From Clostridia bacterium (lineage in GTDB: Bacteria > Bacillota > Clostridia > Oscillospirales > Acutalibacteraceae), in contig JAFXAK010000031.1 of assembly GCA_017517135.1 (NCBI GenBank), positions 84,782 to 148,781 on the forward strand: a stretch of DNA of 64,000 nucleotides, written 5' to 3'. Below the pieces are notes generated by a model. That model made no database searches and had not been told where the DNA came from. It saw nothing but the letters and a program-made list of their open reading frames with translations. Position 1 is the stretch's first letter. Each line of letters opens with the position of its first letter. This document shows positions 1 through 64,000 of this stretch, piece after piece. A program made the translations under genes and the position numbers.

Positions 1-243
1 CTCAATGATTTCAACCACACGCCATCTCTTATCCTTTGAAAGAGGACGGGTTTCCATCAGTAATACACGGTCGCCGATACCGCACTCATTGTTTTCATCG
101 TGAGCCTTAAGCTTGATGGTGTGGTTGACGATCTTCTTGTAGAGAGGATGCTTAACCTTGTCTCTTACAGAAACAACAACGGTCTTATCCATCTTATCGC
201 TGGTAACAATACCAACACGAGTTTTTCTTAAATTTCTTTCCAT
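1..243 (-). CDS. rpsQ: 30S ribosomal protein S17 (C-terminus cut by window start)
   Basis: My translation from the ATG at 241-243 (minus) gives [81 protein letters not shown]. An RBS (GGGAGGCAG) lies upstream. It sits directly after rpmC, as in S10/spc operons. Confidence 0.9.
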
Positions 244-263
244 TTTATGCTGCCTCCCTTACC

Positions 264-467
264 TTACGCATCCTTACCGTGAAGTTCAACATCTCTGCGT
301 ACTGTGAGTACTCTTGCGATGTCCTTCTTAACGGCGCTGATACGCATTGGGTTATCGAGCTGGTTGATGGCCTGCTGGAAGCGCAGCTTGAAGAGCTCGT
401 CCTTTAATTCAACGAGTTTAGCATCCAACTCTGAAGCGGACATTTTTCTGATTTCACTGGCTTTCAT
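264..467 (-). CDS. rpmC: 50S ribosomal protein L29
   Basis: The 67-aa ORF starts [31 protein letters not shown], a typical L29 sequence, and the operon order is conserved. Confidence 0.95.
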   Translation of the reverse strand: MKASEIRKMSASELDAKLVELKDELFKLRFQQAINQLDNPMRISAVKKDIARVLTVRRDVELHGKDA

Positions 468-892
468 TATGACTCACCACCCTGTTCTTCCTTTGTAATA
501 AACTTGCACTTAATGGGAAGCTTGTTTGCAGCAAGACGCATAGCTTCACGAGCTACATCTTCGCCGACACCGGCAATTTCAAACATAACTCTGCCGGGCT
601 TTACTACTGCAACCCAATATTCCGGTGAACCTTTACCTGAACCCATTCGAGTTTCAGCGGGCTTTTCGGTAATAGGCTTATCGGGGAATATCTTTATCCA
701 TACCTGACCGCCACGCTTGATATATCTTGTCATAGCGATACGGGCAGCCTCAATCTGATTTGAGGTAATCCATGCGGGCTCAAGAGCTACGAGACCGTAA
801 TCACCGTAGGTAACTGTATTGCCGCGATGTGCAACGCCCTTAAGGCGTCCTCTCTGCTGTCTGCGGTATTTAACGCGCTTAGGCAATAACAT
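467..892 (-). CDS. rplP: 50S ribosomal protein L16
   Basis: [19 protein letters not shown]... is the canonical L16 N-terminus. Its stop overlaps the rpmC start. Confidence 0.97.
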
Positions 893-894
893 TT

Positions 895-1566
895 TTACGC
901 CCTCCTGTCTCTTTTCTGTTTGGATGAAGTATCGTGGAGAACTTCACCTTTGTAAATCCAAACCTTTACGCCGATACGGCCGTAGGTTGTTTTAGCTTCA
1001 GCAAAACCGTAGTCAATGTCTGCTCTGATTGTCTGAAGCGGAATAGTACCTTCCTTGTAGGTTTCGGAACGGGCAATTTCTGCACCGCCGAGTCTGCCGC
1101 TGCACTGAATTTTGATACCGGCTGCGCCGAGACGCATTGTGCCGCCGATAGCCTGCTTAACTGCACGACGGAAAGATACACGCTTTTCAAGCTGAAGAGC
1201 AATCTTTTCTGCTACGAGCTGTGAGTTGAGGTCAGGCTGCTTGATTTCGATGATGTTGATGAAAACATCCTTGTCTGAACCAAGCATCTTCTTGCAGGTT
1301 GCCTTGATCTTTTCGATTTCGGCACCGCCCTTACCGATAACCATACCGGGCTTTGCGCAGTGGATGTTGATGCGTACTCTCTTAGGATCACGCTCAATTT
1401 CAATCTTGGGAACGCCTGCGCTGTTAAAAGCATTGAGGAGATATTCACGAACATTGTAGTCTGCTACGAGAGTATCACCGAATGTTGACTTACCTGCATA
1501 CCAGCGTGATTCCCAGTCTTTAATGACACCGATTCTTAAACCGGTAGGATTAATTTTCTGTCCCAT
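895..1566 (-). CDS. rpsC: 30S ribosomal protein S3
   Basis: [24 protein letters not shown]... matches S3 with its KH domain. Confidence 0.97.
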
Positions 1567-1587
1567 TGTATAATTCCTCCTCCCCGA

Positions 1588-1923
1588 TTATTCCATTTCC
1601 TTGAGAACAAGGTTGATGTGAGATGTCTTTTTATTGATTCTGAATGCACGGCCGTGGTCTCCGGGTCTGATTCTCTTGAGAGTGGGGCCCTGAGAAACTG
1701 TGCACTCTGCAACATAGAGTCTGGAAACATCCATGTCGAAATTGTTTTCCGCATTAGCCATAGCGGATTTAAGAAGCTTTGCAAGGGGTTCACACGCAGC
1801 CTTGGGTGTGTACTTAAGGATTGCCATAGCTTCTTCAGCGGGCTTATTTCTGATAAGGTCAAGAACTAACTTAACCTTACGGGGAGCGATGCGCTCAAAA
1901 GTCGCTTTTGCTCTTGCTTCCAT
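1588..1923 (-). CDS. rplV: 50S ribosomal protein L22
   Basis: [27 protein letters not shown]... is an L22 signature, and the operon position fits. Confidence 0.96.
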
Positions 1924-1942
1924 TTTTTACACTCCTTTCGGC

Positions 1943-2224
1943 TTATTTACCGTTATTTGATGTTTTGCTGCCTGCGTGACCTTTGAAGGTTCTTGTGGGA
2001 GCAAATTCACCTAATTTGTGACCAACCATATCCTCTGTTACATATACGGGTACATGCTTACGACCGTCATGAACGGCAAAGGTGTGACCAACAAAATCAG
2101 GGAAGATTGTGGAGCTGCGGCTCCATGTTTTAAGAACGATTTTTTCGCCCTTTTTGTTCATTTCAATGACTCTTTCGAGAAGCTTGGGCTGCACGAAAGG
2201 TCCCTTTTTAATACTTCTGCCCAT
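1943..2224 (-). CDS. rpsS: 30S ribosomal protein S19
   Basis: [19 protein letters not shown]...[42 protein letters not shown] matches S19. Confidence 0.97.
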
Positions 2225-2244
2225 TATTTATCGCTCCTTTCCGT

Positions 2245-3078
2245 TTATTTAGCATTAGCGCGCTTTACGATAAGCTTATCGGAACGCTTATGCTTTGCAC
2301 GAGTCTTGTAACCGAGAGCGGGCTTGCCCCAAGGAGTAACAGGACCGGGACGACCGATGGGGGACTTACCTTCACCACCACCATGAGGATGGTCGCAGGG
2401 GTTCATTACTGAACCGCGGACTGTGGGACGGATACCCATATGACGGGTACGGCCTGCTTTACCGATTTTAACATTAAGATGATCTTCGTTGCTTACCTGA
2501 CCGATTGTAGCCATACACTGAACGGGTACGTTACGAAGTTCGCCTGAGGGTAAACGAAGAAGAGCATATTTGCCTTCCTTAGCCATAAGCTGAGCTGCAT
2601 TACCTGCTGCTCTTGCAAGCTGGCCGCCTCTGCCGGGATAAAGTTCAACATTGTGGATGAATGTACCGGTAGGGATATTTGTGAGGGGAAGAGCATTACC
2701 TACTTTAATATCTGCTGCAGGACCGGCAACAACTGTGTCACCGACATTAAGTCCTGTGGGAGCAATGATGTAGCTCTTTGTGCCGTCTTCATACTGAATA
2801 AGAGCGATGAATGCTGAACGGTTGGGATCGTATTCAAGAGTCTTAACAGTAGCGGGCATATCGATCTTTGAACGCTTGAAATCGATTATGCGGTACTTCT
2901 GACGGTTTCCGCCGCCGTGATGACGGACTGTAATTCTGCCGTAGCTGTTTCTGCCTGCGGTCTTCTTGAGGGGCTCAAGAAGGCTTCTTTCAGGAGCAAC
3001 CTTTGACAGTTTGGAGTAATCTGTAACCGACATATTACGACGACCGTTTGTTGTCGGTTTGTAGACCTTTATAGCCAT
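2245..3078 (-). CDS. rplB: 50S ribosomal protein L2
   Basis: [18 protein letters not shown]... and [18 protein letters not shown] are L2 hallmarks. Confidence 0.97.
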
Positions 3079-3122
3079 TTTTTTGTCACACGCCTTTCAT
3101 ATTATTGAAAAAATTGTGTTCG

Positions 3123-3170
3123 TTCCGGATAGTTTAGCGGCCGGCTAAAACCATACATCGCTTTCCGGAA
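3123..3170 (-). other. Nested stem-loop inside an unusually long (101 nt) rplW-rplB spacer
   Basis: The outer arms are ttccgga (3123-3129) and tccggaa (3164-3170). The inner arms are tttagc (3133-3138) and gctaaa (3144-3149), around a GC-rich loop. Confidence 0.4.
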
Positions 3171-3179
3171 TGAGGTCAA

Positions 3180-3476
3180 TTAAAACATACCGTCAAAGAA
3201 CTCGATTGTCTTGGAGCCTTCTGTGAGTGTTACGATTGCCTTCTTCCATGAGGGCTTGTAGCCTTCATAACGGCCGTAACGACGCATATGACCACGAACA
3301 TTCATTGTATTTACGCTTTCAACCTCAACATCGAAAAGCTCTTCAACAGCCTTTGCGATTTCGATTTTGTTTGCGTTTTTGGCAACAACGAAAGTATACT
3401 TCTTCATTGCTGTGCCCATCATACTTTCTTCGGTAACTACGGGCTTGAGGATTATATCCTGTGCTAACTTACTCAT
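3180..3476 (-). CDS. rplW: 50S ribosomal protein L23
   Basis: The 98-aa ORF (MSKLAQDIILKPVVTEESM...) is L23-like and lies between rplD and rplB. Confidence 0.95.
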   Translation of the reverse strand: MSKLAQDIILKPVVTEESMMGTAMKKYTFVVAKNANKIEIAKAVEELFDVEVESVNTMNVRGHMRRYGRYEGYKPSWKKAIVTLTEGSKTIEFFDGMF

Positions 3477-4099
3477 TATGCATAAACCTCCTCAATCTTT
3501 GCTACCGCATCCTTGAGAACTACGATGCTGTCGCAATTAAGGATATCATAAACATTAAGTGTGCTTACAAGTGTTGTCTTAACGCCTGCGATGTTACGGG
3601 CTGAACGGTAAACAACATCATCCTTTTCGGGAAGAACGATAAGAGTTTTCTTACCTGTCTTGAGAGCTGCAAGAACCTTTACGATTTCCTTTGTTTTGAT
3701 AGCTTCAAGTGAAAGAGCGTCAAGAACGATCATTTCCTGAGAAGCAACCTTTGAAGAAAGAGCAGACTTAAGAGCAAGTCTTCTTACTTTCTTGTTTATT
3801 GTGAAGTTGTAGCTACGGGGCTTAGGACCGTGAGCGATACCGCCGTGGTACCACTGGGGAGATCTTGTTGAACCCTGTCTTGCACGACCGGTTCCCTTCT
3901 GTCTCCAAGGCTTCTTACCGCCGCCGCTTACTTCGGAGCGTGTGAGGGTGGACTGTGTTCCCTGACGCTGATTTGCAAGATAATTTACAACAGCGAGATG
4001 CATAACTGTTTCGTTGGGCTCGATAGCGAATATGCTTTCGTTGAGCTCGAGTTCGGAAACCTTCTCGCCTGCCATATTAAATACTGCTGTTTTAGGCAT
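3476..4099 (-). CDS. rplD: 50S ribosomal protein L4
   Basis: The 207-aa ORF contains GGGKKPWRQKGTGRARQGS, an L4 motif. Confidence 0.96.
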   Translation of the reverse strand: MPKTAVFNMAGEKVSELELNESIFAIEPNETVMHLAVVNYLANQRQGTQSTLTRSEVSGGGKKPWRQKGTGRARQGSTRSPQWYHGGIAHGPKPRSYNFTINKKVRRLALKSALSSKVASQEMIVLDALSLEAIKTKEIVKVLAALKTGKKTLIVLPEKDDVVYRSARNIAGVKTTLVSTLNVYDILNCDSIVVLKDAVAKIEEVYA

Positions 4100-4113
4100 C
4101 TTCTATTCCCTCC

Positions 4114-4749
4114 TTACGCTTTCTTAACGGCATTTGTGATAACAATGTAACCGCCCTTGGCACCGGGAACAGCACCCTTAACAGCGATGAGATTGTTTTC
4201 AGCATCTACCTTAACTACGTCCAGATTCTGAACAGTAACTTTTTCAGCACCGAGATGACCGGGCATCTTCTTTCCCTTGAAAACTCTTGAGGGATCGGAG
4301 CAAGCGCCCATTGAACCCTGATGTCTTGCTACGGGACCGGTACCGTGAGTTTCTTTGAGTCTGCCGAAGTTCCATCTCTTGATGGCACCGGCATATCCCT
4401 TACCTTTGCTTGTGCCGGATACATCTACCTTTTCGCCTGCTGCAAAGATGTCAGCCTTGAGGATATCACCTACATTGAGAGCAGATGTATCTGCGAGTCT
4501 GAATTCTCTGAGAGCCTTCTTGGGAGCGACATCAGCCTTTGCGAAATGGCCCTTCATGGGCTTGTTTACGCGGCTGAGCTTTACATCGCCGTAACCGAGC
4601 TGAACAGCTTCATAGCCGTCCTTTTCATTTGTCTTCTTCTGAACTACTGCGCAGGGACCAACTTCAAGAACTGTTACGGGAACTACATTACCCTTTTCGT
4701 CAAAAAGCTGTGTCATGCCGAGTTTCTTACCGATAAGACCTTTTTGCAT
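4114..4749 (-). CDS. rplC: 50S ribosomal protein L3
   Basis: [29 protein letters not shown]... is the canonical L3 N-terminus. Confidence 0.97.
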
Positions 4750-4806
4750 TTGTTTTTTCCTCCTTCAGATTATTGGTTGACTTTCGCCAACATGACCTGC
4801 GGCGCA

Positions 4807-5121
4807 TTACATCATTTTGATTTCGATATCTACGCCTGCGGGAAGCTCAAGATTTGTCAGTGCTTCAGCTGTTTTTGCTGAAGGTCTGATGATATCAATG
4901 AGCCTTTTGTGTGTTCTCTGCTCAAACTGTTCACGGGAATCCTTGTACTTGTGAACTGCACGAAGGATTGTTACTACTTCCTTTTCTGTGGGGAGCGGTA
5001 CGGGACCGGAAACCTGAGCGCCTGTGCGCTTTGCGGTTGCAACGATTCTCTCCGCAGCCTTGTCAACAAGGTTGTGGTCGTAGCCCTTGAGTCTGATTCT
5101 GATTTTTTCCTTAACTGCCAT
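4807..5121 (-). CDS. rpsJ: 30S ribosomal protein S10
   Basis: The true start is the internal ATG at 5119-5121 ([16 protein letters not shown]...), preceded by GGAGG at 5131-5135. The longer track ORF (to 5202) adds a non-S10 extension. Confidence 0.95.
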
Positions 5122-5447
5122 TTGTTTACGCCTCCTTGGATGTTTGGCGGGCTGCTTGTGTTGAAAATTTACACACGGCTCCGGGTGTTTCAACCCTCGC
5201 ATTTTTTAAATCCGGAATATTCGCAAGCTATTCCGGACGCAAAAATTGTGCAATTTTCACCGTTTCAGGGCATGGAAAGCTGGTTAAGGCACAGATTTCC
5301 CCATAAAACGGCCATACTTCGCCCGGTTTCAAATCGGACATACTCCACGGAAATTCCCTGCGTCACAGCGCAGCCACCTTCCGTATCAACGCATATCAGC
5401 CTGTAGGATTTAGGCGCAATACGCCTATCCAGTCAAGCACGAGGAGT
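5122..5447 (-). promoter_or_regulatory. Long (~325 nt) structured 5' leader of the S10 operon
   Basis: It lies between the predicted promoter and the rpsJ RBS and has no credible ORF. It holds several hairpins, for example tccggaata...tattccgga (5211-5237) followed on the mRNA by UUUAAAAAAU, a ctgcg/cgcag stem and an aggcg/cgcct stem. Confidence 0.5.
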
Positions 5448-5476
5448 AGTATAACACATATTTTTGTAAATTGCAA
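5448..5476 (-). promoter_or_regulatory. Sigma-A type promoter of the S10 operon
   Basis: On the minus strand, TTGCAA (5471-5476) is separated by 17 nt from TATACT (5448-5453). Confidence 0.5.
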
Positions 5477-5581
5477 CAATTTTTTGAAAAAATTTTCGTA
5501 AAAAGTGCTGTTTTTTTTGTAATTTTCCATATATGCATAATGATGCGTATTTCACTGCATATACGGCAAATTCAATGTATA

Positions 5582-6325
5582 TTATTTCAATTTATCTTCT
5601 ATTGCAGGGAAAATCATACCTTTTATAAGCACATTCATATTAAACCAGTTTTCAACAACGGAAACATTCTCTGCTTCAGAAGAAGATGCGGCAGCAACAA
5701 AAGAGATTTTTCCCGAGCTGTCAATAAGATACACTCTTCTGAGATTGTCAACCGTTCTGTTTTCGGCACCCTCCGAAGAAAATTCAAAAACATAATTCTG
5801 TCCCGATTCGGGTACCGAGTATACAGCAACCAATAACGAAGCATCTATGCCTCTTTTGTTCACAACAATCTGAATATACTTATTATCCTCACTCAGATCA
5901 ACCTCCATTGTACCGTTAGCCTCGGGCATGGACATATTGAGAGTAATATCGGAAGCTTCAGAAGCTGTGGTTGTTTCCGGCACTTCTTTTGTTGTGCTCT
6001 CCTGTTCGGTTGTTGTTTCGGCAGGCACGGTGCTTTCAGGCGCAGAAGTTGTTGTTTCCGGTGCAACGGTCGTTGTTTCCGGAGAAACAGCAGTTGTTTC
6101 CTGAGGCACGGTCGTTTCCTGTGTCACCGTTGTTTCCTGCAGCTGAGTCTGAGTTTCACTTTCCGCTTCGGTTGACAGTGTCTCTTCAGCAAAGGAAGAA
6201 GGTTCCGACGGAGTATATATATAGTTGTATGTAGTGGTAGTTGTGTTTACGGACGGTGTACCTGAATTACATGCAGCAAGTCCCGCAACAAGTATTATCA
6301 CCAACACAAAAGCAAAAAATTTCAT
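5582..6325 (-). CDS. Lipoprotein with T/E-rich linker, function unknown
   Basis: The signal peptide and lipobox are MKFFAFVLVIILVAGLAAC. An RBS (AAGAGGA) is present. The linker is low-complexity (ETTVTQETTVPQETTAVSPETTTVAPETTT). Confidence 0.75.
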   Translation of the reverse strand: MKFFAFVLVIILVAGLAACNSGTPSVNTTTTTYNYIYTPSEPSSFAEETLSTEAESETQTQLQETTVTQETTVPQETTAVSPETTTVAPETTTSAPESTVPAETTTEQESTTKEVPETTTASEASDITLNMSMPEANGTMEVDLSEDNKYIQIVVNKRGIDASLLVAVYSVPESGQNYVFEFSSEGAENRTVDNLRRVYLIDSSGKISFVAAASSSEAENVSVVENWFNMNVLIKGMIFPAIEDKLK

Positions 6326-6437
6326 AACAATTCCTCTTTATATATATTTAAACATTATATATAGTGTTTTCTGCGACAAAACAGCCATACATCAAAATGT
6401 GCCCGGAAAACCTCCGGGCACATTCATAAAATTATTA

Positions 6438-6710
6438 TCAGGCACCTGTTATTGTTGTAAGGAAGGATGAGGTTGCGTCATTTGACAGAAGCTCAACAAC
6501 ACTTGAAACAAGAGATGAAATTACAACCGAAATATCGCCCGCATTTATTCCCGTAAAAATTGAAAGAAGACCGGACAGCACATTTCCCACACCCTCAAGT
6601 GAGGTCATATCTCCCGTTTGAATTGTGGCAATTATTTCATTAAAGGTTGCCTCAACAGCCTGTGCATCAAAACCGAGGTTAGCTATTGTCTGAATTAATG
6701 TCTGAAGCAT
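6438..6710 (-). CDS. Small acidic hypothetical protein (90 aa) with no Lys/Arg/His
   Basis: I place the start at the ATG at 6708-6710 (MLQTLIQ...), which is preceded by GGGAG at 6719-6723. The region upstream is an AT-rich promoter-like stretch. I recognise no family. Confidence 0.5.
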   Translation of the reverse strand: MLQTLIQTIANLGFDAQAVEATFNEIIATIQTGDMTSLEGVGNVLSGLLSIFTGINAGDISVVISSLVSSVVELLSNDATSSFLTTITGA

Positions 6711-6832
6711 AACAACATCTCCCGAGTACAATTAATATACAGTAAATATAACACAAAAAATAATTTTTATTTTTCCAAAAAAGAATTAAACTCTTGTTTT
6801 TATTATTTTTATTAACTTTTTGTTAATAATTT

Positions 6833-8032
6833 TTAAATTTCAGCCGTATCACAGCTGCTTTTTTCATCATTCTGCGTTTTCACAGCCTCCGTTTTTGATG
6901 TTCGGAACAGACGGATTATACCGTTATCGTTAAGCTCCTTTATAACAATTACGGCAAACGGCAGAACGAAAAAGCCTAAAACACCTATAGTTTTTGTTCC
7001 GACATACATAGCGATAATAGTAACAATAGGAGGCAAGCCTACCTGACCGGCAACGAGCTTTGGCTCAATTATCTGACGAAGCACGGTTACAACGGCATAA
7101 ATAACAAGCAAGCCCACACCCATACCTATCTTACCGGTAATCAAAGAATATATAGCCCAGGGAACCAGCACGGTGCCTGTGCCGAGAACGGGGATAATGT
7201 CAATAATTGCGATACCTATACTTATTACAATGATAAACTCCGAATTGAACACACCGATAATTTTAAGAATTGTAAGACCGGTAAGCATCTCTGCCGTTGT
7301 GATAAGAATGATAAGCGAATATGCCTTTATCATCTTTTTGAGCGTACCCTCGGCAAGCTTCTTTGACATCACAAGCTTTTTTCTGTGTTCATCCGAGAAC
7401 TGATTGAGAATGAAATATTTTATTCTGTTGTAATCCGATGTCATAAAAACACAGGCAATAACAGAAATAATACACGCAATAAGAACAGAAGGAATCTGAA
7501 CAACCGTATCCTTTATTGCTATACCGCCTTTTGAAATCAATGAGCCCCAGTCTATTCCGATTGAGCTTATTGAAATGTTTTCAAAGCCGTTTGTTATTAT
7601 TTCATCAAAGAAAACAGTTATCTGTTCATTGAGTGTCTGTCTCAGGGATTCGGGAAGGAAAGAAATAACATTAAGAATCCACACCTTTATATTCTCACTG
7701 ACCTGTGAGATATTATGCAGCCGTGCAATAAGATAATCAACGAATCCCCTTATCTGTGCAAAAAGCTGAACACCCGCAAAAACCAATATAAATACTACGA
7801 TTCCTATCAGCAGAAAAACACTCAATGCACCTGCAAGACTTCGTTTTATCGGTGTTTTTTTTGTTATGAAATTTACGGGCTTCTGCAAAAGAGTGGCAAC
7901 ACAAAATGCAAACACAAAGGGAAGCAGCAAGCCGAAGGTATATTTACATACAAAAAATATCACGGCACAAACAAGAGCGATATATGCGGCATTGATAAGT
8001 GTTGCGCGTCTTTTCTCAATAATATTATCCAT
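6833..8032 (-). CDS. AI-2E/UPF0118 family membrane protein (YtvI-like sporulation integral membrane protein)
   Basis: The protein has multiple TM segments, with a C-terminal GxxGxxxxP-type region (GLPPIVTIIAMYVGTKTIGVLGFFVLP). The start is the ATG at 8030-8032 (MDNIIEKRR) with a GAGGTG RBS; the longer track ORF lacks an RBS. Confidence 0.8.
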   Translation of the reverse strand: MDNIIEKRRATLINAAYIALVCAVIFFVCKYTFGLLLPFVFAFCVATLLQKPVNFITKKTPIKRSLAGALSVFLLIGIVVFILVFAGVQLFAQIRGFVDYLIARLHNISQVSENIKVWILNVISFLPESLRQTLNEQITVFFDEIITNGFENISISSIGIDWGSLISKGGIAIKDTVVQIPSVLIACIISVIACVFMTSDYNRIKYFILNQFSDEHRKKLVMSKKLAEGTLKKMIKAYSLIILITTAEMLTGLTILKIIGVFNSEFIIVISIGIAIIDIIPVLGTGTVLVPWAIYSLITGKIGMGVGLLVIYAVVTVLRQIIEPKLVAGQVGLPPIVTIIAMYVGTKTIGVLGFFVLPFAVIVIKELNDNGIIRLFRTSKTEAVKTQNDEKSSCDTAEI

Positions 8033-8152
8033 TGAATTACACCTCGCTGTGTACAAATCTTTAAATATACAACTATATAATACACCAGCAAGGCTTTTAA
8101 AACAACACTTTTCAGTTAAAATGCCAAAAAAATCATATATACAAAAAAACAG

Positions 8153-8182
8153 TTGACATTCATTCGGCAACTGTTATATAAT
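8153..8182 (+). promoter_or_regulatory. Strong sigma-A promoter for the rpmH operon
   Basis: TTGACA (8153-8158) is separated by 18 nt from TATAAT (8177-8182). Confidence 0.55.
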
Positions 8183-8291
8183 GAGTAACTGTAGAAATAG
8201 GGGTATTATGCCTTTTTTCGAGAAACGGCACATAATGATCCGTGATTTTTGCCGTATTTTATGATTTGCAAGAAAGAATGGAGGGGTTCCA

Positions 8292-8426
8292 ATGAAAAGA
8301 ACTTATCAGCCCAAGAAGCGTCATCGCAAGATGGAGCACGGTTTCCGCAAGAGAATGTCAGATGCAAACGGTCGTAAGGTTCTTGCCCGTCGCAGAGCAA
8401 AGGGCAGAAAGCAGCTCACTTACTAA
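8292..8426 (+). CDS. rpmH: 50S ribosomal protein L34 (absent from ORF track, 44 aa)
   Basis: My translation gives [55 protein letters not shown] lies upstream, and the gene precedes rnpA. Confidence 0.95.
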
Positions 8427-8455
8427 GCTGTTTTCCGAAAGGGTTCGGTGATATT

Positions 8456-8797
8456 TTGTCCCGATTCGTAAAACTAAAAACCAACAGTGATTTCCGCCGT
8501 ACATATGCACGCGGAAAAGTATACGCTAATCCTGCACTGGTTGTTTATGTAATAAAAAACCGTGCGGGAATTTGTCGTATAGGAATAACAACAAGCAAAA
8601 AAATAGGCAACGCAGTACAAAGGAACCGGGCAAGACGGGTTATAACCGCGGCATACCAAAGCTTAGGACCGCTTCACGGAGGCTATGATATCGTTTTTGT
8701 TGCGAGAACTAAAACTGTGTTCAAAAAAAGTACGGAAATCGCCGCTGTTATGCAAAAACAGCTCATTTCTGCAGGAGTGCTGAAAAATGATGCGTAA
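8456..8797 (+). CDS. rnpA: Ribonuclease P protein component
   Basis: It has a TTG start and reads ...[26 protein letters not shown]...[20 protein letters not shown]. The position after rpmH is conserved. Confidence 0.92.
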
Positions 8798-9047
8798 ATT
8801 TGCTGTTAAAGCGATATCCTTCTACCAACGCCGTATCTCTCCGCTTTTTCTGCCGAGATGCAGGTTTTTTCCTACCTGCTCACAATACACGCTCGAAGCG
8901 GTTGAACGCTACGGATTTTTTTTCGGCAGTGCTTTAGGTGCACTGCGGATTTTAAGATGTAACCCGTTTTGCAAGGGCGGACTTGATCCCGTCCCCGAAT
9001 TCAAGAAAATCAACTACAGAAATTATAAGGACAGAAACGGGAAATAA
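8787..9047 (+). CDS. yidD: Membrane protein insertion efficiency factor YidD
   Basis: [32 protein letters not shown]...RILRCNPF matches the YidD signature. It overlaps the end of rnpA. Confidence 0.92.
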
Positions 9048-9062
9048 ACTCGGAGGTTTCTA

Positions 9063-10043
9063 ATGGACGCAATCAGAGATTTTCTGGCAATACCCTTCGG
9101 ATGGTTGCTGGGTTTATTTTACGATTTAAGCGGAAACTATCTTCTTTCGCTCGTTGTAATCACGCTTATCGTAAGACTTGTTTTGCTTGCCCCCTCAATC
9201 AAGCAGCAGAAGAATTCTGCAAAACAGATGAGACTTCAGGCAAAAATCAATAAAATAAGAGCAAAGTATCCTTCAGGCACAAGAGAAGCTCAGATGAAGA
9301 TTTCCGAGGAAACACAGGAACTTTACAGAAGAGAAGGCTTCAGCGCTTCAACAGCGGGCTGCCTGCCCTTACTTATACAGCTGCCTGTTATGTTAGGACT
9401 TTACGGTGCTATTTACGCTCCGATTTCAAAGGTTCTCAATATGTCGGATGCAGTTATGGAAGCACTTAAAACAGCATATACTTCTCTTGAGAATGCAACA
9501 GCCGATGCTTATCGTATTGAGCTTAACATCCTTAACAGATTCAGCGAGGTATTAGAGGTTGCAGATAAATCCGTTGTAACAGAAGATATTGTGGCTACCT
9601 TGCAGGGCTTTATTGACCGATTCCAGATTTTCGGTGTGGATCTTACCGAAATGCCCAATGAATTCAGAACTATCGGTGCATCAATTCTTCTTATTCCTGT
9701 ATTTGCATTCATTTCTTCTATGCTTACATCCTTGTTTATGATGCAGAAGCAAAAGAAAACAAATCCCGAAATGGCAAAAAATCCCACTATGGGTTGTATG
9801 ACATTTATGTCACCCGTAATTTCAGGCTTCTTTGCTTATTCTCTCCCCGCAGGTGTAGGCTTCTACTGGATCATCTCAAATATTCTCTCTTTCATTCAGA
9901 CTGTTGCACTTGCAATTTTCATCAAGCCTGAAAACATAATTGCAAGCCAGATGATAGACGAAACAGTTGAAAGACGCTCACGCGAAGAAAGTATCAAAAA
10001 GAGAGTTGCGATAATGAAATCGCAGGAAGAAAAAACAAAATAA
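9063..10043 (+). CDS. yidC: YidC/Oxa1 family membrane insertase (SpoIIIJ-like)
   Basis: The 326-aa polytopic protein contains QKNSAKQMRLQAKINKIRAKY, a YidC hallmark, and the synteny fits. Confidence 0.92.
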   Translation: MDAIRDFLAIPFGWLLGLFYDLSGNYLLSLVVITLIVRLVLLAPSIKQQKNSAKQMRLQAKINKIRAKYPSGTREAQMKISEETQELYRREGFSASTAGCLPLLIQLPVMLGLYGAIYAPISKVLNMSDAVMEALKTAYTSLENATADAYRIELNILNRFSEVLEVADKSVVTEDIVATLQGFIDRFQIFGVDLTEMPNEFRTIGASILLIPVFAFISSMLTSLFMMQKQKKTNPEMAKNPTMGCMTFMSPVISGFFAYSLPAGVGFYWIISNILSFIQTVALAIFIKPENIIASQMIDETVERRSREESIKKRVAIMKSQEEKTK

Positions 10044-10095
10044 CCCCGATCTTTCCGCTGATTATTCAGCGTAAAATACAGAAAGGACGCAAAAA

Positions 10096-11115
10096 ATGAT
10101 TATAGAAAAAATCGGCGTCGGTGCCTCCATTCAGGAAGCTTATGAGGATGCAAAGGCACAATTGAATGCGCCCGAAGAAGCTTGTCTTCAGCAGGAAATC
10201 ATTCAGGACGCAAAAAAGCGCGGACTTTTCCGCAAGGCTGAACCGGCAAAGGTTAAGGTATGGTATGAAATTGCCGATCCCGTCCCCGCAAAGCCCCAGG
10301 TAAAAGAAACAAAAACCGAAGCAGTAAAAACAGCTCCCGTAAAAAATGCTGAAAAGAAAGCTGCAAAGCCCGAAAAGAAAGTAAATCAGGCTCCCGCAAA
10401 GAAAGAAATCAAAGAAGAAGCAAAGGAAGCTGCAGCAGAAGCACAGGAAACAAAGGTTTCGCTTCCCATTGAAGAAAATGATGTTGCTGCAAATTATCTC
10501 AAAGCAATAATTGCAGGTATCGGCATAGAAAACTTCACAATGTCACTCGAAAAGACAGAAGAGCAGGAATACATCTACTCAGTTTCCTGCGGTGACGAAG
10601 ACGGTGCTCTTATCGGCAGACGCGGTGAAACACTTGATTCCATCCAGTATCTGCTGAGACTGAGCGTAAACAGAGGCAAGGATGAAGCAAATCACCGTAA
10701 GGTTTCCGTCAATGTGGGCAACTACAGAGAAAAGAGAAACGAAAATCTCCGTGCACTTGCAGCAAGAAGTGCAAAGCAGGTTCTCAAATACGGCAGAAAT
10801 GCAGTTCTTGAGCCTATGAACCCCTATGAACGCAGAATTATCCACACCGCTGTTCAGGGTATTGAAGGTGTAACCTCTCATTCAGTAGGCTATGACAACG
10901 AAAGAAAGGTTGTTATCTCCCTCGAAGAAGGCGTAACACCCACAAACCCTTCAAAGGGCGGCTACAATAACAGAAGAGGCGGTAACAACAGACGCGGCGG
11001 CAAGCCCTACCAGAAAAGGGAGGCTTACAAGCCCACTCAGACAAGAGAGCCCAGAAAAGACAACGCAGGCTCCCTCTACGGCAAAATTGAAATCCCCTCA
11101 AAGTCTGAAGATTAA
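10096..11115 (+). CDS. jag: Jag/KhpB RNA-binding protein (KH + R3H) with K/E/A/P linker and RGG-like C-terminal tail
   Basis: GRRGETLDSIQYLLRL marks the KH domain and PMNPYERRIIHTAV the R3H domain. It follows yidC. Confidence 0.9.
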   Translation: MIIEKIGVGASIQEAYEDAKAQLNAPEEACLQQEIIQDAKKRGLFRKAEPAKVKVWYEIADPVPAKPQVKETKTEAVKTAPVKNAEKKAAKPEKKVNQAPAKKEIKEEAKEAAAEAQETKVSLPIEENDVAANYLKAIIAGIGIENFTMSLEKTEEQEYIYSVSCGDEDGALIGRRGETLDSIQYLLRLSVNRGKDEANHRKVSVNVGNYREKRNENLRALAARSAKQVLKYGRNAVLEPMNPYERRIIHTAVQGIEGVTSHSVGYDNERKVVISLEEGVTPTNPSKGGYNNRRGGNNRRGGKPYQKREAYKPTQTREPRKDNAGSLYGKIEIPSKSED

Positions 11116-11130
11116 TTAAAATCAACCAAA

Positions 11131-11198
11131 AATCCCCTTAAAGCATACCGGAGCTTTACTGCTTCAGGTATCTGCTTCAAGGGGATATTTTATTTTGT
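11131..11198. terminator. Hairpin between convergent jag and anti-sigma genes
   Basis: The arms atcccctt (11132-11139) and aaggggat (11179-11186) are followed by attttatttt. Confidence 0.5.
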
Positions 11199-11242
11199 CT
11201 TTTCAGTTATTCATTACATCTCCTGCCGATAAACATTTTGTT

Positions 11243-12460
11243 TTATCCGACTGAAAAATATTCAGCAAAGCTGTAGCACGGCACAGTTACGCTGAAGCAA
11301 TCCATTCCGTCCTCTTTTTCCTCAACACAGAAGCGGAAATCATAGCACGGCACACGGTATGCAGAATCGGCTGAAGCATAATACAGTATAGTACAGCCTG
11401 CCAACTGTGCGTCAGAGAAGCCTTCATCTTCGCATACCTTTACTGCTGCCTTATATGCATTTTCATATCCCACAAAGGGAATTTCCGTTTCTATTTCACC
11501 GGCAAGAACAATGTTGTCACAGGCAGAAACAGACACATAGCCCTCTGCATAAAATGCCGCACTTGCCCGGAGTGATAAAACATAAAAGCTGTCAAGCAGC
11601 TCCTGATTATTTTTTGCATCGGCATTGTAAAATATAAGCAACGGAAGCCAACCTTCCTCTCTGTCCCCGTTATCGACATAAGCAAGCTTGTCCGCACCGA
11701 AATATTGAGCAAGTGCACAAAAATAAACATCATCAAGCAAGACTTCCCCGTAGGTCCCGTTTCCGCATAAACGGGCATTCTGTGTAACGGGATAATCTGC
11801 ATAATAGTGCAAAGAAACAGATTTATTGTCAACTTTCAGACACACCTCGTTTTTTATATTAACATAAAGCAGATAACCGCAGTTATAGAAGCTCTTTTTA
11901 AAAACACAGGTATTGGCATCAAGTAACACTTCCGTTGAAAGCTCCTCGGGATATTCATCCTCAACAAAAACAAGGTCATCAAAATCAAAATCTATCAGCT
12001 CAAGATACTTTTTAAGCTCTGCTATAATATCCGCCTGTATAGCTTGTGTGTTTTCCTCGTCTTCATCAATGTAATTGAAATAGTCATTTTTGAACAAAGG
12101 CGGAACATAGTCTGTCAGATCAACATCCTTTTCAAAATCATTATATATGGTTCCGTTATCTGTATATTCCCAAAAATTGACATCAGAATACCCGCAGCCG
12201 CCGAAATCATCAGTCACCCACAAGCTGTAGACAGAAACATCGGGCAACACAACACCGTCGGCATTTGTCCCCGAGAGTATAAGTATTCCTGACACACCAA
12301 CCAAAAGCAGAAGCACCGCAGCAACAGACAACAACTTTGCTTTTGTGCTTATGTTTTTATTATCTTTTTTTCTCAACTCACATACACATTTTTTTTCAAT
12401 TTCTTCAAAATCGGGCAGTTCATTTTCTAAAGCTAATGCAAAAAACTCTTTTTCAGTCAT
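11243..12460 (-). CDS. Putative anti-sigma factor (single TM, large extracytoplasmic domain)
   Basis: Its start overlaps the sigma-factor stop by 8 nt (ATGACTGA). The architecture is a short cytoplasmic N-terminus, one TM (LLSVAAVLLLLVGVSGILILS), then about 330 aa outside. The function is inferred from position only. Confidence 0.55.
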   Translation of the reverse strand: MTEKEFFALALENELPDFEEIEKKCVCELRKKDNKNISTKAKLLSVAAVLLLLVGVSGILILSGTNADGVVLPDVSVYSLWVTDDFGGCGYSDVNFWEYTDNGTIYNDFEKDVDLTDYVPPLFKNDYFNYIDEDEENTQAIQADIIAELKKYLELIDFDFDDLVFVEDEYPEELSTEVLLDANTCVFKKSFYNCGYLLYVNIKNEVCLKVDNKSVSLHYYADYPVTQNARLCGNGTYGEVLLDDVYFCALAQYFGADKLAYVDNGDREEGWLPLLIFYNADAKNNQELLDSFYVLSLRASAAFYAEGYVSVSACDNIVLAGEIETEIPFVGYENAYKAAVKVCEDEGFSDAQLAGCTILYYASADSAYRVPCYDFRFCVEEKEDGMDCFSVTVPCYSFAEYFSVG

Positions 12461-12989
12461 TGTTTTCATCCTCCCTTTTCATTGTTTCACGCAATTCCCT
12501 GATTGTTCTGTAAAGCTTGTTTTTTACGGATGACTCATTAAGTCCTGTCTGAACGGCAATTTCCGAAAGCTTCATATCCGCCTGAAAATACAGGAAAAAT
12601 ATTTTCAGAACAATATCATCCTTCTTTTTCAGAATATTATATATTTCTCTTACGGTTTCCCTGTCCGCAGAAATATTTTCGATATGTACAAACGGCTCGT
12701 CCTCACAGGAGAAAAACACATCCGTGCAGAAAGTATCAAGCTTTTCATTTTGCTTATAGTATGCATACAGCTTCTTCTTTGCAATATCCGTCAACAGAGC
12801 CGCAGGAGAATTTATATATGAGCTGCCGTTTGCTTTCAGTATTTTTACAAGCTCCATATACACTTCCTGAAAAATATCCACAGCATCATCACGGTTCTTT
12901 GCGCGGGCATAGATATATGCATAAACAGTATTTTTTGTCTGAGCATAAACTTCCTTAAAATATGCTTCGTTCATTTTTTCAAGCCGCAT
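12453..12989 (-). CDS. ECF-type RNA polymerase sigma-70 family factor
   Basis: The region 2-like segment is DAVDIFQEVYMELVKIL and the region 4 HTH is MKLSEIAVQTGLNESSVKNKLYRTIRELRE. An RBS (AAAGGAAG) is present. Confidence 0.85.
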   Translation of the reverse strand: MRLEKMNEAYFKEVYAQTKNTVYAYIYARAKNRDDAVDIFQEVYMELVKILKANGSSYINSPAALLTDIAKKKLYAYYKQNEKLDTFCTDVFFSCEDEPFVHIENISADRETVREIYNILKKKDDIVLKIFFLYFQADMKLSEIAVQTGLNESSVKNKLYRTIRELRETMKREDENND

Positions 12990-13143
12990 AATTTTTTCTT
13001 CCTTTCATCTTACTAAAAAGGCCTTTTCACTTAATATGTGTTAAATTCAAACGAAAAAGTTTCATAAAATTCCCTATCAGTTTGCAGTTTTTCTTTACTT
13101 TGTGATGAGAAAATGTTATATTTTAAATAAAGGTGGTGTTTGT

Positions 13144-13725
13144 ATGAAAGCAAAAGGATTGCTTTTAGTTTTGCTCGTTGTTTTAATAAGTTTATTCCTG
13201 GTGAGTTGCTCAAATAAATCAGATGAGAATGGTTATAAGGATATAACCGACTTATATACTGTAACACAAAATGATGATAATACATACTCGTACTCTTTTT
13301 CAGATTTAAACGGAAAAATTCTCTTTGAAAAAGATGGAGTTGCCCGTGAGCCTGAGATAAATCAGATTGATGTTGGCATTTATGAGCTTATCACCCAAAC
13401 AGGAACAGGATTATCAACTAATTGGGCTGTATATTGTGATGTTGAAAATAGTAAAACTTCGGATTTGTTTTATCATGTTTTAGGTGCTGATGAAAATTAT
13501 GTGATTTGTGGTAATATTAAAAATAACGAATACTTAATTGTTGTTCAAGAAATTTTTAATAATGACGGTGAAGGATATTTTAAAGAATATAAATTAGAAA
13601 ATGTTTCGCCTGTTGCTGCTGATTTTGCAGTAGATTGTAAAATTGATAATAAAAGTGCCTTTGTCACATATCTTACCGGTGACGATTATACAGAAGCAAT
13701 TTTACAAATACAACTGCCTGATTAA
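13144..13725 (+). CDS. Lipoprotein, function unknown
   Basis: The start is the ATG at 13144 with an AAAGGTGG RBS. The signal and lipobox read MKAKGLLLVLLVVLISLFLVSC. Confidence 0.7.
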   Translation: MKAKGLLLVLLVVLISLFLVSCSNKSDENGYKDITDLYTVTQNDDNTYSYSFSDLNGKILFEKDGVAREPEINQIDVGIYELITQTGTGLSTNWAVYCDVENSKTSDLFYHVLGADENYVICGNIKNNEYLIVVQEIFNNDGEGYFKEYKLENVSPVAADFAVDCKIDNKSAFVTYLTGDDYTEAILQIQLPD

Positions 13726-13730
13726 GAGGA

Positions 13731-14498
13731 TTATTGCTTTTTAACCTGCCTGCCCGTATGGTCAATGTCATAATTATCCCAATAAATAAGCTCGCTGACG
13801 GTTACGAATTCGTAGCCGTCTTTTTTCAGCTTACCTATTATTTCTCCGAGAGCTTCAAGGGTATTTTCCTTTCCTGAATGAAACAGCACCACAGAGCCGT
13901 TTTTGGACTTATTACACACTCTTGAAACAATAGTATCCGCAGACGGATTCTTCCAGTCGATGCTGTCAACATCCCATTGTATGCACTTCATTCCGAGGCT
14001 TTGGGCGGCTTCAATTGTTTTGTTGTCATAGGAGCCTGACGGGGCACGGTACAGCTTTATTTCGCTTACACCCGTTATGCTTTTAAGCAGAGCATTACAC
14101 GCATCAATATCTGCCGCAATTTCGGAAAACTGCTGTGTGACGGGATCGGTATGGTGCATTGAATGATTTGCAATTTCGTGTCCTGCATTATATATTTTTC
14201 TCACACTCTCAGGGTATTTTTCGGCAAACTCCCCTACTATAAAGAATGTACATTTTATATTGTTTTTAACGAGAATATCAAGTATTCCGTCTGTTGTTTC
14301 GTCTCCCCACGCACAGTTGAATGTGAGAGCAATTTGCTTTTCGTCAGTCTCAACGCTGTAAATCGGCAGTTTTCTTTCACCTGCCGATACAAATGTATCC
14401 GACAGACACTTAAAAACAACAAAGCTTATTGCGGCAAGCCACACAAGTAAAATTATAACTGTAACAATCTGCTTTCGTCCTATTATACCGTATGCCAT
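13731..14498 (-). CDS. Polysaccharide deacetylase (NodB/CE4 family), membrane-anchored
   Basis: The NodB motifs are present: LTFNCAWGDE, FFIVGEFAEKYPESVRKIYNAGHEIANHSMHH, LYRAPSG and VVLFH. The start is the ATG at 14498 after AAAGGAGAGGGG. Confidence 0.85.
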   Translation of the reverse strand: MAYGIIGRKQIVTVIILLVWLAAISFVVFKCLSDTFVSAGERKLPIYSVETDEKQIALTFNCAWGDETTDGILDILVKNNIKCTFFIVGEFAEKYPESVRKIYNAGHEIANHSMHHTDPVTQQFSEIAADIDACNALLKSITGVSEIKLYRAPSGSYDNKTIEAAQSLGMKCIQWDVDSIDWKNPSADTIVSRVCNKSKNGSVVLFHSGKENTLEALGEIIGKLKKDGYEFVTVSELIYWDNYDIDHTGRQVKKQ

Positions 14499-14608
14499 AA
14501 AAATCCCCTCTCCTTTATACATACATATGTTCCGAAGAGAAGAAAAACACCGTCTGCTCAGAAAAATCCGGCAAACGGTGTTGTTGTTATTTTATTAAAT
14601 TATCATTA

Positions 14609-16006
14609 TCAGAATTCAAGCTTCTTTGCGATATAGCTTTCGAGTTGGGCTATGGGAAGTCTTACCTGCTCCATTGTGTCACGGTCACGGACAGTCACAC
14701 AGCCGTCTTCTGCTGACTCAAAGTCATATGTGATACAGAAGGGAGTACCGATTTCGTCCTGTCTGCGGTAACGCTTACCTATAGAGCCTGCATCGTCATA
14801 GTCACAGCGGAACTTCTTGCAAAGTGACATAAATACCTTTTCAGCCTCTTCATTGAGCTTCTTTGAAAGAGGAAGAACTGCACATTTGAAGGGAGCAAGA
14901 GCGGGGTGAAGATGCATAACAACTCTTGTGTCGCCCTTAGCTTCGTCAACAACCTCTTCGTCATATGCTTCGCAAAGGAATGCGAGTGCAACTCTGTCTG
15001 CACCGAGTGAGGGTTCGATTACATAGGGAATATACTTTTCGTTTGTTTCGGGATCAAAGTAATCAAGTGCTTCACCTGAATGATTGGTGTGCTGAGTGAG
15101 GTCGTAGTCTGTTCTGTCTGCAATACCCCAAAGCTCACCCCAGCCGAAGGGGAAGAGATATTCAAAGTCTGTTGTTGCCTTTGAATAGAAGCAAAGCTCC
15201 TCGGGATCGTGGTCACGAAGACGCAAGTTTTCCTCTTTCATACCGAGTGCATAAAGGAAATCTCTGCAGTATGCTCTCCAGTAGCTGAACCATTCAAGGT
15301 CTGTGCCGGGCTTACAGAAGAATTCAAGCTCCATCTGTTCGAATTCTCTTGTACGGAAGGTGAAGTTACCGGGAGTGATTTCGTTACGGAAGGACTTACC
15401 TATCTGACATACACCGAAGGGCACCTTTTTTCTTGTTGTTCTCTGGATATTCTTGAAGTTTACAAAAATACCCTGAGCTGTTTCGGGACGAAGATAAAGT
15501 GTGGCTGCTGTATCCTCTGTTACGCCCTGGAAGGTCTTGAACATAAGGTTGAACTTACGGATGTCTGTGAAGTCGCCTGAGCCGCAGGAGGGACAAACGA
15601 TATGCTTTTCCTTGATGTATGCAGACATCTGAGCATCTGTCCAGCCGGCAGGATTATCCTCAAGGCCGTTTTCTGCTGCATAATCTTCAATGAGCTTATC
15701 TGCTCTGTGACGGGTTTTACATACCTTACAGTCCATAAGAGGATCAGAGAAGCCTCCGAGGTGACCTGAAGCTACCCATGTTTCGGGATTCATAAGGATT
15801 GCGCTGTCAAGACCTGTGTTGTAGGGATTTTCCTGAACAAATTTCTGCCACCATGCTTTTTTGACATTGTTCTTGAATTCAACACCGAGAGGGCCGTAGT
15901 CCCAGGTGTTTGAAAGTCCGCCGTAAATTTCACTGCCGGCGTATACGAAGCCTCTGCCCTTGCAGAGAGCAACAATTTTATCCATTGTTTTTTCTGTGTT
16001 TTTCAT
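14609..16006 (-). CDS. glyQS: Glycine--tRNA ligase (homodimeric GlyQS type)
   Basis: [24 protein letters not shown] and [25 protein letters not shown] are class II motifs. I chose the ATG at 16004-16006 (GGAGA upstream); ATG 15985 is an alternative. Confidence 0.93.
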
Positions 16007-16028
16007 TGTCTGTTTATCTCCATTTAAT

Positions 16029-17324
16029 TTAATTTGCATTTACCATATTGATAAAGTCAACATAGAAATCCTCAAATGAGGTAGGCCAGCCTGTTGAGCC
16101 CATAAAGCCCGTGTGCATCTGTCCCTCAAGAGGATCCATAACATACCAGATACCTGTTTCAAGTGCTTCGCCCGCATTGACAGTATCCTCATAGTCCTTT
16201 ACCTTATCGGCATCCTTCACAGGATACTTTGCACTTGCCAAAGGCACGATACCGTCACTTATTGCCCATTCCTTTGTCATTTCAACACCGTCAAGTGTTT
16301 TACCCTCATAAAGAGCCAATACTGTGGATGAGAATGTGAAGAGTGATAGAGTGTCAAGTGACTGCAATCCTAAGCAATTCTCACTTGTTGAAACAGCAGT
16401 AAAGGAATAATAATATGCATAGGGGTTGATTTCTATCTTTTCGTTGAGCTTCTTTGCTCCGTCAACGGTCATATCATAACCGCAGTTATCATTTGAATTA
16501 TAGAAATTTTTGATAGCAGCAAGACTAAAACTCGCTTTGTCCTCTCCCTGCTTAGGAGTGAGTCCGAAGTGACCGAATCTGAGTGACCACATCATAACAT
16601 TATCACCGAAAAGGCAGCCTAAAATATTGCCGAAAACAGCAATAAGAGAAATCAGCTTGCATTCAACAAGGAAATCTGCAATGGGTGTGCCGTCATTAGG
16701 GCTTGAGAAGGTTGTTACAGAGTGAATAAGCTCTCCGTGGCCGCCCTCAAACAGGGGAGAAACATCCTCACCCGAAGCGGCTTTTTCTTCAGCATCACCG
16801 TGTGCCATAAGAGATGAGAACAGACGGACTGTGGGACCTCCGAAGGAATGTCCGATAATATTGATAGCGGTTTGCATATCCCAGTTTTCACCCATAAGAG
16901 CGTTACCTGTGTAATCATAACCGTATCTGTCGTGATTATGAGCCGCAGAATGTGCTTCACCGTAGTCAACAACAGTACCCGTAAGCTGAGCGTATAATTC
17001 ACACGCTCTGTCCCACGCGCTGCTGAAAGGTCCAACGGACGCTTCATATGCTTCAACACCGTTGTCATTAAGGTTTTCAATAAGGTCGGTATCCCCCATT
17101 GACATCATAAGACCGTCAAAATCCATACCGCCCCAATAGGGAGTTTCAAAATCCTCATAGGCACCCCAGCCGCCCATACCGTGTACAAACACAAATGGAT
17201 AACCGTCGGTTGTGAGGTCACTCCACTGAGAGTTGCCGTTTTCTGCTGCCATTGCAACGGGAGTTGCCGTGAAGCCGAAAACAAATGCAAAAACCAATAC
17301 AACAGAAACTATTTTTTTTAACAT
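16029..17324 (-). CDS. Secreted alpha/beta-hydrolase lipase/esterase
   Basis: It has a signal peptide ([26 protein letters not shown]), an oxyanion-type FVHGMGGWG, and the nucleophile elbow GHSFGG. A GGAGG RBS is present. Confidence 0.8.
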
Positions 17325-17528
17325 AACACTTGCCTCCGTTTAAGGTAAAATTTACTATAGACCTATATTATATTAGCACCTGAAAGCCTCTTTTGTCAAT
17401 AAAATAAACTTATTAAAATAAATATTGCTTTAATAATAAAAAGAACCATACGAATTAATTAAAAAATGTTGATAAAAAATAAAAGAAGTGCTAAAATTAT
17501 ATAAATCCGGTATTCAGGGAGCGGCTCT

Positions 17529-18785
17529 ATGGCGTTTTACGAAAATGAAAATAAAAAACAGCTTGCCTTATTGCTTCAGGTTGACACAGGCGAATACGAT
17601 GCCGAAGCCTCTATCCAAGAATTGTCAGGGCTTGTACAGACAGCAGGCGGCGAGGTTTATGCTTCCCTTATTCAGAAAAAAGACAAGGCAGACAGCGTAA
17701 CCTACCTCGGTTCGGGAAAGCTCAGCGAAGCCAAGGAAATATGCGAAAATGCAGACATTGATCTGGTTATATGCGATACGGAGCTGTCCCCCACTCAGCA
17801 AAGAAAGCTCGAAAATGTTTTCGGGATAAGAGTTATTGACCGTACTGTGCTGATACTTGATATTTTCGCTCAGCGTGCAAAAACAAACGAGGGTAAGCTT
17901 CAGGTTGAATTGGCACAGCTAAACTATATGCTTCCGCGACTTACGGGCAAGGGTGCGTCCCTTTCAAGGCTTGGCGGCGGAATAGGCACAAGAGGTCCCG
18001 GAGAGAGCAAGCTCGAAAGCGATAAAAGACATATCAGACGAAGAATTCACGCTCTCGAAAACGAGCTTGAGCTTCTTTCAAAACGAAGAGAGCGGCACAG
18101 AGACCGCCGTAAAAAAGACGGTGTTATATCCTGTGCAATAGTAGGCTACACGAATGCGGGTAAATCCACATTATTGAATTATCTTACAAATGCAGGTGTC
18201 CTTGCGGAAGACAAGCTGTTTGCAACGCTTGATCCCACCGCCCGTTCAATAAAGCTGCCCGACGGCTCTGATGTTTTACTTATAGACACGGTAGGCTTTA
18301 TTTCCCGTCTTCCCCACTTTCTTGTTGAAGCCTTCAAGTCAACGCTTGAAGAAGCAACAAATGCAGACCTTATACTTATTCTCTGCGATGCTTCAGATCC
18401 CGAATGCGAGCAGCAGCTTGAAGTAACAAAGGAAATACTCAAGGAATTGGGAGCAGAACACAAGCCGACCGTTACCGTATATAATAAGTGCGATAAAGCC
18501 AATGCATTTCTGCTTGAGGCCAGCCACGATACGGTGCGTATCTGTGCAACAACGGGTGTGGGAGTAAACAAGCTGCTTGAAACTATGGCTGAAAAATTGC
18601 CGAAAACAAAGAAAAGACTCAGGCTCTTGATTCCGTTCAGTAAGGGCTCGCTTGCGGCTAAGGTAAGAAACCACGGCAAGGTAAATGAAGAAAAGTACCG
18701 TGAAGACGGTATTGAGCTTGATGCGGTTGTTGATATACAGCTTATGAAAGAGCTTATGGAATATATAATAGACGAAAAGGAATAG
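17529..18785 (+). CDS. hflX: GTPase HflX
   Basis: The HflX N-domain is followed by G motifs: GYTNAGKST, DTVGF and NKCD. Confidence 0.95.
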   Translation: MAFYENENKKQLALLLQVDTGEYDAEASIQELSGLVQTAGGEVYASLIQKKDKADSVTYLGSGKLSEAKEICENADIDLVICDTELSPTQQRKLENVFGIRVIDRTVLILDIFAQRAKTNEGKLQVELAQLNYMLPRLTGKGASLSRLGGGIGTRGPGESKLESDKRHIRRRIHALENELELLSKRRERHRDRRKKDGVISCAIVGYTNAGKSTLLNYLTNAGVLAEDKLFATLDPTARSIKLPDGSDVLLIDTVGFISRLPHFLVEAFKSTLEEATNADLILILCDASDPECEQQLEVTKEILKELGAEHKPTVTVYNKCDKANAFLLEASHDTVRICATTGVGVNKLLETMAEKLPKTKKRLRLLIPFSKGSLAAKVRNHGKVNEEKYREDGIELDAVVDIQLMKELMEYIIDEKE

Positions 18786-18798
18786 GAGAAGAAAAAAT

Positions 18799-19692
18799 AT
18801 GGAAAGATATCTCATTATCAATGCAGACGATTTCGGTATGTGTCACAGTGCAAATCTTGCGGTTATGGATCTGCTCGAAAAGGGCGGTATTACCTCTGCA
18901 ACAATTATGGCACCCTGTCCCTGGGCAAAGGAAGCCGCAGTTTTTGCCGCAAAAAATCCGCAGTATGCAATAGGACTTCACCTGACAACCACAAGTGAAT
19001 GGGGCACCTACCGCTGGGGACCCGTTGCTGAAAATGTACCCTCACTTAAAGACGAGGAAAGCTTCTTCTGGCACGAATCAGATCAGTTTGAAGCAGCCGC
19101 TTCTTTGGAAGATGTTGCAAAAGAGATTGATGCACAGTATAACAAGCTCAAGCAGTTCGGCTTTGAGCCCTCACATTTTGACAATCATATGGGCTCACTC
19201 TACGGCGTTGCAACAGGAAGATTCGAGCTTCTCGAATTAACACTCAAAAAGTGCGCGGAGCACGGCGGTATGCCTTTCCGTTTTCCGTCTATGTTCACAG
19301 ACGAGCAGTTTTCAAATGAGATGCTTGACATAAATGTGCCCAAGGAAATGGTTTTAGGTCTTCTTGACTCTCTCAAAAAGGGTGCAGATGCTCTCGGCGT
19401 TGCAGTACTCGACTATCTTATGCCGGGTGACTGGGCAGGTCCTCAGAGTGAATCCTATGAGAATTTCAGAGAATATATCTTTGAAAAATACCGTGCATTC
19501 CCCGAGGGTATCATTGAAACATATATCCATCCCGCAATCGTAAGCGACGAATTGAAGGCTATATGCGGCAGCTGGCAGAGAAGAGGCTGGGAATACGAGC
19601 TTTTCGCAGATCCCAAAACAAAGGAATTCATTGAATCTCTGGGCATAAAGCTTATAAACTACCGCGACCTTAAAAAAATGAGAGGTTTTTAA
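18799..19692 (+). CDS. YdjC/ChbG-family carbohydrate deacetylase
   Basis: LIINADDFGMCHSANLAVMDLLEKGGITSATIM is a typical YdjC N-terminus. Confidence 0.85.
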   Translation: MERYLIINADDFGMCHSANLAVMDLLEKGGITSATIMAPCPWAKEAAVFAAKNPQYAIGLHLTTTSEWGTYRWGPVAENVPSLKDEESFFWHESDQFEAAASLEDVAKEIDAQYNKLKQFGFEPSHFDNHMGSLYGVATGRFELLELTLKKCAEHGGMPFRFPSMFTDEQFSNEMLDINVPKEMVLGLLDSLKKGADALGVAVLDYLMPGDWAGPQSESYENFREYIFEKYRAFPEGIIETYIHPAIVSDELKAICGSWQRRGWEYELFADPKTKEFIESLGIKLINYRDLKKMRGF

Positions 19693-19697
19693 TTCCT

Positions 19698-20408
19698 ATG
19701 CAGATGCTTATGAGCCGTATGCGTGCGGCTATGCAGAAATATGATATGATTAACGCGGGGGACAAAATTGCCGTCGGTGTTTCGGGCGGCAAGGATTCCC
19801 TTGCATTGCTTTATGCATTAGCTGAAATCAGACGGTTTTATCCCGTAAAATATGATATTACGGCATTGAGTGTTGATCCGCGTTTTAATAACGAGGACGG
19901 AGATTTTTCAGGAATTGAAACGCTGTGCAAAGAACTCCAAGTTGAATACATAATTAAAAGAACCGAGCTTGCACATATAATTTTTGAAGAGAGAAAAGAA
20001 AAAAATCCCTGCTCATTATGTGCGAGAATGCGAAGAGGAATTCTGCACGATATGGCAAAGGAAGCAGGCTGCAACAAGCTCGCTTTAGGGCATCATATGG
20101 ACGATGCCGCCGAAACCTTTATGATGAATCTTCTTTCGGGCGGCACGGCTGAAAGCTTCAGACCTGTAACATACCTGTCGAGAAAGGATATGTATGTAAT
20201 ACGGCCTATGATTTTTGCAACGGAAAAAGAGGTTTCCTCTGCTGCAAGAAAGCAGGAGCTTCCCGTAGTAAAAAGCCGTTGTCCGAATGACAAGGAAAGC
20301 GAAAGAGAAAATATAAAAAATCTTTTGCTCTCACTCGAAAAAACATACCCCGCAGTAAAAGAAAAAATTATCGGTGCTCTGCAAAAAGGGCAGATTTCAG
20401 GCTGGTAA
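19698..20408 (+). CDS. PP-loop ATPase, TtcA-family tRNA thiolation protein
   Basis: The PP-loop is VGVSGGKDS, followed by CSLCARMRRG and LGHHMDDAAETF. The exact start is uncertain, with ATGs at 19698, 19704 and 19710. Confidence 0.82.
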   Translation: MQMLMSRMRAAMQKYDMINAGDKIAVGVSGGKDSLALLYALAEIRRFYPVKYDITALSVDPRFNNEDGDFSGIETLCKELQVEYIIKRTELAHIIFEERKEKNPCSLCARMRRGILHDMAKEAGCNKLALGHHMDDAAETFMMNLLSGGTAESFRPVTYLSRKDMYVIRPMIFATEKEVSSAARKQELPVVKSRCPNDKESERENIKNLLLSLEKTYPAVKEKIIGALQKGQISGW

Positions 20409-20424
20409 CAAAGGAGAAATTTTT

Positions 20425-21633
20425 ATGAAATATGTTGTTTTTCTTTATGACGGAATGGCAGACTATCCCGTCGAGGAATTAGGCGGCAAAACGCCTATGG
20501 AGGTTGCAAAGAAGCCTAATTTTGATAAAATGGGCAAAAAGGGTGAAACAGGACTTGTTAAAACAGTTGACGATTCTCTCAAGCCCGGCAGCGATGTTGC
20601 GAATTTAAGCGTTTTAGGCTACGATCCCACAAAGAGCTATACAGGCCGCTCCCCTCTTGAGGCTGTAAGCATAGGTGTCAAGCTTTCAGACACGGATGTT
20701 ACATTGAGATGCAATCTCGTTACCTTGTCAGACGAAGAAAATTACGAAGACAAAACTATGGTGGACTACTCCGCAGGTGACATTTCAACTGCAGATGCCG
20801 CTGTCCTCATAAAGGCAGTCGAGGAGCATTTCGGCAACGAAATATACAAATTCTATGCAGGTGTTGCATACCGTCATTGTCTTGTATGGAATAACGGTAC
20901 AACTTCGCTCGGCAATATGACTCCTCCGCACGACATCTCGGGCAGAGTTATAGGAGAATATCTCTCAAAGAGCGAAAACGCAAAGGACCTTTTGAGAATG
21001 ATGAAGGAAAGCTACGAGCTTCTTTCAGCTCATCCTCTCAACAAGGAAAGAGTTGCTAAGGGGCTTCGTCCGGCAAACTCAATCTGGCTGTGGGGCGAGG
21101 GCACAAAGCCTCAGCTCGATACATACGAGAATGTATACTCTCTTAAAGGCAGTATCATTTCCGCAGTTGACCTTCTCAAGGGTATCGGTATTCTTGCAGG
21201 TATGCGTACTCCCGAGGTCGAGGGTGCAACAGGCTATATTGACACAAACTTTGAGGGCAAGGCAAAGTGTGCGGTTGAAGAGCTTAAAAATCATTCCGAT
21301 TTTGTTTATCTGCACTTTGAAGCACCCGACGAATGCGGTCACAGAAACGAGCTCAAAAACAAAATCCGTTCAATAGAGCTTATTGACGAAATCGTACTCC
21401 CCATAGTTCTTGAGGAGCTCGAAAAGTATGACGATTACAAGGTTATGATTCTTCCCGACCATCCCACTCCCATGCAGACAAACACTCACGCAAGAGATCC
21501 CGTTCCTTATATGATTTATCATAAGAACGGCGAAAAAGACGGTGTTGACTGTGTCTGCGAGGCTACAGCAAAGGAAACAGGCAATTATTACGCTTCGGGC
21601 GTTGAGCTTATGAAGCATTTTCTCGGAAAATAA
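20425..21633 (+). CDS. apgM: Cofactor-independent phosphoglycerate mutase, archaeal-type (ApgM family)
   Basis: The start is the ATG at 20425 after AAGGAGA. The sequence reads MKYVVFLYDGMADYP...GKTPMEVAKKPNFD...FEAPDECGH...PDHPTP. Confidence 0.87.
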   Translation: MKYVVFLYDGMADYPVEELGGKTPMEVAKKPNFDKMGKKGETGLVKTVDDSLKPGSDVANLSVLGYDPTKSYTGRSPLEAVSIGVKLSDTDVTLRCNLVTLSDEENYEDKTMVDYSAGDISTADAAVLIKAVEEHFGNEIYKFYAGVAYRHCLVWNNGTTSLGNMTPPHDISGRVIGEYLSKSENAKDLLRMMKESYELLSAHPLNKERVAKGLRPANSIWLWGEGTKPQLDTYENVYSLKGSIISAVDLLKGIGILAGMRTPEVEGATGYIDTNFEGKAKCAVEELKNHSDFVYLHFEAPDECGHRNELKNKIRSIELIDEIVLPIVLEELEKYDDYKVMILPDHPTPMQTNTHARDPVPYMIYHKNGEKDGVDCVCEATAKETGNYYASGVELMKHFLGK

Positions 21634-21690
21634 ATTTTAATACTGCATTATTGATATCAGTTGTGTTCATACTCCCTTAGAGGTGTTTTT

Positions 21691-23154
21691 ATGAACGAAC
21701 CGCTTGTTCTCACATTTGATATCGGCACACAAAGCATAAGAGCCGCTCTTGTAAAAAAAGACGGCTCTTTTTTGGCGTTCACGCAAAAAGCTTATTCCGT
21801 TCCGTTCTTTTCACCCTCCCCTCTTTTTGCAGAACAGACACCCGATTTCTATTTTGAAATGCTGTGCACAGCCTCGAAAAAGCTTTTAAGTGAAAATAAA
21901 GACCATATAAAAAATATAATATCCGTATGTGTGACCACACTCAGGGACAGCGTGCTGTGTCTTGATAAAGATATGAAGCCGCTTCGCAACATAATTCTCT
22001 GGACAGACAAAAGAGAAGCCGAGTTCAATAAACCCTTCGGGCTTATAAGAAGCGGTCTCTTTTCGGCTGTGGGGATGTATAAAACGGCAAAAATGCAATA
22101 TATAAATTCCGCCTGCAACTGGATAATGCAGAATGAAAAAGAAGTGTGGCAAAAAACACATAAATTTGTATATCTGTCCGCATATATAAACTGTAAGCTG
22201 ACGGGAAATTTAGTTGACAGCACGGCATCCGCAATCGGGCATATGCCCTTGAACTATAAAAAGGGAAAATGGCAAAGGGGCAAAAGTCTTACAAAAAATG
22301 TATACGATATCCCTTTTTCAAAGCTGTGCGATTTAATAAGTCCGGGGGAAGAGGTCGGAAAAATAACAGAAAAGGCAAGTTTTCTCACAGGTATCCCCGA
22401 AGGCTTACCTCTTATCGCCTCAGGCTCTGACAAGGGCTGTGAAACTCTGGGGCTGGGTGTTATCTCTCCTGATACTGCCGCTGTGTCCTTGGGCACAACC
22501 GCATCGGTACAGATAACAAGCAGAAAATATATTTCTCCAAAAACCTTTGTGCCTGCCTTTCCCGCTGTTATAAAAAATATGTATAATGCCGAGGTGCAGA
22601 TATATTCGGGCTTTCGGCTTATTTCTCTTTTTATGGAATATTTCTCCGATAATTATATGAATTACGAAGATTTCAACAGTAAACTTAATCTTATTCCTGC
22701 AGGCTCAAAGGGACTGAATGTATATCCATTCTGGACCGCAGACATTTTAAAGCCCACGGCAAAGGGAGAAATCACGGGAATAACAGATGCACACACACCC
22801 TTTTATCTGTACAAGGCAATAATCGAGGGGATTATATTTGAATTAAAAAGCGGTATTATCCGTCTTGAAAAACGAAGTCATACGAAAATCAAAAAAATCT
22901 GTCTCAGCGGCGGCGGCGCAAAAAGCGAGGCTGTCTGTCAGCTTTGTGCGGATATTTTTGAAAGAAAGGTGATAAAAATACAGACCGAGCAGGCAAGCAC
23001 GCTCGGAGCGGCTATGCTTGCATTTACGGCTATGGGGGAATTTGTGGATATAAAGGCCGCGATAAAGGCTATGTCGCACGAAAAAGATGTTTTTTATCCC
23101 ACCGCAGTCAAGGCGGAGGAATATAAGAAAATATACAAAAAAAGAAAAAATTAG
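21691..23154 (+). CDS. FGGY-family carbohydrate kinase
   Basis: LVLTFDIGTQSIRAAL is a typical FGGY N-terminus, with a C-terminal GGGAKS motif. The start is the ATG at 21691 after AGAGGTG. Confidence 0.85.
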   Translation: MNEPLVLTFDIGTQSIRAALVKKDGSFLAFTQKAYSVPFFSPSPLFAEQTPDFYFEMLCTASKKLLSENKDHIKNIISVCVTTLRDSVLCLDKDMKPLRNIILWTDKREAEFNKPFGLIRSGLFSAVGMYKTAKMQYINSACNWIMQNEKEVWQKTHKFVYLSAYINCKLTGNLVDSTASAIGHMPLNYKKGKWQRGKSLTKNVYDIPFSKLCDLISPGEEVGKITEKASFLTGIPEGLPLIASGSDKGCETLGLGVISPDTAAVSLGTTASVQITSRKYISPKTFVPAFPAVIKNMYNAEVQIYSGFRLISLFMEYFSDNYMNYEDFNSKLNLIPAGSKGLNVYPFWTADILKPTAKGEITGITDAHTPFYLYKAIIEGIIFELKSGIIRLEKRSHTKIKKICLSGGGAKSEAVCQLCADIFERKVIKIQTEQASTLGAAMLAFTAMGEFVDIKAAIKAMSHEKDVFYPTAVKAEEYKKIYKKRKN

Positions 23155-23225
23155 CTTTTATGCCAATTGACTTTACCGCCGCTTTCCTGTACGATATAAA
23201 TATACATTTTTACAGGAGGTTTCTT

Positions 23226-25985
23226 ATGAAAATCACTCTCGTTCTGTTTTTCAGAAAAGCTATGGCTTTTATTATGAGCTTACTTGTTTCCTGGGGAATT
23301 TGCTCAACGGATGTTCCCGCAACAGAGAACATTCTGCGAGGTGAAGAAAACACAATCACAGAATACAGCAAAGAAAACTCAGACTATTACCTCTCAATAG
23401 ATGCCGCCAATGAGGTACACGAGATCAGCGATCTGCTATACGGTGTATTCTTTGAGGACATAAATTTTGCGGCAGACGGCGGCCTTTATGCCGAAATGGT
23501 GATAAACCGCTCCTTTGAATACGGCAGCTTAGCCGCAGGCGATCAGCTTCACGGCTGGAGCACTGTAGGCAATGCCGAAAACAGCGTAAAAATAAACGAC
23601 ACGGAAAATGCACTCAACCCAAACAACACCAATTATCTTGTTATCTCAAATACCTCGTCCGAAAAGGCAGGCATTGCAAACAAGGGCTTCCTTGACGGTA
23701 TGGCAATAACAAGCGGTGTTACATACGATTTTTCCGTTTATGCAAAGGCTATCGATAATTTTAACGGAGAAATAACAGTCAGACTTGTTGCAGGTAACGA
23801 GATTGCGGCAGAAGGCTCTTTCGGTTCACTCACAGCTGAATGGGAAAAATACGAGCTGTCACTCGTTTCGTCAATAACTGCTTCAACGGATGTTTATCTG
23901 CAGGTGCTTACAGACGGCGGTGAGGTAGCAATCGATATGGTATCGCTCTTCCCTCCCACATATAATGACCACGGTTTAAGATACGACCTTGTTGAAAAGT
24001 TAGCAGAACTTGAACCCTCTTTCCTGCGTTTTCCCGGAGGCTGTATCATTGAAGGCTACGATATGGAAACTGCATATGACTGGAAGGACTCAATAGGTGT
24101 TGACGAGAACGGACAGCCTCTTGAATTCAACGGCAAATTGGGCGATGTGGCAGCGCGTTCATACGGAATAAATATCTGGACAGATGTTGCAGCCGAGGAA
24201 GATCCATATCCGTGCTATATGAGCTACGGACTTGGCTTCTATGAATATTTTGTTCTCGCTGAAGACATCGGTGCTATAGGTGTGCCTGTTCTCAACTGCG
24301 GTCTTTACTGTCAGATGAGAGGTAAAGGTCCTCTTGCGATGTATACTGCAGACGGCAGATATCTCAAGGAATTCTACAAGTATATTCAGGATATGCTTGA
24401 CCTCGTTGAATTCTGCAGAGGTGACGAAAGCACGGTATGGGGAAGAGTAAGAATTTCTCTCGGTCACGAGGAGCCCTTTGAGCTTAAATACATCTGCATA
24501 GGCAACGAAAACGAGGGCGAGGACTACTTTGAAAGATATGAGGTATTCCTCAAGGAATTCAATAAGGCAAAGGCAGAAAATCCCGAGCTTTATAAGGGAA
24601 TCGAGCTTATATATTCATCGGGTGCCGCAGAGGGTACAACAGGTGCTAACTATTTCACATCCTATGAAAATGCATATAACTATGTAAAAGAAAACGGCAT
24701 CACTATAGACGAATATGCAGGTGCTACCGACCAGCATTACTACAAGGATCCCATATGGTATCTTGAAAACACCGACTATTATGATGAGGACAACTATTCA
24801 AGAGATTATGAATCCATGCTTGACTCACCTCTGGGAGGCGGATTGAAGGTATTTGTGGGTGAATATGCAGCCCGTTCAAACACACTCAACGCGGCTTTGG
24901 CAGAGGCGGCATATATGACGGGACTTGAAAGAAACGGCGATATAGTTGTTATGGCTGCATACGCTCCCCTCTTCGGCAACCTTACGGCAACCCATTGGTC
25001 ACCCGATCTTATATGGTTCAACAATTCCGTTTCAACAGGCTCTATTAACTACTATATGCAAAAGCTGTTCTCCACAAATGCCGGCACAACCCTCTTAGGC
25101 TCAACTCTTGACGGAGCATTAGTTGAACACGAAAAGCTCACCGGTATGGTGGGACTCGGCACATGGAACACATCGGCACAGTTTGACGATATAAAGGTAA
25201 CCGACAACGCAACGGGCGAGGTTCTCGCAGAAGACAATTTCTCCATATTAAACTTCAAGTGGAACTGGCAGGAGCACGGCAGCGAGGGAGAATGGAAAAT
25301 CAAGAACGGAGTGCTTAAACAGTCAAAGGTTTATGCGGACTATAATGAATTAGGTGTTGCAGCATATTTCGGTGACACCGAATGGTCTGATTACACATAT
25401 ACCTTCAAGGCAACAAAGCTTGACGGTGACGAAGGCTTCTATATTCCGTTCCTTATTGAGGATGAGAACAACTGCTTCTACTGGAATATAGGCGGCTGGG
25501 GCAACACAAAATCCTCAATACAGAGAATCAAGGACGGCATAAAAACAGGCGAAACCTTTGATACTACAACTGATTTTACTGTTGAAACAGGTGTTACCTA
25601 CGAAATAAAGATAGTTGTAAACGGCACTCACATTCAGGGTTATATTGACGGCGAATTACAGTTTGACTACAACGCAGAATCCGACACATTGGCAGAAAGC
25701 TATCATGTTGTATCAACCGACGAAAGCGGCGATATAATAATAAAGCTTGTAAATGTAACAGATTCCGACAGAACATTTGCAATAGATATAGAGAATGCAG
25801 AAAATCTTGATTCTGTTGCCAAGGTTTATCAGGTAGCAGGCGATTCACTCAGCAATGACAACATCCTCGGTGCCGAGGAAGACTGTATTATGGTCGATTT
25901 CACGGTTGAAGGTATAACAGAACAGTTCAACTACACAGTACCGCAGTACAGTGCAACGGTTATAAGAATTGCAAGCGAAAAATAA
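23226..25985 (+). CDS. Multimodular secreted alpha-L-arabinofuranosidase (GH51-like) with extra N- and C-terminal modules
   Basis: The start is the ATG at 23226 after AGGAGG, and a signal peptide follows. FFEDINFAADGGLYAEMVINRSFE marks the N-terminal module. FPGGC and CIGNENEG point to the acid/base residue, and VFVGEYAA to the nucleophile region. A C-terminal beta-sandwich-like region of about 300 aa follows. Confidence 0.8.
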   Translation: MKITLVLFFRKAMAFIMSLLVSWGICSTDVPATENILRGEENTITEYSKENSDYYLSIDAANEVHEISDLLYGVFFEDINFAADGGLYAEMVINRSFEYGSLAAGDQLHGWSTVGNAENSVKINDTENALNPNNTNYLVISNTSSEKAGIANKGFLDGMAITSGVTYDFSVYAKAIDNFNGEITVRLVAGNEIAAEGSFGSLTAEWEKYELSLVSSITASTDVYLQVLTDGGEVAIDMVSLFPPTYNDHGLRYDLVEKLAELEPSFLRFPGGCIIEGYDMETAYDWKDSIGVDENGQPLEFNGKLGDVAARSYGINIWTDVAAEEDPYPCYMSYGLGFYEYFVLAEDIGAIGVPVLNCGLYCQMRGKGPLAMYTADGRYLKEFYKYIQDMLDLVEFCRGDESTVWGRVRISLGHEEPFELKYICIGNENEGEDYFERYEVFLKEFNKAKAENPELYKGIELIYSSGAAEGTTGANYFTSYENAYNYVKENGITIDEYAGATDQHYYKDPIWYLENTDYYDEDNYSRDYESMLDSPLGGGLKVFVGEYAARSNTLNAALAEAAYMTGLERNGDIVVMAAYAPLFGNLTATHWSPDLIWFNNSVSTGSINYYMQKLFSTNAGTTLLGSTLDGALVEHEKLTGMVGLGTWNTSAQFDDIKVTDNATGEVLAEDNFSILNFKWNWQEHGSEGEWKIKNGVLKQSKVYADYNELGVAAYFGDTEWSDYTYTFKATKLDGDEGFYIPFLIEDENNCFYWNIGGWGNTKSSIQRIKDGIKTGETFDTTTDFTVETGVTYEIKIVVNGTHIQGYIDGELQFDYNAESDTLAESYHVVSTDESGDIIIKLVNVTDSDRTFAIDIENAENLDSVAKVYQVAGDSLSNDNILGAEEDCIMVDFTVEGITEQFNYTVPQYSATVIRIASEK

Positions 25986-26023
25986 CAAAACGAATTTAAT
26001 TTAATCTGAAGTAAAAATGTAAA

Positions 26024-26080
26024 AAGGGGCTGTATCAAACATCAAAACAGATGTTATCGGTACAGCCCCTTGATATTTTA
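26024..26080. terminator. Bidirectional intrinsic terminator at left edge of AT-rich island
   Basis: The arms ggggctgta (26027-26035) and tacagcccc (26062-26070) are flanked by A-runs and T-runs. Confidence 0.6.
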
Positions 26081-26584
26081 TTGAGAATTTATGTCATCTT
26101 TTATTTTTTTATATTTCTCTATATTGATTTTTTCCTCTGCGAGCATTTTTTCTACCCATAATTGCAGAGTTTCGACGGTTATTGAAATTCGCTCCAATTC
26201 CTTTTGAATGAAAACAAAGTCCTTTATTTCGTCGTCGGAGATTTCTCCGTCTGCGGTGATTTCAATAAGTCTTTCCTGACTTTTCTTCATCGAATTAAGC
26301 GAGGACAGCATTTCAAGAACTATCTGAGCTAAGTCCTTTACCTTTATTTCGGGAACATATTTCTGACCTATCGGACATTCCTTTGAGCAATAGTGATTGC
26401 ACAGCATAGGCTCACCGTATATCTGAGAAAGAAGCATAACCTCTTCGGGCTGAATATCAAACTTTCCGTTCTCTATTCTTTCGAGCCTTTCACTCTGCAA
26501 GGGAAATTTAAGCTCATTTGCCTTATCGCAGACCTCGTCTCTTGTGAGAGAAAGCTTTTTTCTTATATCTTTGTATACGGACAT
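26078..26584 (-). CDS. XRE-family HTH protein with Cys-rich motif
   Basis: The HTH region is LSLTRDEVCDKANELKFPLQSERLERIENGK, followed by CNHYCSKECPIG. The start is the ATG at 26584 after AAAGGTGA. Confidence 0.7.
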   Translation of the reverse strand: MSVYKDIRKKLSLTRDEVCDKANELKFPLQSERLERIENGKFDIQPEEVMLLSQIYGEPMLCNHYCSKECPIGQKYVPEIKVKDLAQIVLEMLSSLNSMKKSQERLIEITADGEISDDEIKDFVFIQKELERISITVETLQLWVEKMLAEEKINIEKYKKIKDDINSQ

Positions 26585-26665
26585 TGTGTTCACCTTTTTA
26601 TTTCAAATATTTACTTAAGTTTAACACAGAATTTTATTTTTTACAATAATTATCAGATAATAAAT

Positions 26666-26702
26666 AAGCCCGGATTTACATACAGTAAATCCGAGGCTTT
26701 GT
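26666..26702 (-). terminator. Terminator after the three-gene module
   Basis: On the minus strand, AAGCCTCGGATTTAC-loop-GTAAATCCGGGCTT is followed by an A/T-rich tail. Confidence 0.45.
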
Positions 26703-26712
26703 TATATAAAAA

Positions 26713-27627
26713 TTAATCTACATATAATCTGTAGGCTAAATCAGAAACATCTGAAGAAAAAGGATATACCTTAAAATAATAATATCCGTTTTCTGTTATA
26801 CTTATTGTCCTTGTCTGCTCAAGCGTTGATGCAACTAAACTGCTAATCAAATCTCCTTGTGCATTATATATTCTAACATCATAATCATAATCTTCCGATG
26901 GTGACCTAAAATAAACATTAGTTGTTCCTGTAAGTCGTATTTTATAATAATCTATATCTGAAGAAGATGATATTGTACCATTAATCCATGTGTTTTGGAG
27001 TCTTGCTTCCGCAGTGGCCATTGTATTATTTGCACTTGGTGTTTCATTCCACCAAAAACATGAATGATCCGGCGCAATATGTCCATTTTTAAACGGTGCA
27101 ATAGCAAATGTGCTTTCTGAATAAACAGTATACTTATTTTCAATAATATAATGCCTTCCTTCCTGAGCACTGATTTTATACTTTGAACCGGCACTATTTT
27201 CTACATCTAATCCAAGAATAACACTATAGTATGTATTGGCTTCAATATCTTCCGGGGCATATGTCCCAACTGCAATATTAACTTCTCCAGGTCTATCAGC
27301 AAATGCTGTATCAAAATACGGATTCGGCAAATCAGTATGATATATTCTGTTGCTTGTCGCATATGCATTGTCATCATAGTCATAAAACAGTAGTTCCTGT
27401 TCATATGTATCTGTAGAACTATCAAATTCTGTAAGTCCAACAGAATTCCATTCTAAAAGCATACAACCACCTGTGCCATTAACTTCATCAAAATCTCCAA
27501 AACTACAAAAACCAAAATATGGCGAATATGTATTATATGAAGCTGCATTAGCAATAATCACACAAAAAAAACTCAAACAAAAACAGAAACAAAATATTAT
27601 TATTCTTTTTAAGTTATTTGTTTTCAT
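26713..27627 (-). CDS. Secreted protein with C-terminal pre-peptidase-C-terminal (PPC)-like beta domain, function unknown
   Basis: The ATG at 27627 follows AGAGGTGA. The signal peptide is ...CVIIANA|AS. The C-terminal region SSSDIDYYKIRLTGTTNVYFRSPSEDYDYDVRIYNAQGDLI resembles PPC/bacterial pre-peptidase domains. Confidence 0.6.
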   Translation of the reverse strand: MKTNNLKRIIIFCFCFCLSFFCVIIANAASYNTYSPYFGFCSFGDFDEVNGTGGCMLLEWNSVGLTEFDSSTDTYEQELLFYDYDDNAYATSNRIYHTDLPNPYFDTAFADRPGEVNIAVGTYAPEDIEANTYYSVILGLDVENSAGSKYKISAQEGRHYIIENKYTVYSESTFAIAPFKNGHIAPDHSCFWWNETPSANNTMATAEARLQNTWINGTISSSSDIDYYKIRLTGTTNVYFRSPSEDYDYDVRIYNAQGDLISSLVASTLEQTRTISITENGYYYFKVYPFSSDVSDLAYRLYVD

Positions 27628-28321
27628 TAATTTCACCTCTTTGTTCTTTGTTTATTGGGGTTATAATATTGTTATTATCAAAATCCAGTATTTCTACAAC
27701 ATAAACAAAATCTTCAGCAATTAAGTTTAGCATTTCTGCCCCTGAACCTTTAACTTTCATTCCACTTATTTGAAGTTTGTCTTCTCTTAAGGCTTTCTTA
27801 TCCTCTTTCAATTTATCTATTTGATTCTGTAATTTTTCAATTGTTTCATAAAATTCGCAAAAATCATCACTTTCTTTTGAATATGTTTTTAAACTATCCA
27901 ATTCTGCCTGAAGATTTTCTCTTTTGTTTTCTAACTCACTCAAATTACTACAAATAACATCATATAATTCTTCCTTATGTGCTTTAATTATTTTGTTTGA
28001 TTTCATTTGACTATTGTTTATATAACAACCGGAAGATTGGCGACCGGATTCAGTTACAAGATTGTGATATGAGGCTATAATATCTAAATTTGCATATTCT
28101 TCCAATGATACATCATCATTAAAGCTAAGCATTACAGTAAATTCTTTTTCGGGTAACTCTGCAAATTCATTGTATCTGTTTTCCGCATAAGCTAAACGGT
28201 CGGAAATATTAAACTTCATATACTCTCTCGCACTAACTTTTTGTGTCTCGGAAATTTTCCATACAAGCGCAGTAACCGCCATAAATAAAACAATTACAAC
28301 AACAAAACATTTTCTTTTCAT
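27614..28321 (-). CDS. N-terminally membrane-anchored protein with coiled-coil insert (paralog of 28334-28867)
   Basis: A GAGGAGA RBS is present and the TM segment is CFVVVIVLFMAVTALVW. The coiled coil reads LSELENKRENLQAELDSLK...LQNQIDKLKEDKKALRE. Confidence 0.6.
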   Translation of the reverse strand: MKRKCFVVVIVLFMAVTALVWKISETQKVSAREYMKFNISDRLAYAENRYNEFAELPEKEFTVMLSFNDDVSLEEYANLDIIASYHNLVTESGRQSSGCYINNSQMKSNKIIKAHKEELYDVICSNLSELENKRENLQAELDSLKTYSKESDDFCEFYETIEKLQNQIDKLKEDKKALREDKLQISGMKVKGSGAEMLNLIAEDFVYVVEILDFDNNNIITPINKEQRGEINENK

Positions 28322-28333
28322 TATTATTCTCCT

Positions 28334-28867
28334 CTATATAGTGTTATTCACCGGATTGACAAAAGAATCAAACAAAAAAATATTAATCAACTGAACAGAA
28401 TTATTTTCCAGCAACTCAGTTAATTCTCTTCCGCTTGCCCTCATTCTGATACCGGTAACTACAGCAATTTTCTCATCGGATTCGGCAAAAAGTCGCTTAT
28501 GTGTTTCGCCAAAAACCTCACTTCCTTTTTGAAATAGGTTATCACTGGGAAACCTACCTGTTGTTCGCTGTCTTTGAGAATCATAATATATATAGCTCAT
28601 ATAAACATGCTTAATCTCGTCAAACTCTGAAAAAATATTTTCTGCTTCATCATATGAAATATCATCAAGACTAACAAGAACATCATATTTGGCAAAAGGA
28701 AAAAGCTTAAATTCAAAATATTGATATTCTGACAAGGAAACTCTGATATCCATATCTTTTGCTTCATTAAAAAACATTGTACTTATACGACCGGGAAGAA
28801 AAACAACCAAAAACATTAATGTTATTACTGTAAGTGTAACACAAAAAAATATCTTCTTCTTTTTCAC
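28334..28867 (-). CDS. N-terminally membrane-anchored protein, function unknown
   Basis: It has a GTG start at 28865-28867 with an AAAGGAA RBS. The TM segment is IFFCVTLTVITLMFLVVFL. Confidence 0.55.
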   Translation of the reverse strand: MKKKKIFFCVTLTVITLMFLVVFLPGRISTMFFNEAKDMDIRVSLSEYQYFEFKLFPFAKYDVLVSLDDISYDEAENIFSEFDEIKHVYMSYIYYDSQRQRTTGRFPSDNLFQKGSEVFGETHKRLFAESDEKIAVVTGIRMRASGRELTELLENNSVQLINIFLFDSFVNPVNNTI

Positions 28868-28961
28868 AATATATCATTCCTTTCAGTCCAAGTTAAATGA
28901 GGTATCAGAGGTAATTTATTTTTATAATAGCAGTCATACCGCCAAAAAATCAATCTCCAAA

Positions 28962-28993
28962 ACATAAATGCAGAAAAATACGACACAAATGCA
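28962..28993 (-). promoter_or_regulatory. LytTR-type direct repeats upstream of the three-gene module
   Basis: On the minus strand, TGCATTTGTGT and TGCATTTATGT start exactly 21 nt apart. They are followed by TTGATT-18 nt-TATTAT. Confidence 0.45.
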
Positions 28994-29036
28994 TAAATTC
29001 CTTAATATTAAGAACATAAACAGTACTATAATATTC

Positions 29037-38790: not shown

Positions 38791-39996
38791 ATGAAAGCTT
38801 ACGGAACATATTTTCAGAATGATAAAGATAGGCCCGTAAAGTACGGGGAAATCAATCTTATCAACCCCGAAAGACAGCGGCTCAGAGGTGAGCCCCTGTA
38901 TAAAGGAATTGAGGCTTATCCCGTTTTTCAGGGCTTCTGCGGAACAGACTTTGAGCTGATGAAAATGGGACGCGAGGGGAAGCTTTCAGCAAAATTCCCC
39001 GAGGGAGAATTGAGACTTATAAACGGACACGAAGGTGTTGTGTGGGTGCCATCTCAGAACAGATTTGCGATAGTGCTTATCCGAGGCGGTGACAGCTTTG
39101 ATCCCACTCGCTATACAGAGGACGAAACATATTTTGAATACGGCTGTGACAAGGCAGACGGTCTTTTCTGCGACAAAAACTATTTCAATCCCGATATGCT
39201 TCTGCATCTCCCTGAAAAATACAAAAAACTCAAAAAATTACCCTTATCGGTTGCAAAGCGACTGTCCTTTGCCGATCCGTATGCCTGTGCTATATTCCAG
39301 CTTGAAAGAATGGAGGACCTCGGTGAAGCACAGAATTTCAGAGTGGAAATGGCAAAGCACAAATGCTCCGAAGAAGAAGCAAGAAAACTTGCAAAGGAAA
39401 ATATTTTCTCAAAAACAGTTATCTTCGGCCTTGGTATGACAGGTCTTTTCATTGCAGACCAGATTAAACGCCATCACCCCGAGGCACAGCTTCTCTTTGT
39501 GGGAAGAAGCGACGAAAGCTGTAAAAAGGTTACCTTCTCAAAGGAAATCGCAAATGCTGATTATCTTTGTACGGCAGGACTTACAGAAAAAGAAACCGCA
39601 GAGAAAATAATGGAAATGTTGGGCGGCAGAGCAACTATGTTTGTGGGAACAAGCGGCTCGGACACAGAGCACAGAGTTGCATTCGAGCACAAGGTACTCG
39701 GCTGTAACGGTGTGTACAACAGCTTTTCATTAGGCCCTAAGGTGTGCTACGACACAATGCCCTTCGGATTTGAGAATCATCTTATCTTTGCTTCAATCAA
39801 TTTCCGTCAGGAGCATATGGAAAAGGCAATAGATGTACTTGTTGACAGCCGTTATGACGAGGTTGTTGAGCTTATTGACAAGGATGAGTTTATCGCTGAT
39901 CCGCTCTATGCTTACGAAAATAAAATATTCTGCAAGGGTGCACCTCTCAAGACGGGTGTTATCTGGGACAAAAATTATATAGAAGAGGATGAATAA
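38791..39996 (+). CDS. MDR-superfamily dehydrogenase resembling archaeal-type glucose/aldose 1-dehydrogenases
   Basis: GFCGTDFELM and INGHEGV are Zn-ligand-type motifs, and the nucleotide fold is VIFGLGMTGLF. The start is the ATG at 38791 after AGGTGA. Confidence 0.65.
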   Translation: MKAYGTYFQNDKDRPVKYGEINLINPERQRLRGEPLYKGIEAYPVFQGFCGTDFELMKMGREGKLSAKFPEGELRLINGHEGVVWVPSQNRFAIVLIRGGDSFDPTRYTEDETYFEYGCDKADGLFCDKNYFNPDMLLHLPEKYKKLKKLPLSVAKRLSFADPYACAIFQLERMEDLGEAQNFRVEMAKHKCSEEEARKLAKENIFSKTVIFGLGMTGLFIADQIKRHHPEAQLLFVGRSDESCKKVTFSKEIANADYLCTAGLTEKETAEKIMEMLGGRATMFVGTSGSDTEHRVAFEHKVLGCNGVYNSFSLGPKVCYDTMPFGFENHLIFASINFRQEHMEKAIDVLVDSRYDEVVELIDKDEFIADPLYAYENKIFCKGAPLKTGVIWDKNYIEEDE

Positions 39997-39997
39997 A

Positions 39998-41017
39998 ATG
40001 AAAGCTATAGTAATTCCGAATCCAAACGAAATTGAAATAAGAGAAATCCCTATGCCCGAAATTAAAGAGGGTGAGGCACTTCTCAAGGTAAAATATGTAG
40101 GCATATGCGGTGCGGATATTGCATCCTTTACGGGCAATCAACCCTTTACAACATATCCGAGAATCCCCGGCCACGAGTTTTCGGCTGAAATCGTGTCAAT
40201 TCCCGAAAATGATAAGGGGCTCAAAATCGGAGATATCGTAACCTGTAATCCGTATTTCAACTGCGGTAGCTGTTATTCATGTGAACGCGGCTTTGTTAAC
40301 TGCTGTACGGATAATCAGACTATGGGTGTGCAAAGAGACGGAGCATTCTGTGAATACATTTCAATGCCCGTTGAAAGAATTTACCCCGGCAAAGGTCTTT
40401 CGGCACAGGAGTTAGCTTTGATTGAGCCGTTTTCAATTTCACAGCATGCCACTTCCCGTGCTGAAATCAAGGAAAGTGACAGCGTGCTTGTAATCGGTGC
40501 CGGCCCTATCGGTCTTTTCGCTCTGCTTGCAGCAAAGCAGAAATGCAAAAAAATAGTTGTTGCAGATATTCTCGATAACCGTCTCGCACTCGCAAAAGAA
40601 TACGGTGCGGATGCGGTTGTCAACACCAAAAGGCAGTCCCTTGAGGAGTTCACAAAGGAATTTACAAACGGTAACGGCTTTGATGTGTGCATTGAAGCCT
40701 GCGGTGCGCCCGAAACATTCTTAGCCTGTATTGAAAATGCGGCTTTTGCGGCAAATATCATACTTATCGGCAACGGCAAGAGAGAAACTAATTTCGTTCA
40801 CTCCGTTATTCTTAAAAAAGAGCTTAACATCCACGGCAGCCGTAATGCGTTAAAGGACGATTTTATAAATAATATTGATATTGTGTCTTCCTGTAAGGCA
40901 GATGTTATGAAAATGGTAAGCGGTGTTTACGATATGAATGATGCTCTTGATGCCTTCAGGGCACTCGCAAACAATGACGGCACATTAGCAAAGCTTTTGA
41001 TAAAAATCGGTGATTAA
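39998..41017 (+). CDS. Zinc-dependent alcohol/polyol dehydrogenase (MDR)
   Basis: GICGADI and PGHEFS mark the catalytic site. The structural-Zn cluster is CGSCYSCERGFVNCC and the nucleotide fold is VIGAGPIG. Confidence 0.88.
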   Translation: MKAIVIPNPNEIEIREIPMPEIKEGEALLKVKYVGICGADIASFTGNQPFTTYPRIPGHEFSAEIVSIPENDKGLKIGDIVTCNPYFNCGSCYSCERGFVNCCTDNQTMGVQRDGAFCEYISMPVERIYPGKGLSAQELALIEPFSISQHATSRAEIKESDSVLVIGAGPIGLFALLAAKQKCKKIVVADILDNRLALAKEYGADAVVNTKRQSLEEFTKEFTNGNGFDVCIEACGAPETFLACIENAAFAANIILIGNGKRETNFVHSVILKKELNIHGSRNALKDDFINNIDIVSSCKADVMKMVSGVYDMNDALDAFRALANNDGTLAKLLIKIGD

Positions 41018-41018
41018 A

Positions 41019-42335
41019 ATGAAAGAAACAATAATTCAGTTCGGTGAAGGCAATTTTCTGAGAGGATTTTTTGATTATTTCCTTGATGTAATGAACAAAA
41101 CAGGTCTTTACGACGGTAAGGCAGTTGTAATCCAGCCGAGAGCGGGCGGTAAATGTCAGCTTCTCAACGCTCAGGACTGCAGCTATAATCTTTATTTAAG
41201 AGGCATTGAAAACGGCGAAACAAAACAGGAGCATCATTTTATTGAAGCAATTTCAAGAGGTATTGATCCTTACAAGAATTTTGATGAGTATATCTCCCTT
41301 GCCGATAACCCCGATTTCAGATTTATTGTGTCAAACACAACAGAAGCGGGCATCAGCTTTGACGATACCTGCTGTTTTGAAGACAAGCCATGCAAATCCT
41401 TCCCCGGCAAGCTTACACAGCTGCTTTACAGGAGATATAAAAACGGCTTAAAGGGCTTTATTCTGCTTCCCTGCGAGCTTATTGACAATAACGGCGATGC
41501 ACTTAAAGAATGTGTATTGCAGTATGCCGGGCTCTGGTCACTTGAAGAGGGCTTTAGCGAGTGGATAGAAAACGAAAATCATTTTGCCAACACTCTTGTT
41601 GACAGAATTGTTACGGGCTACCCCGCAGACGAAACAAAGGATAAGTACCCCGATGACAAATTCCTCGACACCGCAGAGCTTTTCCACCTCTGGGTAATTG
41701 AGGGCGATTTTGAAGACGAATTCCCTCTTAAAAAAGCAGGCTTCAATGTTGTGTGGACAACTGATGCAAAGCCTTATAAAAAAATAAAGGTAAGAATTCT
41801 CAACGGTGCACACACATCCCTTGTTGCCGCAAGTCTGCTTTCAGGCATTGAAACGGTAGGTCAGGCAATGAAGGACGCAACGGCAAATGCTTTTCTCAAC
41901 AAGTGTATGAAAGAGGAAATTCTGCCCACTATAGGTGAAAATGAGGAAAGTGTGAGCTTTGCGAAGCATGTTTTTGACCGCTTCGGCAACCCCTTTATTC
42001 AGCACAAATGGCGTTCAATAGCACTCAATTCCGTAAGCAAATTTTCCGTAAGAGTGCTTCCTACCCTTTTGGAATACAAGGAAAAGAACGGTGTGTATCC
42101 CAAAGGACTTACCTTCTCACTCGCAGCATTGATTTATTTTTATAAAAACGATACCCCCGACGATGCGGCAGATGCTGTTGAGAGTATGAAAAATGACAGC
42201 ATTGCAGATATCCTTAAAAATACCGCGTTGTGGCAGACAGACCTTTCGGATATGACTGATACCGTAACTGCGTATTACAATAAAATTGACTTACTCGGTG
42301 CAAAGGAAGCAATGAAATGGATACTGTCAGAATAA
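41019..42335 (+). CDS. uxaB: Tagaturonate reductase / altronate oxidoreductase-like (mannitol dehydrogenase family)
   Basis: IIQFGEGNFLRGFFDYF is a UxaB-type N-terminus, the protein is 438 aa, and it sits directly upstream of uxaA. Confidence 0.8.
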   Translation: MKETIIQFGEGNFLRGFFDYFLDVMNKTGLYDGKAVVIQPRAGGKCQLLNAQDCSYNLYLRGIENGETKQEHHFIEAISRGIDPYKNFDEYISLADNPDFRFIVSNTTEAGISFDDTCCFEDKPCKSFPGKLTQLLYRRYKNGLKGFILLPCELIDNNGDALKECVLQYAGLWSLEEGFSEWIENENHFANTLVDRIVTGYPADETKDKYPDDKFLDTAELFHLWVIEGDFEDEFPLKKAGFNVVWTTDAKPYKKIKVRILNGAHTSLVAASLLSGIETVGQAMKDATANAFLNKCMKEEILPTIGENEESVSFAKHVFDRFGNPFIQHKWRSIALNSVSKFSVRVLPTLLEYKEKNGVYPKGLTFSLAALIYFYKNDTPDDAADAVESMKNDSIADILKNTALWQTDLSDMTDTVTAYYNKIDLLGAKEAMKWILSE

Positions 42336-43690
42336 ACGAAAAGGATAATGTGAGTGTAAGCCTTGAAACAGGCCACAAGTCAGCCTTAGTTGACATCCCC
42401 GAGGGTGCAGACATTATAAAATACGGCTATCCTATAGGTGTAGCTACTCAGGACATAAAAAAGGGCGAGAGTGTACACTCGCACAATATGAGAACAAAAT
42501 TAGGCGATATTCTTTCCTATGAATATACCCCCCGCTTTACTTATCCAAAAGCAACAGAGCCATTCTACATAGATGCCTTTGTCCGCGAAAACGGGGATAT
42601 AGGCATAAGAAACGACATATGGATAGTCCCCACAGTCGGCTGTGTGAACAGCATCGGCAAAATCCTTGCCGAAAAAACGGGAGCTGTGTATTTTCCCCAC
42701 CCCTACGGCTGCAGTCAGTTGGGTGACGATATGAAAATCACTCAGCTGATTTTAAGAGGTCTTATAAAGCATCCCAATGCAGGCGGTGTACTCGTTTTAG
42801 GTCTTGGATGCGAAAACAACAATATTCCCGAAATGAAAAAGGTTCTGGGAAATGTAAACGAAAAAAGAATCCGCTTTCTCTCCGTTCAGGACTGTGAGGA
42901 TGAAGTAAGCCGGGGCATTGAATTAATCAACGAGTTAAAGCTCATAGCGTCAGAGGACGAAAGACAGAGCGTGCCTGTATCAAGGCTTAAAATCGGTCTT
43001 AAATGCGGCGGCTCGGACGGTTTTTCGGGTATCACCGCAAATGCGGTTGTCGGAAAAGTAACTGACGAAATCTGTGCTATGGGCGGTACGGCTGTTCTCA
43101 CCGAGGTGCCCGAAATGTTCGGTGCGGAAACTGTTTTATTTGAAAGATGCGAAAGCAAAGAAATTTTTGAAAAGGGTGTCAGCCTTATCAATAATTTCAA
43201 GCAGTATTTCAAAAATCACTCTCAGCCCGTGTCCGAAAATCCCTCTCCCGGTAATAAAGAGGGCGGCATTACAACGCTTGAGGAAAAGTCCCTCGGCTGT
43301 GTACAAAAGGGCGGCAATGCGGTTATCACCGATGTGCTTGACTACGGCGACACTCTCACAAAAACGGGACTTAATCTCTTAAACGGCCCCGGAAATGATA
43401 TCGTTTCAATAACAAATCTTGCAGCAGCAGGCTGTCATATGATACTGTTCACAACGGGCAGAGGAACGCCTTTGGGCGGTGCGGTGCCGACTGTCAAAAT
43501 CGCATCAAATGACCGCATTGCAGAGAAAAAAGCTCATTGGATAGATTTTTCCGCTTTCGGCTCTGATAAACAGCAAAAAGCTGACGAATTACTTGAGCTT
43601 ATAAAGCAGGTTGCAGACGGCAGACAGACAAAAAATGAAATTTCAGGCAACCGTGAAATTGCAATATTTAAAGACGGAGTAACATTATGA
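42317..43690 (+). CDS. uxaA: UxaA-family sugar-acid dehydratase (altronate dehydratase-like)
   Basis: The N-terminal SAF domain (RINEKDNVSVSLETG...IKYGYPIG) is followed by a GD_AH_C-type region (GLGCENN, CGGSDGFSGITAN). Confidence 0.88.
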   Translation: MDTVRINEKDNVSVSLETGHKSALVDIPEGADIIKYGYPIGVATQDIKKGESVHSHNMRTKLGDILSYEYTPRFTYPKATEPFYIDAFVRENGDIGIRNDIWIVPTVGCVNSIGKILAEKTGAVYFPHPYGCSQLGDDMKITQLILRGLIKHPNAGGVLVLGLGCENNNIPEMKKVLGNVNEKRIRFLSVQDCEDEVSRGIELINELKLIASEDERQSVPVSRLKIGLKCGGSDGFSGITANAVVGKVTDEICAMGGTAVLTEVPEMFGAETVLFERCESKEIFEKGVSLINNFKQYFKNHSQPVSENPSPGNKEGGITTLEEKSLGCVQKGGNAVITDVLDYGDTLTKTGLNLLNGPGNDIVSITNLAAAGCHMILFTTGRGTPLGGAVPTVKIASNDRIAEKKAHWIDFSAFGSDKQQKADELLELIKQVADGRQTKNEISGNREIAIFKDGVTL

Positions 43691-44562
43691 TTATAGATGC
43701 ACACGCACATCTGTGGAAAAAACAGAACGGTATTGTAAACGGCAAGGCAGTTTACGATATAGGCGGCGGAAAAAGTAATTTCGGCGGTGAAATACGCCAG
43801 ATGATGCCCCCATATATGACTGACGGAGAAAACAGCATAGAACGCTTTATTGCGAATATGGACTATGCCGGTGTTTCGGGGGCGGTTATCACTCAGGAAT
43901 ATATTGACGGCAATCAGGACACTTATCTTCTTGAGGCAAAGCAGAAATATCCCGACAGAATAAAAATCTGTGCTTTGTATGAAGAAAGGGAAATGACGGA
44001 CATTTCTCTTTTTGACGGAATTAAAATCTGTGCTTCAAGGCTTAAGGATAAAAATTTACTTAACCACCTTGAGCCTTTTAAGAAAGCCAACGAAAGCGGA
44101 AAATTTATTTCCATAGACCTTGCAGACGGTGACGGGCAGACAGCAGATTTGAATAAAATCGCACAGCTTTTCCCCGACTTAAAAATCGCAATAGGTCATT
44201 TCGGAATGGTAACAAGAGAAAACTGGCTTGAGCAGATAAAGCTTGCAAAAAATAAAAATGTTTTCATTGAAAGCGGCGGCATAACCTGGCTTTTCAATTA
44301 TGAGTTCTATCCCTTCCCATCAGCTGTTAAAGCAATAATTGAAGCGGCAGAATGTGTAGGCTTCAATAAGCTTATGTGGGGCAGCGACTATCCCCGCACA
44401 ATGACCGCGATAACTTATAAAATGAGCCTTGATTTTATCGAGAAAACAACTGAAATATCTCAGAAAAACAAGCTTTTACTTTTAGGGGAAAACGCAAGAA
44501 GCTTTTACGGCTTCGGGGATATCAAAGTACCCGAAAAGGTAAAAAATATGGTTGAGGAGTAA
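43687..44562 (+). CDS. Amidohydrolase_2 family metal hydrolase (sugar lactonase-like)
   Basis: MIIDAHAHLW is followed by a C-terminal WGSDYP motif. Its start overlaps the uxaA stop (ATGA). Confidence 0.83.
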   Translation: MIIDAHAHLWKKQNGIVNGKAVYDIGGGKSNFGGEIRQMMPPYMTDGENSIERFIANMDYAGVSGAVITQEYIDGNQDTYLLEAKQKYPDRIKICALYEEREMTDISLFDGIKICASRLKDKNLLNHLEPFKKANESGKFISIDLADGDGQTADLNKIAQLFPDLKIAIGHFGMVTRENWLEQIKLAKNKNVFIESGGITWLFNYEFYPFPSAVKAIIEAAECVGFNKLMWGSDYPRTMTAITYKMSLDFIEKTTEISQKNKLLLLGENARSFYGFGDIKVPEKVKNMVEE

Positions 44563-44567
44563 ACTAT

Positions 44568-44855
44568 ATGCAGTATATTCTTATAGGCACCGGATGCACC
44601 CCTTTTTCTCTTTGTCTTGTTGATGATGAAATTGCCGAAAATCTGACAGATTACGGTGTAAATTTCTGCACATGGACACACAACGGACCTAAAGCCGATA
44701 TTTTAAGAAAAAACGGTTTTGGTTACGAAAAAGAATTTATTGAATATCTCAATACTGTAGCAGCACCCTATTGTACGCCTGCGAGATTTATCAAAACATT
44801 AGAAAACTATGATATTCCGAAGCAATATAAAAAGCTTCCCCGTTTCATTTTTTAA
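44568..44855 (+). CDS. Hypothetical protein (95 aa)
   Basis: It has a GAGGAG RBS and is tightly linked to the preceding gene. I recognise no family. Confidence 0.5.
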   Translation: MQYILIGTGCTPFSLCLVDDEIAENLTDYGVNFCTWTHNGPKADILRKNGFGYEKEFIEYLNTVAAPYCTPARFIKTLENYDIPKQYKKLPRFIF

Positions 44856-44904
44856 CAAAAAACAACTCTTCAACAACCGTTTACTCTACCTTCTTTTGCT
44901 CGTC

Positions 44905-44933
44905 TTACATTTATTTTTCTTAATTGATATAAT
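44905..44933 (+). promoter_or_regulatory. Promoter with extended -10
   Basis: TTACAT (44905-44910) is separated by 17 nt from TATAAT (44928-44933). The -10 is preceded by TGA, giving a TGnTATAAT element. Confidence 0.45.
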
Positions 44934-44963
44934 ACATTCAATAAAACAAACGGAGGCTTTGTT

Positions 44964-45047
44964 ATGCTTGATGCTTTCAGATTTTTCTTTAAAATTATAA
45001 AAATGTACAGATGCGTGACTTCAATTCCAAGAGAGATAATTATCTGA
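44964..45047 (+). CDS. Micro-ORF (27 aa), speculative
   Basis: ACGGAGG lies 7 nt upstream of the ATG. The peptide is MLDAFRFFFKIIKMYRCVTSIPREIII. Its stop overlaps the ATG of a 13-codon ORF (MFETDEYADVTFK). Confidence 0.3.
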   Translation: MLDAFRFFFKIIKMYRCVTSIPREIII

Positions 45048-45095
45048 TGTTTGAAACAGACGAATATGCAGATGTAACATTTAAATAAAAATCAT

Positions 45096-45134
45096 AGGAT
45101 GTAAAGTAATCAAAAAAACTTTGCATCCTTTTTA
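45096..45134 (+). terminator. Intrinsic terminator closing the micro-ORF unit
   Basis: The arms aggatgtaaag (45096-45106) and ctttgcatcct (45119-45129) carry one G-U position, and are followed by TTTTT. Confidence 0.55.
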
Positions 45135-45205
45135 TGTATATTTATGTAGAATTATTTTCTTTTGTATGGTATAATCACCTAATCAATAAATCGGGAGGCA
45201 ACAAT

Positions 45206-46867
45206 ATGGCATGGTATGACGAAGCCGTATTTTATCATATTTATCCTTTGGGCTTGACAGGTGCACCCAAGCTTAACCCTTATTCTCAGCCCGTACACAG
45301 ACTGAACACCCTTTTACCGTGGATTTCGCATATAAAGGAAATCGGCTGTAATGCTCTTTACATCGGACCTCTTTTTGAATCGGTAGGTCACGGTTATGAA
45401 ACAACGGACTACAAAAAAGCGGATTCGCGACTCGGTACAAACGAGGACCTTACAAGCTTTGTGGCTGAATGTCACAGACAGGGAATCCGTGTTATTTTAG
45501 ACGGTGTTTTCAACCACACGGGCAGAGATTTCTTTGCTTTCAGAGACATCAAAGAAAAAAGAGAAAACTCACGGTACAGAGATTGGTACTGCAATGTAAA
45601 TTTTTTTGGCAACAACTCATATAATGACGGCTTTTCCTATGAAAACTGGGGCGGATATGATTTGCTCGTAAAATTAAATCAGAAAAATCCGGCAGTCAAG
45701 GACTATATCTGCGATATTATCCGCTTCTGGGTAAAAGAATTCGACATTGACGGAATCCGTCTTGATGCGGCAGATGTTATGGATTTTGACTATATGAAGG
45801 CTCTGCGTCAGACAGCAAACGAGGTAAAGCCCGATTTTTGGCTTATGGGTGAGGTCATCCACGGAAATTACTCACGCTGGGCAAATGACGGCACTCTTCA
45901 CTCCGTCACAAACTATATGCTTCACAAGGCACTCTACTCTGCACACAACGACCACAATTATTTTGAGGTTGCACACACAATCAAGTATGTCAACGATATG
46001 ACAGGCGGAAGGCTTAAGCTCTATACATTTGTTGACAATCACGATGTTGAACGAATTTACACAAAGCTCAGAAATAAAGCGCATTTTGTACCCGTACACA
46101 TTATGCTTTATACCCTGCCCGGTATTCCGTCAATATATTACGGCTCGGAGTTCGGTATTGAGGGCAGAAAGGAAAGAGGCTCTGACGATTCCTTGAGACC
46201 TCAGCTTGATATTGAAAACTATAAGGATGCGGTAAAAACAAATCCTTACACAAGGCTCATTTCGGCACTCGGCAAAATCCGTCAGCATACTCCCGCTCTG
46301 CAATACGGTGACTACAAGGAGCTTGTATTGCAGACAAGCCATTTTGCATATTCGAGAACGCTTGACGGTAAATCTGTAATTATTTGTGTCAACAACTCCG
46401 ACAACGCTGTTTCCTTGACACTCCCCTGCACCGATACAAAGGCATATACAGGTGCACTTTCGGGAAAAAATTTAAGTGTCAGCAACAGACATATCAATGT
46501 ACAGATACCTGCAAACAGCGGTGAAATCTGGATTCCGTCAGAAATTACGCCAGAAGACTTTACCCCCGTTGAAACAAACGAAAGCCAAAAAGCGGCTCAG
46601 AAAATCAAAACAAAAATAAAGCCTGTTGAGCAAGTAAAAAGCTCCGAAGAAAAAAAGGCTGAAGAAAAGAAAGCTGAAGAAAAAACTCAGAAAGCTCCGC
46701 TTGACCTTAATAAGCCCTATGAGGAGATGTCTGTTGAGGAGCTGCAGGAGGCAATTCTCGAAAAAATGAGAAAAAACGGCCCCGTAACAGACTATATGCT
46801 CGGCACGGTCAGAGAAAATACGCATCGCGGCTCACTTATCAACTGGGCAAAAAGCTTCAACAGATAA
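45206..46867 (+). CDS. GH13 alpha-amylase-family enzyme (intracellular, neopullulanase/cyclomaltodextrinase-like) with unusual C-terminal tail
   Basis: The ATG at 45206 follows GGGAGG. The GH13 regions are VILDGVFNHTG, GIRLDAADV, WLMGEVIH and FVDNHD. There is no signal peptide. Confidence 0.9.
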   Translation: MAWYDEAVFYHIYPLGLTGAPKLNPYSQPVHRLNTLLPWISHIKEIGCNALYIGPLFESVGHGYETTDYKKADSRLGTNEDLTSFVAECHRQGIRVILDGVFNHTGRDFFAFRDIKEKRENSRYRDWYCNVNFFGNNSYNDGFSYENWGGYDLLVKLNQKNPAVKDYICDIIRFWVKEFDIDGIRLDAADVMDFDYMKALRQTANEVKPDFWLMGEVIHGNYSRWANDGTLHSVTNYMLHKALYSAHNDHNYFEVAHTIKYVNDMTGGRLKLYTFVDNHDVERIYTKLRNKAHFVPVHIMLYTLPGIPSIYYGSEFGIEGRKERGSDDSLRPQLDIENYKDAVKTNPYTRLISALGKIRQHTPALQYGDYKELVLQTSHFAYSRTLDGKSVIICVNNSDNAVSLTLPCTDTKAYTGALSGKNLSVSNRHINVQIPANSGEIWIPSEITPEDFTPVETNESQKAAQKIKTKIKPVEQVKSSEEKKAEEKKAEEKTQKAPLDLNKPYEEMSVEELQEAILEKMRKNGPVTDYMLGTVRENTHRGSLINWAKSFNR

Positions 46868-46894
46868 AATATGCAGCATATAAGCCGAATCGTG

Positions 46895-46923
46895 TTGAAA
46901 ATTGCAGTATTCGGTGATATAAT
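46895..46923 (+). promoter_or_regulatory. Promoter of the transporter/peptidase pair
   Basis: TTGAAA (46895-46900) is separated by 17 nt from TATAAT (46918-46923), with an upstream TG. Confidence 0.5.
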
Positions 46924-46963
46924 CTGTTCATCATAAAACAAGAAAAAGAAAGGTCGACAGACA

Positions 46964-48355
46964 ATGGCAAACACTTTACCGAAAAGAAAAATGTACCGCT
47001 ACTGCCTTGCAGATATTGCAAAGGGCTTGTTTACGGGTATGATAAGCAATTATCTTCTGTATTTCTTCCAGCCCACAGCAAAAAGCGGTCTGCCCGTTTT
47101 ATTACCTGAAAACAAGCTTTTAGGCTTTATAACCATTATGGCTCTTATCACGGCTCTCGGAAAGATAGTTGATGCCGTAACAGACCCTATAGTTGCATCT
47201 CTTTCTGATAAATGCAAGCATAAGGCAGGCAGAAGAATGCCGTTTTTACGCTATGCGGCTATTCCCTATGCCCTTTCAGTTCTTATGATCTTCTATGCTC
47301 CCTTCTCTCAGGGCTCTGTGCTGAATGCAGTATGGGTAGGCTTCTTCCTTATTACATACTACACCTCCTACACATTCTTCTTCATCCCGAGAAATGCTCT
47401 TGTGCCTGAGATAATCCCCGATGCAAAGGTCAGAGTAGGCTATTACGGAATGAGCACAGTATTCTTTATGGGCTCAAGCTCGTTTATGTATGCCGCAACT
47501 CTCTTTGTTGATATGCTCAAAAATGCAGGTCTTTCTCCCTTGTGGGCGTGGAGAACGGTTTTCACCGTCTTTGCGGCAATCGGTATCACCTGTCTGCTTT
47601 TAAGTGCATATGCTTTCGAGGAAAAGGATTATGTTCAGAAAAACACAAAGCCAAAGGAATCAATGATCAAGTCCTTCGGGATTGTTCTCAGAAACAAGAA
47701 CTTTGTTATTTTCAGCCTCGGAGACCTTTTCAGCGGTATTTCAATGGCTTTCTTCCAGACAGCTATGCTTTACTATATCACAATGCTTCTCAATGTTCCC
47801 GAGTCACAGTCCTTCCTTGTTATGCTTGCAGCCATTGCCGTTGCCATATGCTTATTCCCGCTTATTATCAAATTAAGCCGTAAATACAACAAAAAAATGC
47901 CTTTGATTATTGCAAGCATAGTTTTTACCGCTGTTTTCGGTCTTATCTATTTCGGTGACAAAATTGCCGCGCTCGCTCCCGGCAACGAGCTTTTCATAGG
48001 CTTGGGAATGGGTGTTATCGTATCCTTCCCCTTTGCGGCAATCAATATCTTGCCGCAGTCAGTTGTTTCCGACATCATTCAGTGCGATTCCCTTGTAAGC
48101 GGTGTAAACCGTGAGGGTATATTCTCCGCAGTCAAAACATTTATTGAGAAAATAGCATCAGCCGTTGCAATGATGGGTGTTTCGAGTATACTCGCAATAG
48201 GTGCCGCAGCAAACGAATCCGTAGGTCTTCAGGGCGTTAAGCTTACAGGTGTTTTTGCAGGTATATTCAGTCTGCTTTCTCTTATCGTGTTTATTTTCTA
48301 TAACGATAAAAAGGTTACAAAGACCATAGAAGAATACAGAAAAGAGGAAAAATAA
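46964..48355 (+). CDS. GPH-family (glycoside-pentoside-hexuronide) cation symporter, MFS
   Basis: The protein has 12 TM segments. The DAVTDPIVASLSDK...GRRMPF loop is typical of MelB/GPH transporters. Confidence 0.87.
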   Translation: MANTLPKRKMYRYCLADIAKGLFTGMISNYLLYFFQPTAKSGLPVLLPENKLLGFITIMALITALGKIVDAVTDPIVASLSDKCKHKAGRRMPFLRYAAIPYALSVLMIFYAPFSQGSVLNAVWVGFFLITYYTSYTFFFIPRNALVPEIIPDAKVRVGYYGMSTVFFMGSSSFMYAATLFVDMLKNAGLSPLWAWRTVFTVFAAIGITCLLLSAYAFEEKDYVQKNTKPKESMIKSFGIVLRNKNFVIFSLGDLFSGISMAFFQTAMLYYITMLLNVPESQSFLVMLAAIAVAICLFPLIIKLSRKYNKKMPLIIASIVFTAVFGLIYFGDKIAALAPGNELFIGLGMGVIVSFPFAAINILPQSVVSDIIQCDSLVSGVNREGIFSAVKTFIEKIASAVAMMGVSSILAIGAAANESVGLQGVKLTGVFAGIFSLLSLIVFIFYNDKKVTKTIEEYRKEEK

Positions 48356-49731
48356 TGAAAAAACGAGTTTTAGGCTCCGAGGGACAGCGTAAAAATGTTT
48401 CTCCCGAAATATATAACAAATATGCAAAAACACTCAAAAAAATGGTTGACTGCAAAACCGTTTTTAAGCGTGACGGAGAAAACAACAGCGAATACCAAAA
48501 ATTCTATTCTGTTATTGAAGATAGCTTCCCGAACATAACAAAAACTGCACAGAAGCTCGTTTTCGGCAGCGGATGCTTTGTTTATGTTATAAAGGGCAAG
48601 AATGCAACAAAAAATATAATGCTGATGTCACATCACGATGTTGTTGAGGGTGACGACAAATGGGAAACACCTCCCTTTTGTGCCACCGAAAAGGACGGTG
48701 CACTTTACGGCAGAGGCACTATAGACACAAAAACTCCTCTCTTTGCCGAGCTTCAGGCTTGTGAAGAGCTGCTCGCAGACGGTTATGCTTTTAACGGCAT
48801 AAATGTTTATATAGGCTCGTCAAACAATGAGGAGGTATGCGGTGACGGTATGGTTCTTGCCACCGAATATTTCAAGGAGAACGGCATAAAATTCGATGTT
48901 GTTCTCGACGAGGGCGGTGCTATAACCGAGGGGATGATTCCCGGAGTAAAAGCTAAAAGTGCAATGGTTGCCGTACACGAAAAAAGCCGTCATCTCTACC
49001 GCTGTAAGACCGTCAGAGACACTAAAGGCCACGGCGGACTTAATCCGTCTGATGACTGTGCAATAATCCGTCTGACGAAATTTATAAACGAGGTAAACGG
49101 CAAAAAGATATATAAGGGTAAATTCCAAAGTGAGGTAAAAGGCACATTTGAAACTCACGCACCGTATATGTCTTTCCCATTGAATGTCCTTTTCGGAAAT
49201 CTTACCGTATTCTCCCCTCTTATCAAAAAAATTATGCTCACGATTCCGCAGACAAAGGCAATGCTTGCAACAAGTGTTAACTTTACAAACATCTTCGCAG
49301 GCACAAAGGACGATCCGCAGATAAGAGCTAAACAAGCCGAAACTACAATGTTTCTGCGCTGTATCAGAGAGGACGATTTGCTGATGGGACTTGAAAAAAT
49401 CAAGGAAATTGCAAAGAAATACTCTGTTGAAATTGAAGAAATTGAAAGAGACTACTGCAAGCCCTCATCCTTTGAAAGTAAGCAATACAAGCATCTTGAA
49501 AAAATAATGAACGAAAACTTCCCCGATGTAATAGTGTCTCCGTACCTCCTCACCGCAGGCACAGATGCAAGACACTTTACGGATGTTGCCGATTCAATAC
49601 TCCGCTTTGCACCCATTGACCTTGATAAAAAGCAGTTTGCAACAATCCACAGCGCAAACGAGCATATAAAAATCAAAAATATCGGCGAATGTGTGTGCTT
49701 CTATAAGGATTTTATAACAAAATACAACTGA
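48355..49731 (+). CDS. M20-family metallopeptidase/deacylase
   Basis: MSHHDVV, GRGTIDTK and NNEEVCGDG are M20 metal and catalytic motifs. The start overlaps the transporter stop (TAATG). Confidence 0.85.
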   Translation: MKKRVLGSEGQRKNVSPEIYNKYAKTLKKMVDCKTVFKRDGENNSEYQKFYSVIEDSFPNITKTAQKLVFGSGCFVYVIKGKNATKNIMLMSHHDVVEGDDKWETPPFCATEKDGALYGRGTIDTKTPLFAELQACEELLADGYAFNGINVYIGSSNNEEVCGDGMVLATEYFKENGIKFDVVLDEGGAITEGMIPGVKAKSAMVAVHEKSRHLYRCKTVRDTKGHGGLNPSDDCAIIRLTKFINEVNGKKIYKGKFQSEVKGTFETHAPYMSFPLNVLFGNLTVFSPLIKKIMLTIPQTKAMLATSVNFTNIFAGTKDDPQIRAKQAETTMFLRCIREDDLLMGLEKIKEIAKKYSVEIEEIERDYCKPSSFESKQYKHLEKIMNENFPDVIVSPYLLTAGTDARHFTDVADSILRFAPIDLDKKQFATIHSANEHIKIKNIGECVCFYKDFITKYN

Positions 49732-49741
49732 TCTTCTATGA

Positions 49742-49782
49742 AAAAGCCTCCCTGTATCGTACAAGGAGGCTTTCAGTTTTTT
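49742..49782. terminator. Bidirectional terminator between M20 and Fic genes
   Basis: aaagcctccctgta-tcg-tacaaggaggcttt is followed by cagtttttt. Confidence 0.6.
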
Positions 49783-49794
49783 AATGTTATGAGA

Positions 49795-50847
49795 TTAAAT
49801 ATTCACTTTCCAGAAGCCAAACCGCTTTCCGCCTTCGCGGGAAATGATTTCTTTTTCTTTTAATGAATCGATTATGCGTTTTACTGTTCTTACAGATTTA
49901 TTAATTGCTTGTGCAATCTGTTCCTGTGTTATCTGAGGCTCATTTTTCAAGAGATTTATAACAACAGCTTCTTCCAAAGTGACATCCAAAGTGACATTCG
50001 GCAATTCTTTTTGGCACTTTGGAGCTTGGGTTGTGTACAAAATATGCATATTTCGGTTTTTAAGCTCGTTTTCTTCGCCTAAAAGCAGATTTCTTAAAAA
50101 CAGTTCAAGAAATTCTGTTGTTTCGTGAATACCCTTCTGAATGTTATTATAATTCGCACGCACGAGAGCATTACGGAAATACCATGCATTCTGAGCAAAA
50201 ATATCATTAGTAACATCAAATCCCAGAGTACGCAGATATTTTATAAAAAATACTGCGGTTGCTCTTGTATTGCCTTCGGAAAAAATATGAATCTGCCAAA
50301 GGCGTGAAACAAATTCGGCAAGGTGCTTTATCACCTGTTCTACAGATAATTCCTTGTAGCTGAAAGCTCTTTCCTGCGAAATATCGTAATCAAGAGTTGC
50401 CCTTAAATCCAAAGCACCGCCGTACATAACGGTGTCGCCCTCAAGCACCCATTCCGCTTTTGTTATGTTATAATCTCTGATTTTCCCCGCATGCTTATAA
50501 ATTCCCTCAAATAATCTGGTATGAATAGACATATACTGCGCAGGTGACAACACAAAGGCTTTTTCGGAAAGAAGCTGTGCAATGCGGACAGAAACCTTAT
50601 CTGCTTCCTCTGTTCTGTCGTCGGTATTGTGCTTTATATTTTCCTTGTAGTAGCTGTTAATAAGCTGATGAGCTTCTTCAAATGTAATATCGCCTTCAAT
50701 ATTTTTCTTTGCGGTATCAAGAAGATATTGGCTTGTTTCAAGACCGTCAACAGCCTGCAGACCGATTGCAGTGTGCCACGCATAGCCTTTTTCTTTCTTT
50801 TGAGGCTCTTTTTCTCTCAGATATTCTTCAAAAATATTATCCTTCAT
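49795..50847 (-). CDS. Fic-family protein with C-terminal winged-helix domain
   Basis: The Fic motif region is HIFSEGNTRATA (50254-50289). The C-terminal wHTH reads ITQEQIAQAINKSVRTVKRIIDSLKEKEII. A GGAGG RBS is present. Confidence 0.85.
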   Translation of the reverse strand: MKDNIFEEYLREKEPQKKEKGYAWHTAIGLQAVDGLETSQYLLDTAKKNIEGDITFEEAHQLINSYYKENIKHNTDDRTEEADKVSVRIAQLLSEKAFVLSPAQYMSIHTRLFEGIYKHAGKIRDYNITKAEWVLEGDTVMYGGALDLRATLDYDISQERAFSYKELSVEQVIKHLAEFVSRLWQIHIFSEGNTRATAVFFIKYLRTLGFDVTNDIFAQNAWYFRNALVRANYNNIQKGIHETTEFLELFLRNLLLGEENELKNRNMHILYTTQAPKCQKELPNVTLDVTLEEAVVINLLKNEPQITQEQIAQAINKSVRTVKRIIDSLKEKEIISREGGKRFGFWKVNI

Positions 50848-50924
50848 TTATGCCTCCGCACATTAGTTATTAATAATATTTTACCTTAAAATACGAAAAA
50901 AATCAACCCTGACAAGTCCGACAC

Positions 50925-53012
50925 TTAAATATGCTCTTCCCCGAACTGCTTTATTATGTAGTTGCAGTTGAGTATTTTTTCGGCTAATTGCCCTTTGGAA
51001 AAATAATAATGATTTGCCGCTTCGAAGCCTATGGCGGCATTTTTATTCATAAGTCCGAGCATAGTTTTTGCTGTTTCAAGCTCCTCTCGTGCAATACAAG
51101 CGGCATCATTTTTACGGTTTTCATCCCTTGCACGGATAAAGCGGATCTGATTAAGTGAGGACTTAAAAAGGCAATAGGCTGCCTGTGCCATAACAAGCGT
51201 TTCGTTGTTGGTATCTTTACCGAGCTTTTCAAGTCCCTTTTCCCAGCCCGAGCAGAGCTTTTTGAACTGCTGTTCAAAAATATCGACGGGATAAATTGAA
51301 CGCCAGCTGTCAAGATCATCATACGCGAAGCAGGTCATTGTAGCCTTATAGCCCGTGGGCTTTTCAAAAAGGAGATTTGCAGGGCCTGCATTCTGCGGTC
51401 CCCTGTAAAGCACCTCTATATTGAACGGAAATTCCCTGAAGGCTTCGGCGAAATCGTGCTGTGCTAAAAGAGAATTGTCGGCTGAACCCTCAATTTTGCA
51501 ATGCTCATAAAAATATTTTGCCGCATAAGCTATATTCATACCGGGATATCCGCCCAAAGTCCAGCTTAAAAGCAGATGCCGTACATTTTCATTTTTCAGG
51601 TTTTCAATATGTCTTTGAACTGTTGGTGCAACGGGCAAGGCGGGGACGGTTGATGCTTCCCAGGTGGTGTTTATCTGCACCTTTGCAGCCGTTTCAAGAC
51701 CGCACTCATTTGCAATCCGCCATTCATTTTTTGCGTGTTCCCCGGGGCCTGTAATACTCATAGAATAGTCTACTACCCTATCCTCAACACCGCCTATGTT
51801 AAACGGAATATGCAATTCACTCTGACTTAAAAGAATTACATCCTCGGGCAGCATACGGATTATTTTTTCTGCGGACTCATTCCAGCCCCAGCTCCACACG
51901 AAAAATTTAATCCGGCTGTCAACGCTGTGTGCACCGCTTACCATACATTTTATTGTTTCACTTATAACCTCTTCAACCGTTTTGTTTTTACATCTCGGGC
52001 AGTTGCAGTAAACACCGTTTTCGCCCGAATGTGAATGACAGTTTGTGGGATTTTCGGAACGGGTAATAGTGAAAAATCCGCCGATTTCAGGGACAGCCCT
52101 ACAGATTGCGGCAATTGAGTTTTTCAGATATTTCTGTACCTCTTCTGTTGATGTACAAAGACAGGCATTTCCATCCCACGGGATATGTCCTTTCAGGTTC
52201 GGATAGCTTTCAAAAAATTCCTCGGGCATAAAACGGGGCTCGTTTATATAAAGATAGAGCTTTATAGAATACCTTGAAAGCCTTTCGGCAAATTTTTTCA
52301 TCCTTTCAAGACGCTTTTCATATCCCTTTGAAATTTCAGGTGCGAACTCAAATTCAGTCAACTGTGATAACACACCCTGTGTCCATATTCCGTTGATACC
52401 GAGCTTTTTGTATGCCTCTAAAAGCTCGTCGGAGCAGTATTCCTCGCTGTCAACATCAAAAGCATTCTGATAAAGCCCTGAAAACAGATATATCATTCTC
52501 GTTTCAAAAACAGCTTCACCCTCAAAGCTGAGTTCAGGCACATTGTAGCTGAATTCAAAGGGTTGCACACCCGAAAAATCAAGTTTTTCAATGTCTTTTT
52601 TTATCTGAGCTGTTTTTTCCGCTTCTTCTGCTGTCAGCTCACGCCACTCAACTATTTCACATTCGGGCTTGTCGGACAGCTTTATATCAAGAAAATCCTC
52701 CTGTCTTAAAACAAAGGCAAATGTGTCCTCATCCATATCAAGAAGCGCTAAAAGCTGTTCAAAGGGAAGAATATGCCACATTCTTTTAATAATTGTGATG
52801 TAGCCGTTTTTTATCCACTTTTCTCTCTGCGGGAAATCGGGCAGACCTAATTCCCCGGCAGCACGGATGATATTTTCAGGTGTTGTGCCGAGAATATCTG
52901 CTATTTTTTCGGGCGGGAAATATTCATACGCTCTGAAAATAAAAGCCTGATGAGCTGTCGGGAAATGCGGCAGCTCTATTGCTTTTTTGCCGATTTTAGG
53001 AAGCTCAAACAT
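50925..53012 (-). CDS. Hypothetical 695-aa protein (HTH-like N-terminus, TIM-barrel-like middle, helical C-terminus)
   Basis: It is a long, clean ORF with an RBS. The N-terminus (EKIADILGTTPENIIRAAGELGL) looks HTH-like. The central region (NGIWTQGV, KLYLYINEPR) looks glycosidase-like. The function is not assignable. Confidence 0.6.
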   Translation of the reverse strand: MFELPKIGKKAIELPHFPTAHQAFIFRAYEYFPPEKIADILGTTPENIIRAAGELGLPDFPQREKWIKNGYITIIKRMWHILPFEQLLALLDMDEDTFAFVLRQEDFLDIKLSDKPECEIVEWRELTAEEAEKTAQIKKDIEKLDFSGVQPFEFSYNVPELSFEGEAVFETRMIYLFSGLYQNAFDVDSEEYCSDELLEAYKKLGINGIWTQGVLSQLTEFEFAPEISKGYEKRLERMKKFAERLSRYSIKLYLYINEPRFMPEEFFESYPNLKGHIPWDGNACLCTSTEEVQKYLKNSIAAICRAVPEIGGFFTITRSENPTNCHSHSGENGVYCNCPRCKNKTVEEVISETIKCMVSGAHSVDSRIKFFVWSWGWNESAEKIIRMLPEDVILLSQSELHIPFNIGGVEDRVVDYSMSITGPGEHAKNEWRIANECGLETAAKVQINTTWEASTVPALPVAPTVQRHIENLKNENVRHLLLSWTLGGYPGMNIAYAAKYFYEHCKIEGSADNSLLAQHDFAEAFREFPFNIEVLYRGPQNAGPANLLFEKPTGYKATMTCFAYDDLDSWRSIYPVDIFEQQFKKLCSGWEKGLEKLGKDTNNETLVMAQAAYCLFKSSLNQIRFIRARDENRKNDAACIAREELETAKTMLGLMNKNAAIGFEAANHYYFSKGQLAEKILNCNYIIKQFGEEHI

Positions 53013-53123
53013 CTTTCCTTACCCTCTTTCAAAATCCAAGTTATATTCTGAAATTAATTTAGCATAATATCAGCACAATGTAAAGATTTCCTACAAAATA
53101 CTTTCTGCACCCTACACAAACGC

Positions 53124-53176
53124 AAAAGTGCAAATTTTGCACTTTTAATATTTACAAGGTGCAAATTTTACACTTT
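53124..53176. promoter_or_regulatory. Two copies of a GTGCAAATTTTRCAC operator-like palindrome upstream of the 695-aa gene
   Basis: aaaagtgcaaattttgcactttt (53124-53146) has 10-bp inverted arms. A second, degenerate copy, ggtgcaaattttacacttt, lies at 53158-53176. Confidence 0.35.
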
Positions 53177-53195
53177 AATTACTCAAAAAATATTA

Positions 53196-53233
53196 AGGGG
53201 ACAGATTGTACTTGTTTTAATCAATCTGTTCCC
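53196..53233 (-). terminator. Terminator after the lipoprotein gene
   Basis: The arms ggggacagattg (53197-53208) and caatctgttccc (53222-53233) are followed by a U-rich tail on the minus strand. Confidence 0.55.
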
Positions 53234-53246
53234 TGTTATTTTATAC

Positions 53247-54203
53247 TTACGGATTAAATCCGCCGTTTACTACGATTTTGTTATTGAGCACAACTACAGT
53301 ACTGTCAACTGCGGAGCCTGCGAATTTGTAGTCGGAAAGGCTTATTTCAACGGTACAGCTCCATGTACCCTTAACTATATTTGAGTTATCGTCTATAAGC
53401 ACCTTTATTACAGGATTTGTGTATGTAAGAACGGTGTTTTCAAGCGAAATATCAATCGGAAGTCCCTTTTCCTTGAGCTGTGACATAATGGAAGGTAAAT
53501 CTCCTACAACAGAAATTCCGTGTGCAACGCTGCCGTCTCTCGTCTGAGAAGCCGCGCTGTCGGTCTGCGAGTTCAGAGTGATTTCAACCGCTGTTCCGTT
53601 TTCTGCTTCGTATGCCTTGGCAGAGCTTACATCAGCTGCGGTGAGAAGAGAGAAATCCCCGGTTATACCGTCAGTTTCTGTAACGCTCGAGGACAAGAAA
53701 GAAGAGAGTATCGGTGTTACAAAGCTGAACATTCCGCCTAACTGACCGTTATTTACCGAAATATCCTTAAGCTCAACCGTCTGCTGAGATTTTACGGATG
53801 TACCCGTCCTCTGAGCGGCATTTTTATAAAATTCAACCACTTTCTGAACATCCCACGAAGAGACATCTTCTGTCACGGCTTCGGTAGTCTGCACCTCAGT
53901 AACAGGCGGTGCTTGTGTCGGTGCTTCGGTTGTCTCAATTACCTGTGTTGTTGTTTCTGTGGCAGTCGTCTCCTGAGTAACAGTAGTTGTTTCTGTTACG
54001 GGAGCGGTTGTCTGAATTTCAGTTGTTGTCTGTGCTTCAGTCGCAGCCTCGGTAGTTGTTTCCTGTGTCTGAATATCCTCGGCAGTTGTAGTTTCAACCT
54101 GAGCAAATGCATCTGTTGTTTCGTCAACTACCGTGTCCTTACAGGATGAAAGAACAAATAAAACTGCAAAAACCGTCACAAGAGAAACAAGCTTTCGTAA
54201 CAT
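53247..54203 (-). CDS. Lipoprotein with T/E/Q-rich linker, function unknown
   Basis: The ATG at 54203 follows GGAGA. The lipobox reads MLRKLVSLVTVFAVLFVLSSC, and the linker is TTTAEDIQTQETTTEAATEAQTTTEIQTT.... Confidence 0.7.
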   Translation of the reverse strand: MLRKLVSLVTVFAVLFVLSSCKDTVVDETTDAFAQVETTTAEDIQTQETTTEAATEAQTTTEIQTTAPVTETTTVTQETTATETTTQVIETTEAPTQAPPVTEVQTTEAVTEDVSSWDVQKVVEFYKNAAQRTGTSVKSQQTVELKDISVNNGQLGGMFSFVTPILSSFLSSSVTETDGITGDFSLLTAADVSSAKAYEAENGTAVEITLNSQTDSAASQTRDGSVAHGISVVGDLPSIMSQLKEKGLPIDISLENTVLTYTNPVIKVLIDDNSNIVKGTWSCTVEISLSDYKFAGSAVDSTVVVLNNKIVVNGGFNP

Positions 54204-54231
54204 AAAATCAATCTCCAATACAAATTAGTTT

Positions 54232-54996
54232 TTATGCAAGTGATTTGCCTTCCCATTCCTCGTCGGGCTCGGTGCCGAGAAGTGTTGCAATAGTGGGGGC
54301 AATATCCATAATATTTACATTTTCAAGCACCTTACCCTTTGGGAAGCCCTTGCCGTTTATGATAACGGGGATAAGCATATCCTCGGGCATTTCGCTGCCG
54401 TGAGTTCTGTCGTGTCCGCCGTGGTCGGCTGTGATGATATATGTGTACTCGTCACCTAATTCAGCCATAATTTTTTCGATATTATCCCAACAGTTGTGCA
54501 TTGCGGACATATATTCTTGAGTCATCCAACCGTATTTATGACCTGCCCAGTCGGTGTAGCCGAAATAAAGGAAGGTAAAATCAGGCTCATACTCCTTTGC
54601 ATAGGTGATAAGCTCCCGGGTGAGCTTTTCGCCTGCTTCAAGATAGCCTATCCTTCTGCCCGCATAAAAGCAAGCGTGGGCAAGGGAATTCGGACGGGAC
54701 ACATCGCGGATTTCCTCCCAGTTGTAAAACAGGGCACATTTTTTATCAGCCTGCTTCAAGACCTCGCAAAGCCCGTTTATAGGTCTTACCTGAGGCATAT
54801 ATGTGTTGGTTGTTGTGCCGTGACGCTCGGGTGTTACGCTGTGGAAAAGAGAAATGTGGCAAGGAAGCGTAACAGACGGAAAAACAGTCTCGGCATCCAT
54901 TGTATAGGTGGATTTTCTGATAATTTTCTGAGCTTTTTCTATGTTTGTCAATGAATCGGGACGCATACCGTCAACAAGAATCAGAATGTTTTTCAT
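54232..54996 (-). CDS. Alkaline-phosphatase-superfamily enzyme (nucleotide pyrophosphatase/phosphodiesterase-like)
   Basis: MKNILILVDGMRPD...FPSVTLPCH...GYTDWAGHKYG...ITADHGGHD is a typical metal-ligand pattern. The ATG at 54996 follows AAAGGAG. Confidence 0.8.
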   Translation of the reverse strand: MKNILILVDGMRPDSLTNIEKAQKIIRKSTYTMDAETVFPSVTLPCHISLFHSVTPERHGTTTNTYMPQVRPINGLCEVLKQADKKCALFYNWEEIRDVSRPNSLAHACFYAGRRIGYLEAGEKLTRELITYAKEYEPDFTFLYFGYTDWAGHKYGWMTQEYMSAMHNCWDNIEKIMAELGDEYTYIITADHGGHDRTHGSEMPEDMLIPVIINGKGFPKGKVLENVNIMDIAPTIATLLGTEPDEEWEGKSLA

Positions 54997-55104
54997 ACTC
55001 AACACTCCTTTATACGGATATGATATCAAATATTCCCCTTCAAATCAACACAAAAAAGAGGTTGTAAAGCTTCGTTTTTTTTGCTTACATATATAGCCAA
55101 GCCG

Positions 55105-55833
55105 TCAGGCGTTGAAATCCTCTAAAAAGACCTCAACGGAGCGCGTCATTTCACGGGAGAAATCGGAATTGTATTTTCTGTCGCAAAATGCCTTTAACCA
55201 TTCCTCAAAGCCCTTTATACCCGCCTTATAAGCAAGCATTTCCTTCAATTCCTCTTTATCCATATCGCGGTAAGCATTTTCATGTACAATATGCTTCATT
55301 TCACAGCGCTCAGGCTTTTTGCGCTCAAGCTGTCCTGCGGTCGGGTAGCCGAAAACAAGCATAGCCGCGGGGAATACATATTCGGGCAAGGAAAGCAATT
55401 CTCTCTGCGTTTCGGCATTTTCCATAATATCCCCTATATAGCAAGAGCCGATCCCGAGGCTTTGTGCGGCAACAACTGCATTCTGTGCGGCAATATTAGC
55501 ATCGCTCACAGCTAACAGCAAGTCTCCCGCACCCGGTTTTCTCGGCTCACAGGAATACTCAAGAAAGGCATTATACCACTTACGGCAATCGGCACAGAAA
55601 ATAAGCACAAGAGGGGCTGTGGCAATAAAGGGCTGATTATCACAGCTTTCAGCCAGCTTCTCTTTAAGCTCTTTGTCCGTTACATTGATAATGGTGTAAA
55701 GCTGCTGATTGCCTGCCGTGGGGGCATTTACTGCCGCCTCTAAAATAACAGACACCTCTTCAGGTGTAATCTGCCTGTCCGTAAAAACACGGACGGATTT
55801 TCTTTCCTTTAACTGTTCAATTACCTGATTCAT
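55105..55833 (-). CDS. Nitroreductase-family flavoprotein
   Basis: LKERKSVRVFTDRQIT...AVNAPTAGNQQ matches the family. Confidence 0.87.
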   Translation of the reverse strand: MNQVIEQLKERKSVRVFTDRQITPEEVSVILEAAVNAPTAGNQQLYTIINVTDKELKEKLAESCDNQPFIATAPLVLIFCADCRKWYNAFLEYSCEPRKPGAGDLLLAVSDANIAAQNAVVAAQSLGIGSCYIGDIMENAETQRELLSLPEYVFPAAMLVFGYPTAGQLERKKPERCEMKHIVHENAYRDMDKEELKEMLAYKAGIKGFEEWLKAFCDRKYNSDFSREMTRSVEVFLEDFNA

Positions 55834-56000
55834 AGCTTTTCACCTCGTCACAATTATAGTTTTATTATAACTGCTGCTGCAGCTTTGCACAACTTATTTT
55901 TTCTTACATTATTAAAAAATTATCGAAACATCAATTGACACAGCGAAATGATGTGATACAATATAAATCAGGTCGAAAAAGAAAATAAAAGAGGATTAAA

Positions 56001-57404
56001 ATGAAAAACTATGTAAAAAAAGCACTTACGCTGCTGCTTGTATTCGTGCTGTCTTTTCAGGCAATATATCCTTCACTTGCAAAGGATGTACCTGTAACAA
56101 AAGAAAGCACAACAGAAATACAGCAGACAACCGAAAAGCAAACTGAAAAAGAAACTGAAAAAGAGACTGAAAAAGAGACTGAAAAAGAGACTGAAAAAGA
56201 GGCCGAGAGTACAACAGAAGCCGAGTCAACAACCGAAGCCTTTGTTTTTGACGAAGCAAAAATGGGAGATGTTGACGGTGACGGGCTTGTTACATCCTCG
56301 GATGCAAGAATACTGCTGCGCGTGGCAGTAAAGCTTGAAACACTCAAAGAAGATGTAAAAATTTACGGTGACTTTGACAAAAACGGGAAAATAACCTCAG
56401 ATGATGCAAGAACTGCCCTCAGAATTGCAGTAAAGCTTGACAATGTACAGTGCATACTCCACGGACATAAAACAAAGCCCGTAAAAATTGCCCCCACCTG
56501 TACCGAAAAGGGCTATACCGTGCAGAAATGTCAGAGATGCTCGTATCAGAGTGAAACAAAAACAGATATCACAAAGGCCACAGGCCATAAGTTAGTTGAA
56601 AAAACAACCAAAGCTACCTGCACCGAAGACGGTATTTACACATCAGTCTGTTCTGTATGCTCCTATGTTGCAAAGGAAAAGGTAGCCGAGAAGGCTACGG
56701 GACACAGCTTCGGTGTGTGGGTGCTTGGGGACAAAACAAAAACCAGAACCTGCAAAAACTGCGGTTATAAGGAAACTGCAAAGAATGTCAAAACGATATA
56801 TCTCACCTTTGACGACGGCCCCGGTCCCTACACCGAAAGGCTTCTGAAATATCTGAAACAATATGATGTGAAAGCAACCTTCTTTGTAACTAACCAAAGT
56901 CCGAAATACAAATATGTACTTAAAGAAATTGTAAAGGACGGACACGCTATAGGTGTTCATACAAAAACACATGAATGGTCGATATATTCAAGCAGAAAAA
57001 GCTATCTCAAGGACTTTAATGCAATGCATAAAATAATCCTCGACGAAACGGGAGTTGACACAAAAATTTTCCGTTTCCCCGGCGGCACGAACAATACCGT
57101 CAGCCGTAAATATTCAAGAGGAATTATGAAAGACCTTGCAAGCTATATGACAAAGCAGGGCTACATCTATTTCGACTGGAACATTGACTGCGGCGACACT
57201 TCGGGCTACAGCTCCTCAAAAATTGCACAGACAACAATAAATCAGATAAAGAAAAGACACACCTCGGTTGTGCTTATGCATGACCTTAAAAGAAACACGG
57301 TTGAAGCTGTTAAAACAATAATAGAATACGGGCTTAAAAACGGCTACGAATTCGCAGTTATAGACGAATCCACCCCGAGAGTACAGTTTAAACCCGTGAA
57401 CTGA
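56001..57404 (+). CDS. Secreted dockerin-containing polysaccharide deacetylase (CE4/NodB) with Cys-repeat spacer
   Basis: A signal peptide is followed by two dockerin Ca-binding repeats (GDVDGDGLVTSSDARILLRVAV and GDFDKNGKITSDDARTALRIAV). Three C-x-rich repeats follow. The NodB domain comes last (YLTFDDGPGPYT, ATFFV, GHAIGVHTKTH, FRFPGG, VVLMHD). Confidence 0.85.
   Translation: MKNYVKKALTLLLVFVLSFQAIYPSLAKDVPVTKESTTEIQQTTEKQTEKETEKETEKETEKETEKEAESTTEAESTTEAFVFDEAKMGDVDGDGLVTSSDARILLRVAVKLETLKEDVKIYGDFDKNGKITSDDARTALRIAVKLDNVQCILHGHKTKPVKIAPTCTEKGYTVQKCQRCSYQSETKTDITKATGHKLVEKTTKATCTEDGIYTSVCSVCSYVAKEKVAEKATGHSFGVWVLGDKTKTRTCKNCGYKETAKNVKTIYLTFDDGPGPYTERLLKYLKQYDVKATFFVTNQSPKYKYVLKEIVKDGHAIGVHTKTHEWSIYSSRKSYLKDFNAMHKIILDETGVDTKIFRFPGGTNNTVSRKYSRGIMKDLASYMTKQGYIYFDWNIDCGDTSGYSSSKIAQTTINQIKKRHTSVVLMHDLKRNTVEAVKTIIEYGLKNGYEFAVIDESTPRVQFKPVN
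56142..56237 (+). repeat. In-frame tandem repeats: 5 x 12 nt (TEKE) then 2 x 18 nt (AESTTE)
   Basis: actgaaaaagag-type units run from 56142 to 56201, and gccgag(t/a)(c/g)aacaacngaa occurs twice at 56202-56237. Confidence 0.85.
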
Positions 57405-57428
57405 TAAAAAAAACAAACAGAAAAATCA

Positions 57429-57475
57429 ATCCCCCTTACGGACTGTCAGTTGTCCGTAAGGGGATTTGTTGATTG
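57429..57475. terminator. Bidirectional terminator between convergent genes
   Basis: The arms are atcccccttacggac (57429-57443) and gtccgtaaggggat (57452-57465), followed by a T-rich tail. Confidence 0.65.
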
Positions 57476-57483
57476 TTGATATT

Positions 57484-59115
57484 TTAATTTATTTCACAGT
57501 ATTTTCCCACAAGAAAGGCTGTGCGGGGGATAAGCTGTTTGATGCCACAGGAGGTGATATTGTCAAGCTCAACCTGTACGGTGTTTGTATCGCTGTCGTT
57601 ACCTGCGATTTTGGGCATCATATACGATGTGTAGGAGATATTCCTGAAAACAACATTTTTGATTTCAAAATTTTCCGCATTCTCATCATAAATCTTTACA
57701 AGCATAGGTCTGCCTTCATCACGGAAAATCTCAATGTTTTCAAAGAGAACACCGTCTATGCTTCCCTCGCATTGCTCTGCAACAACCACAAGAGAGCCGA
57801 TTCTGTCATTGTTCCAGATACCGTCACGGTAAATAACGGCACAATCGCGGAAGGTTACATCGGAAATAGCCTTGTTGACTTCACCCGTTATACCGAAGCA
57901 TCTTGCATATCCGCCCCACGCGATACAGTCTGAGAATGTGATATTTCTGCTGTCCATTCTGCCGCCGAGTGCCTTTACCTCAAAGGTATCGTCTGCCACT
58001 CTTGCAAAGCAGTTTGTGACTGTCACATCATGGCTGTTACAAATTGCAAAGCCGTCACAGTTTCCGCGGTTACCGATAATATCCACCTTATCAATATTTA
58101 CATTGGTACAGCAATATGAAATAAACGACCATTCGGGAGAGTTTATGATTTTGATATCACTTATATCCACATTATTACAGTCTGTGAAAACCACACCGCG
58201 GCGCTCGCGTCTGTCAAGCTCGGTCATATCAATAACGCCTCTGCCGGTGAAAATAATATTATTGCAGTTATAGAAATTAATAAAGGGATATCTTGTAAGT
58301 CCTATCGAATTGTCTGAGGGGGCTGTAGGCTCAAAATATTTGTTTTCATCCTCTGCACAGTCTATATCGTAAAGGTGGTTTGCCTTGACATATGCACCCT
58401 CTCTGAGGTAAATTACCAGATTATTGTAGCCTACCAAATTTACATAATCGTATTCATACACGCCCTTATCAAGAACCCATACATTATCCTCGCCGTATTG
58501 CTCTATGTATGCCGCAATTTCTTTGTCCTCGTCAACCTTTTCGCGGACAAACAGAGTGTAACCGTAATACTGGTTGGCATCATTGAAAAGGAAGGTGTAT
58601 ATACCTGTTTTGTTGATTGACGCGGTTACGGTATTGTTTTCGCAAAGAGCCTTTACACCGTGTGATTCGGGAAGAACAACGGCATTTTTAAGCTCAACAT
58701 CAGCACCCGTTATCTCTATGTTGAATGAAAACTCCTCGTCGGCATCAACATATATTTCGGAAAATGAGTGCAAAGTACCCGTATCGTCAACACGGATAAA
58801 AACAACCGATGCGTAGACGGGAATTTCTGTTCCGCTGACCTTTGCCGTGTAGTAGGGAGAAACCGTGATACCGTTCATATCGTCATATCCGCCCGACTGA
58901 ACATACTCAGGTAACTCTGCCCACGCTCTGCCTACAAGCTCCTGCTCGGTAAGTCCCGCTTCCTCAAGAGTGATAATTGCCTCTTCGGGGTATGTAAGGA
59001 AAGAAAAATCAAAATTTTCACTTTCGGGAGAAATTACCGCAGGGCAAAACAGATTTGAATAAAAAACAGAAAGTGTGGTAATAACCGTAAAGAAAAATTT
59101 AACAATAACCTGCAT
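57484..59115 (-). CDS. Right-handed beta-helix glycoside hydrolase (GH28/pectinase-like)
   Basis: The repeated beta-helix rungs contain NCDGF, ADDTF and AWGGYARCFGI, which are GH28-like catalytic-region motifs. The ATG at 59115 follows GGAGGT, and an N-terminal hydrophobic signal is present. Confidence 0.75.
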   Translation of the reverse strand: MQVIVKFFFTVITTLSVFYSNLFCPAVISPESENFDFSFLTYPEEAIITLEEAGLTEQELVGRAWAELPEYVQSGGYDDMNGITVSPYYTAKVSGTEIPVYASVVFIRVDDTGTLHSFSEIYVDADEEFSFNIEITGADVELKNAVVLPESHGVKALCENNTVTASINKTGIYTFLFNDANQYYGYTLFVREKVDEDKEIAAYIEQYGEDNVWVLDKGVYEYDYVNLVGYNNLVIYLREGAYVKANHLYDIDCAEDENKYFEPTAPSDNSIGLTRYPFINFYNCNNIIFTGRGVIDMTELDRRERRGVVFTDCNNVDISDIKIINSPEWSFISYCCTNVNIDKVDIIGNRGNCDGFAICNSHDVTVTNCFARVADDTFEVKALGGRMDSRNITFSDCIAWGGYARCFGITGEVNKAISDVTFRDCAVIYRDGIWNNDRIGSLVVVAEQCEGSIDGVLFENIEIFRDEGRPMLVKIYDENAENFEIKNVVFRNISYTSYMMPKIAGNDSDTNTVQVELDNITSCGIKQLIPRTAFLVGKYCEIN

Positions 59116-59216
59116 TGAATATACCTCCGTTTCAAATGCTTTCATTGTTCAGCATATCATAAACAAAATATTTTCTCAAGTGTTCTGACAAAAGAATTTA
59201 TTTAATATTTAATATT

Positions 59217-59969
59217 TTATATTTTACCGGTACCTATAAAGCCGACATTATTAAAATCAGCCGGATTTGTTCTTATAATGTAGTCAATATATGAATCAAT
59301 AAGCTGTGCGGTGAGAATATAGCCCATAGGATTCATATGTCCGTAAAGAAAATATTTTTCTCTGAATTCGTCGTCATACACGGGACCGTATTCATATAAG
59401 TTTATAACATAAGAATTGTCAAAATGCTCTGCAAGTGCATACAATGCTTCAATTACGCCCTGAGTTAAATTCTTATCGGCTCTCTCCCCCTCATTCGGGA
59501 ATGTTACGAAAAAGAATTTTGCGTCGGGACTGATTTCCTTGTAGCGTCTTACTATCTCGGCATAGTAGCTTATAAAGGGACGCTCACCGTCAAACTGAGT
59601 TGCCGCTATATCCTCGGCTGTGCCTATTTCCATATGGAGATTATACACATCATTAACACCGAGAGCGATAACATAAGCCTGACAGGCTTTGGACTTATCA
59701 AACAAATTATTTTCATCGGCAAAGCTCTCAAGATACCATTTTGCTGTCATTCCGCCCCGAGAAAAATTATATGCCTTCAAGCCGTTTTTCCTTGCAATAA
59801 ACTGTCCCCAGGAGTAGTCATACAAATCGTGATAGCTACGCTCCCCGTTTTCATCAACAGCCTCAAACTCACCCGACGAAAGACTGTCCCCGATAAAAGC
59901 AATAGTTCTGAATATCGCGGTGTTACTGTAAGCACCAACTAAATTTTCCAAAGGCTTTTCCTTGAGCAT
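59217..59969 (-). CDS. SGNH/GDSL hydrolase (esterase)
   Basis: Block I is FIGDSLSSGE, block III is LGVNDV, and the C-terminal region contains GHMNP. A GGAGGG RBS is present. Confidence 0.85.
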   Translation of the reverse strand: MLKEKPLENLVGAYSNTAIFRTIAFIGDSLSSGEFEAVDENGERSYHDLYDYSWGQFIARKNGLKAYNFSRGGMTAKWYLESFADENNLFDKSKACQAYVIALGVNDVYNLHMEIGTAEDIAATQFDGERPFISYYAEIVRRYKEISPDAKFFFVTFPNEGERADKNLTQGVIEALYALAEHFDNSYVINLYEYGPVYDDEFREKYFLYGHMNPMGYILTAQLIDSYIDYIIRTNPADFNNVGFIGTGKI

Positions 59970-60141
59970 AAAAATCCCTCCTGCACTGTTTTATATAATT
60001 ATACTGCGGGCAAGAAAATATTGCAACAAAAATCCCCGACTGATTTTTAATAAGGGCTTGATGGTTATTCACTTATGCGAGTAATTCATTACGAATCAAT
60101 ATCAGACGGGGGACTGTAGTGTACTGTACAAAATATAAGCA

Positions 60142-60309
60142 TCAGGCATACTTTTTGAGGATATTCAAAATTATCTGCTGTGTTTCACCCGGTTCTAAAT
60201 CAATGTTAAGATCCCCCTCTGCCCAGCGCTCTGTTCTTTCTAAAAGAGTTTCAGCTGCCCATTCGTAGGGCTCATCTATACATGGAAGCATATTTCGGAA
60301 CTCGTTCAT
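60142..60309 (-). CDS. Small hypothetical ORF (55 aa), speculative
   Basis: My translation is MNEFRNMLPCIDEPYEWAAETLLERTERWAEGDLNIDLEPGETQQIILNILKKYA. Its ATG overlaps the stop of the upstream 21-codon ORF (ATGA). Confidence 0.35.
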   Translation of the reverse strand: MNEFRNMLPCIDEPYEWAAETLLERTERWAEGDLNIDLEPGETQQIILNILKKYA

Positions 60310-60371
60310 TCCGCCCCTAACAGGTTACACTCAAAGTCTGTGAGCTTCAGTTTGGTTTTCTTATTAAACAT
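60306..60371 (-). CDS. Micro-ORF (21 aa), speculative; possibly the 5' part of a frameshifted gene with 60142-60309
   Basis: AAGGAGG lies 7 nt upstream of the ATG at 60369-60371. The peptide is MFNKKTKLKLTDFECNLLGAE. Confidence 0.3.
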   Translation of the reverse strand: MFNKKTKLKLTDFECNLLGAE

Positions 60372-60377
60372 AAAAAT

Positions 60378-60417
60378 GACCTCCTTGTATTTGGTAATAC
60401 CATTTTACAAGGAGGTC
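60378..60417 (-). terminator. Perfect 12-bp hairpin after the helicase gene; its 3' arm contains the SD of the micro-ORF
   Basis: The arms are gacctccttgta (60378-60389) and tacaaggaggtc (60406-60417). On the minus RNA the hairpin is followed by AUUUUUAUGUUU. Confidence 0.55.
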
Positions 60418-60453
60418 TGTGTTTTGTCGAATGTGCGGATATTTTAATTTTTA

Positions 60454-63186
60454 CTATAAAGAACATAATTTTTTAATAATTGTTTCTTTTTCATTGCTAC
60501 CGTTTGTTGCAAATCTCAACAAAGGAATACCATATAGTTCTAATATTTTATCTTTCTTTTGGTCTCTGATGTTTTGCTCTGTTCCAAGCTTATGATAATG
60601 ATACCCATCAACCTCTATTGCAAGAACAGGCTTTTTACTGATACGATTATAAACAAGAAAATCTAAATGAGTGCCTTTATTCATGGCGTATCGGCAGAGT
60701 TCATCATCTAAAAGTTCAGGGTTTCTGATTAACATGTTTAATGGTTGGTGACTAATCACACCAAGATGGATAAACTCATCGTTCTTTAAAATATCGGTTA
60801 TAAGTTTATGCATCAAGTTTTCAGAATCAAACTCAGAAATCCTTTTTGAGTTTTTTAAATATTCTAATCGACTTTCTGTATATTCTTTATACAAGAAATC
60901 AAAAACAGAATAAATCTTACTTTCAACAACAGTAAAATTATTGTATTCGATATAAGAAATAAGATCTTTTATATTGCTTCCGTCTGCAATTTCATTACCT
61001 GTGACAACAAGAACTAATTGTTTTTTTGCTCTTGAAACAGCAACATTCAATAAATTAGGGTCGTCAACAAATTCGCCTATTTCATCGTCAACAGTTGTCA
61101 GTATGATACTATCTTTTTCTCTTCCCTGAAACTTATGTACGGTTGCAATATCAATTTCATCGTTATTGATTGATTTGGAAAGTGCATTTACTTGGTTGTT
61201 ATATGGTGCGATTATGCCTATTTCATCGTCTTGTACTGTAATTTTAGGCATTATATCTTTTATAACAATATCTATTTGTCTCTGACTGAAATGGTCACGA
61301 GCATGTTCACCTTTAACGGTTTTATAAACAGCTAATGTATCAGCTTCACCTTTATCTTCGGTCATTATAACAAGTTGTTCTCCATAAAACTTTTGGTTAC
61401 AAAAACCTATAATTTTCGGATGACATCTGTAATGCTCCCTCAACAAAGTTTGCGGCACATCTGAAATTAAATTGCATATTGATTCAAGAAAACTATTTTT
61501 AGAAAACCGATAGGCTTCATTTATATTATGATTATCGAATATAACATCTGTTCTTTTAGCAACATCCTCTGTAACAACATTAGGTAATTGTTTGCTGTCA
61601 CCAACAATTACAGCATTTTTAGCACAAGACAAAGCTAATGCACCGGTTGCCACATCAACCTGAGATGCTTCATCAATAATAACATAGTCGAACTTTGCAT
61701 TTTTACATACGCTGCTTCTTGAAGAAAATGTTGTACTTAAAACAACAGGATACTCTTTTATGAAATCCTGAGGTTTCTTCCATAAATCATCCAAAGTAAA
61801 AACTTCTCTACTTGCTTTTTTACCATACTTAGTAAACAATGTATATTTTAATAATTGCATGGATTTTGTATTCAAATCATTTGATGTTTGTGTGGCGTTA
61901 GTGGCTTGAAGATAGTTCTCAAGTTCAGAGATTTCGTGAATTAATTCTTTTTCTTTAATACTGTAATAGAAATCTTGTATTTCCGTAATCAATACAGATA
62001 TATCATTTTTGTAAACATCAAAATTTATTATTCCATACGCAAGGACACTTTTTAATTTAAAAAACCACGATAATTTTTTACCTGTTTCGCTAATTAATTG
62101 GATTTCATTCCAAAGGTTTAATACTTTTTTGGATGTAATGCTCTTTTTTAACTTTAATTTAGGTGATTCGTCCGTTGATTCAGTTTTATATATATCAAAG
62201 TATTTCTTTTCCAATTGCAAAGACTGTAGTTGTTGCTTTGCAATTGCAAGACGCTCTTGTTTTTGATATACTTCACCCAATCTTTGTGAAATATCCTTGA
62301 TAGTATTATTTGATTGAAGAATATCGATATTTTCTTCCCAAGTGGAAATATCAGGATATGTTGTGCTTTGTTTATTTATAAATTCTTCTTTGTTTTTTGT
62401 TGAACCTAATGATGCAACTATGAAACCCATATTATATTTGGGGCCGGACAGTTTTTCCAATACATTTGCCGTTGCAGAATTGTTATTTGAAACTACTTGA
62501 ATGGTTTTTCCGTTGATTAACAGATTCGCTATAATATTTAAGATAGTTTGTGTTTTACCTGTGCCGGGTGGACCTTGTATAACACTGATTTGATTTTCTA
62601 ATGCATTTTTTACAGCATTATATTGGCTTGAATTGCACCCAAAAGGGAATATGGGAGAGCTTGATGTTCTTTTAATGTTTTTATATTTATCAGGATTTAA
62701 ATATATAGCTAAAGGAGTATCATCACCAACGAAGTCTGATATTTTTTCATATTGTTTTGAAAGTAGATTTGTTCCATCGTCAGATTTTATACTTACAGAC
62801 TCTGCTGTTTGTCGCAAATAATTAAAAACACTTTGAGATTCTGCACTTGAAAGGCAGGATTTTACTATATGCAAATCACTCTCATTGTAATCTCGTTCGC
62901 TACCATTATTAAAACAAATATGCCAATATGCATTATAGTTATGTCTGAAAACATATATTGCAGAAATATCAAACAACTCTTTTCCGAGATGTTCAACTTT
63001 ATATAAAGACACATTAAGAACTTCGGGGTCTTTAAGGAAAACTACATTGTTGAAATTATAGTAGAATTGTTTTCCGTTATTGAATACAATATCGTATTTT
63101 CGAGTTTGCTCATTGTATTTACAAAACTTGATATCTGAAGTAACTATCTTCCCTTTTGCAATTACCATATTATTTCTTGTATTCAA
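60454..63186 (-). CDS. SF1 (Upf1/DNA2-like) helicase fused to a C-terminal DUF2726-type PD-(D/E)xK nuclease domain; candidate defence protein
   Basis: It has a TTG start after AAGGAGG. Walker A is GPPGTGKT (aa 205-212) and motif II is IIDEASQ (aa 503-509). Further helicase motifs are VGDSKQLPNVV, HYRCHP, VHKFQGREKDSIILTTV and LNVAVSRAKKQL. The C-terminus reads LDFLVYNRISKKPVLAIEVDGYHYH...RDQKKDKILELYGIPLLRF. Confidence 0.85.
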   Translation of the reverse strand: MNTRNNMVIAKGKIVTSDIKFCKYNEQTRKYDIVFNNGKQFYYNFNNVVFLKDPEVLNVSLYKVEHLGKELFDISAIYVFRHNYNAYWHICFNNGSERDYNESDLHIVKSCLSSAESQSVFNYLRQTAESVSIKSDDGTNLLSKQYEKISDFVGDDTPLAIYLNPDKYKNIKRTSSSPIFPFGCNSSQYNAVKNALENQISVIQGPPGTGKTQTILNIIANLLINGKTIQVVSNNNSATANVLEKLSGPKYNMGFIVASLGSTKNKEEFINKQSTTYPDISTWEENIDILQSNNTIKDISQRLGEVYQKQERLAIAKQQLQSLQLEKKYFDIYKTESTDESPKLKLKKSITSKKVLNLWNEIQLISETGKKLSWFFKLKSVLAYGIINFDVYKNDISVLITEIQDFYYSIKEKELIHEISELENYLQATNATQTSNDLNTKSMQLLKYTLFTKYGKKASREVFTLDDLWKKPQDFIKEYPVVLSTTFSSRSSVCKNAKFDYVIIDEASQVDVATGALALSCAKNAVIVGDSKQLPNVVTEDVAKRTDVIFDNHNINEAYRFSKNSFLESICNLISDVPQTLLREHYRCHPKIIGFCNQKFYGEQLVIMTEDKGEADTLAVYKTVKGEHARDHFSQRQIDIVIKDIMPKITVQDDEIGIIAPYNNQVNALSKSINNDEIDIATVHKFQGREKDSIILTTVDDEIGEFVDDPNLLNVAVSRAKKQLVLVVTGNEIADGSNIKDLISYIEYNNFTVVESKIYSVFDFLYKEYTESRLEYLKNSKRISEFDSENLMHKLITDILKNDEFIHLGVISHQPLNMLIRNPELLDDELCRYAMNKGTHLDFLVYNRISKKPVLAIEVDGYHYHKLGTEQNIRDQKKDKILELYGIPLLRFATNGSNEKETIIKKLCSL

Positions 63187-63217
63187 AATAACACCTCCTT
63201 ATAAATTTCTGATTTTT

Positions 63218-63247
63218 ATTATATCACATCATTATTCATTATATCAA
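63218..63247 (-). promoter_or_regulatory. Promoter of the helicase cassette
   Basis: On the minus strand, TTGATA (63242-63247) is separated by 18 nt from TATAAT (63218-63223), which is preceded by TGA. Confidence 0.45.
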
Positions 63248-63259
63248 CACCCATAAACG

Positions 63260-63296
63260 ACAAAAACTCCTCGCCGATTGCTCGATGAGGAGTTCA
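63260..63296 (-). terminator. Intrinsic terminator after the orphan gene fragment
   Basis: On the minus strand, AACTCCTC-loop-GAGGAGTT is followed by TTTTGTCGTTT. Confidence 0.6.
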
Positions 63297-63298
63297 TT

Positions 63299-63475
63299 TT
63301 AAATATAGAGTTTTACTTCAATATCTCGCCAGCCTCTTACACGCTTTGTCGGGGATATGGAATAGACATATTCCTGTGCATCCTCAATCGTGAGAGTGAA
63401 TTCAGCGAACTGAGTGAAGATTATTTCGTCAGCAACAAGGTTCTCGGGTACCCGTTGACCAAATCTTTGATTTGG
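63299..63475 (-). pseudogene. Orphan 3' gene fragment (58 codons, no start codon)
   Basis: The frame is open only from a TGA at 63476-63478. It reads PNQRFGQRVPENLVADEIIFTQFAEFTLTIEDAQEYVYSISPTKRVRGWRDIEVKLYI*, has its own terminator, and has no ATG/GTG/TTG with an RBS. Confidence 0.4.
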
Positions 63476-63483
63476 TCAACGGG
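63451..63483. repeat. Perfect 15-bp inverted repeat with 3-nt spacer at the recombinase/fragment junction
   Basis: The sequence is cccgttgaccaaatc ttt gatttggtcaacggg. Confidence 0.85.
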
Positions 63484-63503
63484 TGGGGTTCTTATTTCCT
63501 GCA

Positions 63504-64000
63504 TCAGCAATAGCTGCCTGTGTCGCAATTCTGCTTGGTTGGCAGTTTACCGCCAACCACAGAAACAGAACTGTTTTTTCTTCTTTTGCCCTCGGTTTTC
63601 ATGTGAAGAGGGTCATTTGGGTCTCCGTCAAAGCGGAGATACCAGTCGAAGCCGTCCCTCTTTGCCACAATCTTCACAACAAAGGCCTCAATCACACTTT
63701 CGGGGATGTCTTTTTCATCAGCATTTGTGTACTGCTCGAGAGCATATTGAAGCACCGTCAGCTTGTCCTTGTAGTCTGTAATTACAGGCTCTTTGTTAAG
63801 CTTAGACTGAAGCTCTTCGATTTCGGCAGACAGCTTTGCAATCTCTTCTTTAACCTCGGCAGTTTTCTTTGTATAAGATTCTTTATCAATTTCACCCTCT
63901 GCCCTCATATCAATAAAATTGCTGAGCTTCGTTCTGTACCTTTCAACCTCTCTGCATTTTTTCTCAATGATAGCCTCATAATCCACATCATCCTCTTTAT
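63504..64000 (-). CDS. Large serine recombinase, C-terminal part (5' end beyond window)
   Basis: The coiled coil reads KTAEVKEEIAKLSAEIEELQSKL. A DUF4368-like segment, IPESVIEAFVVKIVAKRDGFDWYLRF, follows; both are typical of clostridial TnpX/TndX-like recombinases. The reading frame stays open to position 64000. Confidence 0.75.
   Translation of the reverse strand, partial: KEDDVDYEAIIEKKCREVERYRTKLSNFIDMRAEGEIDKESYTKKTAEVKEEIAKLSAEIEELQSKLNKEPVITDYKDKLTVLQYALEQYTNADEKDIPESVIEAFVVKIVAKRDGFDWYLRFDGDPNDPLHMKTEGKRRKNSSVSVVGGKLPTKQNCDTGSYC

What the first reader, a model, noticed from the sequence alone, without database searches (positions are those of the whole stretch)
60454..63186. Stand-alone, AT-rich helicase-nuclease cassette next to a mobile-element junction: candidate single-gene defence system
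This 910-aa protein has its own promoter (63218-63247) and terminator (60378-60417). It is much more AT-rich than the genes on either side, and it lies about 300 bp from a serine recombinase gene. It has four parts. The N-terminal region of about 190 aa is unknown. A complete SF1 Upf1/DNA2-like helicase core follows. A coiled-coil insertion of about 200 aa sits between Walker A (aa 205) and DEAS (aa 505). The C-terminus is a DUF2726-type PD-(D/E)xK nuclease (D842, E858-x-D860). Fusions of an SF1 helicase with a restriction-endonuclease-fold domain are a recurring theme in single-gene anti-phage and anti-plasmid proteins such as the Nhi-type nuclease-helicases. This particular arrangement, with the N-terminal module and the nuclease at the C-terminus, is not one I can assign to a named system.
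Basis: partly seen in the sequence, partly recalled or inferred. Interest (0 to 1): 0.75.

Follow-up and report, generated by a model that had tools for sequence, protein, structure and literature searches.

The report
Solitary helicase-nuclease gene, likely anti-phage
This is a self-contained, horizontally spread gene for a 910-aa motor-plus-DNA-cutter protein from a large unnamed family that often sits among bacterial immunity genes, so it is a good but still untested candidate for a one-gene defence system.

Summary
Window 60454-63186(-) encodes an intact 910-aa protein. It has its own promoter, a strong ribosome-binding site and an intrinsic terminator. Its GC is 31% against 41% in the host, and it lies 318 bp from a large serine recombinase gene. 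The protein has a family-specific N-terminal domain with no detectable relatives, then a Upf1/DNA2-type SF1B helicase with a long helical insertion after Walker A, then a Vsr/DUF2726-type nuclease. All catalytic residues are conserved across phyla. The family is large and is named only "AAA/DUF2726 domain-containing protein". It occurs in Bacillota, Bacteroidota, Spirochaetota and Fusobacteriota, and a remote 893-aa relative is present in 12% of complete E. coli genomes. It has no conserved neighbour gene and no synteny. Roughly one in eight of the immediately flanking ORFs matches restriction, BREX, Septu, Abi or PADLOC-candidate proteins. A 3.1-kb unit 97.8% identical to the window copy sits in a quite different genome context. 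The protein matches no named defence model (PADLOC 2.0, NCBIfam 2026). It is not Nhi, Hhe or Mokosh. The closest described architecture is the CnuH helicase of Type III-B CoCoNuT systems, but this protein lacks the McrBC partners. Verdict: a credible candidate single-gene defence protein and a new variant of a known kind. Function is untested.

The parts
60454..63186 (-). Coding sequence of the 910-aa helicase-nuclease (TTG start, TAG stop)
   Evidence: ORF list. The exact protein is called as 910 aa on 7 public contigs. Full-length homologues of 905-935 aa.
63218..63247 (-). Sigma-70-type promoter: TTGATA, 18 nt, TG-extended TATAAT
   Evidence: Matches 11 of 12 positions and is the best site in the region. 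Conserved in position in L007 and L018. Lies inside the 3.1-kb unit shared with L103.
63192..63200 (-). Shine-Dalgarno AAGGAGGTG, 5 nt before the TTG start
   Evidence: Read from the sequence. Conserved in L007 and L018.
62638..63186 (-). N-terminal domain (aa 1-183): two small beta modules plus three helices, ending in the invariant FPFG motif
   Evidence: No Pfam or PDB sequence hit. AlphaFold pLDDT 88. No Foldseek match at E<=1e-3 in PDB or BFVD. Found only at the N-terminus of this family.
60982..62637 (-). SF1B Upf1/DNA2-like helicase core (aa 184-735), with Walker A at 205-212 and DEAS at 505-508
   Evidence: AAA_11 and AAA_12. PDB profile hits to DNA2, IGHMBP2, UPF1 and Sen1. Foldseek top hits UPF1 and IGHMBP2, E about 1e-21. 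Motifs invariant.
61777..62364 (-). Long helical insertion in RecA1 (about aa 275-470) between Walker A and Walker B
   Evidence: AlphaFold helices 289-337, 352-368, 374-384, 396-428 and 431-454. It is the least conserved block of the protein.
60457..60696 (-). C-terminal Vsr/DUF2726-type PD-(D/E)xK nuclease domain (aa 831-910)
   Evidence: DUF2726 E = 2.5e-9, above the gathering score. MTES_1575 and DUF559 hits are sub-threshold. H840, D842, E858, D860, H865, Q871, R874, D875 and K878 are at least 97% conserved in 68 sequences.
60370..60417 (-). Intrinsic terminator: hairpin at 60378-60417 followed by a U-run
   Evidence: RNA fold -25.7 kcal/mol, z = -5.5. Conserved in L007, L018 and L103.
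60142..60371 (-). Frameshifted remnant of a small ORF, read as 21 aa plus 55 aa. It is linked to the cassette only in the closest subclade
   Evidence: ORFs. Intact 52-53-aa versions in L018 and L103. Absent from the other loci. No Pfam or PHROG hit.
60285..63427 (-). 3.1-kb unit shared at 97.8% identity with a different genomic context (L102/L103)
   Evidence: blastn. A shorter shared core of about 63265-60286 is seen with L018 and L007.
63259..63427 (-). Short ORF tail (...RGWRDIEVKLYI*) plus a terminator (about 63259-63294) upstream of the promoter
   Evidence: Translation. An analogous module follows a related recombinase in L109.
63504..64000 (-). 3' part of a 580-aa large serine recombinase, the last backbone gene of a relaxase-ParB-recombinase element. 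Its own terminator hairpin is at 63449-63485
   Evidence: ORF. Full gene and upstream relaxase and ParB_N in L001. Hairpin. The same backbone occurs in L107 and L111.

Best explanation
The gene encodes an autonomous, horizontally mobile helicase-nuclease that most likely acts as a single-protein defence factor against invading nucleic acid, such as phage or other mobile DNA.

Shown:
- It is a self-contained transcription unit.
- The protein has an intact Upf1/DNA2-type SF1B ATPase motor, an intact Vsr/DUF2726-type metal-dependent endonuclease, and a conserved family-specific N-terminal domain.
- The family has no obligate partner gene, is patchily distributed across phyla, and is often embedded among restriction and other defence genes.

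Inferred mechanism:
- The N-terminal tandem beta-module domain and the long helical insertion act as the recognition and regulatory part. They would bind a nucleic-acid structure or an invader protein, or mediate oligomerisation, and keep the nuclease off.
- Once engaged, the motor translocates 5'->3' on single-stranded nucleic acid, as SF1B enzymes such as DNA2, Upf1 and Dda do.
- The motor delivers the C-terminal endonuclease, which nicks or degrades the invader's DNA. The likely targets are replication or recombination intermediates.
- Whether the target is DNA or RNA is not settled. Whether the outcome is direct clearance or abortive infection is also not settled.
For: Stand-alone unit: promoter, SD and terminator are present and are conserved across contexts.

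Architecture and conserved catalytic residues.

No conserved neighbour in 80 loci. Small ORFs were checked separately.

Horizontal spread:
- Full-length identity of 44-58% across four phyla.
- The gene has lower GC than its flanks in 56 of 67 loci.
- A near-identical 3.1-kb unit occurs in two unrelated contexts.
- One copy lies about 100 nt from a tmRNA gene.
- The E. coli relative is in 12% of complete genomes, in IS-rich islands.

Defence neighbourhood:
- Among 279 nearest ORFs: Mrr_cat, GmrSD_N, NERD, DUF2971, the PLD-ResIII-DUF3427 type IV enzyme, type II R-M, BrxA/BrxB, PtuB, AbiEii, SoFic, and PDC-S01/02/04/05/06/23/37/68.
- AbiH and DUF2971 lie beside the 82% identical homologue.
- MmeI-type R-M genes lie beside the copy from the same 90% cluster.

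Precedent: solitary helicase-nuclease defence proteins are already known, including Nhi, Hna, HmaA and Hhe.
Against: - No experiment exists on any family member.
- No profile of a validated defence system covers more than the helicase core.
- A good share of loci have ordinary metabolic neighbours, for example L015 and SmpB or DHO_dh.
- My estimate that about 12% of flanking ORFs are defence-like has no matched background control. It also rests on summary tables, not on per-protein calls.
- Upf1-like helicases and PD-(D/E)xK nucleases also serve repair and RNA surveillance.
- The role I assign to the N-domain is pure inference.
Confidence: 0.6

Rival explanations
1. It is cargo that serves the mobile element rather than the host cell. 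For example, it could exclude or degrade competing plasmids, ICEs or prophages, or stabilise the element. In that case it would act on incoming conjugative single-stranded DNA.
For: - In the window it directly follows the relaxase-ParB-serine-recombinase backbone.
- A divergent homologue in L058 also directly follows a serine recombinase.
- The L103 copy is followed by small ORF-DUF6809-TnpV, which are typical transposon or ICE accessory genes.
- An SF1B motor that loads on 5' single-stranded DNA would suit incoming transferred strands (inference).
Against: - Only 1 of the 80 surveyed species-representative loci (L058) shows a recombinase next to the gene.
- Related recombinases are followed by different genes each time.
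- This reading overlaps with defence and differs only in who benefits.
Confidence: 0.2
2. It is one component of a multi-gene system of the CoCoNuT Type III-B kind. In such systems a CnuH helicase-Vsr fusion works together with McrB/McrC-like GTPase and nuclease partners. Here the partners would be encoded elsewhere or would have been lost.
For: The architecture matches the published description of Type III-B CnuH: a UPF1-like helicase, a large helical insertion right after Walker A, and a directly fused Vsr-like nuclease.
Against: - No conserved neighbour of any kind in 80 loci.
- The window neighbours are a recombinase, a small ORF remnant and a lipase.
- The N-terminus is two beta modules, not the wHTH described for Type III-B.
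- The gene has its own promoter and terminator.
Confidence: 0.07
3. It is a housekeeping or stress-induced DNA repair or RNA surveillance enzyme, a bacterial analogue of DNA2 or Upf1, that happens to be horizontally transferred.
For: The best solved-structure relatives are DNA2, IGHMBP2, UPF1 and Sen1. Some loci lie among metabolic genes.
Against: - Patchy presence: 12% of complete E. coli genomes carry the relative.
- No synteny.
- Atypical GC.
- Frequent pseudogenisation, as in the E. coli O157 frameshift and in L018, L069 and L094.
- Many defence-gene neighbours.
Confidence: 0.08
4. It is a selfish cassette that promotes its own spread. Vsr/DUF559-type nucleases include homing endonucleases, and the helicase could assist a homing-like or recombination-based copy process.
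For: - A discrete unit of about 3 kb appears in unrelated sites, sometimes with no recombinase nearby.
- The flank downstream of the stop codon is more conserved than the gene itself, 90.5% against 74%.
- The Vsr/DUF559 group includes a group I intron homing endonuclease.
Against: - No terminal repeats or target duplications were seen in the flanks I aligned.
- The conserved flanks look like the backbone of a TnpV/DUF6809 element and of a recombinase-end module.
- A 910-aa helicase fusion is unlike known homing endonucleases.
Confidence: 0.05

Closest known systems
CnuH helicase of Type III-B CoCoNuT systems (Bell et al., eLife 2024, PMC11090510). Known from computational description only
   Same: Both are UPF1-like SF1 helicases. 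Both have a large helical, coiled-coil-type insertion immediately after Walker A, accessory N-terminal nucleic-acid-binding-type domains, and a Vsr-like PD-(D/E)xK endonuclease fused directly to the helicase.
   Different: CnuH is described in near-complete association with the McrB/McrC homologues CnuB and CnuC, and Type III-B systems also encode CnuA. This family is solitary. The N-terminus described for Type III-B is a Sul7s-like wHTH. Here it is two small beta modules with no detectable relatives. I could not test sequence-level relatedness because the Type III-B sequences are cut from the held supplement.
Hhe (Gao et al. 2020), a single-gene DUF4011-helicase-Vsr endonuclease defence protein
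   Same: Both are single genes. Both have an AAA_11/AAA_12-type SF1 helicase followed by a Vsr/MTES_1575/DUF559-class nuclease. Sub-threshold MTES_1575 and DUF559 hits fall on the same stretch as DUF2726. The Vsr-nuclease architecture of Hhe itself comes from my own knowledge and was not checked here.
   Different: The Hhe profiles are about 1800-1900 positions long, roughly twice the size of this protein. NCBIfam Hhe_antiphage scores 85.8 bits against a cutoff of 2000, and the PADLOC Hhe hit covers only aa 497-632. This protein has no DUF4011 hit.
Nhi (nuclease-helicase immunity, S. epidermidis SERP2475; bioRxiv 10.1101/776245)
   Same: Both are single-protein systems that combine a PD-(D/E)xK nuclease with an SF1B helicase. 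For Nhi, both activities are required for immunity, and it is spread by horizontal transfer near defence genes.
   Different: Nhi is 606 aa. Its nuclease is N-terminal and HsdR-like, and its helicase is the DUF2075/Dda-like family (PF09848), followed by a glyoxalase-like C-terminus. Here the order is reversed, the helicase is AAA_11/AAA_12, and PF09848 matches only the P-loop stretch at aa 199-256. No Nhi model is among the PADLOC hits.
Mokosh (MkoA/MkoB; type II MkoC)
   Same: The best PADLOC hits are MkoA at 7.5e-51 and MkoC at 3.6e-49. Both are Upf1-like helicase-based defence proteins.
   Different: The hits cover only the helicase core (aa 185-748) of profiles longer than 1100 positions. 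From my own knowledge, the Mokosh effector is a PLD nuclease. This protein has no PLD domain and carries a DUF2726 nuclease instead.
Hna, HmaA and DdmD (solitary or paired SF2 helicase-nuclease defence proteins)
   Same: The logic is the same: a helicase fused to a C-terminal PD-(D/E)xK-type nuclease. Hna and HmaA confer phage defence alone, and DdmD belongs to the anti-plasmid DdmDE system.
   Different: They are SF2 helicases, not SF1B, and show no sequence relationship in any search I ran.
Eukaryotic DNA2
   Same: It is the top solved-structure relative by sequence profile (5eax, E = 1.8e-29). It also combines an SF1B helicase with a PD-(D/E)xK nuclease in one chain.
   Different: In DNA2 the nuclease is N-terminal and of the RecB type with an Fe-S cluster (my own knowledge). 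DNA2 is a conserved housekeeping replication and repair enzyme, whereas this gene is accessory and mobile.

Membership tests
Upf1/DNA2-like SF1B helicases (Pfam AAA_11 + AAA_12) | Both RecA-like halves match above the gathering score, with intact Walker A, Walker B (DE) and the later SF1 motifs | tested here: met
   AAA_11 scores 104.5 bits and AAA_12 scores 100.7 bits, both against a cutoff of 27. GPPGTGKT 205-212, D505-E506, Q533, the R587-C-H-P block and R719 are conserved. PDB and Foldseek top hits are UPF1, IGHMBP2, DNA2 and Sen1.
DUF2726 / Vsr-like PD-(D/E)xK nucleases | Profile match above threshold with conserved acidic and histidine metal-binding residues | tested here: met
   PF10881 scores 37.4 bits against 24.7. 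H840, D842, E858, D860, H865, Q871, R874, D875 and K878 are at least 97% conserved in 68 sequences. DUF2726 is classed as a PD-(D/E)xK fold, and the name also appears in that classification's Vsr/DUF559 row.
Nhi | N-terminal HsdR-like PD-(D/E)xK nuclease domain | tested here: not met
   The N-terminus (aa 1-183) has no nuclease hit and an all-beta plus helical fold. The nuclease is C-terminal.
Nhi | DUF2075 (PF09848) Dda-like helicase core | tested here: not met
   PF09848 matches only aa 199-256, which is profile positions 2-56 of 354. The core is AAA_11/AAA_12.
Hhe | Whole-protein match to the Hhe model, including a DUF4011 N-terminal region | tested here: not met
   NF042953 scores 85.8 bits against a cutoff of 2000, and the PADLOC Hhe hit covers aa 497-632 only. 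There is no DUF4011 hit.
Mokosh (MkoA/MkoC) | Full-length match to MkoA or MkoC, with a PLD nuclease as MkoB or as the C-terminus of MkoC | tested here: not met
   Hits are confined to the helicase core aa 185-748. The protein has no PLDc domain and no conserved PLD neighbour.
CoCoNuT Type III-B (CnuH) | UPF1-like helicase with a large helical insertion after Walker A and a directly fused Vsr-like nuclease | tested here: met
   compared with the description.
CoCoNuT Type III-B (CnuH) | Operon association with McrB-like CnuB, McrC-like CnuC and the coiled-coil protein CnuA | tested here: not met
   No neighbour family occurs in more than 9 of 80 loci, and that family is a PLD-ResIII-DUF3427/HsdR enzyme. 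The window neighbours are a recombinase, a small ORF and a lipase.
CoCoNuT Type III-B (CnuH) | Sequence or phylogenetic placement inside the CnuH clade | not testable with these tools
   The Type III-B sequences are cut from the held supplementary file.
Anti-phage or anti-MGE defence systems (operational definition) | Accessory gene, horizontally mobile, enriched next to known defence genes | tested here: met
   Enrichment is judged without a matched background set.
Anti-phage or anti-MGE defence systems (operational definition) | Measured protection against phage or plasmids that depends on the catalytic residues | not testable with these tools
   This needs wet-lab assays. I found no paper on this family. 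A full-text search for 'DUF2726' returns 8 papers, and none describes a helicase fusion as a defence system.

The most novel reading that the evidence does not exclude
This family, including the 893-aa E. coli member and abundant gut Bacteroides and Alistipes members, is a new autonomous one-protein immune system. Its family-specific tandem beta-module N-domain would be a previously unseen sensor. The system would show that the CnuH-type helicase-Vsr module of CoCoNuT systems can work without McrBC partners. It might act on RNA or RNA-DNA hybrids instead of duplex DNA.
Probability: 0.35. Interest if true: 0.65.

Novelty: new variant of a known kind. Interest (0 to 1): 0.5.

Why it matters
If it protects, this would add a widespread single-gene system to the defence catalogue. 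Members occur in common human-gut genera and in 12% of complete E. coli genomes, so it would affect phage-therapy host-range predictions and defence-island annotation. The E. coli copy makes the hypothesis directly testable in a standard host. The unexplained N-terminal domain offers a route to finding what triggers helicase-nuclease immune proteins, which is still unclear even for Nhi, Hna and Hachiman. If it does not protect, it is simply another mobile accessory helicase-nuclease.

Tried and rejected
1. Empty-site search. I looked up the exact GDSL-lipase neighbour and the 55-aa ORF. Only the same context came back.

2. Logan contig breaks at 60369 and 60410. These looked like cassette boundaries, but a SNP near 60376 explains them. 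I do not use them as evidence of mobility.

3. Plasmid carriage. The Bacteroides finegoldii 'plasmid 24' hit carries ffh and folD, so it looks like a chromosomal fragment. The EDL933 'plasmid unnamed2' hit carries island-type genes, and 659 of the 660 E. coli matches lie on chromosomes. I do not claim plasmid carriage.

4. Phage carriage. Only two partial hits appeared, both on unannotated faecal 'Bacteriophage sp.' contigs. That is too weak to use.

5. Identity of the N-domain.
   - Pfam at E<=10 gives only weak KTSC hits in 5 of 16 members.
   - The PDB sequence profile gives nothing.
   - Foldseek against PDB and BFVD gives nothing at E<=1e-3. The best hits are eS4 and the 53BP1 tandem Tudor at TM about 0.2-0.3.
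   - I describe the fold and do not name a family.

6. Small downstream ORF as a partner gene. Rejected for the family as a whole. It is present only in the closest subclade and is frameshifted here.

7. Rfam scan of the cassette flanks. Nothing in the window. A tmRNA gene lies next to the L018 copy.

8. Inside or outside the recombinase element. This remains unresolved.

9. Type III-B CnuH sequences for a direct comparison. They are not retrievable from the held supplement.


Full report
OBSERVATION

The ORF at 60454-63186(-) is real and intact at 910 aa. Its TTG start sits 5 nt after an AAGGAGGTG Shine-Dalgarno, and both are kept in the 74-75% identical copies L007 and L018. So the 910-aa reading is right, and the ATG at codon 7 is not the start.

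The gene is 30.6% GC against 41% for the rest of the window.

The proposed promoter at 63247-63218 is TTGATA-18-TGxTATAAT. It is the best consensus match in the region, at 11 of 12 positions.

The proposed terminator at 60378-60417 folds at -25.7 kcal/mol (z = -5.5) and is followed by UUUUUAU.

The ORF ending at 63504 is the 3' part of a 580-aa large serine recombinase. Public contigs that carry this exact locus show relaxase, ParB_N and a 66-aa ORF before it.

One member of the protein's 90% identity cluster is named as coming from Ruminococcus callidus, so the host is probably a Ruminococcus-like gut bacterium.

ANATOMY OF THE PROTEIN

- Pfam finds AAA_11 at aa 184-539, AAA_12 at aa 564-727 and DUF2726 at aa 837-907, all above the gathering score. 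Nothing matches aa 1-183.
- A profile of 23 homologues hits DNA2, IGHMBP2, UPF1 and Sen1 in the PDB.
- A confident full-length AlphaFold model (pLDDT 85.5, pTM 0.75) has UPF1 and IGHMBP2 as its best Foldseek matches, at E about 1e-21.
- Between Walker A (205-212) and DEAS (505-508) the model has helices of 49, 33 and 24 residues. This confirms the long helical insertion.
- The nuclease carries the Vsr/DUF559-like pattern H840-x-D842 ... E858-V-D860-G ... H865-K866 ... R874-D875. These residues and all the helicase motifs are at least 97% conserved in 68 full-length sequences from several phyla.
- Modelled alone, the N-terminal 180 residues reach pLDDT 88. They form two small beta modules followed by three helices.
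- That N-terminal domain has no PDB sequence hit. Pfam gives only weak KTSC hits in 5 of 16 members. No structural match reaches E<=1e-3 in PDB or BFVD, and the best hits are eS4 and the 53BP1 tandem Tudor at TM 0.2-0.3.
- An exhaustive phmmer search against 1.84 billion representative proteins finds the N-domain in 525 clusters. In the 150 best hits that were listed it sits at the N-terminus, in proteins of about 900-930 aa or in shorter proteins that are probably fragments. So it is a family-specific module.

THE FAMILY AND ITS CONTEXTS

Homologues with the same length and architecture are abundant. The top 120 hits of each of two searches are nearly all 890-950 aa, apart from a few shorter proteins that are probably fragments. 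Some clusters hold thousands of members. Sources name them only 'AAA domain-containing protein' or 'DUF2726 domain-containing protein'.

The best 80 come from the following groups, at 44-58% full-length identity (two closer copies reach 75%):
- Lachnospiraceae, Oscillospiraceae, Desulfitobacterium, Paenibacillus and Negativicutes
- Bacteroides, Alistipes and Rikenellaceae
- Treponema
- Fusobacterium

That pattern points to horizontal transfer.

I called ORFs in these 80 loci and clustered all the neighbours. No family recurs in more than 9 loci. That most frequent family is the PLD-ResIII-DUF3427 type IV restriction enzyme together with HsdR.

I then scanned the two nearest ORFs on each side, 279 in total.
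- Pfam finds Mrr_cat, GmrSD_N, NERD, DUF2971, Fic and a serine recombinase.
- PADLOC at E<=1e-10 finds type IV and type II restriction, BrxA/BrxB, PtuB, AbiEii, SoFic and PDC-S01/02/04/05/06/23/37/68.

By my count from these summary tables, roughly 35 of the 279 ORFs are defence-like. This estimate has no matched background. The other neighbours are ordinary metabolic genes.

Closer relatives tell the same story:
- The 82% identical homologue lies near AbiH and DUF2971.
- The 76% identical one follows two large helicase-type genes.
- One locus has a tandem paralogue.
- The gene has lower GC than its flanks in 56 of 67 loci.

A remote member exists in E. coli. It is an 893-aa protein with 38% identity from the FPFG motif to the C-terminus. 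The N-domain homology is only marginally detectable by profile comparison: hhalign E = 5.6e-5 and probability 66%, over the whole domain. The gene is present in 648 of 5426 complete genomes, in IS-rich chromosomal islands next to ibrA/ibrB-like genes. In O157:H7 a 1-nt frameshift splits it into 171 + 722 aa.

MOBILITY OF THE UNIT

A protein from the same 90% cluster sits in another genome (L102/L103) on a 3145-nt stretch that is 97.8% identical to window 60285-63427. There it lies between metabolic genes and a block of small ORF-DUF6809-TnpV plus two MmeI-type R-M genes.

The 74-75% identical copies L018 and L007 share a core of about 63265-60286, which includes the promoter and the terminator. 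In L018 this core begins about 100 nt after a tmRNA gene, a classic island insertion point.

The 165 nt after the stop codon contain the hairpin and the first 29 or so codons of a small ORF. This stretch is 90.5% identical between the window and L018, whereas the coding sequence is only 74% identical. The small ORF is intact at 52-53 aa in L018 and L103, is frameshifted in the window, and is absent from all the more distant loci. So it is not a family-wide partner.

Related recombinases are always the last gene of a relaxase-ParB backbone. After 270-330 nt they are followed by a different same-strand gene each time, and in one case by a tRNA-like att fragment. In L103 the sequence upstream of the unit keeps only about 45 nt that resemble the recombinase 3' end.

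Two readings fit these data. The cassette could occupy a variable slot at the recombinase end of the element, or the element could have landed next to a resident remnant that carries the cassette. I could not decide between them.

WHAT IT IS NOT, AND WHAT IT RESEMBLES

PADLOC hits (MkoA, MkoC, PDC-S37, Hhe) and NCBIfam hits (IGHMBP2 family, ProA, PLuB, Hhe) cover only the helicase core. The NCBIfam scores are far below the curated cutoffs, for example Hhe at 85.8 against 2000 bits. The E. coli member behaves the same way.

Nhi is 606 aa, with an N-terminal HsdR-like nuclease and a DUF2075/Dda-like helicase. That is a different family with the opposite domain order.

The closest published description is CnuH of the Type III-B CoCoNuT systems. 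It is a UPF1-like helicase with a large coiled-coil insertion after Walker A and a directly fused Vsr-like nuclease. However, CnuH is described in near-complete association with McrB/McrC homologues, Type III-B systems also encode a CnuA coiled-coil protein, and Type III-B CnuH has a wHTH N-terminus. This family is solitary and has a different N-terminus.

Solitary helicase-nuclease defence proteins are an established class that includes Nhi, Hna, HmaA and Hhe. A full-text search for DUF2726 returns eight papers. None describes this fusion as a defence system. The two most relevant papers class DUF2726 as a restriction-endonuclease-fold domain linked to mobile elements and Abi-type fusions.

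MECHANISM (inferred)

The conserved motor should translocate 5'->3' on single-stranded nucleic acid, like other SF1B enzymes. The conserved Vsr-type site should nick or cut DNA. The N-domain and the helical insertion are the obvious candidates for target or trigger recognition, autoinhibition or oligomerisation.

I put 0.6 on an immune role against phage or other mobile DNA. The main alternative is the same activity used for the benefit of the carrying element (0.2). I give less weight to a partner-dependent CoCoNuT-like role, a repair function, or a selfish homing-like cassette.

VERDICT

It is a new, unnamed variant within the known class of helicase-nuclease defence proteins, not a new kind of system. 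Interest is moderate, at 0.5. The E. coli member makes the hypothesis easy to test.

Noticed in passing
window 26000-31100: A second AT-rich block (GC 0.29-0.34). It holds an AgrC-like GHKL histidine kinase (29037-30410-), a LytTR response regulator (30331-31035-) and four ORFs with no Pfam hit (26078-28867-). It looks like a quorum-sensing or bacteriocin-type accessory locus.
   Followed up: partly
window 60142-60371: A small ORF after the terminator (MFNKKTKLKLTDFECNL...) is frameshifted here, reading as 21 aa plus 55 aa. It is intact at 52-53 aa in L018 and L103. The DNA around its start is more conserved than the helicase-nuclease gene: 90.5% against 74% in the comparison with L018.
   Followed up: yes
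window 63259-63427; L109 2017-2260: Between the recombinase and the cassette promoter lies a short ORF tail (...RGWRDIEVKLYI*) plus a terminator. A related element has an analogous tail (...KWHDIQIGVYV*), a terminator and a 'TTTATGGGG' motif. This looks like a conserved element-end module of unknown role.
   Followed up: partly
L098 8450-11130; L100 8001-10682: The family's E. coli member is a single 893-aa gene in O104:H4 and other lineages. In the O157:H7 records listed (EDL933, TR01, Z1830) a 1-nt frameshift splits it into 171 + 722 aa. It always sits next to ibrA/ibrB-like genes (PAPS reductase plus ParB-like) in an IS-rich island.
   Followed up: partly
L016 6922-9924: A 1000-aa paralogue (AAA_11/AAA_12 with a weak DUF2726 hit) lies 76 nt upstream of the 911-aa family member. 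A NERD+HRDC gene and an HNH gene are nearby.
   Followed up: no
L110 and L111, about 170 nt after the recombinase stop: A fragment resembling a tRNA 3' end (GGTTCGAATCC) follows a 78% identical recombinase. It is probably the att site of that element.
   Followed up: no
L106 6850-6885: A 36-nt copy of the cassette's terminator hairpin, 97% identical to window 60380-60415, recurs 3 kb from the 82% identical homologue. It lies between a DUF2971 gene and an AbiH gene.
   Followed up: no
window 56001-57404: This ORF has a (TEKE)n low-complexity stretch and two dockerin-like D.DGDG...DA repeats. I read these from the translation and did not test them. They fit a cellulolytic Ruminococcus-type host.
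   Followed up: no
window 5319-5398: The Rfam S10-Clostridia ribosomal-protein leader hit is exactly at threshold, 35.2 against 35.1 bits.
   Followed up: no
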